Shown: positions 1-64,000 of the stretch, piece after piece | Numbering within the stretch: the stretch's first letter is position 1 | How the letters are laid out: each line of letters begins with the position of its first letter | Assembly: GCA_029862165.1 (NCBI GenBank) | Contig: JAOTXU010000006.1 | Coordinates: 69,960 to 133,959, forward strand | From: Gammaproteobacteria bacterium | Lineage (GTDB): Bacteria; Pseudomonadota; Gammaproteobacteria; Steroidobacterales; JABDKV01 | DNA: 64,000 nucleotides | Direction: 5' to 3' | Position numbers and translations under genes: made by a program | Notes under the pieces: generated by a model | The model's database searches: none | What the model saw: the letters and a program-made list of their open reading frames with translations, nothing else | Told to the model about the DNA's origin: nothing

Positions 1-323
1 CCTGCAGCCTGGTAGGTCTCCCAGGCAATTTGGGCATCGCCGGATAATTTGGCCGGATCAACCAGTGCTGCAACGGTTACGTTCATGCCCTTGGACCGTG
101 CAACACGTGCCAGCACATAACCATCGCCAGCGTTGTTCCCGGCACCACAAAGCACGAGCAAACTGCGCGATCTGGGCCAGCGGCGACGCAACACTCTGAA
201 CGCGGCCTCGCCGGCGCGATACATTAGCGTATAGCCGGGGATGCCCAATTCCTCGATTGCCAGCCTATCGAGTTCTCGGACCTGGGCGGCGCGGTATATT
301 GTTACGGGCAGATTCTTACTCAT
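1..323 (-). CDS. nnr: NAD(P)HX epimerase/dehydratase (YjeF/Nnr), N-terminal part, runs off the window start
   Basis: Manual translation from ATG at 323: MSKNLPVTIYRAAQVRELDRLAIEELGIPGYTLMYRAGEAA...VLCGAGNNAGDGYVLAR. GxGNNxGDG is the YjeF_N motif; divergent from queG as in E. coli. Not in the ORF track. Confidence 0.9.
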   Translation of the reverse strand, partial: MSKNLPVTIYRAAQVRELDRLAIEELGIPGYTLMYRAGEAAFRVLRRRWPRSRSLLVLCGAGNNAGDGYVLARVARSKGMNVTVAALVDPAKLSGDAQIAWETYQAA

Positions 324-357
324 GAGCGGCCATTATAGTCGCGGATTCGAGGAGGCA

Positions 358-1422
358 ATGTCGGAAAAACTGGACAACTTGGCAACCCTTCCGGATCAGA
401 TCCGGGAGTGGGCGCGGGATCTGGGGTTCCAGCAAACCGGCATCAGCGGTGTTGATCTGTCCGCAGACGAGCAGGCACTCGAGCAATGGCTTGCGCTAGG
501 TTATCAGGGCGAGATGTCCTACATGGACCGGCATGGGAGGCGTCGCAGCCGGCCGGCTGAATTGAGACCCGGCACACTTAGCGTCATTACCGTCAGAATG
601 GACTACTTCCCGCCAGCGGCCGCCGACGCCGAATCCATACTCAACGAGCCGACCCGTGCTTATGTATCGCGCTATGCGACGGGCCGCGACTACCACAAGG
701 TGTTACGCAACAGGCTCCAGAAACTCGCCAGTCGTATCAGCGCCGAAACCGGTGAGTTTGGTTACCGGGTTTTTGTCGACAGCGGTCCTGTATTGGAAAA
801 GCCACTGGCCCGCAATGCGGGCTTAGGCTGGATCGGAAAACACACCAACTTAATCAATCGCACCGCAGGTTCATATTTTTTTCTCGGCGAGCTATTAACG
901 GATTTACCACTACCACCCGATACACCCGCCACTGAGCATTGCGGCAGTTGCTGCGCGTGCATCGACATCTGCCCGACTAACGCCATAGTCGGGCCGTTCA
1001 AACTCGACGCGCGACGTTGTGTGTCCTATCTGACTATAGAATTACGCGGTTCTATTCCGGAGTCGCTGCGTCCGGGCATAGGCAACCGGATATTTGGCTG
1101 CGATGACTGTCAACTGGTGTGCCCGTGGAACAAGTTTGCTCAGCCGACCGACGAGGCAGATTTTTCGCCCCGACACGGTTTGGACGACATCGCACTAACA
1201 GAGTTATTCGCCTGGAGCGAAGCCGAGTTTCTCGATCGCACCGCCGGTAGTCCGATACGTCGTATCGGCTACGAGTGCTGGCTGCGCAACATTGCCGTTG
1301 CCTTGGGAAACGCGCCCGGTGACGCCGACATTGTGGCAGCACTACGCACCAGAGCGGCACACCCGTCCGCATTGGTGCGCGAACATGTCGCCTGGGCCCT
1401 CGACCGCCACGGGTCCGGGTAG
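358..1422 (+). CDS. queG: Epoxyqueuosine reductase
   Basis: YARGRDYH-like motif (YATGRDYHKVL), VDSGPVLEK, GLGWIGKH, two Fe-S Cys clusters (CGSCCACIDICPT; FGCDDCQLVCPWN). Start moved to ATG 358 after SD GGAGG. Confidence 0.95.
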   Translation: MSEKLDNLATLPDQIREWARDLGFQQTGISGVDLSADEQALEQWLALGYQGEMSYMDRHGRRRSRPAELRPGTLSVITVRMDYFPPAAADAESILNEPTRAYVSRYATGRDYHKVLRNRLQKLASRISAETGEFGYRVFVDSGPVLEKPLARNAGLGWIGKHTNLINRTAGSYFFLGELLTDLPLPPDTPATEHCGSCCACIDICPTNAIVGPFKLDARRCVSYLTIELRGSIPESLRPGIGNRIFGCDDCQLVCPWNKFAQPTDEADFSPRHGLDDIALTELFAWSEAEFLDRTAGSPIRRIGYECWLRNIAVALGNAPGDADIVAALRTRAAHPSALVREHVAWALDRHGSG

Positions 1423-1514
1423 ACCGCCTCTGCCCCTATTTGGGGCCAAAACATCCCGTATTGCCGCCAAAATGAGACCTGAGTCTTTGGCCCGCAACCC
1501 TAAACTTAACCATA

Positions 1515-2426
1515 ATGCGGGTCTGTATGCCGAATTCTGGAATTGAAATATTTGAGGCGGTCAAAAGCCGTCACTTGGCGCCATTCGATGGTTCGTTGCG
1601 TGTTGCGTCGAATCCGACCGTGCCGCCTGACGATTATTCGCTCGGCAAGAAGGCAGCGAAGGAAGAGCTGGCGTCATGCGTGGCCCAACTGCGTGAACAG
1701 CAACGCATGCTGTACGCGGACAACAAGTGGGCAGTATTACTCGTCTTTCAGGCGATGGACGCCGCGGGTAAAGACGGCACAATCCGTCACGTAATGTCCG
1801 GTATCAACCCCGCCGGCTGCCAAGTCTTCTCTTTTAAACAGCCCTCGACGGAGGAGCTCGAGCACGACTTCCTCTGGCGCACGTCGAAAAAACTGCCGGA
1901 ACGAGGCCGCGTCGGCGTGTTCAACCGAAGTCACTACGAAGAAGTACTTGTCGTTCGGGTACACCCTGAATACCTGAAGTCGCAAAATTTGCCGCACATC
2001 CCTGACCTGAATCACCTGTGGGCGGAACGTCTTGCGTCTATTGAACAGCACGAGCGTCACCTGGCTCGCAACGGTACGGTCGTGCTCAAATTCTGGCTCA
2101 ATGTCTCCCGGGAAGAACAACGTCGCCGATTTCTTTCGCGTCTGGAGGAACCGGACAAGAACTGGAAGTTTTCGACCTCTGACGTGCGTGAGCGCGGACA
2201 CTGGGACGAGTACATGGCCGCCTATGAGGAGGCAATCAATACAACTTCCAAACCGTGGGCGCCCTGGTACGCCATTCCCGCCGACGATAAACGCTACATG
2301 AGACTAGCTGTCGCGAGAATCGTGCTGGCCAGTATCGAGACGCTCAATCTGGGGTATCCGGAAGTTGATAATAAAACGCGTGATCGGTTTGCAGAAATGC
2401 GCCAGTTGCTCGAGGACGAACAGTGA
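1515..2426 (+). CDS. ppk2: Polyphosphate kinase 2, class III-type
   Basis: Walker A QAMDAAGKDGTI; Walker B FNRSHYE, where E is the class III signature; lid NWKFSTSDVRER. Exact start uncertain. Confidence 0.9.
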   Translation: MRVCMPNSGIEIFEAVKSRHLAPFDGSLRVASNPTVPPDDYSLGKKAAKEELASCVAQLREQQRMLYADNKWAVLLVFQAMDAAGKDGTIRHVMSGINPAGCQVFSFKQPSTEELEHDFLWRTSKKLPERGRVGVFNRSHYEEVLVVRVHPEYLKSQNLPHIPDLNHLWAERLASIEQHERHLARNGTVVLKFWLNVSREEQRRRFLSRLEEPDKNWKFSTSDVRERGHWDEYMAAYEEAINTTSKPWAPWYAIPADDKRYMRLAVARIVLASIETLNLGYPEVDNKTRDRFAEMRQLLEDEQ

Positions 2427-3409
2427 AAGACAGCGTGACCTCGGACACACAGTCTATGCGGCAACCGTATTATGCGGATTCCCGTTTCGCAGCGTTGCGG
2501 CTGCTACGTGGCGTCAGCCCAGAATCAATTGAGCTGCACTTGGAAGATTCTGAGCAGCTCAGCCTCGAGGCCGGTGATCTGCTACTGGCGCCCGACACAC
2601 CCAACATCAACGTCTACGCGATTCTAAGTGGCAGCCTGACCGTGCATCTGATCAGCGAACACGAGCCCCCGCTGATAAGCTTGAAGCAGGGATCGTGTGC
2701 CGGTGAGATGTCCATTATCGAAGACAGCGCACCATCGGCGTGGGTCAAGGCCGCCGAAAAAACCCAATTGCTGGTGCTCGATCAGGAAACTGTCTGGGAG
2801 ATGATAAACACCTCCCATTCGTTTGCCCGAAACCTTTTATCCATACTATCCGAACGGCTGCGCGCCGATAACGAGTTGATTGCGGACAGTGAAGGCGTAC
2901 TACGGCAGTATGAACGCAATGCGATGACCGACGCCCTCACTGATTTGTTTAACCGTCACTGGCTGGAGGACATGTTTCGGCGCAAGCTGCAACGTTGCGA
3001 GATCGATGGTGAAGATGCCTGTATGGTGATGCTCGACGTTGACTTCTTCAAGAAATTTAACGACGCACACGGTCACATAGCCGGCGACCATGCGCTGTGT
3101 ACGGTTGCCGATGCCTTGCGTCAATATTTCCGGCCTACAGATATGATCGCCCGTTATGGCGGTGACGAATTCGCCGTACTGTTACCCGATACACTAATGG
3201 ACCAGGCATTGGAAATTGCTGAACGGGTACGTGCCGCCGTCGGTGGCAATCCCGGCGAACGCACCGGACCCGATGACGGCGCCGGCATAACCGTGTCGAT
3301 AGGTGTTGCCGAGCGCAAAGCATCCGACACGCTCGAATCTTTGATCAACAATGCCGATGCTGCGCTCTATCGTGCGAAGCTTGCCGGTCGCAACTGCGTC
3401 GCACACTAA
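2423..3409 (+). CDS. Diguanylate cyclase with N-terminal cNMP-binding-like domain
   Basis: N-terminal Crp-like fold (GEMSIIED...SAWVKA); D-x-LT-x-LFNR, D-VDFFKKFND, RPTD I-site, intact GGDEF. GTGA overlap with ppk2. Confidence 0.9.
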   Translation: MKDSVTSDTQSMRQPYYADSRFAALRLLRGVSPESIELHLEDSEQLSLEAGDLLLAPDTPNINVYAILSGSLTVHLISEHEPPLISLKQGSCAGEMSIIEDSAPSAWVKAAEKTQLLVLDQETVWEMINTSHSFARNLLSILSERLRADNELIADSEGVLRQYERNAMTDALTDLFNRHWLEDMFRRKLQRCEIDGEDACMVMLDVDFFKKFNDAHGHIAGDHALCTVADALRQYFRPTDMIARYGGDEFAVLLPDTLMDQALEIAERVRAAVGGNPGERTGPDDGAGITVSIGVAERKASDTLESLINNADAALYRAKLAGRNCVAH

Positions 3410-4296
3410 GAACTTAACGCGCGATCAGACCGGCTGCTTTGCGACAGCGCTTCCAACTCCAGGCGTATGTTGTCAATTAACCGGGCCCGTCCCAGGATTG
3501 CTGCGGCCAATACCACAACTGAACGTGTTCCTGTGACCGGATCATGCAGCGTATCCGCATCACGCACTTCAACGTAATCCGGTTTGAATCCCGCGCCAAC
3601 CAGGCGCTTGGCGCCCTCATTGCACAATCGTTGATAATCATGATCGCCATTGCGTATTTGCTCCGCAATGTCTGACAGCGTGGCATAGAGCTGTGGCGCT
3701 TTGTCCCTTTCGGTGCCTTCCAGATAGCGGTTGCGCGAACTCATCGCAAGTCCATCGGCTTCGCGCATCGTCGATACGCCTTGAATCTGCACTGGCAGAT
3801 TCAGATCTTGCACAATGCGCCGAATCACGACCAGTTGCTGAAAGTCCTTTTCGCCAAATACTGCAATGTTGGGTTGAATAATATTCAGCAACTTCGTCAC
3901 GACTGTTGCCATGCCATCGAAATGCCCGGCACGATGCGCCCCACACAGCACGCCGCCCAGCGCACCTACTGTCACCCGAGTCGATGATTCCCCGTCCGGA
4001 TATATCTCTTCGGTGGTGGGCGCAAAAAGCAAATCACACTGGACCGATTCCAGCGCAGCACGATCTGCATCCAACGTACGCGGATAAGCTGCAAAATCTT
4101 CTGTCGGCCCAAACTGCAGCGGGTTCACAAAAATGCTGGCGACGACTCTGTCTGATTGAGAACTGGCAGCACGGGCCAGGCTCAAATGCCCCTCGTGCAA
4201 ATTCCCCATGGTCGCAACCAGCCCAACCCGGGCACCGTCGGCGCGCCACTGCCTGATCTGAGCCCGCGCAGATGCGATCGTGTACTCGGTGATCAA
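3406..4296 (-). CDS. panC: Pantoate--beta-alanine ligase
   Basis: TMGNLHEGH, FVNPLQF, GHFDGM, FGEKD, LAMSSRN, RLIDN. Start placed at TTG 4296, just after the panB stop. Confidence 0.95.
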   Translation of the reverse strand: MITEYTIASARAQIRQWRADGARVGLVATMGNLHEGHLSLARAASSQSDRVVASIFVNPLQFGPTEDFAAYPRTLDADRAALESVQCDLLFAPTTEEIYPDGESSTRVTVGALGGVLCGAHRAGHFDGMATVVTKLLNIIQPNIAVFGEKDFQQLVVIRRIVQDLNLPVQIQGVSTMREADGLAMSSRNRYLEGTERDKAPQLYATLSDIAEQIRNGDHDYQRLCNEGAKRLVGAGFKPDYVEVRDADTLHDPVTGTRSVVVLAAAILGRARLIDNIRLELEALSQSSRSDRALSS

Positions 4297-4300
4297 GGCT

Positions 4301-5143
4301 CTACTCGAAGCAATGTTCCGGCGCAGGATAGCTACGGTCTTTAACTGCGGCAACGTAACGATTGACTGCTTCCGCACAGTTGGCCGCGCCTTCCATGTAA
4401 TTCTGAACGAATCGCGGCGTTCGCCCCAGTGTAATGTCAAGTATGTCGTACAACACCAAAATCTGCCCGTCAGTAGACGGCCCTGCACCGATGCCGATTA
4501 CGGGCACTTCGACTGCCTCCGTGATCTGCCGACCGAGTTCGGTGGGAATGCATTCAAGCAAAACAATATCCGCGCCGGCATCTTCAAGTGCACGCGCCTC
4601 CTCGATCATACTGTTAGCGGCGTTGCTGTCCCTGCCCTGTACACGAAAGCCACCGATCTTGTGTACCGACTGCGGCGTCAGTCCAATATGCGCGCATATT
4701 GGAATGTCGTTTGAGGCCAGTGCGCGAACGACGTTCAACTGATTCACACCGCCTTCCAGCTTGACCATTTTGGCGCCGCCTTCCTGCATCAATCGCGCCG
4801 CATTGCTCAAAGCCTGATCGCGTGTTGCATAACTCATGAATGGCATGTCTGTAATCAGAAACGGGCGGTACAGCCCACGTGCTACAGCACGCGAGTGATA
4901 CACGATGTCATCCATAGTGACTGGCACAGTCGTGCTATGTCCCTGAATCACCATCCCAAGTGAATCGCCAACCAGCACTACATCGACGCCAGCATTGTCG
5001 ACCAGTGCCGCAAAACTGGCATCGTATGCCGTAATGCAACTGATCGGCTCACGCTCAACCTTCATTTTCTGTAACGTGGTCAAGGTTACGGGCGGGGTTT
5101 CCCGCGCACGATTTTCCAAGTGTTTGTACATCGATCGACTCAT
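4301..5143 (-). CDS. panB: 3-methyl-2-oxobutanoate hydroxymethyltransferase
   Basis: TAYD, LVGDSLGM, DMPF, VKLEGG, HIGLTPQ, IGIGAG. Confidence 0.97.
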   Translation of the reverse strand: MSRSMYKHLENRARETPPVTLTTLQKMKVEREPISCITAYDASFAALVDNAGVDVVLVGDSLGMVIQGHSTTVPVTMDDIVYHSRAVARGLYRPFLITDMPFMSYATRDQALSNAARLMQEGGAKMVKLEGGVNQLNVVRALASNDIPICAHIGLTPQSVHKIGGFRVQGRDSNAANSMIEEARALEDAGADIVLLECIPTELGRQITEAVEVPVIGIGAGPSTDGQILVLYDILDITLGRTPRFVQNYMEGAANCAEAVNRYVAAVKDRSYPAPEHCFE

Positions 5144-5148
5144 CGTAT

Positions 5149-5802
5149 TCAGTTCAATTCAATAGGGCCAGGGTTAAAGAAATGACGCCCGGGACGCAGG
5201 CCACGCAGCTGGTCGAGTAGTGTCGCATAGCCGGAATCAGTATTGACCAAATCGATCTGTGCGGTATTAACAATCAGCACCGAACTTCTGTTGTAGTGAT
5301 GAAAAAAACGCGCGTATGCTTCACTCACCCGTTCCATGTATTCGCGGGTTATACCCTGTTCATAAGCGATGCCACGCATCGCGATCCTTTTTAGTAATAC
5401 GTCTGCCGGCGCCTGCAAATAAACCACCAGATCGGGGACCGGCGCATCAATTGCGAGTTTTTCATAAACAAGATCGTAAAGCGCCAGCTCATCGTCGCCC
5501 AGATTGATCTGTGCAAACAACCGGTCTTTTTCCAGCAAGAAATCGGTTACTCGCACCGGCTCAAACATATCAGCCTGACGCATAGCTTGATATTGTCTCG
5601 CACGTTGAAAAATAAAATAGAGCTGCGTTGGCAACGCGTATCGTCTTGGGTCACGATAGAAGCGTTCAAGAAAAGGATTGTCCTGTGGCCCTTCCAAGAC
5701 CAACTCCGCCTCGAAACTGTCCGCCAGACGGCTGGCCAGTGTGGTTTTGCCCACACCGATCGGGCCTTCCACGGCGATGTATTTTGGCTGCCAGGTACTC
5801 AC
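5149..5802 (-). CDS. Deoxynucleoside kinase family protein
   Basis: AVEGPIGVGKTT P-loop, NPFLERFY, PDLVVYLQA. Start placed at GTG 5802. The folK-dNK-panB order is typical. Confidence 0.9.
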   Translation of the reverse strand: MSTWQPKYIAVEGPIGVGKTTLASRLADSFEAELVLEGPQDNPFLERFYRDPRRYALPTQLYFIFQRARQYQAMRQADMFEPVRVTDFLLEKDRLFAQINLGDDELALYDLVYEKLAIDAPVPDLVVYLQAPADVLLKRIAMRGIAYEQGITREYMERVSEAYARFFHHYNRSSVLIVNTAQIDLVNTDSGYATLLDQLRGLRPGRHFFNPGPIELN

Positions 5803-5815
5803 AATTCTCCCCGTC

Positions 5816-6310
5816 TCAAAGCCGTCGCAGCTCTGAGCAGTCAACGCTATACAATAAGTCGGCAATCCGCCGGCCATCCGGCAGCCGCAAAGTCGGCGCC
5901 AGATCAGCCAATGGCTGCAATACGAACGCACGCTCGGCAAGCCCCGGATGAGGCAGTGTCAGCGCACGTCCTTCCCGTACGTTATCACCGTGGAGCAAGA
6001 GGTCCAGATCGATGCGTCTGGGACCCCATTTACGGCCGGTCCCGCCACGGCCTAGTGCCCGCTCGACATCCAAAAGTGCGCTGAACAAAGCCGCTGGCTC
6101 CAACTGTGTCAACAGCGCCGCCACAGCGTTAACATAATCCGGCTGGTCCTGCGGCCCCATCGGCGGGCCCTGATAAAGCGGCGAAGTAGCAACACAGCAC
6201 GTGTCCTCAATAGAGCCCAATGCCACAAGTGCTGCTTCCACCTGGGCCCGCGGACCATCGAGATTGCTGCCAACTGCGATAAAGGCGGGGCTCCAGATCC
6301 TATCCGGCAT
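5816..6310 (-). CDS. folK: 2-amino-4-hydroxy-6-hydroxymethyldihydropteridine diphosphokinase
   Basis: GSNL, QPDYVNAV, KWGPRRIDLDLL, LPHP, RAFVLQPL. Start ATG 6310. Confidence 0.95.
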   Translation of the reverse strand: MPDRIWSPAFIAVGSNLDGPRAQVEAALVALGSIEDTCCVATSPLYQGPPMGPQDQPDYVNAVAALLTQLEPAALFSALLDVERALGRGGTGRKWGPRRIDLDLLLHGDNVREGRALTLPHPGLAERAFVLQPLADLAPTLRLPDGRRIADLLYSVDCSELRRL

Positions 6311-7604
6311 CGGGTACCTGGTCCGGACCGGGGCGGCGTTGACGCGGACCTCGACGACGACGACGGCGCGGACCGGCGCCTGGGCTGACATTCACCGCGA
6401 TGGCTTGCTGCTCAGGACTCATGGTTTGTATGTCAGTCCAGAAGGTAGCCAACTCCGGATCCTCCTCGCCGGCCTTCACACGCAACAACATCAAATCATA
6501 GGCTGCACGAAAACGGGGGTGCTCCAGTAACGCCAGCGCCCGCTTTCCCGAACGCTTGGCAAAACGAGTTTGCAAACACACAATTTCGCGCATCGGCGCG
6601 CCGAGACGCCGTGGTATCGACACGTGGGCCTGTTGCTCGCCCAGAATTTCGTCCGTCGCCCGATGCAACCAAAACACGGCGCCATGATTATTGTTGCGAA
6701 TTGCCGCAACGCGCTGCGTGATCGGGCCCCAAAGAAAAACCGCAAACAGAAAAACCGGTGTCACCGGCTTGTTTACTGCGCAACGTGCGTCGGTGTTTTC
6801 CAAAGCCAGGTTAAGCAACTGCCGGAAACTCGCAGCGCCGGACAATTGCGCGCAATCTACGGTCGCCGGAAACAGATATTGCAACAACTCATGACGACTC
6901 AGCAGGTCGAATGACGACTGTGCATGTCCGGTCAGAAATAGCTTGAGTATTTCGTCGAAGAGTCGTGCCGGCGGCACGTCGGCAATGATTGGCGCCAGCT
7001 CAGTCAATGGTCGCTTGGTGTCGGCATGCAGGTTGAACCCGAGTTTTGCGCTGAATCTCACGGCGCGTAGCATTCGCACAGGATCTTCACGATAACGTGC
7101 CTCGGCGTCGCCTATCATTCTCAGCACGCCGGATTCGATGTCTTTTATGCCGCCGGTGTAATCCCAAATACTGAAATCTGCGATGTTGTAGTACAAAGCA
7201 TTGGCAGTGAAATCGCGCCGCCACACATCGTGTTCTATTGCGCCGTAAATGTTGTCTCTTAGAATGCGGCCAGCCGCATCGGTCTCGATACCGTCAGTGC
7301 TGTCCCCGCGAAAGGTTGCAACTTCTATAATTTCCCGGCCAAAGTGCACATGTGCCAAACGGAAACGTCGCCCGATAAGACGACAGTTACGAAACAGCTC
7401 GCGGATATCTTCCGGCCGGGCATCGGTTGCGACATCGAAGTCCTTGGGTTCATGTCCGACCAGCAGGTCACGCACCGCACCGCCAACCAGAAAAGCCTGG
7501 TAACCCGCCCGATGCAGCCGATTGAGTACTTTCAGGGCATTGTCGGAGATGTTGGCGCGCGAAACCGGGTGCGCTGACCGTGCGATGATTTGAGGCGCTT
7601 TCAG
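6300..7604 (-). CDS. pcnB: Poly(A) polymerase I
   Basis: VGGAVRD, KDFDVAT, PAP I signature RLIGRRFRLAHV, RRDFTANAL, EDPVRMLRA, Arg-rich C-terminus. Start uncertain; the longest ORF extends to 7706. Confidence 0.93.
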   Translation of the reverse strand: MKAPQIIARSAHPVSRANISDNALKVLNRLHRAGYQAFLVGGAVRDLLVGHEPKDFDVATDARPEDIRELFRNCRLIGRRFRLAHVHFGREIIEVATFRGDSTDGIETDAAGRILRDNIYGAIEHDVWRRDFTANALYYNIADFSIWDYTGGIKDIESGVLRMIGDAEARYREDPVRMLRAVRFSAKLGFNLHADTKRPLTELAPIIADVPPARLFDEILKLFLTGHAQSSFDLLSRHELLQYLFPATVDCAQLSGAASFRQLLNLALENTDARCAVNKPVTPVFLFAVFLWGPITQRVAAIRNNNHGAVFWLHRATDEILGEQQAHVSIPRRLGAPMREIVCLQTRFAKRSGKRALALLEHPRFRAAYDLMLLRVKAGEEDPELATFWTDIQTMSPEQQAIAVNVSPGAGPRRRRRRGPRQRRPGPDQVPDAG

Positions 7605-7711
7605 ATTGCCCTCGGTTTGCTGATTCAATGCGGATCTGGTCGTTGCCAGCCTAAAACGCCCGTATGATAGCATCCCCGCCACGTGGCACCATTGAATCTC
7701 GGCCAAGGCAA

Positions 7712-7786
7712 GCTCCCTTCGTCTAGCGGTTAGGACACCGCCCTCTCAAGGCGGGAACACGGGTTCGAGTCCCGTAGGGAGCGCCA
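7712..7786 (+). tRNA. tRNA-Glu (anticodon CTC)
   Basis: GCTCCCT...AGGGAGC acceptor stem, discriminator G and encoded CCA; D-loop CTAGCGGTTAGG; anticodon stem CCGCC/GGCGG with loop CTCTCAA; T-loop GGTTCGAGTCC. Confidence 0.95.
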
Positions 7787-7852
7787 ATGAATCCGAACTG
7801 GTGGCCCGGTTCGTACTCAAAAGCTATACAGCCGAACAACGCGATAATAAAT

Positions 7853-8839
7853 ATGTTTCTCCGGATCATGCTGCTTTTTCTCATTACGATGGCGTTCGGC
7901 GCGCAAGCCGCCGACATGAGCTGGCAGTCCCGGAAAACTGCCGACTTGGTAGCTGAGGCCCGCACGTTGCTAGACCTCGGAAAAGTAACCCGGGCAACTG
8001 AAAAACAATTGGAACAAATTGTTTTGACCCTAGGGTCGCGAGCTCCATCGCCAGACGCGCGCGGCCTGGTGGAACAACTATCACAACGAGAACCACAAAT
8101 TCTGGTTGCGCACGAAGAAGGCAATACGATGATTCCGTTTGTCGATGTTGGCGCGGCTGCCCGCGTGACACAACGTAGGTGGACGCGTGCGGCAGCGCGT
8201 ACGAACGCTCTTCGTGCGATCCGGGCTGGCGACCCACAATTTTTGCAGAATTATTTTTCGGCTGATGCCGCAGGCCAGGCGGGTGCAATTGATGCCGTCG
8301 GTGAGCTGCAGGTGCAATACCTGGTGTTCTATCGCGATCAAATCATAGATCGCATCGAAGAACCGGGTGCGGACAAACTCGCCGCAGCCGCTGCGGCAGC
8401 ACTTGCAGACATCGCGTTGTACGAGAGTGTATTGACCACCGGTACACCCGCGATCGCGCTGGCAGCGATCAGAGAACTGGAACAAACTGTCGGGGCCGAT
8501 GCCGCTCTAAGGCTTTTGAAATTGGCTTTGCGCCGACCAGACATCGCTTCAGCAAGTCTCTACGAAGTTGGCAGACTCAGCGCAACACTCCCCGTCGCAA
8601 AAAACCTGTTGTGGACATCCCTGTCGGATCCCGGTCTGGGCAGCAGCGCTGCAGCGGTGCTGGCCCGACATGCCGACCGCAACACGGTAAACCGGCTTGC
8701 GACGCTGCTAGATAGCACCGAAAACCTGGTGCAAAAACGCGCGTTGCTGGCATTGCGGCTGAGCGGCGATGCAAGAGCGAAGCAAATCGCGAGAGATTGG
8801 CTCGCACAGTCACGTCCCGATAACGAGTCGGACCGCTGA
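7853..8839 (+). CDS. Secreted Ala/Leu-rich alpha-helical (HEAT-like) protein of unknown function
   Basis: Sec signal MFLRIMLLFLITMAFGAQA; amphipathic helical repeats in the C-terminal half. No family recognised. Confidence 0.75.
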   Translation: MFLRIMLLFLITMAFGAQAADMSWQSRKTADLVAEARTLLDLGKVTRATEKQLEQIVLTLGSRAPSPDARGLVEQLSQREPQILVAHEEGNTMIPFVDVGAAARVTQRRWTRAAARTNALRAIRAGDPQFLQNYFSADAAGQAGAIDAVGELQVQYLVFYRDQIIDRIEEPGADKLAAAAAAALADIALYESVLTTGTPAIALAAIRELEQTVGADAALRLLKLALRRPDIASASLYEVGRLSATLPVAKNLLWTSLSDPGLGSSAAAVLARHADRNTVNRLATLLDSTENLVQKRALLALRLSGDARAKQIARDWLAQSRPDNESDR

Positions 8840-8840
8840 C

Positions 8841-10781
8841 ATGCGATTTCTAACTCTCGTGATCGCCGGCTTGCTGGTGAGTCAGTTTGCTTCGGCTTTG
8901 TGTGAGTTCGAAAACGGCACGATCAGCAACCCGGACGATCCGTTGTGTCGCGATACACAACTGGTTTATACCGAAAACGATGACAGCGGCGACAATATTG
9001 CGTTGGGTTACCCGCCACCAATACCGGTCGATACACTGACGGCGGTCGATGGCTTCCGCACCTATTCATCACTGTTTGCACAGCATCAGGACCTGATGCT
9101 CACACGAGATACGGTTGGCGGCAGCGTAGTAGGACAAACCCAACTCGATCGCGACATCTGGGCATACAGCATCGGTGATGTCGATAATCTGACCAATGAT
9201 GGACGCCCGGAAGGCGCTGTCATTATCAATGGCGGCATACACGCGCGCGAATGGCAGTCACCGGAAGTGCTGACTGAGATTTTCGAGCAACTGGTTGAGC
9301 GTTCTGATGACGCACATATCGGCCAGTACCTGCGAGACAATCTGAATGTGGTCCTGTTGCCCGTAATAAACATAGACGGTTTCATACAGACCCAGACTTT
9401 CCCGACCCGCGCCACCGCTGACGAACGCCAACCGCGAGACGGCCGAATGCGCCGCAAAAACTTGCGCAATCCGTCCGGGGGTGTAGTCGACAATCAATTG
9501 GATACCACTGATGACAGTTTTTTTGGTGTCGACCTCAATCGCAACAGTGTGCACGGTTACGGCCTGAACGGCGGCTCGAGCGCGAATCCGATCAGCCTGA
9601 TCTATCGTGGTACAGCCCACTCCTCGGAATCGGAGATTCTTGCCCTGCAAGCCGCAACGGGGCTCGGGCCTGCCGATAGATTGCGACTCGGAATAGACGT
9701 GCATTCATTTAGTTCTGTCTATTTCACACCACGCACCGGCAACACCCGACGCGATGCAATTACTTTGGGCCTGGCGACGCGCATGCGTGCGGTAACCAAC
9801 TTCAAGTATCGCTATTCGCCGGGACCGATCGGCAGTACCGGTATCGGTTCACTGGATAACTATTACGCATTCGAATTCCAGATCCCCTCGTATACGTTAG
9901 AAATTGAACCGCTAAATGGCGGCCAGGATTACGGGGGCACTGGTGCTTCCCACAGTGGCTTCGTTTTGCCGGACAGTGAAATCACGCGAGTACGCGATGA
10001 AATTGCGGCCACGCTTTTACTGGGCTTTTATCGACAAAGCGGGCCACCCCATGTTACCGCAGTTCATATTACCAATCTGGCACGTGACGAAGTCGTGTAC
10101 GCAGCTCAGTGGGTGGCCGATGGTGTCGGCCGCAGGCTCGAAGTCACGACCGATCGAGCGATCGTGCCCAGCGATGACCACCGTATTTATATCGCGTTTA
10201 ACAAACCGATGCGTTGGTACGATGCAAATGGAAATCTTTCCAACTATGCCGGTCAGTCCAGCACTGCCGGGCAGCTCGAATTGAACGAACCGGATGGCCT
10301 GTTTGGTATCTCTTTGCAACTTGCGCCTAACCCGGACTGGCTCGATGTACCGGGCGGCCCACCCGATGGTTATCTCAACTACCGCGGCGACGCTTTCACC
10401 CGGGACATGCCGTTGTCACAGATGGGTCTGACGGTGGGTGAACCCAAATCGGTAGCCCTACAGATCGAACTAACTGATATTGCCGAAATGGCGCTCGATG
10501 CCGACCCATCAACGCCGGTTGATTGGCAAAACGGACACTGGACCGGCTATGAAGACTCGATGCTGGCCGGAGGCGATACCGGCGGGGCTGACTGCACCTT
10601 CATAGTATTCCTCGCCGACGACGCCAACGCTACGGCACCGCCAAAAGTAGCCGAATGTCAGGCCGGCGCTCCGCCACCATTACCACCACCACCGCCACCG
10701 CCACAACCAGCAGGCGGTGGCGGTGGGGGCAGTGGCTTATGGTTGTTACCGTTAATGTTGTTAGCCGCACGCCGTCGATGA
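8841..10781 (+). CDS. Secreted M14 zinc carboxypeptidase-family protein with Pro-rich linker and GlyGly-CTERM tail
   Basis: Signal peptide; GGIHAREW (HxxE), NIDG, RKN, GVDLNRN, DVHSF, catalytic LE; tail PPPPPPPQPAGGGGGGSGLWLLPLMLLAARRR. Confidence 0.85.
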   Translation: MRFLTLVIAGLLVSQFASALCEFENGTISNPDDPLCRDTQLVYTENDDSGDNIALGYPPPIPVDTLTAVDGFRTYSSLFAQHQDLMLTRDTVGGSVVGQTQLDRDIWAYSIGDVDNLTNDGRPEGAVIINGGIHAREWQSPEVLTEIFEQLVERSDDAHIGQYLRDNLNVVLLPVINIDGFIQTQTFPTRATADERQPRDGRMRRKNLRNPSGGVVDNQLDTTDDSFFGVDLNRNSVHGYGLNGGSSANPISLIYRGTAHSSESEILALQAATGLGPADRLRLGIDVHSFSSVYFTPRTGNTRRDAITLGLATRMRAVTNFKYRYSPGPIGSTGIGSLDNYYAFEFQIPSYTLEIEPLNGGQDYGGTGASHSGFVLPDSEITRVRDEIAATLLLGFYRQSGPPHVTAVHITNLARDEVVYAAQWVADGVGRRLEVTTDRAIVPSDDHRIYIAFNKPMRWYDANGNLSNYAGQSSTAGQLELNEPDGLFGISLQLAPNPDWLDVPGGPPDGYLNYRGDAFTRDMPLSQMGLTVGEPKSVALQIELTDIAEMALDADPSTPVDWQNGHWTGYEDSMLAGGDTGGADCTFIVFLADDANATAPPKVAECQAGAPPPLPPPPPPPQPAGGGGGGSGLWLLPLMLLAARRR

Positions 10782-11233
10782 GCACAGGGCAGACGCCCAG
10801 TTTGTTACGTCGTCTTGCCGCTGTTGCTTACGACACGCTGATCCTTGCCGCCCTACTGATCGCCGCAACGGCCGCGACACTGCTGTTTACGCGCGGTGAA
10901 CCGGTGTCGGCGGGCACACTGTGGTATCAGTTCTACCTCGGCACTATTGTGCTGATTTATTTTTCGGTTTCCTGGTGGCGACGTGGGCAAACAATCGGCA
11001 TGGTTGCGTGGCGCTTGCGAGTGCGCACAGCAGAGCATGCCAACGCGTCTTTGTTTCAATGCGTGCTGCGCGCACTCAGCGCAACAATCTCCTGGCTTGC
11101 TCTCGGACTGGGTTTTTTGTGGGTGTTGATAGATCGTCGTGGTCGTGCCTGGCACGATTTGCTCTCCGGCACTGAACTCGTACTGGAAATCGCAACAGGC
11201 GTCAGCGCACGCGAGCCAGCGCAGCAACGGTAA
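10778..11233 (+). CDS. RDD family membrane protein
   Basis: RRLAAVAYD, GQTIGM, RAWHDLLSGT; usual position next to lptG. Confidence 0.9.
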   Translation: MSTGQTPSLLRRLAAVAYDTLILAALLIAATAATLLFTRGEPVSAGTLWYQFYLGTIVLIYFSVSWWRRGQTIGMVAWRLRVRTAEHANASLFQCVLRALSATISWLALGLGFLWVLIDRRGRAWHDLLSGTELVLEIATGVSAREPAQQR

Positions 11234-12269
11234 CCAGAAATAAAGCGATCGTCGGTAACCAGGCTGTAACCGCCGGGTTCAATCCAAATACTGCGCCACT
11301 GTTCGCGGTGAGCCGATTAACCAGAAAATAAGCCGCGCCCAGCAATATGCCCACAAACATCCGCTGACCCGTTCCGGTACTGCGTAGCGGCCCAAATACA
11401 AAAGGTAGCGCGAGTGCTGCCATGATGACGATGGATACGATCGTGGCGATGCGTGACCAGAAAGCCATGATGTAGCTATCCGCATCCAGACCATTGCGAC
11501 GCAAATACTTGATGTAGTCGAACAAACCATGACTTGCCAAAACATCCGGATCCACAACTGAAAGACCGAGCAGTTCCGGGCTCAATGTGGTCGACTGCGC
11601 CATTTGGGAGCCTTTTGTGGCCACCAATCGTTCATTAAGAAATTCTGTCTTGCGTGAATCGTCCAGTACCCAGACACCATCGTCATCAAAACTCGCGGTT
11701 CGCGCCTGGACGATGCTTTGCAGCTCACGCTTTTCATCAAACGTAAATACATAAATACCACCGGCACGATCACCTGCCATGAGTTGCTCGATGTTTATCA
11801 CAACGTTGCCGTCGCGAATCCAGCCACTCTGGCCCTGACCCATGCTGAGTTGATTGTGCAAAGCCATGGTGCGCTGCCGCTTTGCATACTGTTCGGCCGG
11901 TGGCGCAATGAACTCACCCAGGGCGGTACCGATTACTGCAATCAGACCGCCAGCAATAATGACGCTACTTGTCAGTCGCCAGGGCGAGATGCCGGCAGCA
12001 CGCATCACGATCAACTCACTGTGTGAAGCCAGATTACCCAAACCGAGTAGTGCACCCAGCAAGGTGGCAATCGGCAATAACTGATACGCCATTGACGGGA
12101 GTGTCAGTAACACAAATGCGACCGCATCAGCCGTTGTGTAAGTTCCCTGACCCACATTATCGACTTGGCCGATAAAACTGACAAAGGCATTGAGGACCAA
12201 CAAAACCGTCAACACCAGAACCGTGCCGCGTAATACTCCAGCCAGGATGTATCGATCAAGCAGCGTCAC
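11202..12269 (-). CDS. lptG: LPS export permease LptG
   Basis: LDRYI, SELIVMRAAGIS, FGPLRS; YjgP/Q topology. Confidence 0.93.
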   Translation of the reverse strand: MTLLDRYILAGVLRGTVLVLTVLLVLNAFVSFIGQVDNVGQGTYTTADAVAFVLLTLPSMAYQLLPIATLLGALLGLGNLASHSELIVMRAAGISPWRLTSSVIIAGGLIAVIGTALGEFIAPPAEQYAKRQRTMALHNQLSMGQGQSGWIRDGNVVINIEQLMAGDRAGGIYVFTFDEKRELQSIVQARTASFDDDGVWVLDDSRKTEFLNERLVATKGSQMAQSTTLSPELLGLSVVDPDVLASHGLFDYIKYLRRNGLDADSYIMAFWSRIATIVSIVIMAALALPFVFGPLRSTGTGQRMFVGILLGAAYFLVNRLTANSGAVFGLNPAVTAWLPTIALFLVTVAALARVR

Positions 12270-13339
12270 GATTTATTCGCCCGCGGTTTACGCAGGTGGG
12301 TTTCGCGCCAGAGCAGAAACGACGCTGCCACCACCATGATGCCATGCACCGGCCACATGCCCACACGCGGCGATAAGACACCCTGCTGGATCCAAATCTG
12401 CGCCGCACCGAGCAGATTGGCGTACACCAGGTAAATGGCAATCCCGATACCCAAACGGCCGTAGCGACCCTGACGTGGGCGGGTACGTGCCAAAGGCACG
12501 GCGAGAAAGCCCAGCAACATTGCGCTAATCGGCGCAGACAGGCGCCAATGCAATTCGGCCGCATCGGCGCGAGCCCTGGATTTCAGTAATTGCAAAGTGG
12601 GCGTCGCCTCGCGGTCAGGAACCCTGGCGGGCCCGTCCCTGCTCATAACCGGTATGCCATGCTCGGCGAATTGCACGATGCGAAAACCCAGAGTACCCGG
12701 CACGCCCTCGTAGCGACGGCCGTTACGCAGAATGATCATGGTTTCATCCGCGTCTTTGCGAATCTCCCCAGTCTCGGAAACGGCCAGTTCAATCTGGTCG
12801 CCACGCCGCCGTTGCAGAAAAACATTCAGCAGCATGCCTTGATCGTTGGTGCCCTCCGCATAGAACACTACACCGCTATCGGAACGAAAACGCCCCGCCT
12901 CCAACGCACCGAGCCCGGCCTGCTGCTTGGAAACCTCTGTGATGACATGCGCTTTGCCGGCAGCCCACGGGGACACAAACAGGGACAACCAGGCCAGCAC
13001 AACAGACAAAACGATTGAAACAACCGCGATTGGCTTGTAAACGCGAAACGGTCCGATCCCACACGCGTTTATGGCTGCCATCTCGCTGTCCATGAATAAT
13101 CGACCGAGGGCAAGCATTACTGCAAGAAAAAGACCGACCGGAACCAGTACAGTCAGATAGCCGATGGAAGTTAGCCCAATGATTTGCAACACTGCGTCGC
13201 GGGGTAGTTTTCCGGCGGCCGCATCGCCTAACACACGTGCAAACTGGTTGCTCAGCAGGATAAACAGCAATACCGCAGTTACAGCGAACCACGCGTAAAC
13301 GACCTCTTTTGTCAGGTACCTGTTGATAATCGCGAGCAC
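12266..13339 (-). CDS. lptF: LPS export permease LptF
   Basis: IINRYL, LGRLFMDSEM, AELHWRLS, PRQGRY. Confidence 0.93.
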   Translation of the reverse strand: MLAIINRYLTKEVVYAWFAVTAVLLFILLSNQFARVLGDAAAGKLPRDAVLQIIGLTSIGYLTVLVPVGLFLAVMLALGRLFMDSEMAAINACGIGPFRVYKPIAVVSIVLSVVLAWLSLFVSPWAAGKAHVITEVSKQQAGLGALEAGRFRSDSGVVFYAEGTNDQGMLLNVFLQRRRGDQIELAVSETGEIRKDADETMIILRNGRRYEGVPGTLGFRIVQFAEHGIPVMSRDGPARVPDREATPTLQLLKSRARADAAELHWRLSAPISAMLLGFLAVPLARTRPRQGRYGRLGIGIAIYLVYANLLGAAQIWIQQGVLSPRVGMWPVHGIMVVAASFLLWRETHLRKPRANKS

Positions 13340-13437
13340 TAAAGACGATTCCCCTGAACAATGGCTTACTGTAAACTACGCTGCCATTGTATACGACGGC
13401 CGACACCGGCAGGCTCGTATAAATCTAGGGGATTCAC

Positions 13438-14928
13438 ATGGACTTTTTCGCTACCAGCGCCACAGCCGCGCGCCAGCGCACTGATTGCGCAATAGTCGGC
13501 CTGTACCAGACCAAACGCCTGACTGAAGACGCCACTACACTGGACAAAGCCAGCGACAAGCAGATCTCTGCAGCGATTGCCAAGGGCGACATCGATGGCA
13601 AGCTGGGCTCCACCCTGCTCATTGGCCACACCCACCATGTTGCCTGCAAACGCATATTGGTCGTCGGACTGGGCAGCAAGAAAGAGTTTAACGAACGCGC
13701 ATATCGTACAGCCACGGCGGCAGCGCTGGCCAAGATCTCGGGCACCGGCGCGGCCAGTGCCGTCAGTTATCTGTCGCGTGAAACACTAAAGGAACGCGAC
13801 GCCTACGGTGTCGCCCGCTTGGCCGCCGCGGAAGCCGCGCTGAGCGTCTATCGTTTTGACGAGCTGAAATCAGAAAAAGCTAAGAAACCCAAGCTCAAGC
13901 GTTTTGGAGTCGCGGCCGCCAACCGTAACGATCAAACGGCGATGCAATCGGGCCTGAAAGATGCCGCCGCTATCATTGATGGTGTCAAGCTCGCCCGGGA
14001 TCTGGGTAACCGTCCAGCCAATGTCTGCACACCGGGACATCTGGCGGACCAGGCCCGCGATCTGGCCAAGCGCTTCAAGAGCATAAAAACAAAAGTGGTC
14101 AACCGTGCGGAAATAGAACGACTCGGCATGGGTGCGTTTTTGTCAGTCACCGCCGGTGCGGCTGAGCCACCGCACCTGATCGTAATGGAGTACAGCGGCG
14201 GTGCTACGGACGAATCGCCTATTGCACTCGTCGGCAAAGGGATTACTTTTGACACGGGTGGAATTTCAATAAAGTCCGCAAGTGCGATGGATGAAATGAA
14301 ATTCGACATGTGTGGCGCTGCAAGCGTGCTGGGCACCATGCTGTCCCTTGCTCGTCTGCGTTTGCCACTCAATGTCGTCGGCATCGTACCCACCTGTGAA
14401 AATATGCCCAGTGGGACTGCGACCCGGCCGGGCGATATCGTCACTACGATGTCGGGAAAAACGGTTGAGATACTCAACACGGACGCTGAAGGCCGCTTGA
14501 TACTCTGCGATGCGCTCACCTACTCGCGCAAGTACGATCCCGAGACAGTTATCGATATAGCGACGTTGACCGGTGCCTGTGTCATTGCGTTAGGACATTT
14601 CCACTCGGGGTTAATGACACGCGACAATGATCTGGCCGAAGAGTTGCTGACAGCCGGCCGCACTGCGGCCGACCTCGCGTGGCAATTGCCGCTGACTGAA
14701 GACTATGCCAAGACTCTGAAGAGCAATTTTGCTGATTTTGCCAACGTGGGAAGCAAATCCGGGAGCGCGATCAGTGCCGGTTGCTTCCTGGGTAAATTTA
14801 CCGAAGGACTTAGCTGGGCGCACCTGGACATCGCCGGTTCTGCGTGGAAATCAGGCAAGGCAAAAGGCGCAACTGGTCGGCCCGTGGGTCTACTCACGCA
14901 ATTTCTTATTGACCGCGCCCGCTTGTAA
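13438..14928 (+). CDS. pepA: Cytosol leucyl aminopeptidase
   Basis: VGKGITFDTGG, MKFDM, NTDAEGRL, HLDIAG. Confidence 0.96.
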   Translation: MDFFATSATAARQRTDCAIVGLYQTKRLTEDATTLDKASDKQISAAIAKGDIDGKLGSTLLIGHTHHVACKRILVVGLGSKKEFNERAYRTATAAALAKISGTGAASAVSYLSRETLKERDAYGVARLAAAEAALSVYRFDELKSEKAKKPKLKRFGVAAANRNDQTAMQSGLKDAAAIIDGVKLARDLGNRPANVCTPGHLADQARDLAKRFKSIKTKVVNRAEIERLGMGAFLSVTAGAAEPPHLIVMEYSGGATDESPIALVGKGITFDTGGISIKSASAMDEMKFDMCGAASVLGTMLSLARLRLPLNVVGIVPTCENMPSGTATRPGDIVTTMSGKTVEILNTDAEGRLILCDALTYSRKYDPETVIDIATLTGACVIALGHFHSGLMTRDNDLAEELLTAGRTAADLAWQLPLTEDYAKTLKSNFADFANVGSKSGSAISAGCFLGKFTEGLSWAHLDIAGSAWKSGKAKGATGRPVGLLTQFLIDRARL

Positions 14929-15362
14929 TGACACAGATCGATTTCTACATACTTCAAGACGCCGGCGGCACGCAATTGCAGCGCTTCGCCTGCCGTCTTG
15001 TCGACAAAGCCTGGCAACGCGGCCTGCGTTGCCACATCAACACGGCGACGCCCGAACAAGCCGAACGCATCGACGATCTGCTCTGGACTTTTCGTGACAT
15101 CAGTTTCTTGCCGCACGCAAAGGGCATAACAAACTCCGAAGACAGCCAACGACTTGCCGCGGTAATCGGTACCGGCACGGAACCAGCCGGCGAACTCAAC
15201 GTGTTGATAAACCTGAGTCCGGAAGTACCAGCCTTCTTTAGTCGTTTCGAGCGTGTCGCCGAGTTGGTCGACAACGATGAAAGCCGACGCACGGCAGGAC
15301 GCGAACGTTTCCGCTTCTATCGCGACCGCGGTTACCCCCTCGAGTCGCACAACATCCGCTAA
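14928..15362 (+). CDS. holC: DNA polymerase III chi subunit
   Basis: IDFYIL, DDLLWTF...SFLPH, RERFRFYRDRG; pepA-holC-valS synteny. Confidence 0.95.
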   Translation: MTQIDFYILQDAGGTQLQRFACRLVDKAWQRGLRCHINTATPEQAERIDDLLWTFRDISFLPHAKGITNSEDSQRLAAVIGTGTEPAGELNVLINLSPEVPAFFSRFERVAELVDNDESRRTAGRERFRFYRDRGYPLESHNIR

Positions 15363-15416
15363 GCAACCTGGTAGCGGCCCTGTATACTGCGCCGAACCCG
15401 GGATAACAAAAGCGGC

Positions 15417-18197
15417 ATGGAAAAAACCTACGAGCCAGCGCAAATCGAGCAAAACTGCTACCAATTCTGGGAGCACGGCGGCTATTTCGAGCCATCTGGC
15501 GTGGGTGACGCCTACTGCATCATGATCCCGCCGCCGAATGTGACCGGCACTTTGCACATGGGCCACGCTTTCCAAATGACCATCATGGATGCCTTGACCC
15601 GCTATCACCGCATGCTCGGCCACAATACGTTGTGGCAACCGGGCACCGATCATGCCGGGATCGCGACCCAGATGGTGGTCGAGAGACAACTCAACGCCGA
15701 GGGTAAGACCCGAAAGGAAATCGGTCGCGAAGCCTTTCTCGAACGGGTCTGGAAATGGAAAGAGCATTCCAGCGGCACCATTCAATATCAGTTACGTCGT
15801 CTGGGCTCGTCATTGGACTGGTCACGCGAGCGCTTCACGATGGACGAGGGCTTATCCGAAGCAGTCATCGACGTATTTGTACAACTCTACGATGAGGGTC
15901 TGATCTATCGTGGCAAGCGACTGGTCAATTGGGACCCGGTACTGCATACCGCATTGTCCGATCTCGAAGTGTTGTCCGAAGAAGAAGACGGGCATCTTTG
16001 GCATTTTCATTACCCGATCGCCGACAGCAAAAAAAGTCTGATCGTGGCAACAACACGACCGGAAACGATGCTGGGTGACACGGCCGTGGCCGTACACCCC
16101 GATGATGATCGTTATAGCGACCTGGTCGGCAAGACCGTGGAGTTACCCCTCACCGGCCGCACCATACCGATTATCGCAGACGACTATGTCGATCCTGAGT
16201 TTGGCAGCGGCTGCGTAAAAATCACACCGGCGCACGATTTCAATGACTACGAAGTCGGTCTGCGTCATTCATTGCCATTGATCAACATTTTCACTGAAGA
16301 TGCCTGCCTCAATGACGACGTGCCAGAACCGTATCGGGGTCTGCGACGTTTCGAAGCCCGCAAGCGCATCGTAGAGGATTTCGAAAAACTGGGTCTGCTG
16401 GAAAAAACCGAGGCGCACAAGCTAAAAGTACCGCGTGGCGATCGCAGCGGTGAGGTGGTCGAACCGCTTCTAACCGACCAGTGGTACGTGCGGGTTGGAC
16501 CACTGGCAGAACCGGCCATTGCCGCCGTGGAAAACGGTGATATCCGTTTTGTTCCGGAGAACTGGTCCAGGACCTATTTTGACTGGATGCACAATATCCA
16601 GGACTGGTGCATCAGCCGGCAGTTGTGGTGGGGTCATCGTATTCCCGCCTGGTACGACGACAAAGGCAACTGTTACGTCGGTCGCGATGAAGATGCGATT
16701 CGAGCCAAAAACGGACTCGATACCGATTTAAAGCTCCGCCAGGACGAAGATGTGCTCGACACCTGGTTTTCGTCGGCGTTGTGGCCATTTTCAACGTTGG
16801 GATGGCCTGAAAACACTGATGCCTTAAAAACCTTTTATCCCACATCGGTGTTGGTAACCGGTTTTGACATTATCTTTTTCTGGGTCGCCCGGATGATCAT
16901 GATGGGTCTGAAGTTCACCGGCGACGTGCCGTTCCACGAAATCTACATTCACGCGCTTATTCGCGATGAAGACGGCCAAAAGATGTCGAAGGCCAAAGGC
17001 AACGTGCTTGACCCACTGGATTTAATCGATGGCATCGATCTCGAAGCACTGGTAGAAAAACGCACGGCTAATATGATGCAACCGCATCTGAAAAAACGCG
17101 TCGAGAAAGCGACACGCAAGCAATTTAGCAATGGAATACCGGGATATGGCACCGACGCGTTACGCTTTACCTATGCCTCGCTGGCCACAACCGGTCGTGA
17201 TATCCGTTTTGACATGGGGCGTATCGAAGGTTACCGGAACTTCTGCAACAAACTGTGGAATGCTTCACGTTACGTCCTGATGAATACCGAATCAGCCGAG
17301 CTTGCCGGTGACGTCGAATATTCGTTGGCCGATCGCTGGATACGCTCTCGTCTGTCGGCTGCCATTACAAGCGCACGTGAGAATTTCGATATTTACCGTT
17401 TCGACCGGGCCGCGCGTGCGTTGTATGAATTCACCTGGCACGAGTTTTGTGACTGGTATTTGGAATTGTCCAAACCTGTCTTACAGTCCGACGATACCGA
17501 CCCGGCTCTGCAACGCGGTGCGCGTAAGACGCTCGCGCGTTGTTTGGAGGCGCTGCTGCGCGCCCTGCATCCACTGATGCCGTACATCACCGAGGAAATC
17601 TGGCGACGCGTTGCCCCGATTGCGGAGCGCAGTGGTGCAACGATCATGTTGCAGGCCTATCCCGAGCCATCGAATTTTAAACGTGATGTCGCCGCCGAAG
17701 ACGAAATCGAATGGATACAGGCTTTCATCCTGGGCATACGCCAGATCCGCGGTGAGATGGACATCAGCCCCGCCAAACAAATTCCGGTTTTACTACAGGA
17801 CTGGGAGCCGGATGATCGCCGCAATGTGGAACGACATCGCGTCTATCTGCAAAGTCTTGCACGCGTATCTGACATCAGCCTGCTGGACGCCGGTACAGAA
17901 CCGCCGCCTGCAGCAACCGCGTTGCACGGCAAGATGAAAGCCCTGGTGCCCATGGCCGGCTTGATCGATCCGGTCGCGGAACTGGCGCGGCTTGGCCGCA
18001 AACGCGACAAAACGGCCAGGGACCTGGCGGTAGGCGAGAAAAAACTGGAAAACCCGAGTTTTTCGGGTAACGCCCCGGTCGAGATCGTGAGTGCTTTGCG
18101 GGACCGCGTGCGGGATTTACAGGAGGCCCTGAGCCAAATAGAGACGCAGATCACACGGGTTCGCCAGCTCCCGGACGACAATGACCCCGCCCGGTGA
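15417..18197 (+). CDS. valS: Valine--tRNA ligase
   Basis: [43 protein letters not shown] (variant), C-terminal coiled coil. Confidence 0.98.
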
Positions 18198-18283
18198 AAC
18201 TCACGCGCGTGGCCTGGGTCTAGACTAAGACCCGATCGTCACTCCCTTGAGATTGGCAGCATCACTAAGGAATCGCATCGACA

Positions 18284-19243
18284 ATGACAACGACCCACAT
18301 GTGGCCGCAGCAAACCGTCGCCGAGTCCAGTTCGGCAATCGGTGAAATCGTCGCACAGCTAAACGGGGTCATCCTCGGCAAGGAAGAGCAGATTCGATTA
18401 TGTGTCGCCTGTCTGCTGGCACGTGGGCATTTGCTGATCGAAGACATTCCCGGTGTCGGCAAAACCACGCTGGCGCACGCGCTGGCCCACACGTTAGGCT
18501 TGAGTTATCACCGCATCCAGTTCACCAGCGACCTGTTGCCGGCCGATATACTCGGTGTTTCGATCTACGAACGTGAAGGCGGCGAGTTTCGCTTTCATCC
18601 CGGACCGGTATTTTCGCAACTCGTACTAGCCGACGAAATCAATCGCGCCACACCCAAGACACAAAGTGCGTTACTTGAGGCGATGGAGGAAAACCAGGTT
18701 ACCGCCGATGGTCAGACACATGCGCTACCGGTCCCCTTCTTTGTTGTCGCAACACAAAACCCCGCCTATCAGATCGGAACCTTCCCGCTTCCCGAATCGC
18801 AGCTGGATCGTTTTCTTATGCGCATCGAACTGGGTTATCCCGGACCTGCAGTCGAAAAAGAACTGCTGACCGGGCGTGACCGACGCGACATCGTGGCAGA
18901 CCTGAATCCCAGCATCAGCATCGAGACACTAGTCGCGTTACAAAAGCAGGTAAGCAGCATCCATGTTTCCGAAGCCTTGGTGCAATACTTACAGCAAATC
19001 GTCGCGTTCACGCGTGAATCGGCCGCCTTCGCGTCGGGTCTTTCACCGCGTGCGGCCATCGTCTTGCTACGCGGCGCCCAGGCCTGGGCCCTGATGGCCG
19101 GTCACCGTGGCGTATTACCTGAGGATATTCAAGCGGTTACGACCGCCGTTATCGCGCATCGGTTGCGGCCGCGTGACGAGACTGCACCGCAAACGGCGTC
19201 TGAGATCGGGCAATTCGTGCTCGAGAGCGTCTCGATTCCCTGA
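18284..19243 (+). CDS. MoxR-family AAA+ ATPase
   Basis: EDIPGVGKT, IQFTSDLLPAD, LADEINRA, ATQNP, PESQLDRF. Confidence 0.95.
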   Translation: MTTTHMWPQQTVAESSSAIGEIVAQLNGVILGKEEQIRLCVACLLARGHLLIEDIPGVGKTTLAHALAHTLGLSYHRIQFTSDLLPADILGVSIYEREGGEFRFHPGPVFSQLVLADEINRATPKTQSALLEAMEENQVTADGQTHALPVPFFVVATQNPAYQIGTFPLPESQLDRFLMRIELGYPGPAVEKELLTGRDRRDIVADLNPSISIETLVALQKQVSSIHVSEALVQYLQQIVAFTRESAAFASGLSPRAAIVLLRGAQAWALMAGHRGVLPEDIQAVTTAVIAHRLRPRDETAPQTASEIGQFVLESVSIP

Positions 19244-19252
19244 CGGCTCGCC

Positions 19253-20227
19253 GTGGCAAATAAACGGCCACCATTAAACAAAAATATGCGCGGGCTGCGG
19301 GCGCGGCTGGGTGTCTGGGCCAAAAGAAGACAGGGGCCCGACGGCGAACAGCTGCGTCTGCACAGCGGCAGAATTTACATACTTCCAAACGCACAGGGTA
19401 TCGCATTTGGCTTTTTGCTACTGGCCATGCTCGTCGGCGCGATGAATTACAACAACAGCCTCGGTCTGGCCGTTACTTTTCTGATGACCGGCGTGGGTTT
19501 GGTAGCGATGCATCATTGTCAACGCAACCTGTCCGGTCTGTCGATCCGGTATGGCGGCGATCAACCGGCTTTTGTCGGGCAGAAAGCTGTCTTTCGTATT
19601 ACGCTGATTAACGATTCGAGTGCACCGCGCTTTGGCTTGACGCTAAAACGCGATGAACAGGTCAGCAAAACCTTGCATCTGGAACCGGGCGAACACGCCA
19701 CACTGACCCTGGAGGTCGACGCCGTAAAACGCGGCCATCTGGCACTGGATCGGTTCAGACTCTATACGACTTTTCCGCTCGGCCTTTTTCATTGCTGGGC
19801 GTGGATACACCCACAGTGGCAAACCATTGCCTACCCGCGTCCGGCACCGCCAGGTTCTAGCCCGCCCCCACAACATAGCGATACCGGTGGCGCGCACGAC
19901 GACAGTCAGGGCGACGCGGACTTTGCCGGTCTGCGGACGTATCGTTCCGGGGACTCGCCGCGACACATTGCCTGGAAGGCCTATGCCCGCGGACAGGAGA
20001 TGCTGGTCAAGCAATACACCGGCACGGATGTCACTTCGCACTGGTTTGACTTTGATTCCCTGAAACAAATGGATCTGGAGACGCGGTTATCTCAGCTATC
20101 GCGCTGGGTGGTCGATGCCAACCTGCAGGGCAACGCCTGGGGCCTGAGACTACCAGCCGAGACGATTGAACCCGATCTGGGTCCGGCGCACCGCAACCGC
20201 TGTCTCACCGCGCTGGCGCTAATATGA
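19253..20227 (+). CDS. DUF58 family protein
   Basis: DFAGLRTYRSGD...IAWK motif, N-terminal TM pair; follows moxR. Confidence 0.88.
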   Translation: MANKRPPLNKNMRGLRARLGVWAKRRQGPDGEQLRLHSGRIYILPNAQGIAFGFLLLAMLVGAMNYNNSLGLAVTFLMTGVGLVAMHHCQRNLSGLSIRYGGDQPAFVGQKAVFRITLINDSSAPRFGLTLKRDEQVSKTLHLEPGEHATLTLEVDAVKRGHLALDRFRLYTTFPLGLFHCWAWIHPQWQTIAYPRPAPPGSSPPPQHSDTGGAHDDSQGDADFAGLRTYRSGDSPRHIAWKAYARGQEMLVKQYTGTDVTSHWFDFDSLKQMDLETRLSQLSRWVVDANLQGNAWGLRLPAETIEPDLGPAHRNRCLTALALI

Positions 20228-22191
20228 AATACCCGGACAGAATCGATGCAGCGAGACTGTACTGGACGCTCGGTTGTCTCGGCGCCGCCTCGTTGCCACA
20301 TCTGATACATCTGCCGGCATGGCCAGTTGGGCTTATTTTGTTGACGGTGTTGTGGCGCTGGATGGTCCAACGCGGTGCTTTGCCCATGCCCGGCAAATAT
20401 ACGCGCCGGCTTTTGGCACTGACAGGTTTCGCAGGTGTTTTTCTGAACTACGGCACCATCACCGGTCTGGATGCCGGCACTGCGCTACTGGTCGTCATGG
20501 CGGCGCTAAAACTGATGGAAACACACACGGTGCGCGACCTGATCGTGTTGTTGCTCATCAGTTACTTTTTGATCGTCACACAATTTCTATTTGGCCAGTC
20601 CATCCTGATCGCGATCTATTCGATCCCGGTCATCTGGCTGATTACAACAGCATTGTCGCAAGTCAGCAGTCGCGCAGCGCCGATGCCCTGGCGCAGGGCG
20701 TTTGCGCGCTCCGGCGTATTGCTGATCCATGCGTTACCACTCATGCTAATTGCGTTTCTGTTGTTTCCCCGCTTATCCGGACCGTTCTGGTCCATTCCAC
20801 GCAGTGACAACACGGCGATGAGCGGTATTAGCGATGAAATGACCCCCGGCAGCATCAGCCGTCTGCTGCAATCCGATGCGGTCGCATTTCGCGTGCGTTT
20901 TGACGACGTTGTCCCGCCACCGGAACAACGTTATTGGCGTGGACCGGTACTCAGTAACTTTGATGGCAGTACGTGGTCACTGTTTCAGGAGGACGATCGC
21001 TTTATCAATCCAAGAAGTGTGGATCGTATTGGCAACCGGGTTGATTATGAAATTACGCTGGAGCCCCATCAACGCAAGTGGTTATTCGCACTGGAACAGG
21101 CTAATCCGCGGCAACTACCGTTGAATTCCTACATGACTAGCGACCGCCGATTACAGCGCGACAGCCCCATCACGCAGCTATACCGTTATCGTCTCGAATC
21201 CTGGCCCGAGCATTACGCTGACGCCAATGCCGCCGCATGGACCCTGCGCCGCGATACGCAGTTTAGTAGAACCAGAAACAAGCGTGCACAGGAAATGGCG
21301 CAGAGCTGGGCAGCACAAACTGACAGACCCGTCGAAATCGTCAATCGCGCATTGCGATTGTTCCGCGAACAGGAATTCACTTACACGCTGACACCACCCA
21401 TTCTGGATCAGAATAATCCCGTCGACGATTTCCTGTTTTCAACCCAGCGTGGTTTTTGTGAACACTATGCATCGGCTTTCACTTTAATGATGCGTGCCGC
21501 AGGCGTCCCCGCACGTGTGGTCCTTGGCTACCAGGGTGGCGAATTAAATCCGTACGCCCAGCACATGACAGTCCGTCAATCCGATGCGCACGCCTGGTCC
21601 GAAGTCTGGTTGCTAGGACGCGGCTGGGTACGCGTCGACCCGACCGGCGCGGTAGCGCCAGAACGCGTGGAACTGGGTGTCGAAGGCGCATTGGGCGATG
21701 GCGAGTCGTTACCGGGATTGTTTCGTGCTTATGCCTGGATGCGTCAGCTACAGTTTGGCCTGGACGCCGTCAACAATGGCTGGAACCAATGGGTGCTGGG
21801 TTTTGACGGGCAAAAACAAAACACAGTCCTCAAGGCATTGGGTATGAAAAGTCCAAGTCTGCGCAAGATGCTGTTTACCATGATTGGCCTGATGATACTG
21901 GTGCTCGCCGGTGTCGCCGCACACCTGCTATGGCAATATCGCCCGGTCCGACCCGATCCGTCGAGTCGTACTTACCGGCGTTTTTGTAAGAAGCTCGCCG
22001 GCATCGCCGACGCACGCAGGGACAGTGAAGGCCCGCTGGACTACGCGCGACGAATCGCAGATGTCCGACCTGCCCTGGCCGGTCCGGTCAACGCGATAAC
22101 GAGGCTATACCTCAACCTCCGTTATCTGCCCGAACCCCGAGACACCGACCTCGTTCGCTTCAAGCGCGCAGTCCGCACCCTCCGCGTTTAG
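20224..22191 (+). CDS. TgpA-like membrane transglutaminase (DUF3488 + transglutaminase + DUF4129)
   Basis: N-terminal TM helices; GFCEHYASA (catalytic Cys), GYQGGE, DAHAWSEV, WVRVDPT. Confidence 0.92.
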   Translation: MKYPDRIDAARLYWTLGCLGAASLPHLIHLPAWPVGLILLTVLWRWMVQRGALPMPGKYTRRLLALTGFAGVFLNYGTITGLDAGTALLVVMAALKLMETHTVRDLIVLLLISYFLIVTQFLFGQSILIAIYSIPVIWLITTALSQVSSRAAPMPWRRAFARSGVLLIHALPLMLIAFLLFPRLSGPFWSIPRSDNTAMSGISDEMTPGSISRLLQSDAVAFRVRFDDVVPPPEQRYWRGPVLSNFDGSTWSLFQEDDRFINPRSVDRIGNRVDYEITLEPHQRKWLFALEQANPRQLPLNSYMTSDRRLQRDSPITQLYRYRLESWPEHYADANAAAWTLRRDTQFSRTRNKRAQEMAQSWAAQTDRPVEIVNRALRLFREQEFTYTLTPPILDQNNPVDDFLFSTQRGFCEHYASAFTLMMRAAGVPARVVLGYQGGELNPYAQHMTVRQSDAHAWSEVWLLGRGWVRVDPTGAVAPERVELGVEGALGDGESLPGLFRAYAWMRQLQFGLDAVNNGWNQWVLGFDGQKQNTVLKALGMKSPSLRKMLFTMIGLMILVLAGVAAHLLWQYRPVRPDPSSRTYRRFCKKLAGIADARRDSEGPLDYARRIADVRPALAGPVNAITRLYLNLRYLPEPRDTDLVRFKRAVRTLRV

Positions 22192-22526
22192 TTGACTCAT
22201 TTTTCCCTCCGCCCTCCGTGACGTCTCGCTCTTATTCCCTCCCCGTTCGGGGCGATTTGCGTGTATCGAGACACGCAGATCAATACGCCGCGTAGCGACC
22301 TTTCGTGAGGCCGAAGGCCGAGCTCCTGGTCAGGGTGGGAGGCGGACCCCACGCAATGCGCTTTAGCCGCGACTCGTACGAAACACTTGCCAACTTAGCC
22401 ATGCCACAGTGCCGCCGATGAAACCGGCAAGCAGGCGGTTAACTGGAGCAAACACCGCCGTGAATACCCGTCAGCGTGGTGTGCACAGTATAACTTGTAC
22501 GGTTTCGCACACGACAAGCGCGGCAG

Positions 22527-23795
22527 TCAGGCCACGTGCGCACGACCTTGTTCGGTGCGGACAAGAAAAAGCAAGCCCCCACCAAGAAGGAACAACGGTA
22601 CGATGGCGAGAATCTCCAGGCGTGCGTTGCCGCTGATCAACACAACTGTGCCGGCCAGCAACGGCCCTATAACGGCAGCAAAACGGCCGACCATGTTGAA
22701 CAGACCAAAAAACTCGCCCGACATGTCATGAGGGATAAGGCGACCGTAGTAGGCGCGACTGAGACTCTGCACACCACCTTGTACCAAACCGATCAAAACG
22801 GCCATCGCATAAAACTGCCAAACGGATTCCAGATAATACGCCCAGACCGAAGTCATTAAATAAACGAACAAACCCAACAGGATTCCCCGATCGGCACCAA
22901 TACGTTGGCCGAGCCAGCCAAACGCCAATGCTGAAGGAAAACCCACAAACTGCGTCAACAACAGGGCCTTGATCAGATCGGTATCCTGAAAACCCAGACT
23001 TAACCCGTAATCCGCTGCCAGCTTGATCACCGTGTACACGCCGTCGATGTACAGCCAGTACGCCAGCAAGAAATACAAGGCCGGCCGGTACGCGCTCAGG
23101 TGACGCACGGTCTCGCGTAATTGCCGCAAACCGGCACCCACCGCCAGACGCAGTGGTTGGCGATCCTTGGTCGGTTTCTCTTGCACGTATAGCAGCAAGG
23201 GAATCGAAAACAACATCCACCAAATCGCGACTGACAAGAAAGACCAGCGTACCGCGTCGTCTTTGGCCTCCAGGCCAAAAAGACCCGGTTGCAAAACCAT
23301 CACGACGTTAATGGCAAATAATAAACCACCCCCCAGATAACCCATCGCATAGCCGTAACCGGACACGATATCCATTTCGTCATCTTGTGCCACATCGACG
23401 ATCATCGAATCATTGAACATATTCGATAACGCAAAACCGACTGATCCGCCGGCGAACACTACAGCTGCTTCAAGCCAGCGCCCGGCGCCGACAAAATAAA
23501 GCGCCGCAGTGGCCAGCGCACCAGTCATCGCAAAAATAATGAGCCCTTTTTTTCTCGTCCCGCTGCGGTCCGCGATGGCACCCAGCAGCGGAGCGAGTAT
23601 GGCGACTAGCAATGCGGCGCTACTGTTGGCCAGGCCTAAACGAAACGTGGATACGGTAACGTCTACACCGACGTTCCAGTATTGTTTAAAAAAGATCGGA
23701 AAAAACCCGGCCAGTACCGTCGTCGCGAACGCAGAATTGGCCCAGTCGTACAATGCCCATGACAAAACCGGTCGGCGCAGCAGCACTCGTGGCAT
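22527..23795 (-). CDS. MFS transporter (UMF1/Atg22-like)
   Basis: SWALYDWANSAF, about 12 TM helices, QSLSRAYY, EFFGLFNM. Confidence 0.88.
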   Translation of the reverse strand: MPRVLLRRPVLSWALYDWANSAFATTVLAGFFPIFFKQYWNVGVDVTVSTFRLGLANSSAALLVAILAPLLGAIADRSGTRKKGLIIFAMTGALATAALYFVGAGRWLEAAVVFAGGSVGFALSNMFNDSMIVDVAQDDEMDIVSGYGYAMGYLGGGLLFAINVVMVLQPGLFGLEAKDDAVRWSFLSVAIWWMLFSIPLLLYVQEKPTKDRQPLRLAVGAGLRQLRETVRHLSAYRPALYFLLAYWLYIDGVYTVIKLAADYGLSLGFQDTDLIKALLLTQFVGFPSALAFGWLGQRIGADRGILLGLFVYLMTSVWAYYLESVWQFYAMAVLIGLVQGGVQSLSRAYYGRLIPHDMSGEFFGLFNMVGRFAAVIGPLLAGTVVLISGNARLEILAIVPLFLLGGGLLFLVRTEQGRAHVA

Positions 23796-23804
23796 GCGCT
23801 TGGC

Positions 23805-24284
23805 CTAAGCGAGATCGACAGGCAGGCTGCGCGCGAGGACCAAAGCATCCTCACGCCCGATCTCGGCTGGGTAGTAACCCCGGCGCACACCGAGCTGAGT
23901 AAATCCTGCCCGCCCATACAGCCGTTGTGCGGCGGTATTGGAGGGCCGCACCTCCAGAATTACGCGTTCCACACGCAATTCTGCCAATTCTTCCAAAAGG
24001 TGTTGGAGGAACGCAGCGCCAAGTTGCTGCTGTCTGCGCTCAGGCACAATGCAGAGGTTAAGTATGTGCGCTTCACTCTCTGCCACTGACACGACCGCAT
24101 AACCCGCCAAACCGCCGCTGGTATCCAGGACGCGACAAATATAGCCAGTCTGTAGACAATCTCTGAATATGCCCAGACTCCAGGGAAAGGGATAAGTCGC
24201 TTTCTCGATTTCCTCGACCCGCACGACGTCGGCCGGACGCATCGGCCGGACATTTACCCGCAGACTTTCTACCGCAACACTCAT
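23805..24284 (-). CDS. rimI: Ribosomal-protein S18 alanine N-acetyltransferase
   Basis: FPWS, EAHILNL, LEVRPSN, RRGYYPA...EDA. Confidence 0.92.
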   Translation of the reverse strand: MSVAVESLRVNVRPMRPADVVRVEEIEKATYPFPWSLGIFRDCLQTGYICRVLDTSGGLAGYAVVSVAESEAHILNLCIVPERRQQQLGAAFLQHLLEELAELRVERVILEVRPSNTAAQRLYGRAGFTQLGVRRGYYPAEIGREDALVLARSLPVDLA

Positions 24285-25003
24285 GAATGAGACTCGCTTT
24301 GCTCAAGCGCAAAAAGCAGATCCTGCCAGACCTTGCGTTTCTCTTTGGGTGAACGCAACAAATACGCCGGGTGATAGGTCACTACGACAGGCACGCCAGG
24401 ATCGTCGCCGTAATGATGCAACTTGCCACGCATGCGACCGACCGGCGTGTCATTCTTGAGCAACCGCTGTGCGGCAACCCGCCCCACAGCCAGGATAATT
24501 TTGGGATTGACCAACTCGATTTGTCTGGCCAGAAAGCCGCCGCAGGATACGGCTTCTTCTGGTCTCGGATCGCGATTATCCGGTGGGCGACATTTCACAA
24601 TGTTGGCGATGTATACCTCATGTCGTTTGAAACCGGCCGCGATCAACATCGAATTCAATAACTGCCCGGCCCGTCCCACAAACGGCTCGCCCTGACGATC
24701 CTCTTCGGCGCCGGGCGCCTCGCCGATGATCATCCATTGCGCGTTTTGGTCGCCGGTACCAAATACCGTTTGCGTTCGGCCACGATGCAGATCGCAAGCA
24801 CGACAACGCGACACGGTTGCTGCAAGAGTGCTCCAGTCGAGCTGCGCAACATCATCGACGACCGGTGCAATGACATCGGTTTGTTTTGGCGTCTCAGTGG
24901 GGGCCTCGTTCCTGATGAGCGCGCCACTTTGTTGGCGTGGCAGCCAGACACGCACGCCCATGGCTTGTAGCATCGACAGCTTGTCGGTTTGTTTTCCGGT
25001 CAA
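24281..25003 (-). CDS. Uracil-DNA glycosylase family 4
   Basis: CRAC, GEAPG..E, PFVGRAG, KCRPP, YHPAYLLR. Confidence 0.93.
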   Translation of the reverse strand: MTGKQTDKLSMLQAMGVRVWLPRQQSGALIRNEAPTETPKQTDVIAPVVDDVAQLDWSTLAATVSRCRACDLHRGRTQTVFGTGDQNAQWMIIGEAPGAEEDRQGEPFVGRAGQLLNSMLIAAGFKRHEVYIANIVKCRPPDNRDPRPEEAVSCGGFLARQIELVNPKIILAVGRVAAQRLLKNDTPVGRMRGKLHHYGDDPGVPVVVTYHPAYLLRSPKEKRKVWQDLLFALEQSESHS

Positions 25004-25005
25004 GA

Positions 25006-25836
25006 TCAGGCCGTCTTGTCGTGATGCGTCGCCCGCTCTGTTTCGCTGGCGTCTGCGTTAGCGCTGTCTGCTTGTGTAGCGTTAGCATTGCGACGGCGGC
25101 GCAGAAGCCGGTAGCTGCCAAGAATGGGTCCGGTTGTAGCGTAAAACGCAAAAAGTACAAACATTACGATGGGCGGGTTCAGTGAAATCAGAACGAACAC
25201 GGCAGGAATCAAAATAACTTGCGTAAACGGGATGCGTTCGCCGAGATTGAATTCCTTGAAGCTGTAATAGCGAAAGTTGCTGACCATCAACAGACCGGCC
25301 AGCGCGGTAACCAGAAAAGCGGGAATCAATGCCTGGTTGCCTGTCAGACCATACTGGGTTCCCAACCAGACCCAGCCACCAACAAAACCGGCACCGGATG
25401 GGCTAGGCAGACCTTCGAAAAAACGTTTGTCTTTCACGGGACGGGAATTAAAGCGTGCCAGTCGCAACGCTGCACCGACCGAATAGAAAAACGCCGCCAA
25501 CCAGCCTAGCTTGCCCCAGACAATGGCACTGTCCGCGATCCGTTCCAACCCCCACTGATAAACGACCAACGCTGGTGCCAGGCCAAAAGACACCATGTCA
25601 CAAAGGCTGTCGTATTCTTTACCAAAATCGCTGTCGGTACCGGTCATGCGGGCAACACGACCGTCCACACCGTCAAGCATCATCGCCACGAATATTGCGA
25701 TCGACGCCCGAATAAACGCCCCATCCATGGCTGCTACCACGGAGTAGAAACCCGCGAACAACGCTGCTGTCGTAAGCAGGTTTGGCAGTAGATATATGCC
25801 GCGTCGGCGAAACCGATGTTTTTTGTCGGTGCTCAT
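25006..25836 (-). CDS. pssA: CDP-diacylglycerol--serine O-phosphatidyltransferase
   Basis: LPNLLT, DGVDGRVAR...GKEYDSLCD CDP-alcohol motif, LRLARFN, GLPSP. Start ATG 25836. Confidence 0.93.
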   Translation of the reverse strand: MSTDKKHRFRRRGIYLLPNLLTTAALFAGFYSVVAAMDGAFIRASIAIFVAMMLDGVDGRVARMTGTDSDFGKEYDSLCDMVSFGLAPALVVYQWGLERIADSAIVWGKLGWLAAFFYSVGAALRLARFNSRPVKDKRFFEGLPSPSGAGFVGGWVWLGTQYGLTGNQALIPAFLVTALAGLLMVSNFRYYSFKEFNLGERIPFTQVILIPAVFVLISLNPPIVMFVLFAFYATTGPILGSYRLLRRRRNANATQADSANADASETERATHHDKTA

Positions 25837-25881
25837 CGGATCATGATGCCATGGGTCACAGAAGCCTGCCAAAAACCGATT

Positions 25882-26505
25882 CTAGTCATGTATCAGACGG
25901 GCGAGTATATCGTTGCCGGCACGCACATAATCGCCTGCAGCGACCTTGCTGCTGCTATTGAGCGGTATGAAAACCTGGACGCGGCGCGTCAGACGGATAA
26001 AACCATAAGGTTGGCCCTGCCCCAGCCTTTCGCCATAACCGATAAAAGACTTGGGCCGAAACGGTCGGGGTGCATTCATCAGTACAACGACGTCGTCATT
26101 TTCGTCGGTGCGTATCCACAACCCGCTAACCCCGGTCAGGCGCGAGCCGGCCGAATAATTATCTTGCAGATTGAGCACCTTACCTTCCACTGGACTGCGC
26201 GCGGTGTACGCGCCGAAATTATCTACCCGGATCGTAATGCGGGTTGATTCCCGTTCCAACGCACCTTTGTCGGTGTATTCCACCGCGAGTACTCGGCCGT
26301 CTACCGGACTCAACACTGCCAGCGGCACAGATGGAATTTCTCGGGGCGGATCGCGAAAAATCAGAATAAAGAAGATCAGCAAAGCAAGCGATATTATGCC
26401 GAGCGTCACACTACCGATGCGTAGGGCCACAATACAAAGCAGTATCGAGCCCAACATGAACAACCAGCCCTCACGTGATATCAAACGCGCTGTCGGTCTC
26501 CGCAT
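25882..26505 (-). CDS. Phosphatidylserine decarboxylase-like protein lacking the catalytic motifs
   Basis: FIFRDPPR, SPVDG, RSPVEG, GERLGQG..YGFIR fit the short Psd family, but the usual FGS cleavage site reads LTR. Confidence 0.8.
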   Translation of the reverse strand: MRRPTARLISREGWLFMLGSILLCIVALRIGSVTLGIISLALLIFFILIFRDPPREIPSVPLAVLSPVDGRVLAVEYTDKGALERESTRITIRVDNFGAYTARSPVEGKVLNLQDNYSAGSRLTGVSGLWIRTDENDDVVVLMNAPRPFRPKSFIGYGERLGQGQPYGFIRLTRRVQVFIPLNSSSKVAAGDYVRAGNDILARLIHD

Positions 26506-26508
26506 GGA

Positions 26509-27513
26509 TCAATCCTCGTCCTTGCCCGGCTGAAACCCGACCATCGTGTCACGCAGGCGGGCACCGACTTGCTCAATCTTGTGACCACGCGCAGCCGCTC
26601 TGCCCTTTTTTAGGACGGGCATGCCGTCGCGAAATTCCCCGGCCAGTTCGTGGCTGAAACTGCCGTTTCTAATTTCGTTGAGTATTTCACTCATCGCCAG
26701 CCGGGATCCAGCACCGATAACCCGCGGCCCGCGCGTGTAGTCACCGTACTCGGCTGTACTGGAAATCGATTCACGCATGCCGGCAATACCACGCCGATAA
26801 ATCAGGTCGGCTATCAATTTTACTTCGTGCAAACAACTAAAGTATGCCAACTCTTCCGGGTATCCAGCATCAACAAGTGTGTCGAAGGCATTTGAAATCA
26901 GATGCGTTAAACCGCCGCACAACACGACCTGCTCTGCAAACAGATCGGTTTCGGTTTCATCTCTGAAACTAGTCTCAATGATCCCGGCGCGCGCGTGGCC
27001 ATTCGCCCAGGCATACGATGCGCCAATCGCGGCGGCATCGCCAGTAGCGTCGTGGTGTACTGCCAGTAACGCCGGCACGCCACCGCCGTCAGCGTAGCGT
27101 TCACGCACCTGGTCGCCGATGCCCAGTGGGGCGACCATCAGCACATCCAGGTCGGCGCGCGGATGGATCAAGTCGAAGTGGACGTTATAGCCGTGCGCAA
27201 AAAGCAGCGCGGATCCGGGGCGCAACAGCGGATCGACGACAACGGCATGGACCCCAGCCTGAGCCTCGTCGGGAACCAGCATCATGACCACGTCCGCACT
27301 GGAAACCGCATCGGCGATTGGCCGGGCAGATACGCCTGCATGTCTGCATGCGGCTGCGGAGGCAGAACCGTCACGCAGCCCTACGACGACGTCCACACCC
27401 GACTCTTTCAGGTTCAACGCATGCGCCCTGCCCTGCGCGCCGAAGCCGAGCACCGCCACTTTTCGATCCAGGATCAAGGCTGGATTGACGTCGTTTTCGT
27501 AGAGTGTCGCCAT
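26509..27513 (-). CDS. ilvC: Ketol-acid reductoisomerase (short class I)
   Basis: [42 protein letters not shown]. Confidence 0.93.
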
Positions 27514-27643
27514 TGATTTTCGGTCGTGTCCGGCGAGCCACCGTTGGCAAGGAGCGCGAATCTACTCGTCCCGGAAACGAAAATCAACGACCTGTTGCAC
27601 AAGTTTTCTATACTATTCCGGCGTACACCCAGGGTTATCGTTT

Positions 27644-29362
27644 ATGCGCCTTTCTTCACTGCCTATAGCTACCCAAAAAGAAGCACCGGCTGACGCCGAG
27701 ATCATCAGTCATAAGCTGATGTTGAGAGCCGGGCTGATCCGCAAACTGGCAGCCGGCATTTACTCCTGGCTGCCGCTCGGGTTACGGGTCGTGCGCAATG
27801 TGGAACGCATCGTGCGAGAAGAAATGAACCGTGCCGGTGGCCTGGAAGTCATCCTTCCCAGCGTGCACCCGGGCGCCCTGTGGCATGAAACAGGGCGCTG
27901 GGATATCTATGGCCCAGAACTGCTGCGTTTCAAAGACCGGCACGACCGCGAGTTTTGTTATGGACCGACGCACGAAGAAGTCATGACGGATATCGCGCGC
28001 CGCGAGCTACGCAGTTATCGTCAGCTGCCAGTTATTTTTTACCAGATACAAACGAAATTTCGTGACGAGATACGCCCTCGCTTTGGTGTCATGCGAGCGC
28101 GTGAATTCGTGATGAAGGATGCCTACTCCTTTCACATTGACGATGCCTCGTTGCAAGAAACCTACCAGGTGATGTACGAAGCCTATAGCCGGATTTTTGA
28201 ACGCACCGGATTGCGCTTTCGCTCCGTAATGGCTGATAGCGGGGCCATTGGTGGCGATGTCTCGCATGAATTTCACGTTCTTGCAGACTCCGGCGAAGAC
28301 GCGATTGTCTTTTCCAACGGCAGCGATTACGCGGCCAACATTGAGGCCACACCGGCACCGGTGCCTGAGGGCCATCGCCCGGCTCCGGGCGCGACTATGG
28401 AAAAAATTGCGACGCCGGATACGCATACGATTGAAGAGGTGTCGGCAATGTTAAACGTGCCAGCCTCCGCGTGTGCCAAAACGCTGTTTGTTTGCGGCCA
28501 TGAAAAGGACACCGTTGTTGCGCTAATCATACGTGGCGATCATGAACTCAATGCAATAAAGGCTGCAAAACTCCCAGAAGTCGCCGACCCACTCCAAATG
28601 GCCAACACGGCACAGATACGCAAGATCGCCAACAGCAATCCGGGTTCGGTGGGCCCGGTCGGTTTGCAGTGCAAAGTCTATGCGGATCACTCCGCGGCGC
28701 ATTTGAGCGACTTTGTCTGTGGCGCTAACGAAGATGGCTTTCACCTGCGCAACGTCAACTGGGTGCGCGATCTGCCGGAAGCGGCAACCGCGGACCTGCG
28801 CAACGTCATCGCCGGCGACGCCAGCCCCGACGGCAGCGGCACACTGGAGATTGCCCGTGGGATCGAGGTCGGTCATATCTTCGGGCTGGGCACCAAGTAC
28901 AGCGCGCCCATGAAGGCGACCGTGCTCGACCGGACCGGCAAAAACGTTGCCATGCCGATGGGCTGCTATGGCATAGGTGTGACGCGCATCGTGGCGGCGG
29001 CAATTGAACAGAATCATGATGAGGGCGGAATCATTTGGCCGACGGCGATAGCACCTTTCCAAATCGTGATAGTAGCTCTGAATTTGCAAAAATCTGCGAA
29101 GCTGCGGGAAGCCGCCGAAGCACTCTACCAACGCCTGTCATCACAGGGTTACGATGTGTTATTCGACGATCGAGATGCCCGCCCCGGGGTCAAGTTTGCC
29201 GATTGCGAGCTGCTGGGAATTCCGGTGCGTCTGGTCATCGGCGAGCGTGGACTGGATGCCGGTACAATCGAGTGCCGTGGACGCCGTGACAGCGACAATG
29301 AAAATATCGCGATGGCCGCGCTGGATGATTACTTGCGGAAAAAGTTACAGATCACATCATGA
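27644..29362 (+). CDS. proS: Proline--tRNA ligase
   Basis: [22 protein letters not shown] editing domain, [15 protein letters not shown]. Confidence 0.97.
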
Positions 29363-29919
29363 CGACGTTGCGCAGTTTGGTTTTTGCGACACTGATGCTG
29401 GCGGCTACGACGGCTTTCGGCTCGGCCGACCCGGAGCTGCGCGCCCTGCTCCTCGATGCGGTATCAGAATCGGCCAGCTTCCAGGACCGCTTTGACGCCG
29501 AGGTCTGGCTAACCGACATGTCCACACGACTTAGCCGCCAGGTGCCCGAATCTGAAGAGAGATTGCACATACTCCGCCAGGTCCACCACGAAGCCGCCCG
29601 TGTCGATCTGCCACCAGAGCTGGTACTTGCCGTTATCGATGTTGAGAGCAATTTTGATCGCTTCGCCATTTCCTGGGCCGGCGCACTGGGGCTGATGCAA
29701 GTGATGCCATTTTGGTTAAACGAAATCGGCCGTCCGAACGACAACCTCTTTCATATCAACACTAATCTGAGGATGGGTTGCACGATCTTGCGTTACTACC
29801 TCGATCGCGAGCAGGGCGACATGATTCGGGCGCTGGCGCGTTACAACGGCAGCCTGGGTCGCCGGATTTATTCTGACAAGGTGCTGGATAAACTCCGGCG
29901 CAAGTGGTTTCGTTACTAA
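29359..29919 (+). CDS. Lytic transglycosylase (SLT domain)
   Basis: [25 protein letters not shown]. Confidence 0.9.
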
Positions 29920-30160
29920 CCAGTGCTGTATCCGTCTCGTTTGACGGCGAGAAATAGCTGGTAAATGCCGGCTCCACGCCAGACGCGACGCAATCGCGCC
30001 CAAAGCTGTTTCCCGCGGCCGGCTATTACATAAACCCTCTGCTTGTGCTTGTAGCTTCATTAAGTCAAGCAGAAACAAGCGCTAACGTGCGTTACTTCGC
30101 AGCAATTGTCTGTATCGCGGGTTAGAGTAGTACCTGCAGGCATCAGGGATAGATGAATAA

Positions 30161-31786
30161 ATGCAGGTTGGATTTCACGTCAGTAACCTGGTTCGCTTTG
30201 TGCGGATCAGAGCTCCCCAAAGCGACTTAACGGCAGCCTTGCCGCAAAATCCAGTTAATCCGCAAGACGCCGCGCAACTCAACCTCAACCGTCAACGGGT
30301 CAAGCACGCCACCAAGGCACTAAACGAGCTTGATGACTTGTTGGCCCGAGCGAAAATTCAACAGCGCTCGGGTACCGCCTCAGTCATTTCGCCCGGTCTG
30401 AACCTGGGTGTTATTGAAACCGCCGCGACACTCAACTCGACCGAGGAAATAAACACCGCAACGACCTCGTATACGCCATTCGGGCCGGTGTTCACCGGTG
30501 GTGGCGGATCCGACGCGCTGCCAACACTGTCCGGAGTGTATGACGGCTCCAACGGCGACGACACATTACGCTTCAAAGTCACCCGCACCGGCACGCATAC
30601 GGTCTCGCGGATCGACGTCAAGGTATACAACTCAGTCGGCGACAGGTTAGACACGATAAGGATCAATGCCAATCACCCACTGGACAGAGAATATACGCTC
30701 AGCAACGGTCTCATCTTCACCCTGGGCGCGGGCACGCTGGTGAAAAACGACGACTTCTATATGAATGTCTACGCCAACACGCCCAGCGCAGTCGATCCAG
30801 ACAAAGCCTTCGACGGCATACGTGACGATCGGCCTAACTTCGATCACGGGCTGGCCGTAACAGCGGGCTCCTTCGACGTAAACGGTGAGACCATCGATGT
30901 CTACGCCAATGACACGATCAACACGGTGGTTGACAGAATTACAGCATCGGCAGCCGGTGTCGATGCGGTCTACGACAACGCGAGCGAGACAGTGCAACTG
31001 ACGCAACGCAGTTTGGGTTCAGGAAACGATATTGTGCTCGACAATGACGACTCAGGGTTCCTGATTGCCGCCAAACTGGCAGGCCCGTCTACTCCCGGGC
31101 TGGATAAAGAATCTGGGATAGCATTGGACCAGACGAGCCGTTTCAGTAGCGTCACAAGTGGTGGGGTCCTGATAAACGGTTACAACTTCAATATCGATGT
31201 AACAACAGATTCACTGACTGACGTCATAACGATGATCAACGACGCCGACATCGGCGTGACCGCCAGCCTGTCTAACGGTCAGCGTTTCATACTCAGAGCA
31301 ATTGAGGGAATCTCAATTTCGCTGGACGATCAGGGCAGCCAGTTTTTCGACGCATTGGAGGTCGCGGAAAAAACCTATCGTGCGGTCGGCAGTTCAGGAC
31401 TATCACGTTCACGAACGTATCAAATCGCCGATGCAACGGCTTCTGCGGTTGATATCGTCAATGAAATCTTTAATCCGTCCGACAACCTCACCGGCACAGA
31501 CTCCCTGAATGGTCTGCGTGACAGTATCCTGAGCGCCGTGCGTATTGGCGCACCGGCCGGCGATTCTGCTGTAGGGCTTAGCTTTGCGGTTGATTCTGCC
31601 GTCGGACATCGATTTGCGTCTATTGATCGCCAGACTCTCACGCGTAGCCTGCGTAACAACCTCGGGGCCTCACAAAATTATTTTGGCGGCCTGATTACTG
31701 GGCTGCGCGGTGCTTTGGCCTCCTATGACGCCAATTTTGGTGATGCTGCCGTGGCCAGCGGCACGATGCTCAATACCAGCGCCTGA
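30161..31786 (+). CDS. Orphan flagellar cap (FliD)/hook-associated-like protein
   Basis: No signal peptide; helical termini; two Flagellin_IN-like segments (GSFDVNG...DTINTVVDRITASAAGVDA; GVLING...DSLTDVITMINDADIGVTA); Thr/Ser/Gly/Asn-rich, no Cys or Trp. Confidence 0.6.
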   Translation: MQVGFHVSNLVRFVRIRAPQSDLTAALPQNPVNPQDAAQLNLNRQRVKHATKALNELDDLLARAKIQQRSGTASVISPGLNLGVIETAATLNSTEEINTATTSYTPFGPVFTGGGGSDALPTLSGVYDGSNGDDTLRFKVTRTGTHTVSRIDVKVYNSVGDRLDTIRINANHPLDREYTLSNGLIFTLGAGTLVKNDDFYMNVYANTPSAVDPDKAFDGIRDDRPNFDHGLAVTAGSFDVNGETIDVYANDTINTVVDRITASAAGVDAVYDNASETVQLTQRSLGSGNDIVLDNDDSGFLIAAKLAGPSTPGLDKESGIALDQTSRFSSVTSGGVLINGYNFNIDVTTDSLTDVITMINDADIGVTASLSNGQRFILRAIEGISISLDDQGSQFFDALEVAEKTYRAVGSSGLSRSRTYQIADATASAVDIVNEIFNPSDNLTGTDSLNGLRDSILSAVRIGAPAGDSAVGLSFAVDSAVGHRFASIDRQTLTRSLRNNLGASQNYFGGLITGLRGALASYDANFGDAAVASGTMLNTSA

Positions 31787-31789
31787 TCC

Positions 31790-32062
31790 TTAGCCAGTCG
31801 TAAAACGAGCGGGTCGCTCGACAGAGACCTCTTCCGAAGTCAGCTCGGAAACCGAACTGGCCGGCGGACCATGCTGCAACCAGGCACCCATCTCAGCAAC
31901 ATTGTCCGGTTGTCCACACGCCAAAACTTCGACACGACCATCGGCAAGATTTCTTGCATAGCCAGTCAGTTCGAGTCTTTGTGCGACGCGCGCCGTGCTG
32001 GCACGGAAGAAAACGCCCTGAACCCTACCGCTCACCCAAAAACGGCAACAAAGCAAACTCAT
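31790..32062 (-). CDS. Acylphosphatase
   Basis: VSGRVQGVFFR, GYARNLADGRVE, GPPASSV. Confidence 0.95.
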   Translation of the reverse strand: MSLLCCRFWVSGRVQGVFFRASTARVAQRLELTGYARNLADGRVEVLACGQPDNVAEMGAWLQHGPPASSVSELTSEEVSVERPARFTTG

Positions 32063-32379
32063 CCAGGGTCGGGTGTTCCGTCAGTGGTTTGCAAGGCACG
32101 TATAGCCTGTAACTTCGCCGCCACCGCCGCTCGCCGTGCCTCACGAAATTCTTTTCGTTGCAATCTCTGCTCCGCCATGCTGAGCAGACGTTGCGCTTTT
32201 TCGAGTACATCGGGTGCTGTGTTTGCCGCACCCGCGTCTTGCGCCGCGGCTATGGCCTGACGGGCGTTGCTCATTTCCTGTACGGGCGCGGAAACACAGC
32301 CGAAAACTGACACGAGCACGGTCAGTATGACGGCGTACCGCCAGACGGTTTTGGGCGCAACCCCCACGGTCATAGACAT
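32059..32379 (-). CDS. DUF4398-like lipoprotein
   Basis: Lipobox VFGC; APVQEMSNARQAIAAA helical pattern. Confidence 0.75.
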   Translation of the reverse strand: MSMTVGVAPKTVWRYAVILTVLVSVFGCVSAPVQEMSNARQAIAAAQDAGAANTAPDVLEKAQRLLSMAEQRLQRKEFREARRAAVAAKLQAIRALQTTDGTPDPG

Positions 32380-32506
32380 AACCCTAAGATATGGATTTGT
32401 TTGACGAAATTGAACCTAGCAAGGCGGCTGTACCCCGTCAAGCACAGAGCTGTTGCACATGTGGATGAACTGGAAAAAACCGCTGACGAACATCACAATA
32501 GCCACC

Positions 32507-32854
32507 ATGTCTGCGACGCTATATCACAACCCGCGTTGTTCGAAATCCCGCGCTACGCTTGCGCTATTGCAGACGCGTGGGGTCGATCTGGACGTCGTGT
32601 TCTATCTGGATACCCCGCCGTCATGCGAGCAGTTACGAAAACTCATTGCGATGTTGAATATGTCGCCGCGCCAGCTCATGCGGACGGGCGAAAAAGAATA
32701 TCGCGAGCAAGGATTGGACGATCCAAAACTAGGCGACGATGAACTGATCGCAGCGCTACACAAGTTCCCAAAATTGATGGAACGCCCGATTCTTGTGATG
32801 AATGGGAAAGCCCGCATCGGGCGTCCGCCGGAATCAGTTATCGAGATTCTCTGA
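32507..32854 (+). CDS. arsC: Arsenate reductase (glutaredoxin)/ArsC family protein
   Basis: YHNPRCSKSR, LMERPI, RIGRPPE. Confidence 0.9.
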   Translation: MSATLYHNPRCSKSRATLALLQTRGVDLDVVFYLDTPPSCEQLRKLIAMLNMSPRQLMRTGEKEYREQGLDDPKLGDDELIAALHKFPKLMERPILVMNGKARIGRPPESVIEIL

Positions 32855-33544
32855 CGATCGCTCAAGCACCTGTTTGACAAACGGAACTGTCACGCGGCGT
32901 TGTGCACGCAGGGACGCATTGTCCAGTTTGTCGAGCACGGCGAATAGCGAACTGAGGTCCCGCGGATAACGAGACATCAGGTATCGGCCTGTTTCATCCG
33001 GCAATTCAAAACCGCGCTCGCTAGAACGCACGCGCAGAGCTTCCAGTCTTTCTTCGTCTGTGAGTGACTTTAGTTTGTACACCGGCCCGGAACTCATGCG
33101 GGACGCCAGATCGCGCAAAGCAAAATTAGTCGCGCGCGGACTCGAAGCGGCAGACGCCAACATCACATTGCCATTGTCACGCATAGTATTAAAAAGCTGG
33201 AACAACGCCGCTTCCCATCGCGCCGATCCGGCAAGGCGGTCGACATCATCTATCGCGATAAGGTTTTTTCCTCCCCACTCGGCGATAGCATCTGAGGACA
33301 GGTCAGGCGTGCGGCTGGCCGCTAGAAAAGCCGCCTCACCGCCGGAATCGATGACGTGACGGCAGGCAGCAAGCAACAAGTGGCTCTTGCCCACCGCGGC
33401 TGCACCGTGTAGCCAGAATACCGGGTCGGCGCGGTCGCGCGCATGTGAAATCACAGCGTTCAAAGTCTCGCTGTTACGACCCCTGACAAAATTTGAAAAT
33501 TCAGCCTGATCGGGCAGGCGAACATCTAGTATCAATTGATCCAT
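32834..33544 (-). CDS. hda: DnaA regulatory inactivator Hda
   Basis: QLILD clamp motif, GKSHLL, IDDV, DLASRM, VTVPFVK. Confidence 0.93.
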   Translation of the reverse strand: MDQLILDVRLPDQAEFSNFVRGRNSETLNAVISHARDRADPVFWLHGAAAVGKSHLLLAACRHVIDSGGEAAFLAASRTPDLSSDAIAEWGGKNLIAIDDVDRLAGSARWEAALFQLFNTMRDNGNVMLASAASSPRATNFALRDLASRMSSGPVYKLKSLTDEERLEALRVRSSERGFELPDETGRYLMSRYPRDLSSLFAVLDKLDNASLRAQRRVTVPFVKQVLERSSENLDN

Positions 33545-34611
33545 CAGACGTCGGGTGCGGTTTCAGTATCGTACAGTCGAGGAAAAAAATAATGTTGATA
33601 AGCAAAACGGGCAACGACCGAGCCCACTGCTGCGGCCGGTAACGCCAGCAGCACGCCAAAGAAACCAAATAACTGTCCGCCTGCCATGACCGCGAATATA
33701 ACGAGCACCGGGTGGAGACCGATGCGATCGCCTACCAACCGTGGTGTCAGAAACATGGCTTCAATCAACTGGGCTACCACAAACACTATTACCACACCGA
33801 TCAGCGCGGCAAGACTCTGCACCTGTGCGACGGCCGCCAGGCCAGCCAACAACAAACCGACAATCAAACCCAGGTACGGAACGAAGCTGACGATACCTGA
33901 CACAACGCCAATCGCCAGCGCGTAATCTATACCGACTGCCCACAATCCGACCGAGTAAAGCGTCGCCAACGCCAGCATAACGAGCACCTGACCACGCAAG
34001 AAACCTCCCAGCGCCTTGTCGGCCTCCGCGGCAACCGCCAGTACTTTTTTCTTGCTACGTGTCGGCAGGAGCTCGCCAATGGCAGCAATCATTCGATCCC
34101 AGTCCCGCAACAGATAAAAAGTCAGCACCGGGAGCAGTAGCAGATTGACAAACAGGCCGACCAGCGCGGCGCCCGAACGCGTTACGCGTGCCAGCGCCTC
34201 ACCGATCCAGGTTGCCGCCGATGATCCATACTCGGCCAAGAACGGCCCCAATCCCAGATTTCCACCCTCGACTTCGAAACCGGTCCATTTCATCACGAGC
34301 GGTAATATCTGGCTTTCCACCCACTGCACGTAACCGGGCAAACGCTCGAACAAGGCACTGGCTTGTGTGCGCACCAATGGCGCGACCAATATGACTACGG
34401 CGCTTAGTACGATAGTCAGAAGGATAAAAAATAAGACGACGGAAAGAGCGCGCGACAGTTTTAGTTTTTCGAAACTGTCAACCAAAGGATCACCGATATA
34501 GGCGATCAGGAAGGCTGCAACAAATGGCGTGAGGATCGGTGCCAGCAGGAAGACCAGCCATCCAACCGCAACTACAATTAGGAGATTCGTCAGACGATCG
34601 TCGGCGATCAT
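33544..34611 (-). CDS. AI-2E family transporter
   Basis: Multiple TM helices, FLRGQ, LTPRLVGDRIGLHP. Confidence 0.9.
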   Translation of the reverse strand: MIADDRLTNLLIVVAVGWLVFLLAPILTPFVAAFLIAYIGDPLVDSFEKLKLSRALSVVLFFILLTIVLSAVVILVAPLVRTQASALFERLPGYVQWVESQILPLVMKWTGFEVEGGNLGLGPFLAEYGSSAATWIGEALARVTRSGAALVGLFVNLLLLPVLTFYLLRDWDRMIAAIGELLPTRSKKKVLAVAAEADKALGGFLRGQVLVMLALATLYSVGLWAVGIDYALAIGVVSGIVSFVPYLGLIVGLLLAGLAAVAQVQSLAALIGVVIVFVVAQLIEAMFLTPRLVGDRIGLHPVLVIFAVMAGGQLFGFFGVLLALPAAAVGSVVARFAYQHYFFPRLYDTETAPDV

Positions 34612-35162
34612 GCTTTTTCCCCACCACTAAGCGCCAGCAGCGTCCATCCCCGTACATAGTGCATGCCGCTGACGACAGCGGTCACGAATACCAGGCTGCC
34701 GAGTATAGACACCGTCAAACTGTTGGGAAACGAAAAAACAGCGCTGGCGAGCACGGCAGTGACAAAAAGGAGTTGCAGTGCGGTGTTCAGCTTGCTCACA
34801 GTTGATGCCTGCCCATGGAATGGTCCTACGACCAAGCGATAACTAATCGCGCCGACGACGATAATGGTGTCGCGACCGACCAGTACGGCTGTCAGCCAAA
34901 ATGGTATCAGTCCGGCCAGCGTCAATGAGATCAATACAGTCACCATCAGCAGTTTGTCGGCGACAGGATCAAGAATACCGCCCAGCTCGCTGCGCCAATC
35001 AAATTGGCGCGCGAGAAATCCGTCCAGCCCGTCAGTGAACCCGGCAATCACGAACAACAACAACGCAACATCGTAGCGACCGCCGGTGATAGCCCACAAA
35101 ACCGGGGCGACCAGCAGAATTCGAAAGATGCAGAGTGCGTTCGGAATGTAGGCTAGTTTCAC
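34608..35162 (-). CDS. CDP-alcohol phosphatidyltransferase family protein
   Basis: IPNAL..R, DGLDGFLAR...GGILDPVADK. Confidence 0.88.
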   Translation of the reverse strand: MKLAYIPNALCIFRILLVAPVLWAITGGRYDVALLLFVIAGFTDGLDGFLARQFDWRSELGGILDPVADKLLMVTVLISLTLAGLIPFWLTAVLVGRDTIIVVGAISYRLVVGPFHGQASTVSKLNTALQLLFVTAVLASAVFSFPNSLTVSILGSLVFVTAVVSGMHYVRGWTLLALSGGEKA

Positions 35163-36184
35163 GGATTGTAGCGATAGCGTTGCTCGGCGCTCAGAGCAAT
35201 ACTCGGTGTTTCCTCTGTGGCGAGCCTACGCAAGGTGTCATTGAGATCGATTATACGCGGCAATCTGGAAGGGTCACCCTGTAACTGCAAATCGAATACG
35301 ACCGTGTCACCGGCGATACGCTGAATCCCGAGGTGGCGCACCAATGACAGGCTCTCCAGATAATCCGATACCCGCGCATAGTCGCCGAGACTGCTGATTC
35401 CCGTCACTGCAAGCGTCGTCCCGCTGCTGGTACCCAGATCGCTGACGGCAAAACGTTGCCCTAGTCTGTCGGCAACCTGGTGAATACCGTCACTTAGGCC
35501 ACCACGCCATTCATCTGTCAGCTCGCCCATGTCCAGTTTCCAACGCACTTGCAAACGCGAGCTCGAACCACGACTGGCTCGCCCGACCAGAACACCACTG
35601 ACATCGTAACGAACGGACGCCGCTTCGATTTTTTCCGTAAACCCGCCCCACAGATCGCTAAATGACATTGCTGCGCGGTCAGTGCTGTCGAACAACGGCC
35701 AAACGATGGCCAGTCCGCGACTGCCGGCGATCCGTTCGATCGATCGCCGCAGGTCGGTTTCTTCATCGGCAGTGATCAAGCCACGGCTGCCACTGCCCCA
35801 ATCTACGGCGAACCACATCAGGATAGCCGGCCGGTTACTGCCCCACACCGGTAGCCCGGCGGCTCGAGCCATCCGTTCAACGGCCTCACCGTCAAATGCT
35901 GCCCAGAGCGTCTTATCAGCTGTGTAGCGATACTGTTGCAGCAGGCCCGGCGCAGACTCGAGCAAATCAACCACATCAGGGTCGCTGGCCACGGCGCGGT
36001 CACCGGTGACCTTAACCAATACGGCAGCCAGACAATTCTTGAATGCCTGCTGGCGAACTTCTTCGGACCGGTCACTCACGGGGACGGCGGCGGCGTACAA
36101 ATCGGGCACAGTGGCCGCCCCGGCGAGGCTATGAAGGCCAAAGCACAACACGGCAAGGATTTGTGGCCGGTACAGGGTTATCAT
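35159..36184 (-). CDS. DUF2066 family periplasmic protein
   Basis: Signal peptide, VLVKVTG, LPVWGSNRP; usual position divergent from purM. Confidence 0.85.
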   Translation of the reverse strand: MITLYRPQILAVLCFGLHSLAGAATVPDLYAAAVPVSDRSEEVRQQAFKNCLAAVLVKVTGDRAVASDPDVVDLLESAPGLLQQYRYTADKTLWAAFDGEAVERMARAAGLPVWGSNRPAILMWFAVDWGSGSRGLITADEETDLRRSIERIAGSRGLAIVWPLFDSTDRAAMSFSDLWGGFTEKIEAASVRYDVSGVLVGRASRGSSSRLQVRWKLDMGELTDEWRGGLSDGIHQVADRLGQRFAVSDLGTSSGTTLAVTGISSLGDYARVSDYLESLSLVRHLGIQRIAGDTVVFDLQLQGDPSRLPRIIDLNDTLRRLATEETPSIALSAEQRYRYNP

Positions 36185-36283
36185 TGTGCTACTGAAAACT
36201 TATGGGTCTCTAGTGTGGGACATGCCAGAAGCGCTTTGGCGCCGTTAAAATAGCACATATCGCAGTCGACCAGCCGCGCAAAC

Positions 36284-37321
36284 ATGACAGCCAGAAAACC
36301 AAACCTCAGCTACCGCGACGCGGGAGTGGATATCGATGCGGGCAATCGCTTGGTAGAGCGTATCCGCGCCAGCGTGTCGCGCACGAACCGGCCCGAAGTA
36401 TTGGGTGGTCTGGGTGGCTTTGGCGGATTGTTTGAGCTCGATGTGACACGTTATCGCAAACCCGTGCTAGTGGGTGCCACAGATGGCGTCGGCACAAAAC
36501 TCAAACTGGCATTACAAACGAATATACATACCGGCATAGGCGTCGATCTGGTTGCGATGTGTGTCAACGACATTATCGTGCAGGGCGCCGAGCCACTGTT
36601 TTTTCTGGACTACTACGCCACCGGCAAACTCGATGTAGATACCGCAGCCACGGTTATCAAAAGCATCGCGACTGGTTGTGAACTGGCGGGTGCGGCACTA
36701 ATCGGCGGCGAAACTGCCGAGATGCCTGGCCTGTACCACGATGACGACTATGATCTGGCTGGCTTTTGCGTCGGTGTCGTCGAGCGCGACAGGCTACTTG
36801 ATGGCGCACAAATACGTTCAGGTGATGTACTCATCGGTCTGGCTTCGTCCGGTCCGCACTCCAACGGCTACTCATTGATTCGACGCGTCATAGCCGACAA
36901 CGGATCCGACCTAAATCAAGAGTGCGGCGAGCGTGCACTGGTTGAACAACTCATGGAGCCTACCCGAATTTACGTACGCTCCATGCTCACCCTACTGACC
37001 CAAATACCGGTACACGGTATCGCACACATTACCGGTGGCGGACTGACCGAAAATCTGCCGCGCATTCTGCCGGAGGGGCTCACCGCGCGTGTTGACACCA
37101 ATACCTGGAGCAAACCCGCCGTTTTTCAATGGATACAACAAACCGGTGGCATCGCAGACAGTGAAATGTTGCTCACTTTCAATTGTGGCGTCGGCATGAT
37201 TCTCGTTGTCGCCGAGGAACTTGTGGACGCCACCCTGGCACTCTTGTCGCAGCAGGGCGAACAGGCCTGGCGACTAGGCGATATCACCACGGGCGACAGC
37301 GGTGTGGAATTCACGCGGTGA
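36284..37321 (+). CDS. purM: Phosphoribosylformylglycinamidine cyclo-ligase
   Basis: [37 protein letters not shown]. Confidence 0.97.
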
Positions 37322-37962
37322 GGGGGGTCGTCCTGATATCCGGCTCGGGCAGCAATTTGCAGTCATTAATTGACACCTCAGAACAGAGCAAAATGGACAT
37401 ACGTGCCGTGTTCAGCGATCAGGCAGAGGCGTACGGTCTGGAACGAGCACGGACCGCGCATGTGCCGGCACATTTTGTGGATCCTGGCCAGTACGCCGGC
37501 CGCGAGGAATTCGATCGCGAGTTACAGGGACAGATCGATGCCTATGAACCGCAATTGCTACTGCTGGCCGGTTTCATGCGCATCCTCAGCCCACAATTCG
37601 TCAATCATTTTGCCGGACACATATTGAATATCCATCCCTCGCTGTTGCCACGGTACCGTGGCCTGCACACTCACCGACGCGTCCTGGAGGCCGGTGACCG
37701 GCAGCACGGCTGCAGCATACATTTCGTCACAGACGAACTGGACGGCGGCCCGTTGATTGCGCAGGCCCAGATAGATGTGCTGGCCCAGGACGATGAAACC
37801 ACCCTTTCAGCGCGGGTTCAGCAGCGGGAGCATAAGCTGTATCCGCTGGTTGTGAGCTGGTTTGCCACCGAACGGCTACGGACGCATGACGGGGTGGCCT
37901 GGCTCGATGGCGAACCCCTGTCCAAACCAGTGGTCTATGCTCAAGACGAGGAGATTCGATGA
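37318..37962 (+). CDS. purN: Phosphoribosylglycinamide formyltransferase
   Basis: [31 protein letters not shown]. Start GTG 37318. Confidence 0.96.
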
Positions 37963-38648
37963 GAACAGTGCTGCTGACATTGCTGATACTGCCATTGCAC
38001 GTGGCGGCGGCTGACATAGAGCCATTTACGGCACATTACGATCTCCGCTTTTCCGGACTCGCCGGTGTAGCGGTTACCACATTGAGTCAGGATGGCGAAG
38101 GCAGCTTTGTCCTGGAAAACCGTACTCGGGCGAAGGGACTGGCACGTCTTGCGCGACCGCGTGATGCCATCGAGCGCAGCGAGTTCGTTGTTGATACTGA
38201 CCGATTGAAGCCGGTGTCGTTCTTATCCAAAGACGGTACTAAACGCAATAAGCGTGGTAGCAGTATCGATTTTGACTGGTCGGCAAGTAGTGCCAACACG
38301 CAATACAAAGGCGAGACACGCACACTCAATCTGGAAGACGGCATGCTCGATCGCCAGCTCCTGCAAATTGCCATGATGTCCGATCTTTCCAACGGTGTCA
38401 CGGATACCAGCTATACCGTAATCGATCGGCACAGCACAAAAACCTACGCGATCTCAGTGCTCGCAAGAGAAACTATCGAAGTGCCTGCAGGCAGCTATGA
38501 CGTCGTCAAGATTAGGCGTGAGCGTGCCGGATCAAGTCGCTCTTCGATATTGTGGTGTGCGCCCTCGCTGGGATACGTCACAGTAAAAATGCAACAACTC
38601 AAGGATGGCAAGGTCATCGGCACCCTGTCGCTGACAGAAATCAGCTAA
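37959..38648 (+). CDS. DUF3108 family secreted protein
   Basis: Signal peptide, beta-rich, E.I.VPAG.Y; follows purN as commonly seen. Confidence 0.8.
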   Translation: MRTVLLTLLILPLHVAAADIEPFTAHYDLRFSGLAGVAVTTLSQDGEGSFVLENRTRAKGLARLARPRDAIERSEFVVDTDRLKPVSFLSKDGTKRNKRGSSIDFDWSASSANTQYKGETRTLNLEDGMLDRQLLQIAMMSDLSNGVTDTSYTVIDRHSTKTYAISVLARETIEVPAGSYDVVKIRRERAGSSRSSILWCAPSLGYVTVKMQQLKDGKVIGTLSLTEIS

Positions 38649-38654
38649 TTCAAC

Positions 38655-39221
38655 TCAGGATCGCGGCAGCGTCACGCCGGTCTGGCCCTGGTATTTTCCT
38701 TGCCGGTCCCCGTACGACACCTTGCAGTCCTCATCCGACTCAATAAAGATCATCTGCGCGACACCTTCGTTAGCATAGATTTTTGCCGGTAGCGGCGTGG
38801 TATTGGAAAACTCCAGCGTGACGTGACCTTCCCACTCCGGTTCCAACGGCGTCACATTGACGATAATTCCGCAGCGCGCATAGGTACTCTTGCCCAGGCA
38901 AATTGTGAGAACGTTGCGTGGAATACGAAAGTATTCAATCGTATGCGCCAGCGCGAATGAATTCGGTGGGATAACACAGATATCACCGGACATGTCTACA
39001 AAACTTCTTTCGTCGAATGCTTTCGGATCGACCATTGCCGTATGAATATTTGTGAAAACTTTGAAATCCGGCGCGCAACGTACATCGTATCCGTAACTGG
39101 AGAGACCGAAGGAGATAGCCTTGCCGCCGGTAGTTTCTCGCACTTGTTGTGATTCGAACGGCTCGATCAGGCCATGCTCTTTGGCCATTCGTTCGATCCA
39201 ACGGTCTGACTTGATAGTCAT
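38655..39221 (-). CDS. dcd: dCTP deaminase
   Basis: [29 protein letters not shown]. Confidence 0.96.
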
Positions 39222-39223
39222 AC

Positions 39224-40312
39224 TCAGTCCTCTACCACGATCTTCGGAAATAGCTGGCTATAATCACGTGTCTTTTCGGCGAGACGGGCAGAGATTCCAC
39301 GCGCGATGTCGAAATACGCAGCAGCCAGATCACTATCGGGATCCGACACAATCGTTGGCTGACCGGAGTCCACTTGCTGACGAATACGAATATCCAGTGG
39401 CAACGCTCCCAGGAATGGCACGTCATACTCCGCAGCCATGCGCTCTCCACCACCGGCATCGAACACATGTTCTTCATGGCCGCACTGGGAACAAACGTGG
39501 GTCGACATATTCTCCACAACACCCAATACGTTGACCTCGACTTTTTCGAACATGCGCAATCCCTTACGCGCGTCTAGCAAGGCGATGTCCTGTGGTGTCG
39601 TTACAATGACCGCCCCGCTGACGGGAACCTGCTGCGATAATGTCAGCTGTGTATCGCCCGTACCTGGTGGCATGTCGACGATCAGATAATCCAATTGGCC
39701 CCAGTTTGTGTCATTTATCAGCTGATTCAGGGCCTGGGTCACCATCGGTCCACGCCAAACCATCGGTTGATCTTCGTTGATGAGAAACCCGACTGACATG
39801 CAGACAACACCGTGCGCTTCCAGTGGTTCCAGACTCTTGCCATCACGGCTTTCTGGCCGTGCACCGGGAATACCCAGCATCCGCGGCTGGCTGGGGCCAT
39901 AAATATCGGCGTCCAGGATACCGACGCGGGCACCGTCCGCGGCCATTGCCAACGCAATGTTGACTGCCGTCGTGGATTTACCGACTCCGCCTTTGGCGGA
40001 AGCGACCGCGATAATATTACCTACACCGGGCAAAGGCTTTAGCTGTCCCTGTACCGCATGCGACACAATTTCAGTTTTGATCTCCACGCACACTTCGTTC
40101 ACATCAGGTAACGTTTCCAGTCGGCTTTTCACGCCATCAACGAGCGCGGGATGATAGCGGTCCGCGGCAAAACCGAGCTTGATGCGCAGCGTGACCACCG
40201 GACCGTCAATCTGCAGGTCCTCGATGACGCCACCTGTCACCAGATCGGTGCCCAGATAGGGATCGACGAGATCGCTTAGCGCGGCCTCTATTTGCTTGCG
40301 AGTTGTGCCCAC
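39224..40312 (-). CDS. apbC: Fe-S cluster carrier ATPase ApbC/Mrp
   Basis: [35 protein letters not shown]. Confidence 0.96.
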
Positions 40313-40541
40313 AGGTGCCTCTGGAACGGGATTGTCCTCGGATTGGAGACTTACAGAGCGCTGTTGTCAATCTGAGCACCCGGCCGGTCAGACAATAGCG
40401 TCTACAGTCGCTTGCGTTACTATGTAGAATACGGTTCGCTGAAACTCGCGACCACGCTGCCCCGATAGGGCTGCGGTGTTCAGAGATCAGGCGCTGCGCA
40501 CAGGCAGCTAAGCACATTGGAGATGCCAGGATCGCCCCGCG

Positions 40542-42938
40542 ATGAAGTTTTTTAGCGGCATGAAAGCCGACAAACTGGTCAAGCAGCTCATCGCTGTCCG
40601 GCATCACGATCAGTCTGATGAAATCACAGACGTGTCTGGCAAGATCATCGCGCTCGGGCCGTCAGCAGTGTCCCATGTTATAGATGCGTTGGGTCACTCC
40701 GACAAAACTCAGACGCTAACTTTTGTAGAGATCCTGTCGCAGCTGTTGGACGCCAAAACGCTTCCGCAATATGTCGAGGGACTGAAGAACGATAGCCAGC
40801 GGGTTGTTTCCGGCGTAGCCTGGGCACTCGCCGGTCGGAGCACCTACGATCCCAACAAACTGCTGGATTTGTTGGAGGACCCGGAAATTCCCAAAGCCAC
40901 TCTGATGCAGGTGCTAGGCGCTCATAAGGATAAGCTGGACGCGCGCGTCCTGTTACGCCACGCCTATGAACTGGGCGCCACCGAAAAAGAAGCCTGTATG
41001 AAACTCGTCGGCGAAATGGCGAACGATGCCATGGTGCCGGACCTTGTGGGCCGACTCAGTGGCAAAGACGCGATGATGCGGGTACACATTATTCAGATCC
41101 TCGCCCGATTTCGCCGCCCGGATGTTCAGAATGCCCTGCAACAACAGCTTACCGATCGCAGCAAGCTGGTACGCCAAGCGGCGCTGTCGGCTTTGTCAAA
41201 GATGGCTGAAGGCCTCGATTTATCACTTCTCGGAAAGCTACTGGAAGACCCCGAGATTGAAGTGCAGAACAAAGCCGTGGAAGTCCTGATTCGAATCAAC
41301 CACCCCGACACGGTGCAACATCTGATCGGCGCGCTAAAAAGCGAAAACGAATATTCACGCCGCTCCGCAGTTGAGGTGCTAAATGAAGTTGGTGACAGCA
41401 ACTCGGTAAAAATTCTGCTCGACGCACTAAGAGATGACGATTGGTGGGTGCGGACACGCGTGACCGACGCGTTGTCAAAAATCGGTGGGCCACGCGTGGT
41501 CGATGCAGTGCTTCAATTGATCAAGGATCCGGATGAGGACATCCGACGCGCAGCCATCGAAATTCTCAACGCGACAAAAGATGAGCGTGCCGCCAAATTC
41601 CTGATCGAAGCCACCCGCGATGAAGACTGGTGGGTGCGTGAGCGCGCGGTGGATGCGCTGGCCGAGATGGGCGATAAAAAAGCCGTTCCGGCCCTGATGC
41701 GTATGCTTAATGAAAATGAAAAATCGATCCCCGTGGCGTTGCGTGGTCTGGCCGTATTGGGTGATCACACGGCACTCGATGCGATCGCAGTCATGCTCGG
41801 AAAACCGGATCGCGATATCCGCATCGAGGCAATACGGGCGATGGTGCGATTAGCCGACGAGAAACGTGCCGAAAGCGTGATAGGAAAGGTCCACGGCATG
41901 ACCGTTGATCCCGATGGCCACGTCGCGACGGCCGCCCAACGGGGCTGCGAAGAACTTGACGCACGCTTTTCGGCCACAGCAGTCGCAGAAAATCTCAAGG
42001 CCGCGCAGATGGCGGAACCGGCACATACCATGCTGGTCGATGCCGACGCAGCGATTGCCGCAGCAAAACAAGCCGTGGGCGTTGATTTGAATTCGCTGCA
42101 AGCCGGAGATCTGATTGAGGGCCGGTACCAGTACATCCAGCAAATCGGCAAGGGCGCCTTTGGCACTGTCATCCTGGTGGAAGATACTGTTGTTGGCGAA
42201 CGCCTGATTCTCAAGTTCCTCAACAAGGCCATTGCCGACGACGAAGAAATGCTGCAGCGGTTTGTCCACGAACTGCGCTTTTCCCGCAAGATTACCCATC
42301 GTAATGTGATTCGTATTTACGATTTCGTCCATCTTTCGGGCTTATATGCCATATCTATGGAGTATTTCCCTTCGCATGCGCTGAGCGCGGAAATGAACGC
42401 AAGAAAACCGCTGGAACTTGGACGCGCATTGCAAATCACTGCTGATATCGCCAATGGCATGTCGGTTGCACACCAGGTCGGCATCGTGCACCGTGATCTA
42501 AAACCGGCAAACGTTCTGGTCAACGAGGAGCAAGTCGTAAAGGTCGTTGACTTCGGTGTTGCCGCGGCACATGGCGGCGGCGATGCTGGATTGACAAAAA
42601 CCGGTTACGTAATCGGCTCGCCAAAATACATGGCGCCCGAGCAAATTCTTGGCAAGAAAGTCGATCAACGCGCTGATATTTACAGCCTGGGCGTCATTCT
42701 GTACGAGCTACTCACCGGTTTGCCGCCGTATACCGACGGCGATCACATGGCGGTGATGTATCAACATGTACAGGGAAATGCCAAACCGATTGCGGAAGCA
42801 AACCCGAATATACCTGCCGATGTCGCGGCCCTGGCCACCAAAACAATGGCCGTGGACAAGATGCAACGCTATCATTCCATGGAAGAACTACGCGACGAAC
42901 TGGAAGCTCTGGTGGAGAAACACCTTGGCGCGGATTGA
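40542..42938 (+). CDS. HEAT-repeat Ser/Thr protein kinase (Hanks type), cytoplasmic
   Basis: About 480 aa of HEAT units (DDDWWVRTRVTDAL, DEDWWVRERAVDAL, DEDIRRAAIEIL). C-terminal kinase has IGKGAFGTV, LILK, HRDLKPAN, DFG, GSPKYMAPE, DIYSLG. No TM segment. Confidence 0.92.
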   Translation: MKFFSGMKADKLVKQLIAVRHHDQSDEITDVSGKIIALGPSAVSHVIDALGHSDKTQTLTFVEILSQLLDAKTLPQYVEGLKNDSQRVVSGVAWALAGRSTYDPNKLLDLLEDPEIPKATLMQVLGAHKDKLDARVLLRHAYELGATEKEACMKLVGEMANDAMVPDLVGRLSGKDAMMRVHIIQILARFRRPDVQNALQQQLTDRSKLVRQAALSALSKMAEGLDLSLLGKLLEDPEIEVQNKAVEVLIRINHPDTVQHLIGALKSENEYSRRSAVEVLNEVGDSNSVKILLDALRDDDWWVRTRVTDALSKIGGPRVVDAVLQLIKDPDEDIRRAAIEILNATKDERAAKFLIEATRDEDWWVRERAVDALAEMGDKKAVPALMRMLNENEKSIPVALRGLAVLGDHTALDAIAVMLGKPDRDIRIEAIRAMVRLADEKRAESVIGKVHGMTVDPDGHVATAAQRGCEELDARFSATAVAENLKAAQMAEPAHTMLVDADAAIAAAKQAVGVDLNSLQAGDLIEGRYQYIQQIGKGAFGTVILVEDTVVGERLILKFLNKAIADDEEMLQRFVHELRFSRKITHRNVIRIYDFVHLSGLYAISMEYFPSHALSAEMNARKPLELGRALQITADIANGMSVAHQVGIVHRDLKPANVLVNEEQVVKVVDFGVAAAHGGGDAGLTKTGYVIGSPKYMAPEQILGKKVDQRADIYSLGVILYELLTGLPPYTDGDHMAVMYQHVQGNAKPIAEANPNIPADVAALATKTMAVDKMQRYHSMEELRDELEALVEKHLGAD

Positions 42939-44031
42939 CTCCTTTCTAAAACTCGGTCTGGCTCAAGGTTGCTCCGACGTTCACCTTGCTGTCGGAATCC
43001 CGCCAATGCTGCGCATGAGCGGCGACCTATTGCCCATTAAGTTCCGCGATCTGTCAGGAACAGAGCTGGAAAGCTATGTCACGGAAATTCTGACTCAAAA
43101 TCAGCAAAAAACCTTTGCCGAGGGTCGCGACATCGATTTCTCTTACGTTACTGACGACGGCGCCAGATTTCGGGTCAATCTCTATCGCAAAACCACCGGT
43201 GTCGGTGCAACTTTTCGCAATATTCCCAACGAGATTCCCAACATGGACAAGCTGGGGTTGCCATCGGTCGTTCGTGACCTCACTGACTATCATCAGGGAA
43301 TGATCCTGGTCACGGGGGCTACCGGTACCGGTAAATCGACGACGCTGGCATCGATGATGGATCACATCAACACGACCCGTGCGCTAAACATCATTAGCCT
43401 GGAAGATCCTATCGAATTCGTACATCCGAGCAAAAAATCACAAGTTGTACAACGTGAATTGGGCACTCACCTGACTAGTTTTGCCGATGGATTGAGAGCG
43501 GCCCTGCGTGAAGATCCGGACGTGATACTGGTCGGCGAAATGCGTGACGCAGAAACCATCTCGATGGCTCTGACTGCCGCTGAGACAGGTCATCTGGTCC
43601 TGGGTACCCTGCACACCACCGGTGCAGTAAAAAGTATCGATCGCATCATAGATGCTTTACCCAGCGATCTGCGAGAACAAACAAAGAGTTTTCTTTCGAC
43701 TAATCTTAATGCCGTAATCTCTCAGGTCTTGTGCAGAACTGCTGATCGGCGGGACAGAAAAGCCATTTTGGAAATAATGGTCATGACGCGTGCGATCGGA
43801 AAACTCATCTCTACCGATCAAACTCATCAGATCCCGTCACAGTTACAGACCGGTCGTCACCTCGGCATGCAACAACTCGATCAGGCATTGCTCGAAGCCG
43901 TGCAGCGCAAAGAAATAGACCCGAACGACGCGTATGCCTATGCCGCGGACAAGCAACCATTCCGGCGATTTGTTACAGACAGCGATCTGGCAGCACCCAT
44001 GGCTGAGCAAACCACATCTGACGCAGAGTAA
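42925..44031 (+). CDS. PilT/PilU-family ATPase (copy 1)
   Basis: SDVHL, FRVN, GATGTGKST, EDPIE, LREDPD, GEMRD, TLHT. Start TTG 42925 after GGAG, overlapping the kinase stop. Confidence 0.92.
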   Translation: MARIDSFLKLGLAQGCSDVHLAVGIPPMLRMSGDLLPIKFRDLSGTELESYVTEILTQNQQKTFAEGRDIDFSYVTDDGARFRVNLYRKTTGVGATFRNIPNEIPNMDKLGLPSVVRDLTDYHQGMILVTGATGTGKSTTLASMMDHINTTRALNIISLEDPIEFVHPSKKSQVVQRELGTHLTSFADGLRAALREDPDVILVGEMRDAETISMALTAAETGHLVLGTLHTTGAVKSIDRIIDALPSDLREQTKSFLSTNLNAVISQVLCRTADRRDRKAILEIMVMTRAIGKLISTDQTHQIPSQLQTGRHLGMQQLDQALLEAVQRKEIDPNDAYAYAADKQPFRRFVTDSDLAAPMAEQTTSDAE

Positions 44032-44034
44032 GAC

Positions 44035-45102
44035 ATGGCCACGATTTCTGATTTTCTGAGCATGACACTGGAACGGGACGCGTCGGACCTGCATTACATG
44101 GCCGGCGATCCGCCGCGAGTACGTCAGTACGGTGAGTTGCTACCGTTAGCCAACATAAAACTCGACGCGGAAAAAGTCAGACAATCGATTGAATCCATAA
44201 TTACGCCGAAGGCACGCCAGGAGTTGGAAGATAAAGACGGTGCGGACTTCGCTTACGAGTTAGCTGGCAAGGGGCGTTTCAGGGTAAACGTGTTGCGGCA
44301 ACTTAATGGTCTGGGTGCAGTGTTCCGCGCCATTCCCGAGACAGCGCTCACACTCGAACAATTAAACATGCCACGGGTCGCTCGCGATCTATGCAAGCAC
44401 CCGCAGGGCCTGATTCTGGTTACCGGAAAAACAGGCTCCGGCAAATCGACCACGCTCGCGGCGATGATCGACCACATTAACGCGAACCAGAAGGGTCATA
44501 TTATTACGATCGAGGACCCGATCGAGTTCACGCACGAGCGTAAACAATGCCTGATCAGTCAACGGGAAGTCGGAGTGCATACACCCAGTTTTGCCGCTGC
44601 ACTTCATTCCGCGCTTCGCGAAGACCCTGATGTGGTTCTGGTCGGCGAGATGCGCGATCTGGAGACCATGAGCATTGCCGTCACGGCCGCAGAAACCGGA
44701 ATCCTGGTGATGGGCACACTACACACCAATGGTGCGCCGCCGACGGTCGACCGCATCGTCAATACTTTCCCGGCAGACAAGCAGGCGCATATCCGCTCGA
44801 TGCTCTCAACGTCGATACGCGGCGTGATCTCGCAGCAGCTAATACGCCGTAAGGACGGCAAGGGACGCGTGGCCGCACTGGAGATACTCGTGAATAATTC
44901 CGGGGTCGCTAATCTGATCCGACAGGGCAAAATGGACCAGTTGGGCTCGGCGATGCAGGCCGGTGCCCAATCGGGCATGCAAACTATGGATGGGGCACTA
45001 AAGCGCCTGGTGCAGAAGCGCATCATCACCGGCGAAGTGGCTTACGAGAAGGCTTTCGACAAGCAAAACTTCAAAGACTACGCGCCGACCGCCGCGGCCT
45101 GA
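44035..45102 (+). CDS. PilT/PilU-family ATPase (copy 2)
   Basis: SDLHY, FRVN, GKTGSGKST, EDPIE, QREVG.H, LREDPD, GEMRD, TLHT. Confidence 0.92.
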   Translation: MATISDFLSMTLERDASDLHYMAGDPPRVRQYGELLPLANIKLDAEKVRQSIESIITPKARQELEDKDGADFAYELAGKGRFRVNVLRQLNGLGAVFRAIPETALTLEQLNMPRVARDLCKHPQGLILVTGKTGSGKSTTLAAMIDHINANQKGHIITIEDPIEFTHERKQCLISQREVGVHTPSFAAALHSALREDPDVVLVGEMRDLETMSIAVTAAETGILVMGTLHTNGAPPTVDRIVNTFPADKQAHIRSMLSTSIRGVISQQLIRRKDGKGRVAALEILVNNSGVANLIRQGKMDQLGSAMQAGAQSGMQTMDGALKRLVQKRIITGEVAYEKAFDKQNFKDYAPTAAA

Positions 45103-45172
45103 TCTGTCAGCACAAGGCAGCGCAGCATGGCATAATCGCTGCGCCGCATCATGCGGTTAGTTGTGTGATCTG

Positions 45173-47170
45173 ATGGAAAAAAGCCGCAAAATCCTAGTCA
45201 GCACAGCCCTGCCCTACGCCAATGGGTCGTTGCATATTGGGCATATGGTCGAACATATCCAGAGTGACATCTGGGTGCGTTTCCAGCGACTACGCGGGCA
45301 TCAGTGCATATCTGTTTGCGCGGACGACGCCCACGGCACACCTATCATGCTGGCGGCGCGCGATGAGGGAATCACGCCAGAAGAGCTGATCGCCCGGTTC
45401 TATGCCGAACACCGGCGTGACTTCGACGACTTCAACATCAGCTTTGACAATTACCACAGCACACATTCCGACGAGAATCGCGAGCTTGTGGAGCACATCT
45501 ATAGGATGCTCGATAAAAACGGTCATATCGACCGAAAAAGTATCGTGCAAGCTTACGACGAGAAGGAAGGCATGTTTTTGCCGGATCGTTACGTGCGTGG
45601 CACCTGCCCGAATCCGGACTGTGGCGCTGCCGACCAGTACGGCGATAGTTGTGAGGTCTGTGGCTCGACGTACAACCCGGCCGATCTGAAAGACGCCATA
45701 TCGGTCATCTCCGGTACAAAACCGGTCGAACGCAAGTCGGAGCATCTGTTTTTTCGACTCGCCAGTTTCGAAACCATGTTGCGTGGGTGGGTCGGTCGCT
45801 TACAGGAAGGCATTGCCCGCAAATTGGACGAGTGGTTTGACAGTGGTTTGCGGGACTGGGATATCTCCCGCGATGCACCGTATTTCGGTTTCGAAGTGCC
45901 GGGGCTGCCAAAACACTACTTTTATGTCTGGCTGGACGCACCTGTCGGCTACATGGCCAGCTTCAAGAACCTGTGCGACCGTACCGATGGTCTCGATTTT
46001 GATACCTACTGGAAGCCCGATAGTGACGCCGAGGTCTATCACTTTATCGGTAAGGACATCGTGTATTTCCACTGCCTGTTTTGGCCGGCCGTGTTGCACG
46101 GCGCGGGCTTTCGTGTTCCGACGTCGGTCTTTGCTCACGGCTTTCTGACGATCAACGGCCAGAAAATGTCCAAACGTCGGCGCACATTTATCACGGCCAG
46201 ACAATACCTGGACAATCTTTCACCCGAGTATTTGCGTTACTACTACGCCGCTAAACTGGGGCCCGGTATCGATGACATCGATATGAATATTGAGGATTTC
46301 GTCCAACGCGTTAACTCTGATGTTGTCGGCAAGCTGGTCAATATCGCCAGCCGCTGCGCCGGATTTATTAGCAAGCAGTTTGACGGGAAACTTGCTCCGA
46401 AATTACCTGAACCGGATCTATATCAGCTATTTGCCGATGCCGGTGATCGCCTGGCCGAGTTGTATGAGTCCCGTGAATACTCTCGTGCAATGCGAGAGAT
46501 CATGGCGTTGGCAGATCAGGCAAATCGTTACATTGATGAGCACAAACCGTGGCAGGCCATCAAAGATCCGGCGCGACATGCAGAAGTGCATGGCGTGTGC
46601 ACACAAGGTCTCAATTTTTATCGCGCACTAATAATTTATCTAAAACCGGTACTGCCAGGCATCGCCAGTGCCAGCGAAGACTTTTTCAACAGCCCCCCAC
46701 TGAACTGGGATGACGTTTCGGCTCCACTGCTCGCAACATCGTTGCAGCGGTTCAAACCACTGATCCAACGTATTGATATCAAGAAGGTCGAAGCCATGCT
46801 ACTTACTCCGTCTGAATCCAAACCGGAACAACGAAGTGTAAAAAATGAGATCGATATCGATCAGTTCCTGAACGTAGAACTGCGTGTCGCCAGGATTGTA
46901 AAGGCTCAAGCAGTAGAGGGCGCGGACAAGTTACTGGAGCTGCAACTGGATCTGGGTGACGAAAAGCGTTCAGTGTTCGCCGGCATACGCTCGGCCTACC
47001 AGCCTGAGGACTTGCAGGACCGGCTTACGGTGGTGGTGGCAAATCTCAAGCCACGGAAGATGCGTTTTGGCATATCCGAGGGCATGGTTCTGGCCGCAGG
47101 ACCGGGTGGCGAAGATATTTTTCTGATCAGCCCCGACACTGGAGCCAAACCGGGCATGCGTGTCCGATGA
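45173..47170 (+). CDS. metG: Methionine--tRNA ligase
   Basis: [12 protein letters not shown], Zn knuckle, WDISRD, GKDI, KMSKR (variant), C-terminal tRNA-binding domain. Confidence 0.97.
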
Positions 47171-47748
47171 GTGAGCTGCTCCTGATATTGATCGGCACCG
47201 TACTGATCAATAACCTGGTGCTGACTAAATTTCTGGGACTGTGCCCCTTCCTCGGCGTTTCGGGGAAACTGGAAACAGCGATTGGCATGTCGCTTGCCAC
47301 AACCTTTGTGCTCACATTGTCATCGGCGCTGACCTATTTGATTAATCATTATTTGCTACAACCATTTGATCTCGTTTATCTCAAGATCATCACCTTCATT
47401 TTGGTCATAGCGACGGTCGCGAAGTTTACCGAATCAATGGTATTGAGAATCAGTCCGCTGCTGCATCAGCTGCTGGGCATTTTCCTGCCGTTAATTGCCA
47501 GCAACTGCGCCGTGCTCGGCGTCGCGCTGTTGAACGTCCAGCAGGCGCACAGTTTTCTAGAATCCTTGATGTACGGATTCGGCGGTGCTGTCGGTTTTTC
47601 GCTTGTGCTCGTGCTCTTTGGCGCGATGCGCGAACGCGTTGCCGTAGCCGATGTACCAGTACCATTTCGTGGCGCGGCCATTGCGATGATTACCGCCGGT
47701 CTGATGTCACTCGCGTTCATGGGCTTTGCAGGCTTGATAAAGACTTGA
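47167..47748 (+). CDS. rsxA: Rnf/Rsx subunit A
   Basis: [21 protein letters not shown]. Confidence 0.95.
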
Positions 47749-47749
47749 G

Positions 47750-48307
47750 ATGGCAGCCGCACTCATTCTGCTTGCTAGCCTGACATTGCTGATCTCTGTT
47801 CTGCTGTTCGCGTCGATACCGATGTTCAGAGCCAAAGGCACAACGATGATCGATGCGATCGATAATGCATTACCGCAAACACAGTGCGGACAGTGCGGCT
47901 ACGCTGGCTGTCGGCCTTATGCCCAGGCGATCGCGCGCGGCGAAGCTGATATCAATCAATGCCCGCCGGGCGGTGAGGTCGTCATTCGCGAGTTGGCTTT
48001 GCTGTTAGGCACACAAATCAAGCCACTTGATGAGGCCTTTGGTGTCGAGAGACCGCGTGATATTGCTGTCATTGATGAAGACATCTGCATCGGCTGCAAG
48101 AAATGCATTCAGGTTTGTCCCGTGGATGCGATTCTCGGCGCCCCAAAGCTCATGCATACCGTCATCTCGGACGAATGCACAGGCTGTGACTTATGCCCAC
48201 CGGCATGCCCGGTGGATTGTATCGACATGATTCCCGCCGTCACCGGTATCAGCGCGTGGACAGTCTCGAAACCAATTCGTGAGCCACAGGCGCGCGCGGG
48301 AACCTGA
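47750..48307 (+). CDS. rsxB: Rnf/Rsx subunit B
   Basis: [38 protein letters not shown]. Confidence 0.95.
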
Positions 48308-48311
48308 TTCG

Positions 48312-49922
48312 ATGGACAAACGGACAGCCGAAGAGATACCGGGTCAGGTCGATGACGAACTAACACCGACAAAAAAACCGTCTGGCTTCTATGGTGGCCT
48401 TCGTCTGCCCACCGACAAGCACGCTCTTGCCGGTCAACCATTGCGCGAGGCTCCGCTGGCAGACGAAATTGTATTGCCACTTTCGCAACATGCCGGCTTA
48501 CCGGCAATTCCGTCTGTTCGTGTCGGACAAGCGGTATTGCGTGGCGAGCGTATCGCGGACCCGGACGGTTTCATCAGTGCTGCGGTCCACGCGTCGACGT
48601 CCGGGACAGTCGTTGCAATAGAAGATCGCACGGTCCCCCACCCTTCAGGGCTCAACGCTCCATGCATCGTGCTCAGACCCGACCAGGAGGATCGCTGGTG
48701 CGAACCCGACCCGGTCATTGGCGCCTACCACACCGAAGATCCGGTGAGAGTAAGACAACGTGTGCGCGATGCCGGCATTGCCGGTTTGGGCGGCGCCGTA
48801 TTTCCAACATCAACAAAACTGACTGCTCGTGCCGACGTCCATATGCATACATTGATTCTCAACGGTGCCGAATGCGATCCGGAAATAAGTTGCGACGAAA
48901 CGCTGATGCACTGGCGGCCAAACGATATTATCGCGGGCGCCCGCATCATTCTGCATGTCCTGCAGGTCAATCGCTGCGTCATCGGAATCGAAGAAGACAA
49001 ACCCCAATGCGAGCAGGCCTTGCGCACAGCAGTTAGCGAGTTTGATGACGACCGTTTCGAAGTAGTCCGTGTGCCAGCCATCTATCCAGAAGGCTCTGAA
49101 CGCCAACTCATACAGGCGCTCAGTGGCCACGAGGTACCGAGCAACGGTTTGCCTCTGGATATTGGTTTTGTGTGTGTCAATGTAGCCACTGCTGCTGCGG
49201 TTAAGACAGCCATTATTGACGGCAGAGCACTTACCGAACGTACCGTCACGGTGACCGGGCAAGGCGTCAGGGAGCCGGCCAATGTGGTGTCCCGGTTGGG
49301 TACGCCCTTAAGCACGCTCATTGAAGTCTGTGGCGGCTATAAGGAAGACGCTGAACGCCTGGTCATTGGCGGCGCGATGATGGGTTTTGCGGTTGGTCAC
49401 GACAACATACCGGTTGTCAAAGCATGTAATTCCGTACTTGTGATGACTGCGGCCGAGTCGCGGCCGGCAACAGATATCCGGCCATGCATACGTTGCGGTG
49501 AGTGTGCCCGCGTCTGTCCTTCCAAACTTCTGCCACAGCAACTGTACTGGTACGCCGGCTCCCACGATCATGAGAGACTTGAACGTTTCAACATATTCGA
49601 TTGCATCGAATGCGGCTGTTGTGACTATGTTTGCCCCAGCAATATACGTCTCGCACAGCATTTTCGTTATGCCAAAGCCGAGATCACCGTACGTGACGCC
49701 GATCGAGAACGGGCCCAATTGGCGAAGCACCGATTTGAGAACAGAGACAAACGGCAGACGCTGGATGCAAACGAGCGTGCTGAACAACTGGCCGAGAAAA
49801 AGCGGCAGGCTGCAGCTGCACTAGATATCCACAAACGACGGCAGGTCATCGACGAAGTGATGGAACGCGTGAAAGCCAAAGAGCGCGCGTCGCGGAATCA
49901 GGACAGTACCGACACACGATGA
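48312..49922 (+). CDS. rsxC: Rnf/Rsx subunit C
   Basis: GLGGAVFP, NGAEC, CIRCGECARVCP, CIECGCCDYVCP. Confidence 0.95.
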   Translation: MDKRTAEEIPGQVDDELTPTKKPSGFYGGLRLPTDKHALAGQPLREAPLADEIVLPLSQHAGLPAIPSVRVGQAVLRGERIADPDGFISAAVHASTSGTVVAIEDRTVPHPSGLNAPCIVLRPDQEDRWCEPDPVIGAYHTEDPVRVRQRVRDAGIAGLGGAVFPTSTKLTARADVHMHTLILNGAECDPEISCDETLMHWRPNDIIAGARIILHVLQVNRCVIGIEEDKPQCEQALRTAVSEFDDDRFEVVRVPAIYPEGSERQLIQALSGHEVPSNGLPLDIGFVCVNVATAAAVKTAIIDGRALTERTVTVTGQGVREPANVVSRLGTPLSTLIEVCGGYKEDAERLVIGGAMMGFAVGHDNIPVVKACNSVLVMTAAESRPATDIRPCIRCGECARVCPSKLLPQQLYWYAGSHDHERLERFNIFDCIECGCCDYVCPSNIRLAQHFRYAKAEITVRDADRERAQLAKHRFENRDKRQTLDANERAEQLAEKKRQAAAALDIHKRRQVIDEVMERVKAKERASRNQDSTDTR

Positions 49923-50938
49923 AATTTCAGGTCGAGCCTGCTCCACATACTTTCGGCTCGAAACCGGTTCCGGAAATCATGCGCGATGTGTTAATCGCGA
50001 TGTTCCCGGCCATACTGGTTTACGTCTGGTACTTCGGCTTCGGCATAGTCATTAACACTGTGATCGCGGCAGCAGTGGCGCTTGCCAGCGAGGCGCTCAT
50101 ACTGCGTCTACGTGGCAAGAACCTGTCCTTGTATCTTGGCGACTACAGCGCAATCGTTACTGCCATACTCCTGGCCTTCTCGCTACCGCCGCTAACGCCG
50201 TGGTACGTCACGGCTATTGCTACTTTGTTTGCCGTCGTATTTGCCAAACATCTCTACGGCGGTCTTGGCTTTAATCTATTTAATCCGGCTATGGCCGGCT
50301 ACGTCCTGGTACTCATTGCATTCCCGACTGCAATGGCAGACTTGTGGATCGCCCCGCGGGGCATGGGCGATGGTCTGGGTCTGGGCCAGACGCTGGTTGC
50401 GATCTTGGCTGCTGCGCCGCCGGACGCCTGGGATGCGTTGTCGTCTGCGACGCCGTTGAGTCGAGTGCAAAGCGACCTGAGCAAAGCCATGACGATGAGC
50501 GAGATCAGCTCAGAACCGATGATGAGCATCGGCGCCTGGTTGTGGATCAATCTTACTGTTGCACTGGGTGGCCTCTACCTGCTTTTTCGCGGTGTTATAC
50601 GCTGGCACATACCGGTTGCGGTGGTATTTGGGATAGGCCTGTTAGCCACCGTGTTCTATTTTGTTGATGTCGATCGCTACCCGTCACCGATATTTCACTT
50701 GACCACCGGCGCGGCCATGCTCGGTGCCTTCTTCATCGCTACTGATCCAGTATCGGCAGCGACCAGCACGCGCGGGCGACTGATTTACGGTTTTGGCATT
50801 GGCGCCCTAGCCTACATTATACGAACCTGGGGCGCCTACCCGGACGGAATTGCTTTCGCTGTCCTGCTAATGAACATGACCGTGCCTGCGATCGACTACT
50901 TTACTATTCCAACGGCCTATGGAACGCGCGATGACTAA
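49919..50938 (+). CDS. rsxD: Rnf/Rsx subunit D
   Basis: KHLYGGLG.N.FNPA, SSATPL FMN site, ATDPVS, YPDG. Confidence 0.95.
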   Translation: MKFQVEPAPHTFGSKPVPEIMRDVLIAMFPAILVYVWYFGFGIVINTVIAAAVALASEALILRLRGKNLSLYLGDYSAIVTAILLAFSLPPLTPWYVTAIATLFAVVFAKHLYGGLGFNLFNPAMAGYVLVLIAFPTAMADLWIAPRGMGDGLGLGQTLVAILAAAPPDAWDALSSATPLSRVQSDLSKAMTMSEISSEPMMSIGAWLWINLTVALGGLYLLFRGVIRWHIPVAVVFGIGLLATVFYFVDVDRYPSPIFHLTTGAAMLGAFFIATDPVSAATSTRGRLIYGFGIGALAYIIRTWGAYPDGIAFAVLLMNMTVPAIDYFTIPTAYGTRDD

Positions 50939-51545
50939 TCGCGGCCCATTACTGGCATCGTTGGGTTTGGTGATCATTGGCGTAGTTGCAGGCGGAATGA
51001 GCACCTGGGTATGGAGCAAGACAGCAACCCAGATTGCAGTCAATGAACGGAGTTACCGGCTTCGCGCACTGAACGAAATCGTGCCTCCGGCACGATACGA
51101 CAACAACCTGTTTGACGACATCATCAGCATTCGCGACCGTGAACTGTTGGGCAGCGATGACCCGGTAACAGTTTATCGCGCCCGCAATGACGGCGCCCCG
51201 GTCGCAGCAATTCTGACTGCAGTGGCGCCTAAAGGCTTCAGCGGTGCCATACATTTGCTGGTTGGCGTCTATGCAGACGGAACGCTGGCCGGCGTCCGGG
51301 TCAGCATGCATCGCGAAACCGCCGGTTTGGGTGACCAGATTGAAATCGAAAAATCGAATTGGATTACGGTATTTGACCGGCGTTCCTTGGCCGACCCACT
51401 ACCCGCAAACTGGTTTGTACGCAAAGACGGCGGCGAGTTCGACCAGATCTCGGGCGCAACTATTACGCCGCGAGCAATCGTCAAGGCCATACACGATGCT
51501 CTGCTATACTTCGAAGCCAATCGCGAACTGCTCTTCGCGGAGTAA
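50931..51545 (+). CDS. rsxG: Rnf/Rsx subunit G
   Basis: ETAGLG, ISGATIT FMN-attachment motif. Confidence 0.94.
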   Translation: MTNRGPLLASLGLVIIGVVAGGMSTWVWSKTATQIAVNERSYRLRALNEIVPPARYDNNLFDDIISIRDRELLGSDDPVTVYRARNDGAPVAAILTAVAPKGFSGAIHLLVGVYADGTLAGVRVSMHRETAGLGDQIEIEKSNWITVFDRRSLADPLPANWFVRKDGGEFDQISGATITPRAIVKAIHDALLYFEANRELLFAE

Positions 51546-51554
51546 GCAACAGCA

Positions 51555-52229
51555 ATGAGTCCTGACTTCCTGGATATCAGCCGCGACGCCTTGTGGCGCA
51601 ACAATACCGGACTGGTTCAATTCCTTGGCCTGTGCCCATTGCTCGCTGTTACTACAACTCTAGTCAATGGGATTGGCCTGGGCGTGGCAACCACGATAGT
51701 GTTGTTTCTATCGAACACCGCTGTATCGCTGGCACGCCCACTGCTGCGACCCGAAACACGCATAATTGTTTTTGTGCTGATAATCGCTGCCTTGGTTACG
51801 GTCGTGGATTTGTTCATGCACGCCCGATTTTTTGATCTGCATCGCAGCCTGGGCATTTTTGTCCCACTTATCGTGACAAACTGCGCAATCGTCGCCCGCG
51901 CTGAGGTCTTCGCCTCCAGGCATGACCCCCTGCGTGCAGCCATCGACGGCTTGATGACCGGTCTTGGCTTCACACTGGTATTGATTACCCTCGGCGCTGC
52001 ACGCGAGCTGGTCGGCCAGGGCACGTTATTGGCGCAGGCAGAAATGTTGTTCGGTCCGAACGGCCAGAATACGAGCATCACAGTGTTCGATGGCGGTTTC
52101 CTGATCGCCACTTTGCCGCCAGGCGCTTTTTTCGCAATGGGTCTGCTTATCGCGCTGCGCAATGTAATGGCCGCGCATCGTAGCACTGATAAATATCCAG
52201 CCATTATGAAAGCTGAGACGGCCGGCTAG
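51555..52229 (+). CDS. rsxE: Rnf/Rsx subunit E
   Basis: LGLCPLLAVT, VPLIVTNC, LPPGAF. Confidence 0.95.
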   Translation: MSPDFLDISRDALWRNNTGLVQFLGLCPLLAVTTTLVNGIGLGVATTIVLFLSNTAVSLARPLLRPETRIIVFVLIIAALVTVVDLFMHARFFDLHRSLGIFVPLIVTNCAIVARAEVFASRHDPLRAAIDGLMTGLGFTLVLITLGAARELVGQGTLLAQAEMLFGPNGQNTSITVFDGGFLIATLPPGAFFAMGLLIALRNVMAAHRSTDKYPAIMKAETAG

Positions 52230-52865
52230 GTGAACCGCCAGGTCCGGACCAGAATCTTCTCGCGTCTGCAAAAAGCCGACCCGGAACCGACGACGGAGCT
52301 CGGCTATGCCACGCCCTTCGAGCTGCTGATTGCGGTCATACTCTCGGCACAAGCCACCGACGTCAGCGTCAACCAGGCGACTAAGAAGCTTTACAAGGTG
52401 GCCAATACGCCCAAAAAAATTATCCAGCTCAGACTGACTGGACTTAAGAAATACATCAAGACCATCGGTCTGTACAACACGAAAGCGAAGAACATCATTG
52501 CAACCTGCAAGATTCTACTCAAAGCACACGATGGCCAGGTGCCCGACAATCGCAAGGATCTGGAAGCACTGCCTGGCGTAGGTCGCAAGACAGCTAACGT
52601 GATTCTCAACACCGCTTTCGGCCAGCCAACAATCGCCGTCGATACTCACATTTTTCGCGTTTCGAACCGCACCGGTCTTGCAACGGGAAAAACACCGCTG
52701 GAGGTTGAAAAACGCCTTTTGCGACTCGTACCAGAAGAATTCCGGCAGCATTGCCATCACTGGCTTATTCTGCACGGCCGCTACGTCTGCAAAGCGCGCA
52801 AACCGGAATGTCCCGACTGCCTTATCGCCGATCTCTGCGAATACAAGCAAAAAACCACGAGCTGA
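52230..52865 (+). CDS. nth: Endonuclease III
   Basis: LSAQATD, LPGVGRKTAN HhH, VDTH, C-x6-C-x2-C-x5-C. Confidence 0.97.
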   Translation: MNRQVRTRIFSRLQKADPEPTTELGYATPFELLIAVILSAQATDVSVNQATKKLYKVANTPKKIIQLRLTGLKKYIKTIGLYNTKAKNIIATCKILLKAHDGQVPDNRKDLEALPGVGRKTANVILNTAFGQPTIAVDTHIFRVSNRTGLATGKTPLEVEKRLLRLVPEEFRQHCHHWLILHGRYVCKARKPECPDCLIADLCEYKQKTTS

Positions 52866-52909
52866 CACGATTTCGTGTTCGCCTCACCACGCTGAGGCAT
52901 ACTGCCCAC

Positions 52910-53332
52910 ATGTTGTACGGTGATCGCGACAATGTGCGACAGGTGTTTGTGGATACATTCCACAAAGTCAGTAGCGGGGAAATGCTCTCACCGATGGAGC
53001 AGATCATTGCCGATGTCATTCAGGAGCATCCGGAATACCACGCGGTATTGCGTCTCGGTGAAATCACCGGCGACTATACCGTTGAACGCGGCGAAACCAA
53101 TCCCTTTTTGCACATGGGCATGCATATTACGATTCGCGAGCAGGTGAGCATAGACAGGCCTGTCGGGATTGCTGCCGCCTGGCGCCAGCTCGTTTTACGT
53201 GAGGACGCCCACAAGGCTGAGCACAGAATGCTGGACTGCCTGGCTGAGACATTGCTGCAGGCGCAGCGTAGTAGCACACCCCCAGACGAGCAGGCCTATC
53301 TGGAAGCCGTGCGACGTCTGGGTGAGATGTAA
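52910..53332 (+). CDS. DUF1841 family protein
   Basis: HPEYH, GETNPFLHMGMH..IREQ; usual position after nth. Confidence 0.85.
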   Translation: MLYGDRDNVRQVFVDTFHKVSSGEMLSPMEQIIADVIQEHPEYHAVLRLGEITGDYTVERGETNPFLHMGMHITIREQVSIDRPVGIAAAWRQLVLREDAHKAEHRMLDCLAETLLQAQRSSTPPDEQAYLEAVRRLGEM

Positions 53333-53393
53333 TAGAATGCGCGCACGGCCGGTCTAATACCTTGCGGCCTCTGACTGCGCCGATGGAGTCCTA

Positions 53394-54272
53394 ATGACTG
53401 AAAGAACATATCCGGTCCGCGGTGCTGGTATTGGCCTGCGACGCACCATGCTGACGTCGCTGCGAGAAGATCCCCCGTCGCAAGTGGACTTCATGGAAGT
53501 CGCGCCGGAAAACTGGATCGGTGTGGGTGGTGCCCTGGGTCGAAAGTTTCGCTACTTCACCGAGCGTTTTCCGTTTCTTGCGCATGGTCTGTCGCTGTCG
53601 CTGGGCGGCCCTGCCCCGCTGGACGAAGATTATCTGCTTAAGCTAAAGGGCTTTCTGGACGATCACGAGATTCGTGCTTATAGCGAGCACCTAAGCTACT
53701 GCACGGACGACGGTCACTTGTACGATTTGATGCCGATCCCTTTTACCGAAGAAGCAGTGACCTACGTCGCTGACCGGATCGCCCGCACACAGGAAATACT
53801 GGAAAGACGCATGGCGGTCGAAAACGTGTCTTACTACGCCGCACCCGGCAAAGAGATCGAGGAGATTGATTTTCTCAACGCAGTCCTCGAGGCAGCCGAT
53901 TGCGACCTGTTGCTGGACGTAAACAATATCTATGTCAACAGCATTAACCATCAATATGATGCTGAGACGTTTCTCAAGGCTTTGCCTGGCGATCGGGTCA
54001 TGTACTTCCACGTCGCCGGGCATTACGTCGAAGCAGAGGACCTGCGGGTCGACACACACGGGGCTGACATTATCGACCCGGTCTGGTCGTTACTGGAGCT
54101 GGCATACGAAGAATTTGGCGTGGTTCCAACGCTGCTCGAACGCGACTTCAATATTCCGCCACTGCCGGAGCTGCTCAAAGAAGTCGACATGATTCATAGC
54201 CTGCAGGAAAAACACAGCGCGAGCGCAAAGCCAGCTGATGCCGCAAAGGAAAATCCTGTCGATGTCGGATAA
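53394..54272 (+). CDS. DUF692 multinuclear non-heme iron oxidative enzyme (MNIO, HvfB-like)
   Basis: [54 protein letters not shown]. Confidence 0.93.
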
Positions 54273-55029
54273 ACGTACGTTTCAACAATTGCAGTACGAA
54301 TTTGCGGCGCACATCCGCGACCCCGACCATGTTGACGCGCCCGAGGGGATTGAAAATCGCCGACTGGCGATCTATCGCGAGTTGTTTTACAACAACGTGC
54401 AAAGTCTGCTGGCGGGTACTTTTCCGATCCTGCGCAAGGTCCTGCCCGACCCGCAATGGCATCGTCTGCTAAGAAGGTATTTCTCTAGACATCAATCACA
54501 TACGCCACTTTTCCTGGAAATACCTCAAGAGTTCATCAGCTATTTACAGGAAGAACATGAGCTGGCGGAGGACGAGCCGGCTTTCATGCTGGAACTTGCG
54601 CATTACGAATGGGCTGAACTGGCGGTTTCGATTCTGGAGGACGATCCAGATCTGCAAAACGTCGATCCGCGAGGCGATCCCATAGACGGCGTTCCGGTGA
54701 TCTCACCGACTTGCTGGTCGCTCGCTTACACCTACCCGGTGCACATGATCAAACCGGATTTTCAGCCTACGGAACCAAATGATGAGGCAACTTTTCTGGT
54801 TGTCTATCGCAATCAGAACGACGAGGTTGGCTTTCTCGAAATCAACGCAGTCACCGCACGACTAATCGAGTTGATCGAAAGAGACGAGGGCCGCACCGGT
54901 CGCGAGATTCTCGAACAGATTGCCGAAGAAATTGGTCACACAGACGCGTCCGTCGTTGTCAACGCCGGTCGCGACATACTCGAACGGCTGCACCGGCACG
55001 ACGTCGTGCTCGGCACCGCCAAGTCCTAA
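54262..55029 (+). CDS. DUF2063 MNIO partner protein (HvfC-like)
   Basis: [40 protein letters not shown]; overlaps DUF692. Confidence 0.9.
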
Positions 55030-55054
55030 CACACTTACTCGTCGGGGAACGATC

Positions 55055-55678
55055 ATGTCTATCGCATCGAGCGTCAACACATTACACAACGCACTGTTTG
55101 GCTGGACGAAAAAAATAGATTGGCTGGGGCCACTGGCGTTGCGCCTGTACCTGGCACCGGTGTTCTGGGTGGCAGGCATGAATAAAGCCAGCGGTTTTAA
55201 AAACACCGTCGCATATTTTGGCAACGACGACTGGGGCCTGGGTTTGCCGTTGCCTGGCCTGATGGCGTTTCTGGCTACAGCGGCCGAACTTTTGGGCGGC
55301 GCGTTTCTGTTGCTAGGTGTAGCGACGCGCTGGGTCACTGTGCCATTGATCGTCACGATGATCGTTGCCATCACAAGCGTGCATTGGGACAACGGCTGGC
55401 AAGCCGTACACGATGGCAAGAGTCCGTTTGCCAGCGAGTACACGCTGGGTATCGAGGCCGCAGATGCAGCAGCCGGCGGTGAGCGTTTGGCGCGTGCCAA
55501 AGAAATTCTCAAAGATAACGGTAACTATGACTGGCTAACCGAGCATGGCAATTTTATTGTCTCGAACAACGGGGTTGAGTGGGCGGCAACCTACCTGGTC
55601 ATGCTCCTTGCGTTGTTTTTCACAGGTGCGGGGCGGGTCAGCCTTGACCACCTGTTGGTCCGAGGTACCCGCGAATAG
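55055..55678 (+). CDS. DoxX-family membrane protein (HvfX-like, long periplasmic insert)
   Basis: LALRLYLAPV, K, AE..GG..LLLG.ATR, VHW.NGW, NNGVEWAATY. Confidence 0.88.
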   Translation: MSIASSVNTLHNALFGWTKKIDWLGPLALRLYLAPVFWVAGMNKASGFKNTVAYFGNDDWGLGLPLPGLMAFLATAAELLGGAFLLLGVATRWVTVPLIVTMIVAITSVHWDNGWQAVHDGKSPFASEYTLGIEAADAAAGGERLARAKEILKDNGNYDWLTEHGNFIVSNNGVEWAATYLVMLLALFFTGAGRVSLDHLLVRGTRE

Positions 55679-55733
55679 CCGGATCTTAGGATCTGGTGCC
55701 AGCAGACACTGTGTGCCAACAACGGAGCGAACT

Positions 55734-57245
55734 ATGCAGTCAATGGATTTTCTGATGACAGTCTTACAGGTCCTCGCGGGCCTGTTTATTTTGGCTCTCG
55801 GTACGGGTCTGCTGGCGGTGATTGTAATCTACATAATCGACCGGACTCAGAAAACGCACGCGATTCGGCGGAATTTTCCGGTCATTGGCCGCTTTCGGTA
55901 CTGGTTTGAGCACCTGGGCGAATTTTTTCGCCAATATTTCTTTGCCCTTGACCGTGAAGAAATGCCGTTTAATCGTGCCGAACGCTCGTGGGTCTACAGA
56001 GCTGCCAAGAATGTCGATAACACGGTAGCCTTCGGATCGACCCGCGACATGAAACCCGTGGGTTCGATTATCTTCGTCAATTGCCCCTACCCCACACTTG
56101 ACAAGGACGCCGCAGAACCCGCCAGCATGGTCATCGGGCCGTATTGCGACAAACCCTATGATGCACCTTCGTTTTTTAATCTGTCTGCCATGAGCTATGG
56201 CGCGCTGTCAAAACCCGCGGCAACTGCCCTTTCACACGGTGCGAAGGCGGGAAACATCTGGATGAACACCGGTGAAGGCGGTCTTGCGCCTGCCCACCTG
56301 GAAGGAGGTTGTGACATCGTCTTTCAGATCGGTACCGCCAAGTACGGTGTGCGCGACGCACAGGGGAACCTCAGTGACGACAAGCTGCGTGAAGTTGCGG
56401 CACACGATCAGGTGCGTATGTTTGAGATAAAACTCAGTCAGGGCGCCAAACCCGGCAAGGGCGGCATTTTGCCCGGGGCAAAAGTGACGGCGGAAATCGC
56501 AGCTATTCGCGGCATACCGGAAGGAGAAGATTCAATCAGCCCGAATCGACACGTCGAAGTCGACAGCGCCGAAGATCTGCTGGACATGATCGACCGGGTA
56601 CGGCGTGTCACCGGTAAACCGGTCGGTTTCAAGGCCGTTATTGGGGCTTATGGCTGGATAGAAACCATGTGCGAAGAAATCCATCGGCGTAGTATAGCAA
56701 GCGCACCGGATTTCATCACCGTTGACAGCGCTGATGGTGGTACCGGTGCCGCGCCCATGAGTCTGATCGATTTTATGGGTCTGCCGATACGCGAAAGCCT
56801 GCCGATGGTCATCGACATCATTAACCGGCAGGGCTTGAATGATCGTATTCCGGTTATCGCCAGCGGCAAACTAATCACGCCCGCGCAGGTAGCCTGGGCG
56901 ATTTGCACCGGTGCGGACTTTATTGTTTCCGCCCGCGGATTCATGTTCGCGCTGGGTTGTATTCAGGCCATGCAATGCAACAAGAACACGTGCCCTACCG
57001 GCATTACCACACACGACCCACGGCTACAAAGCGGTCTGGTACCGGAAGACAAGGCAAAGCGGGTGCAACGTTATGCTGAAAACATGATTCACGAGGTTGG
57101 CGTGATCGCACATTCCTGCGGCGTGCCACAACCACGTCGGCTGCGTCGCATGCATTGCCGTATCGTCGGCGAAAACGGTAAGTCGACTCCACTCGATGAG
57201 CTTTACCCGGAAGTGACTAGCTCAACCGGTACCCGCGCTGCCTGA
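55734..57245 (+). CDS. FMN-binding glutamate synthase family protein (YerD-like, standalone)
   Basis: N-terminal TM; SAMSYGALS, NTGEGG, EIKLSQGAKPGKGG, GGTGAAP, C.QAMQCNKNTCPTG. Confidence 0.9.
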   Translation: MQSMDFLMTVLQVLAGLFILALGTGLLAVIVIYIIDRTQKTHAIRRNFPVIGRFRYWFEHLGEFFRQYFFALDREEMPFNRAERSWVYRAAKNVDNTVAFGSTRDMKPVGSIIFVNCPYPTLDKDAAEPASMVIGPYCDKPYDAPSFFNLSAMSYGALSKPAATALSHGAKAGNIWMNTGEGGLAPAHLEGGCDIVFQIGTAKYGVRDAQGNLSDDKLREVAAHDQVRMFEIKLSQGAKPGKGGILPGAKVTAEIAAIRGIPEGEDSISPNRHVEVDSAEDLLDMIDRVRRVTGKPVGFKAVIGAYGWIETMCEEIHRRSIASAPDFITVDSADGGTGAAPMSLIDFMGLPIRESLPMVIDIINRQGLNDRIPVIASGKLITPAQVAWAICTGADFIVSARGFMFALGCIQAMQCNKNTCPTGITTHDPRLQSGLVPEDKAKRVQRYAENMIHEVGVIAHSCGVPQPRRLRRMHCRIVGENGKSTPLDELYPEVTSSTGTRAA

Positions 57246-57313
57246 AAATAAAGTACCGGAAACTCGGGCGCAGGACACCTCTCGCCTTGTTTGCATGCAT
57301 AAGACAGATGGTG

Positions 57314-57334
57314 CGGGTCATTGGCTTTGACCCG
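57314..57334. terminator. Hairpin between convergent genes
   Basis: CGGGTCA-ttggctt-TGACCCG perfect 7 bp stem; no clear U-tract. Confidence 0.3.
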
Positions 57335-57357
57335 ATGTTCCTTTCGGTGCGAGACAC

Positions 57358-59103
57358 CTATTTCTTTTTTGGGGCGTAAAGATCGATGATGGTGCCCTCG
57401 AACATTTCGGCGGCCATCATGACCGTCTCGGAAAGCGTCGGATGCGGATGAATGGTCAATCCAATATCCGCGGCATCACAACCCATCTCGATGGCCAGCG
57501 CGCACTCTGCGATCAAATCGCCCGCGTGTGGACCCACAATACCAGCACCGATAACACGGCCCGTCGTTTTGTCGAACAACAGCTTGGTCATGCCTTCGTC
57601 ACGACCCATCCCCAATGAACGGCCGCTGGCAGCCCAGGGAAAAGCACCCTTACCGTATGTGATGCCCGATGCCTTGGCCTCGTTTTCGGTGATACCCACC
57701 CAGGCAATCTCCGGATCGGTATAGGCAACGGAGGGTATTACGCGGGCATCAAACGCGGCTTTGTGGCCAGCAGCCACCTCAGCCGCAACACTGCCCTGAT
57801 GCGTACCCTTGTGTGCCAACATGGGCTGACCGACGATGTCACCGACCGCAAATATGTGTGGCACATTCGTGCGCAGGGTCTTGTCGACCGGAATAAAGTT
57901 CTGCTCATCGACCGTGACTCCTGCAGCCTCGGCATTAATCATATCGCCGTTTGCCCGACGACCAATCGCAACCAGTACGCGTCCAAAGGTTGCCTTCTCT
58001 GGCGCATCGGCGCCGTCGAAAGAAACGACGATGCCTTTCTTCAGCGCCTTCATATCCGTCACTTTCGTGCTTAGAAAAATATTCTCATATTGTGGCGTAA
58101 TCCGTTTTCGCAGAGGACGCACGAGATCCTGATCGCACTCAGGAATCAACTTATCGGTCAACTCGACAACGGTAATCTTCACGCCCAGCGCCGCGTAAAC
58201 CGTCGCCATTTCCAGCCCGATAATGCCACCGCCAATTATCAGCATCGATTTTGGCAGTTCACTCATCTCCAACGCGGTGGTTGAGTCCAGAATGCGTTCG
58301 TCGTCGGGCTGAAATGGCAGGCGCGCCGGTTCCGATCCTGCGCCGATAACGCATTGTTCAAACTGCAGAACCTTCTTGCCGTCGGTCGTTTCGATTTCCA
58401 GATGATGCGGGGACACAAACTTCGCATCGCCCTGGACGACCTGGACCTTGCGTTTTTTGGCCAAACCGGCCAGACCGCCGGTGAGCTTGCTGACAACCTT
58501 ATCTTTCCAGCCACGCAGCTTATCGATATCGATTTCAGGTTTCCCAAAAGAAACGCCATGTGCTTCGATTGCTGCGGCCTCTTCGATGACTTTTGCGGCA
58601 TGCAATAACGCCTTTGATGGAATACAGCCGACATTGAGACAAACACCGCCCAACGTTGGCCAGCGATCGACCAGCGTGACCTGCATGCCCAGATCAGCGG
58701 CACGGAACGCTGCCGCGTAGCCACCGACACCGGCGCCCAACGCAACCAGTTGAGTTTTTATGTCGACTTTTCCATCGTAGCTTGAGCCGGTCGCGGTTGC
58801 GGGTGCTGGTGGAGAATCCGCAGCCGCCGCTGCAGCCGGTGCTTCTTTTGCTGGTGCTTCATCGCTGGGCTCAAGCAAACAGATCAGCGAGCCTTCTGAG
58901 ACCTTGTCACCCACCGCCAGACCCATTTCACCCACTACGCCCGCCTGCGGTGCCGGCACATCCATCGCGGCCTTGTCGGTCTCCAGGGTAATGAGCGGAT
59001 CTTCGACCGCGACGGTGTCCCCGGCGCGGACGTGAACCTCAATGACGTCGACATTGGTGAAGTCGCCAATATCCGGCACGCGGATCGAAACAGACGCGCT
59101 CAT
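57358..59103 (-). CDS. lpdA: Dihydrolipoamide dehydrogenase with N-terminal lipoyl domain
   Basis: ETDKA lipoyl motif, GAGVGG, CLNVGCIPSK, GGGIIG, HPTLSE. Start ATG 59103. Confidence 0.95.
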   Translation of the reverse strand: MSASVSIRVPDIGDFTNVDVIEVHVRAGDTVAVEDPLITLETDKAAMDVPAPQAGVVGEMGLAVGDKVSEGSLICLLEPSDEAPAKEAPAAAAAADSPPAPATATGSSYDGKVDIKTQLVALGAGVGGYAAAFRAADLGMQVTLVDRWPTLGGVCLNVGCIPSKALLHAAKVIEEAAAIEAHGVSFGKPEIDIDKLRGWKDKVVSKLTGGLAGLAKKRKVQVVQGDAKFVSPHHLEIETTDGKKVLQFEQCVIGAGSEPARLPFQPDDERILDSTTALEMSELPKSMLIIGGGIIGLEMATVYAALGVKITVVELTDKLIPECDQDLVRPLRKRITPQYENIFLSTKVTDMKALKKGIVVSFDGADAPEKATFGRVLVAIGRRANGDMINAEAAGVTVDEQNFIPVDKTLRTNVPHIFAVGDIVGQPMLAHKGTHQGSVAAEVAAGHKAAFDARVIPSVAYTDPEIAWVGITENEAKASGITYGKGAFPWAASGRSLGMGRDEGMTKLLFDKTTGRVIGAGIVGPHAGDLIAECALAIEMGCDAADIGLTIHPHPTLSETVMMAAEMFEGTIIDLYAPKKK

Positions 59104-60659
59104 TTGAGGCTTGCAGGAATAAGCGAATCGGGATCGGCCAGGACCTGGCCGAGGAATGTCGTAAACCGCACGGCCGAGGCACCATCGATTACACGATGGT
59201 CGTATGACAACGACAAAGGCACCATGAGTCGTGGCACAAATTCGCCATCCTGCCACACCGGTTGCAGTGCCGATCTGGAAATGCCCAGTATCGCAACTTC
59301 CGGTGCGTTGATGATTGGCGTAAAGGCCGTGCCACCAATGCCGCCCAGAGACGAAATCGTAAAACAACCACCACGCATGGCCTCACCCGGCAATTTTCCT
59401 TCGCGGGCCTTGCCGGCCATCTCTACAACTTCGCCCGCAACCTCTATCAGGTCCTTTTTATCCGCGTCGCGTATTACCGGTACCACCAGTCCGTTTGGCG
59501 TATCCGCGGCAAAGCCGATATGAAAATATTTTTTAAAAACCAGATTTTCACCGGCAGCATCAAGTGATGCATTGAATCCCGGAAATTCATGTAAGGCCCG
59601 CACGCACGCCATCACAAAAAATGCCAGCGGCGTGAGTTTGACACCCTTTTCTTGAGCAGCCGGCTTGAGCGCCTTGCGGCGTGCCTCCAGATCTGTGATA
59701 TCCGCCTGATCGTGTTGTGTCACGTGTGGCAGATTTATCCAGCTGGCATGCAGGCGCGGCCCCGATATTTTCTGGATACGCGATAACTTGCGTACTTCGA
59801 TCGGCCCGAATTTCGCGAAATCGACTTTTGCTACTTGTGGCAACGCTGCGCCAGCGCCAGCCGACGTGCCGCTCATCACGGACTTAACAAAGGCCGTGAT
59901 GTCATCACGAATAACGCGGCCCTTTTCACCACTGCCCCGGACCCGGCCCAGGTCGACACCAAGCTCGCGCGCAAATTTCCGTATCGACGGGCCTGCGTGG
60001 GCGGATGCAAAAGTTGCTTCATCGATAGCCGGCAAAGTAACAGCGGGAGCTTTTGGTTGCGGTCGCGCTGGTGGTGCAGGCGCGGCAGCCTCGGTCTTCT
60101 TCGTTGCTGGTGCTGTGGTAGGAGCGGCAGCTATCGCATCCAGCGTTAGTATTCGATCACCCTGCGATACTTTGTTTCCGACAGAAACATATACTTCTGT
60201 AATTTGGCCACTTGCCGTCGACGGCACGTCCATCGCGGCTTTGTCAGTCTCCAGCGTTATCAGCGGATCTTCCAGTGCGACAGTATCACCGGTTGATACA
60301 TGCACCTCGATGACATCCACTTTGTCAAAGTCACCGATGTCGGGTACTTCGACTGTTTCCAGAGCAATGGTTTGCGCCGACGACGCGGCATCCGTCATGG
60401 CAACCGCGATGTCGTCCGCGCCAGTAGCATCGAGTACGGCAATCAGATCATCCTGTGACACTCGATCGCCGACTTTCACGCGCACCTCTTTGACCGCCCC
60501 GGCAAAAGGCGCCGGCACATCCATCGCTGCCTTGTCCGTTTCAAGGGTAATCATCGATTCTTCCGGCGCTAGTTGATCACCGGCGTTGATCATCACCTCG
60601 ATCACTTCTACATCGGTGAAATCACCGATGTCCGGTACCCTGATTTCCTTAAGCGCCAC
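59100..60659 (-). CDS. aceF: Pyruvate dehydrogenase E2 with two lipoyl domains
   Basis: Two ETDKAAMDVP motifs, PSBD (RGSGEKGRV), YDHRVIDG. Confidence 0.96.
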   Translation of the reverse strand: MALKEIRVPDIGDFTDVEVIEVMINAGDQLAPEESMITLETDKAAMDVPAPFAGAVKEVRVKVGDRVSQDDLIAVLDATGADDIAVAMTDAASSAQTIALETVEVPDIGDFDKVDVIEVHVSTGDTVALEDPLITLETDKAAMDVPSTASGQITEVYVSVGNKVSQGDRILTLDAIAAAPTTAPATKKTEAAAPAPPARPQPKAPAVTLPAIDEATFASAHAGPSIRKFARELGVDLGRVRGSGEKGRVIRDDITAFVKSVMSGTSAGAGAALPQVAKVDFAKFGPIEVRKLSRIQKISGPRLHASWINLPHVTQHDQADITDLEARRKALKPAAQEKGVKLTPLAFFVMACVRALHEFPGFNASLDAAGENLVFKKYFHIGFAADTPNGLVVPVIRDADKKDLIEVAGEVVEMAGKAREGKLPGEAMRGGCFTISSLGGIGGTAFTPIINAPEVAILGISRSALQPVWQDGEFVPRLMVPLSLSYDHRVIDGASAVRFTTFLGQVLADPDSLIPASLK

Positions 60660-60667
60660 GGCAGCCC

Positions 60668-63328
60668 CTACAACCCAACCGGATTGGGCCGATCGGGATC
60701 GATTCCGTATTTGCGCATCGCCTTGCGAACAACATCCGGCCCGATGCTGCCGGCGTCAGAAAGCGCCTTTAGGGTCGCAACCAGAATGTGGTTACGATCA
60801 ACCTCAAAGTGCCGCCGTAGCGCTTCACGACCATCGCTACGGCCATAGCCGTCGGTGCCAAGCGTGATATAGGAACCGGGCACCCAGGGGCGGATTTGAT
60901 CGGCAACGATTTTCATGTAATCCGTTGCCGCAATAAACGGGCCGTCCGCGCCGTCCAGACAAACTTCAGTCCAGCAGCGACGCGGCTTATCTGCGGGGTG
61001 CATGCGATTCCAGCGCTCGCTTGACAATCCTTCACGCCGCAATCGATTGAAACTGGTGACGCTCCATACGTCCGCCGGCACGTCAAAATGTGCCTCGAGC
61101 AGATCGGCGGCGGCGATGACTTCACGCAGAATCGTACCGGACCCCAGTAACTGTGCGCGTACTTTACCCTGGCCGCCCTCACGGAAACGATAAAGACCGC
61201 GCAAGATGCCCTCTTCAGTGCCCTCTGGCATGGCTGGCTGGACATAGTTCTCATTCATGCACGCAATGTAGTAGTACACATTCTCCTGCTGCTCGTACAT
61301 CCGCAAGAGTCCGTCACGAACGATGACCGCCAGTTCATAAGAATAGGTTGGGTCGTAAGCAATACAGTTTGGAATGGTCGATGCATTTAGCAGGCTGTGG
61401 CCGTCCTGATGCTGCAGACCTTCACCGGCGAGCGTAGTACGCCCGGCTGTGCCGCCAATCAAGAAACCACGCGACTGCATATCACCTGCCGCCCAGGCAA
61501 AGTCGCCGATACGCTGAAATCCGAACATTGAGTAAAAAATGTAAAACGGAATCATATTGACGCCGTGATTGGCATATGAGGTGCCGGCCGCGATCCAAGA
61601 ACAAAATGCTCCGGCCTCATTGATGCCTTCCTGCAGAATCTGGCCCTTGATGTCTTCCCGGTAATACATCAATTGATCCGCATCCTGCGGCGTATACAAC
61701 TGCCCCTTAGATGAATAGATACCGATTTGTCGAAATAATCCTTCCATACCGAAAGTTCGCGCCTCGTCGGGAACGATCGGTACGAGACGTTTGCCCATCT
61801 CCTTGTCACGCAACAGAGTCGTAATGATGCGCACAAGAGCCATTGTCGTCGATATTTCGCGCGTACCGCTGCTCTTGAGCTGCGCGGCAAAAGTTTCCAG
61901 TGGCGGCGTCTTGAGTGGCGGGGCTTCGGCTATACGCACCGGCAAGGGGCCACTCAACGATGCCCGCCGCTCAGCCAGGTAATGGGCCTCGTTGCTATCC
62001 TCTGGCAAGCGGCAAAACGGCACATCGGCAAGCTGCTCATCGGGTACCGGAATGTCGAAACGATCGCGAAAGCTACGCAGTGCGTCCAGATCGAGTTTCT
62101 TCGCCTGGTGCGAGGTCATCAGGCCCTCGCCCGCCTTGCCCATGCCAAAACCCTTGACGGTCTTGGCCAAAATTACAGTCGGGCCGTCGGTATTTTTTAC
62201 CGCAGCATCGTAGGCCGCGTAGACTTTGTGCGAATCATGGCCGCCCCGGTTGAGACGCCAGATCTCGTCGTCACTCATATTTGCAACCATTTCGGCCAGC
62301 TCAGGATACTTGCCGAAAAAATGTTCGCGCACGTAGGCACCGTCACGCGATTTGAATGCCTGGTACTCACCGTCAACCGCTTCTTCCATGCGTCGCTGCA
62401 ACAGACCCTGCGTGTCGCGTTCCAGTAGCTCATCCCAGCGCGACCCCCAGATCACTTTCAGCACATTCCAGCCCGCGCCCTGGAAGATTGCTTCCAGCTC
62501 TTGAATAATCTTGCCGTTACCACGTACGGGACCGTCCAGGCGCTGCAAATTGCAGTTGATGACAAAAATGAGATTGCTCAGGTTCTCACGCACCGGTACA
62601 TCGATTGCACCGAGCGATTCGGGCTCGTCCATCTCACCATCCCCGAGAAAACACCAGACGTGCCGATCCGAGGCTTCGATTAGTTCGCGGTGCTCCATAT
62701 ATCGCATGAAACGCGCCTGCATGATGGCCATCATCGCGCCCAGACCCATTGATACGGTCGGGAACTGCCAGTATTCCGGCATCAACCAGGGATGCGGATA
62801 GGACGACAAACCACCACCGTCAACTTCACGACGAAACTTTCGCAGTTGTTCCTCGCTGAGGCGCCCTTCCAGGAATGAGCGGGCGTAAACACCCGGCGAC
62901 GAATGACCCTGGACAAAGATCATATCGCCGCGATGCTTGCCTCCTGCCCCGCGCCAAAAGTGATTGAAGCCAACTTCGTAAAGGGTCGCCGCCGATCCGT
63001 ATGTCGCAATGTGGCCACCGTATTCGGAACTCTCTCGATTTGCCTGCAGTACCATCGCCATGGCATTCCACCGGATGTAGGCGGAGATACGTTTCTCCAG
63101 TGCTTCGTTTCCCGGGTAGGCCGGCATCTGGGCAGTGGGGATGGTATTGAGATAAGCCGTGTTGGCGCCAAAGGGCATGTCCGCGCCCGCACGGCGCATG
63201 TGGTCCATGACCTGGTCGACCAGATAGCGGGCACGATCAGGGCCCTGGGTACGTATTACCGATTCAATGGATTCGAGCCACTCACTGGTTTCCAGTGGAT
63301 CAGCATCGTGGTTGGAATGCGTAGACAT
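60668..63328 (-). CDS. aceE: Pyruvate dehydrogenase E1 (homodimeric)
   Basis: DADPLETSEW, SSYPHP, GDGEMDE, DEARTFG, QHQDG. Start ATG 63328. Confidence 0.97.
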   Translation of the reverse strand: MSTHSNHDADPLETSEWLESIESVIRTQGPDRARYLVDQVMDHMRRAGADMPFGANTAYLNTIPTAQMPAYPGNEALEKRISAYIRWNAMAMVLQANRESSEYGGHIATYGSAATLYEVGFNHFWRGAGGKHRGDMIFVQGHSSPGVYARSFLEGRLSEEQLRKFRREVDGGGLSSYPHPWLMPEYWQFPTVSMGLGAMMAIMQARFMRYMEHRELIEASDRHVWCFLGDGEMDEPESLGAIDVPVRENLSNLIFVINCNLQRLDGPVRGNGKIIQELEAIFQGAGWNVLKVIWGSRWDELLERDTQGLLQRRMEEAVDGEYQAFKSRDGAYVREHFFGKYPELAEMVANMSDDEIWRLNRGGHDSHKVYAAYDAAVKNTDGPTVILAKTVKGFGMGKAGEGLMTSHQAKKLDLDALRSFRDRFDIPVPDEQLADVPFCRLPEDSNEAHYLAERRASLSGPLPVRIAEAPPLKTPPLETFAAQLKSSGTREISTTMALVRIITTLLRDKEMGKRLVPIVPDEARTFGMEGLFRQIGIYSSKGQLYTPQDADQLMYYREDIKGQILQEGINEAGAFCSWIAAGTSYANHGVNMIPFYIFYSMFGFQRIGDFAWAAGDMQSRGFLIGGTAGRTTLAGEGLQHQDGHSLLNASTIPNCIAYDPTYSYELAVIVRDGLLRMYEQQENVYYYIACMNENYVQPAMPEGTEEGILRGLYRFREGGQGKVRAQLLGSGTILREVIAAADLLEAHFDVPADVWSVTSFNRLRREGLSSERWNRMHPADKPRRCWTEVCLDGADGPFIAATDYMKIVADQIRPWVPGSYITLGTDGYGRSDGREALRRHFEVDRNHILVATLKALSDAGSIGPDVVRKAMRKYGIDPDRPNPVGL

Positions 63329-63481
63329 ACTGTTCCTTATATTAGCGCGGCCCGGAACCCGCACAGGTGTATTCGAGCATTCGGTCCTGCTAGGATGCCC
63401 CGGGCACGCTACCGGAGCGTTTCCAGGCCAAGAGACGGTAATAATCGAGCTTCGGGAATTTTCGGTCAAGGCAAAGCAACT

Positions 63482-64000
63482 ATGACGGACCTCCTACCTC
63501 GCCCACCTCGCCTGTCGGTGTCCCGTGTTGCGGCTGCGCTTACGCGGCAAAGGCTACAAAAACTGGAACATTTGCTGATTCTGGCGCCGGAGAATTTATC
63601 ACCAGCACAATGGAGAAAACTGCCTTCCGGCACACAACTGAAGGACTTGCAAAAGCGAATCGGCAGCAAGAGCGCTATCCCTGCTGCCCAGACGCGGCTA
63701 AACAATAGCAAACGAACAGGTATTAGCCTGGGTCTGCTGCCTGTCGGTGTCTCGCCCTTCAAACGACTGGACCGGATCAGACTACTGCTCGGCCACGCCA
63801 TGAAGTCCAACCCGGGGACACTGGGCGCCCTGATTACCGGTTTCGATGACTCCGATGCCACCGCCAGTGCCGAGGCAGTAACCGTGGCAGCGCTTGCCGC
63901 CGTCTCGGAAATGCCGTCGCATAAGAGCAAGCCATCGCCCGCGCCTCGATTGCGCGCCCTACAACTCTTTGGTGACGGCAAACCCCAACTACGCCGCCTG
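63482..64000 (+). CDS. Partial CDS, possibly the N-terminal domain of an M17 leucyl aminopeptidase-family protein
   Basis: Open frame from ATG 63482 to the window end (MTDLLPRPPRLSVSRV...AAVSEMPSHKSKPSPAPRLRALQLFG), divergent from aceE. Family call rests on weak resemblance only; no catalytic motif in view. Confidence 0.45.
   Translation, partial: MTDLLPRPPRLSVSRVAAALTRQRLQKLEHLLILAPENLSPAQWRKLPSGTQLKDLQKRIGSKSAIPAAQTRLNNSKRTGISLGLLPVGVSPFKRLDRIRLLLGHAMKSNPGTLGALITGFDDSDATASAEAVTVAALAAVSEMPSHKSKPSPAPRLRALQLFGDGKPQLRRL

Follow-up and report, generated by a model that had tools for sequence, protein, structure and literature searches.

Three co-oriented genes at positions 40542-45102 of the window (the whole 64,000-nucleotide stretch of gammaproteobacterial DNA analysed here) encode a HEAT-repeat Ser/Thr kinase and two PilT-family ATPases, A1 and A2, and together form one conserved operon-like functional unit. 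We propose, giving the proposal as a whole about an even chance of being right, that this triplet represents the minimal core of a threonine-phosphorylation module that is widespread, has so far gone undescribed and is centred on two dedicated hexameric ATPases derived from PilT, and that it works alongside the type IVa pilus retraction system and does not replace it. The module's substrate, the direction of control and the phosphosites are matters that we infer. The features of the locus are as follows.

39224..40312, minus strand: apbC (Fe-S cluster carrier), the upstream divergent flank; Pfam ParA/NUBPL 345.6 bits, with FeS_assembly_P
40313..40541, plus strand: leader/promoter region of the module, 229 nt, between apbC and the kinase gene
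40542..42938, plus strand: HEAT-repeat Hanks Ser/Thr kinase, 798 amino acids; Pfam
42925..44031, plus strand: A1, PilT-family ATPase, 368 amino acids, TTG start; TIGR01420 424.7 bits
44035..45102, plus strand: A2, PilT-family ATPase, 355 amino acids; TIGR01420 451.1 bits
45161..47170, plus strand: metG (methionyl-tRNA synthetase), the downstream flank; Pfam tRNA-synt_1g 507.9 bits

An earlier note on this DNA had read these three open reading frames, their tight junctions and their own upstream region correctly. The kinase TGA (42936-42938) lies beyond the A1 TTG (42925-42927), so that the two genes overlap by 14 nt, and 3 nt separate the A1 TAA (44029-44031) from the A2 ATG at 44035. The sequence GGAGAA stands 7 nt 5' of the A1 TTG, a start that is supported by the alignment of all orthologues from residue 1-2 (MxRIDxFLKLG). 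Within the 229-nt leader lies an extended -10-like element, TGTAGAAT, at 40423-40430, followed by CGCTGAAA, and a promoter scan returned the match TCTACA-18-TAGAAT; the TGTAGAAT motif block is kept in an alignment with G002, G003 and G004, three relatives from within the genus or family. Between A2 and metG, the latter starting at TTG 45161 or ATG 45173, no significant terminator structure was found (z = 0.21), so that read-through into metG is possible. The sequencing runs that contain the stretch are three sediment DNA runs and 0 RNA runs.

In E. coli apbC and metG are directly adjacent and divergent, the arrangement that the earlier note took to be normal. Its description of the triplet as inserted between them is right historically and wrong if taken to mean a recent event: the position is fixed order-wide, the GC content of the module is that of its flanks, and the only repeat flanking it is a 17-nt, 82% inverted match that is probably due to chance, and on these grounds recent mobile insertion was rejected; no integrase was found at the locus. 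Nor are there pilin, PilB, PilC or secretin genes among the open reading frames at 36-50 kb, again as the note had it, those of this genome sitting on other contigs.

The unity of the three genes is most evident in their distribution. Within the GTDB order of the window the triplet occurs in 53 of 61 genomes, always in the same gene order and orientation, and essentially all of the order's loci that were checked (L067-L102) share the synteny purM-purN-dcd-apbC / kinase-A1-A2 / metG-rnf, with the apbC flank kept order-wide; the genomes of the order without the module are also without any PilT. Outside the order, in about 27 other families and between other flanks, the triplet is intact and adjacent in 36 of 37 evaluable loci. 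Among 400 evenly drawn Gammaproteobacteria genomes, about 13% of which carry the module, kinase and A1 occur together in 49, the kinase alone in 1, A1 alone in 1 and neither in 349, so that the co-occurrence on which the earlier note had made its case depend is borne out. Each carrier in this sample has at least three PilT-family genes, and the module was found in 0 of 74 PilT-less genomes. This co-occurrence carries little weight, since PilT is present in 82% of the class and lineages are not independent. Carriers are abundant among sediment and soil Gammaproteobacteria, and no further ones beyond the class were found in a 140-genome sample of the phylum. Strong purifying selection acts on the module, whose conservation exceeds that of the housekeeping genes around it.

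The first protein is a Hanks-type Ser/Thr kinase, with four HEAT_2 matches, a Pkinase domain at residues 529-782 (171.8 bits, Pfam) and catalytic motifs (G-loop, VAIK Lys, HRD, DFG and APE) that are unchanged across 27 and across 48 orthologues, and judged by these motifs it looks active. Its AF2 model (mean pLDDT 78.9, about 85-93 in the HEAT blocks) comprises an all-helical solenoid at residues 1-490, a flexible linker at 490-503 and a PknB-like kinase domain at about 525-795; the model and Pfam gave no transmembrane segment, PASTA domain or sensor domain. In a Foldseek search the matches of the model were confined to PknB-type kinases, with PknB itself the best (TM-score normalised to target 0.71-0.75), and to designed alpha-repeat proteins, and they revealed no hidden domain. 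Conservation of the HEAT region is strongest at residues 265-390, where the repeats DDWWVR / DEDWWVRE lie. More than 5,500 homologues were found at E <= 1e-30. The protein nevertheless falls outside the Stk1/PknB PASTA family, matching model NF033483 with its kinase domain only and at 271.9 bits against an equivalog cut-off of 450.

Both ATPases belong to the PilT/PilU family, A1 covering positions 2-341 and A2 positions 2-342 of the 343-position TIGR01420 profile with scores above its curated cut-off of 319.1 bits, and they match P. aeruginosa PilT (PDB 3JVU) with 315 and 351 bits respectively. Both retain the PilT fold in full, along with the motor motifs: Walker A (GATGTGKST), Asp box, Walker B and His box are all intact in A1, and Walker A (GKTGSGKST), Asp box and Walker B in A2. 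The earlier note's claim of intact catalytic motifs in all three proteins thus holds for the kinase and A1 and is slightly too generous for A2, whose His box reads ETGILVMGTLHT and whose first His is Ile in 26 of 26 orthologues in a consensus analysis. In P. aeruginosa PilT the H222A substitution slows retraction and makes falling off the machine more frequent, without killing the enzyme (PMC10187167). The motif AIRNLIRE, which lies at the modelled PilT-PilC interface (bioRxiv 10.1101/2025.10.30.685630) and is found as AIRNLIREGK in the genome's own PilT on contig C34, is replaced by AIGKLISTDQ in A1 and by GVANLIRQGK, a partial NLIRxGK remnant, in A2. The C-terminal tail of A1 carries the conserved motif FxRFVTD (T351), and from residue 355 onward its AF2 pLDDT lies below 50. 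Of 24 order-level sequences, 5 have Pro, Ala or Glu in place of T351, with Thr/Ser still nearby. The C-terminal extension of PilU grips PilT (bioRxiv 10.1101/2025.10.30.685630). In the PilT/PilU stacking model the PilU tail is bound by the basic pair R35/K36 of PilT, and since A1 and A2 have no matching basic pair the model may not carry over to them directly.

The phylogeny proposed in the earlier note separates the two ATPases from the known retraction motors. A tree of the PilT family has five clades, A1 (support 100) and A2 (support 97) lying outside both PilT and PilU, with congruent and deeply branching subtrees, and PilU together with a third paralogue of this genome forming a clade of its own (support 100). 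Across the class A1 orthologues share 56-75% identity, whereas their identity to paralogues is about 45%. The canonical pilT (C34:19363-20403), pilU and the third, PilU-like paralogue adjoin yggS on contig C34, where the note expected the canonical pair, and A1 and A2 are therefore not the only pilT/pilU genes of the genome, as it had feared they might be. Neither is PilT in the strict sense, for they are without AIRNLIRE, outside the PilT clade and away from the yggS-proC locus; neither is PilU, both lying outside that clade, A1 having a shorter extension with another motif and A2 having none.

The gene neighbourhoods outside the order place the triplet in a larger context. A DUF6812-like gene lies 5' of it in 34 of 38 loci, which makes this small protein its most constant extra partner, and the same 38 loci include an FHA protein in 17, a cyclase-FHA protein in 9, an FHA-GAF-HD-GYP protein in 10 and a PP2C gene in 11, with an FHA-type gene in at least 26. 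In the window no PP2C or FHA gene stands next to the module, and a DUF6812-like gene was found nowhere in its genome; the window thus carries the stripped core of a cluster that elsewhere has DUF6812-like, FHA, PP2C and cyclic-nucleotide genes. Two candidates for the missing partners were tried. An FHA protein (C21:47848-48630), whose gene follows a CHASE2 kinase and a PP2C gene, was rejected: it has full-length orthologues in 116 of 400 genomes, many of them module-less, and is matched by the module-linked FHA genes over the FHA domain only. A cyclase-FHA protein (C27:210833-211729) found no support as a dedicated partner, its family occurring in 20 of 40 carriers and also in 12 of 40 non-carriers. 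With both families common in the absence of the module, a read-out branch cannot be assigned in this genome.

In the mechanism that we favour A1 and A2 would pair up as a motor, either as stacked hexamers of the kind modelled for PilT/PilU or as a mixed ring. A2, which retains part of the platform-facing PilT motif (NLIRxGK), may serve as an adaptor, its His-to-Ile replacement suggesting a slowed ATPase, and A1 would contribute a conserved C-terminal tail, predicted to be disordered, just as PilU has a tail of its own. The HEAT solenoid of the kinase would dock onto the pair, and the kinase would phosphorylate Thr/Ser residues, candidates being the A1 tail near T351, T259 of A2 and T685/T687 of its own activation loop; phosphorylation might then switch A1/A2 assembly, or engagement with PilT and the platform. 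Where the cluster is fuller, PP2C would reset the mark, and its readers would be FHA proteins to which a class III cyclase or an HD-GYP enzyme is fused or linked, a read-out that could couple the state of the motor to cAMP or c-di-GMP. What the window's order retains is the kinase-A1-A2 core alone, which has a promoter-like element of its own and a fixed place between apbC and metG. The FHA and PP2C genes beside the module in relatives add weight to the hypothesis of a phosphorylation-controlled motor that the earlier note put forward.

Several facts could be read the other way. A1 and A2 are without the motif modelled at the PilC interface, no pilus gene lies beside the module among the genes examined order-wide and in distant loci, the DUF6812-like gene recurs in 34 of 38 loci, and the FHA readers bear cyclase or HD-GYP outputs; for P. 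aeruginosa, a part for PilT itself in cAMP surface sensing has been suggested (PMC10187167). On this evidence the ATPases might be the sensor and not the target, or a pilus-independent machine working on a non-pilus substrate, with the HEAT-kinase reading their nucleotide or load state and writing phosphothreonine marks that FHA-linked cyclase or HD-GYP enzymes decode. We think such an arrangement possible though somewhat unlikely, since all carriers have canonical PilT-family genes and no PilT-less genome has the module, since the PilT fold is retained in full by A1 and A2 along with its motor motifs, and since the core is still under strong selection in the window's order, which has lost the DUF6812-like and FHA partners. 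Less is to be said for a stand-alone retraction or extension motor of an MSHA-like pilus, a Tad pilus or a T2SS with the kinase as its switch, even though the genome has MSHA-like and Tad clusters on contig C19 and GspE on C27, and PilT and PilU of V. cholerae serve competence and MSHA pili alike. MshL (TIGR02519) is above its cut-off in just 21 of 50 carriers, nearly all of them at least 90% complete, and its absence from the other 29 was the reason to reject a motor dedicated to MSHA, one form of the alternative motor that the earlier note had envisaged; in the loci examined the module never adjoins msh, tad or gsp genes, and the loss of AIRNLIRE argues against direct platform docking, all of which leaves this an unlikely explanation.

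Two further readings we consider highly improbable. If adjacency meant nothing, A1 and A2 would be redundant pilT/pilU duplicates beside an unrelated kinase; PGAP names A2 orthologues 'type IV pilus twitching motility protein PilT', and it is common to find several PilT paralogues, with Geobacter, Myxococcus and Neisseria as examples. This view is strongly disfavoured by the near-perfect co-occurrence of the genes, by an order and orientation kept in two genomic contexts and more than 28 families, by the translational coupling that the 14-nt overlap and 3-nt gap suggest, and by the distinct, deeply branching and congruent A1 and A2 clades. Anti-phage defence, which the earlier note had also raised, would work through kinase-based abortive infection or through control of a pilus phage receptor from a mobile island, and has fared no better. 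Pili are phage receptors, and the kinase domain does match PADLOC PD-T4-6 and mad6 and NCBIfam MADS6 and PglW, but these matches are to the generic kinase domain only and, where curated cut-offs exist, far below them (Mad6 159 against 460 bits, PglW 112 against 990 bits); the partner genes of PD-T4-6, MADS Mad6 and BREX PglW are absent, and membership of these systems was rejected. A1 and A2 have no meaningful match among defence models, and the locus is fixed order-wide among housekeeping genes, in core-genome synteny, free of GC anomaly and integrase and with its one short inverted repeat as the lone flanking match.

Searches of the literature for PilT with a HEAT-repeat threonine kinase, for PilT with FHA and PP2C, or for DUF6812 found nothing relevant, and no description of Ser/Thr-kinase control of a PilT-like ATPase was met in the searchable literature, in keeping with the earlier note's statement that Hanks kinases are not part of described PilT operons. 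The triplet may thus be a phosphorylation-linked accessory of type IV pilus motors that has so far escaped study. The PilT family includes some of the strongest molecular motors known, and their regulation is poorly understood. Should the kinase gate or read the motor pair, it would provide a new regulatory layer for type IV pili (twitching, DNA uptake and surface sensing) and a defined set of three proteins in which to study how phosphorylation controls hexameric secretion ATPases; were the ATPases instead the sensor, bacteria would have a route from mechano-enzyme to second-messenger signalling that had not been recognised before. The stripped order-wide version shows which parts of the module are indispensable.

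Among known systems, the fuller module clusters appear to share the logic of the T6SS threonine-phosphorylation pathway (PpkA kinase, PppA PP2C phosphatase and Fha1 reader), both having a Hanks kinase, a PP2C and an FHA reader beside the part of a machine that is presumably controlled. In the module, unlike the T6SS pathway, that part is a PilT-like ATPase pair, the kinase is soluble and bears a HEAT solenoid where the T6SS pathway has a membrane receptor kinase, the linked FHA readers carry cyclase or HD-GYP outputs, and in the window PP2C and FHA genes are missing beside it. The kinase domain shares 30-33% identity with M. tuberculosis PknB, with the same fold and all catalytic motifs, yet differs from PknB/Stk1-type kinases in lacking transmembrane and PASTA segments and in having a 490-residue HEAT solenoid as its N-terminal half. 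PilT surface sensing in P. aeruginosa (PMC10187167) ties the state of a retraction-motor ATPase to a cyclic-nucleotide output, as the module may do; it runs through PilJ/Chp and CyaB without a Ser/Thr kinase, whereas the module's cyclic-nucleotide link is suggested by the cyclase-FHA and FHA-GAF-HD-GYP genes in its neighbourhood in other genomes. The tandem PilT and PilU of type IVa pili (P. aeruginosa, V. cholerae and Acinetobacter) are, like A1 and A2, hexameric ATPases of the PilT family encoded by adjacent and presumably co-transcribed genes: A1 and A2 resemble PilT (3JVU) over their full length and occur only in genomes with PilT, and, as in PilU, A1 has a C-terminal extension and both are without AIRNLIRE. 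They differ from PilT-PilU in forming separate clades away from yggS, always preceded by a HEAT-repeat Hanks kinase, in the invariant His-to-Ile change in the His box of A2, in an A1 tail (FxRFVTD) unrelated to that of PilU, and in occurring in a genome that has pilT, pilU and a third PilU-like gene besides.

The earlier note described a Ser/Thr kinase and tandem PilT-like ATPases between apbC and metG, and this observation is confirmed, with all three open reading frames found again at the positions claimed for them. We refer to the two ATPases, encoded 3' of the kinase, as A1 and A2.

Genes of the module and its flanks (window coordinates)
39224-40312, minus strand: apbC, flank of the module
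40542-42938: HEAT-repeat kinase, 798 aa (ORF reading)
42925-44031: A1, PilT-like, 368 aa, start TTG (ORF reading)
44035-45102: A2, PilT-like, 355 aa, start ATG (ORF reading)
from 45161: metG, flank of the module

Both junctions can be read directly in the sequence with the spacing claimed, the A1 start overlapping the kinase TGA (42936-42938) by 14 nt and the A1 TAA lying 3 nt from the A2 ATG. The TTG of A1 at 42925, with GGAGAA placed 7 nt upstream, is the right start, because all orthologues align from residue 1-2, beginning MxRIDxFLKLG. The 229-nt gap upstream of the kinase contains a promoter-like TCTACA-18-TAGAAT; three relatives keep its putative extended -10, TGTAGAAT (40423-40430), together with CGCTGAAA after it, and the remaining spacer has diverged. 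Two more conserved blocks in the apbC-kinase spacer (40340-40375), GATTnGAGAC and GTCAATC, are common to three relatives and could represent either an operator or the promoter of apbC. No significant terminator was found 3' of A2.

As the earlier note held, apbC and metG are normally adjacent, being direct divergent neighbours in E. coli, and here they flank the module. The placement is ancient and fixed across the order, because the GC content of the module is that of its flanks and no meaningful repeats were found flanking it; the description of the module as "inserted" thus holds for an ancient placement and not for a recent insert. The module is bracketed nearly exactly by an imperfect inverted repeat of 17 nt (82% complementary; 40476-40492 and 45097-45113), probably due to chance; one arm lies 50 nt upstream of the kinase start, and the second overlaps the A2 stop. 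The gene order purM-purN-(DUF3108)-dcd-apbC / kinase-A1-A2 / metG-rnfABC is essentially invariant in the loci checked. Between purN and dcd (37959-38648) this order-wide conserved block includes a 229-aa signal-peptide protein, putatively DUF3108-like by the label of the synteny script, yet its identity among relatives is only 26-40%.

Within the order, the three genes are contiguous, with unchanged order and orientation, in 53 of 61 sampled genomes, which come from 24 families. Eight lack an A1 orthologue, seven of them small genomes without any PilT-family gene and the eighth (G017) with a kinase fragment only. A scan of genome contigs gave over 547 related loci; those with a named source belong to Steroidobacteraceae, Woeseiaceae and unclassified Gammaproteobacteria MAGs. 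Among 400 evenly drawn genomes of the class, 50 contain full-length kinase orthologues (40-48% identity), 46 of these from about 27 further families, and in the 38 loci fetched outside the order the kinase is directly followed by A1 and A2 in 36 of the 37 that could be evaluated, with flanks that are not apbC or metG; the exception, G254, has kinase and A1 on separate contigs. The co-occurrence check proposed in the earlier note, run with an independent search for A1 in the same 400 genomes, bore out the association: 49 genomes have both genes, 1 the kinase only, 1 A1 only and 349 neither, which disfavours chance adjacency. In the kinase-only genome, whose completeness is 72%, the kinase is a fragment, and in the A1-only genome A1 is positioned at a contig start. 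No additional carrier was found in a 140-genome sample of the phylum. The module is real and strongly conserved, and in the sampled genomes it is confined to some of the Gammaproteobacteria.

Both ATPases pass the cut-off of the curated PilT/PilU profile TIGR01420 (319.1 bits; A1 424.7, A2 451.1) and can be aligned over their whole length with PilT of P. aeruginosa (PDB entry 3JVU). A maximum-likelihood tree of 81 sequences (quick search) resolves five clades, PilT, PilU, the PilU-like PilX3, A1 (support 100) and A2 (support 97), in which PilU and PilX3 are sisters (support 100); A1 and A2 also group as sisters, but weakly (support 80), and the branching within the two is congruent. The A1 clade consensus has the Walker A motif GxTGTGKS and an intact His box, and in that of A2 the first His-box His is invariantly replaced by Ile. 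A1 and A2 have in common QRExGxH, where PilT and PilU have QREV..D. The C-terminal PilT motif AIRNLIRE is in neither clade consensus, and A2 retains N-x-IR-x-GK. A1 ends in an extension with the motif DKKxFQRFV(T/S)(D/N)xx(L/I)LP, kept in 25 of 26 class-wide sequences, whose Thr is shifted by three residues in one sub-lineage of the order and which is modelled by AF2 with low confidence (pLDDT <50 from residue 355).

The kinase has four HEAT_2 matches in Pfam and a Pkinase match at residues 529-782, with a complete set of Hanks motifs (GxGxFGxV, the ILKF lysine, HRDLKPxN, DFG, APE and the LTKTG activation loop) that is invariant in 27 class-wide and 48 closer orthologues; neither a TM segment nor a sensor domain is present. 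In its AF2 model (mean pLDDT 78.9) residues 1-490 are predicted to form a continuous helical-hairpin solenoid, most blocks of which reach a pLDDT of about 85-93, followed by a disordered linker at 490-503, and the best structural matches of the kinase domain are to M. tuberculosis PknB. The best-conserved HEAT stretch, residues 265-390, holds DDWWVR / DEDWWVRE repeats and is the likely binding surface. Two loci (L124 and L125, in genomes G211 and G377) encode full-length HEAT-kinase paralogues of about 28% identity and the same architecture without adjacent PilT-like ATPases; the architecture therefore also exists outside the module.

Clustering of the ORFs flanking the distant loci, followed by tblastn, revealed recurrent partners: immediately upstream, a co-oriented gene with weak similarity to DUF6812 and a product of about 160 aa (34 of 38 distant loci), an FHA protein of 222 aa immediately following A2 (17 loci), a PP2C phosphatase (11), a divergent FHA-GAF-HD-GYP protein (10) and a class III cyclase-FHA fusion (9). 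Taken together, the genes of the distant clusters make up a full threonine-phosphorylation toolkit of writer, eraser and readers, with cyclic-nucleotide outputs, around the two ATPases, of which the window's order retains the three-gene core only; no DUF6812-like gene was found in the window's genome. Some 21 kb before the window begins there is a second phospho-signalling operon (C21:44451-48630); its products are a membrane Ser/Thr kinase with a CHASE2 domain (848 aa), a phosphatase of the PP2C type (275 aa) and an FHA protein in two parts (260 aa). That FHA protein (C21:47848-48630) was rejected as a partner, belonging to another, widespread family whose full-length orthologues occur in 116 of 400 class genomes, about a quarter, independently of the module, which many of these genomes lack. 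The cyclase-FHA gene on contig C27 is not supported as a dedicated partner either, its family occurring in 20 of 40 carriers but in 12 of 40 non-carriers as well. No read-out partner is therefore assigned in the window's genome.

The assembly (3.34 Mb, 49 contigs, sediment metagenome) has five TIGR01420 members. The canonical pilT-pilU pair that the earlier note placed beside yggS was located on contig C34, where pilT (AIRNLIREGK), pilU and PilX3 stand in succession, adjoining yggS-proC and near pilGHIJ, and A1 and A2 are thus not the only PilT-family genes of the genome. This row (C34:17107-20403, outside the window; PilX3 351 aa) comprises three orthologous groups, each of which recurs in eight further genomes from the order; a complement of five PilT-family ATPases is thus standard there. 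Other contigs carry pilB-pilC-pilD, pilA and pilRS (C25), an MSHA-like and a Tad cluster (C19) and GspE (C27); with a complete canonical filament set elsewhere, A1 and A2 are additional to it.

We found no description of the module in the searchable literature and regard it as a kinase-coupled pair of PilT-like ATPases, present here in minimal form. Its most likely role, which we hold with about even confidence, is to serve type IVa pili as an attached motor pair, accessory or regulatory, that is itself under phospho-regulation. Candidate phosphosites are T351 and nearby Thr/Ser residues in A1, T259 in A2 and T685/T687 in the kinase. Among cultured species, Acidihalobacter prosperus is a carrier. 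A TIGR01420 member is present in 326 of the 400 class genomes, including all 50 carriers, each of which has at least three and 47 of which have a best match scoring as canonical PilT does; the module is absent from all 74 PilT-less genomes, a distribution with a chance probability of about 1e-5 when phylogeny is ignored. The main rival, that the module is a sensor-type or pilus-independent machine, seems to us rather unlikely. Since no more than 21 of the 50 carriers have an MshL above the cut-off, an MSHA-specific accessory is disfavoured, and so is the defence reading in the earlier interpretation; that interpretation as a whole is partly supported.

For the accessory motor pair, the PilT/PilU literature offers a comparison. 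Teipen et al. modelled and tested a PilC-PilT-PilU stack in which PilT bridges PilU to the platform, the modelled PilT-PilC interface contains AIRNLIRE, and PilT is gripped by a PilU-specific C-terminal extension (bioRxiv 10.1101/2025.10.30.685630). In P. aeruginosa, the PilT substitution H222A, at the first His-box His, slows retraction and leads to more falling off the machine without abolishing function, and surface-induced cAMP correlates with PilT state (PMC10187167). By analogy, A1 and A2, which lack AIRNLIRE, probably do not dock on the platform as motors in their own right; A2, given its partial motif and putatively slowed His box, could be the adaptor, and A1, given its tail, may be the stacked partner.
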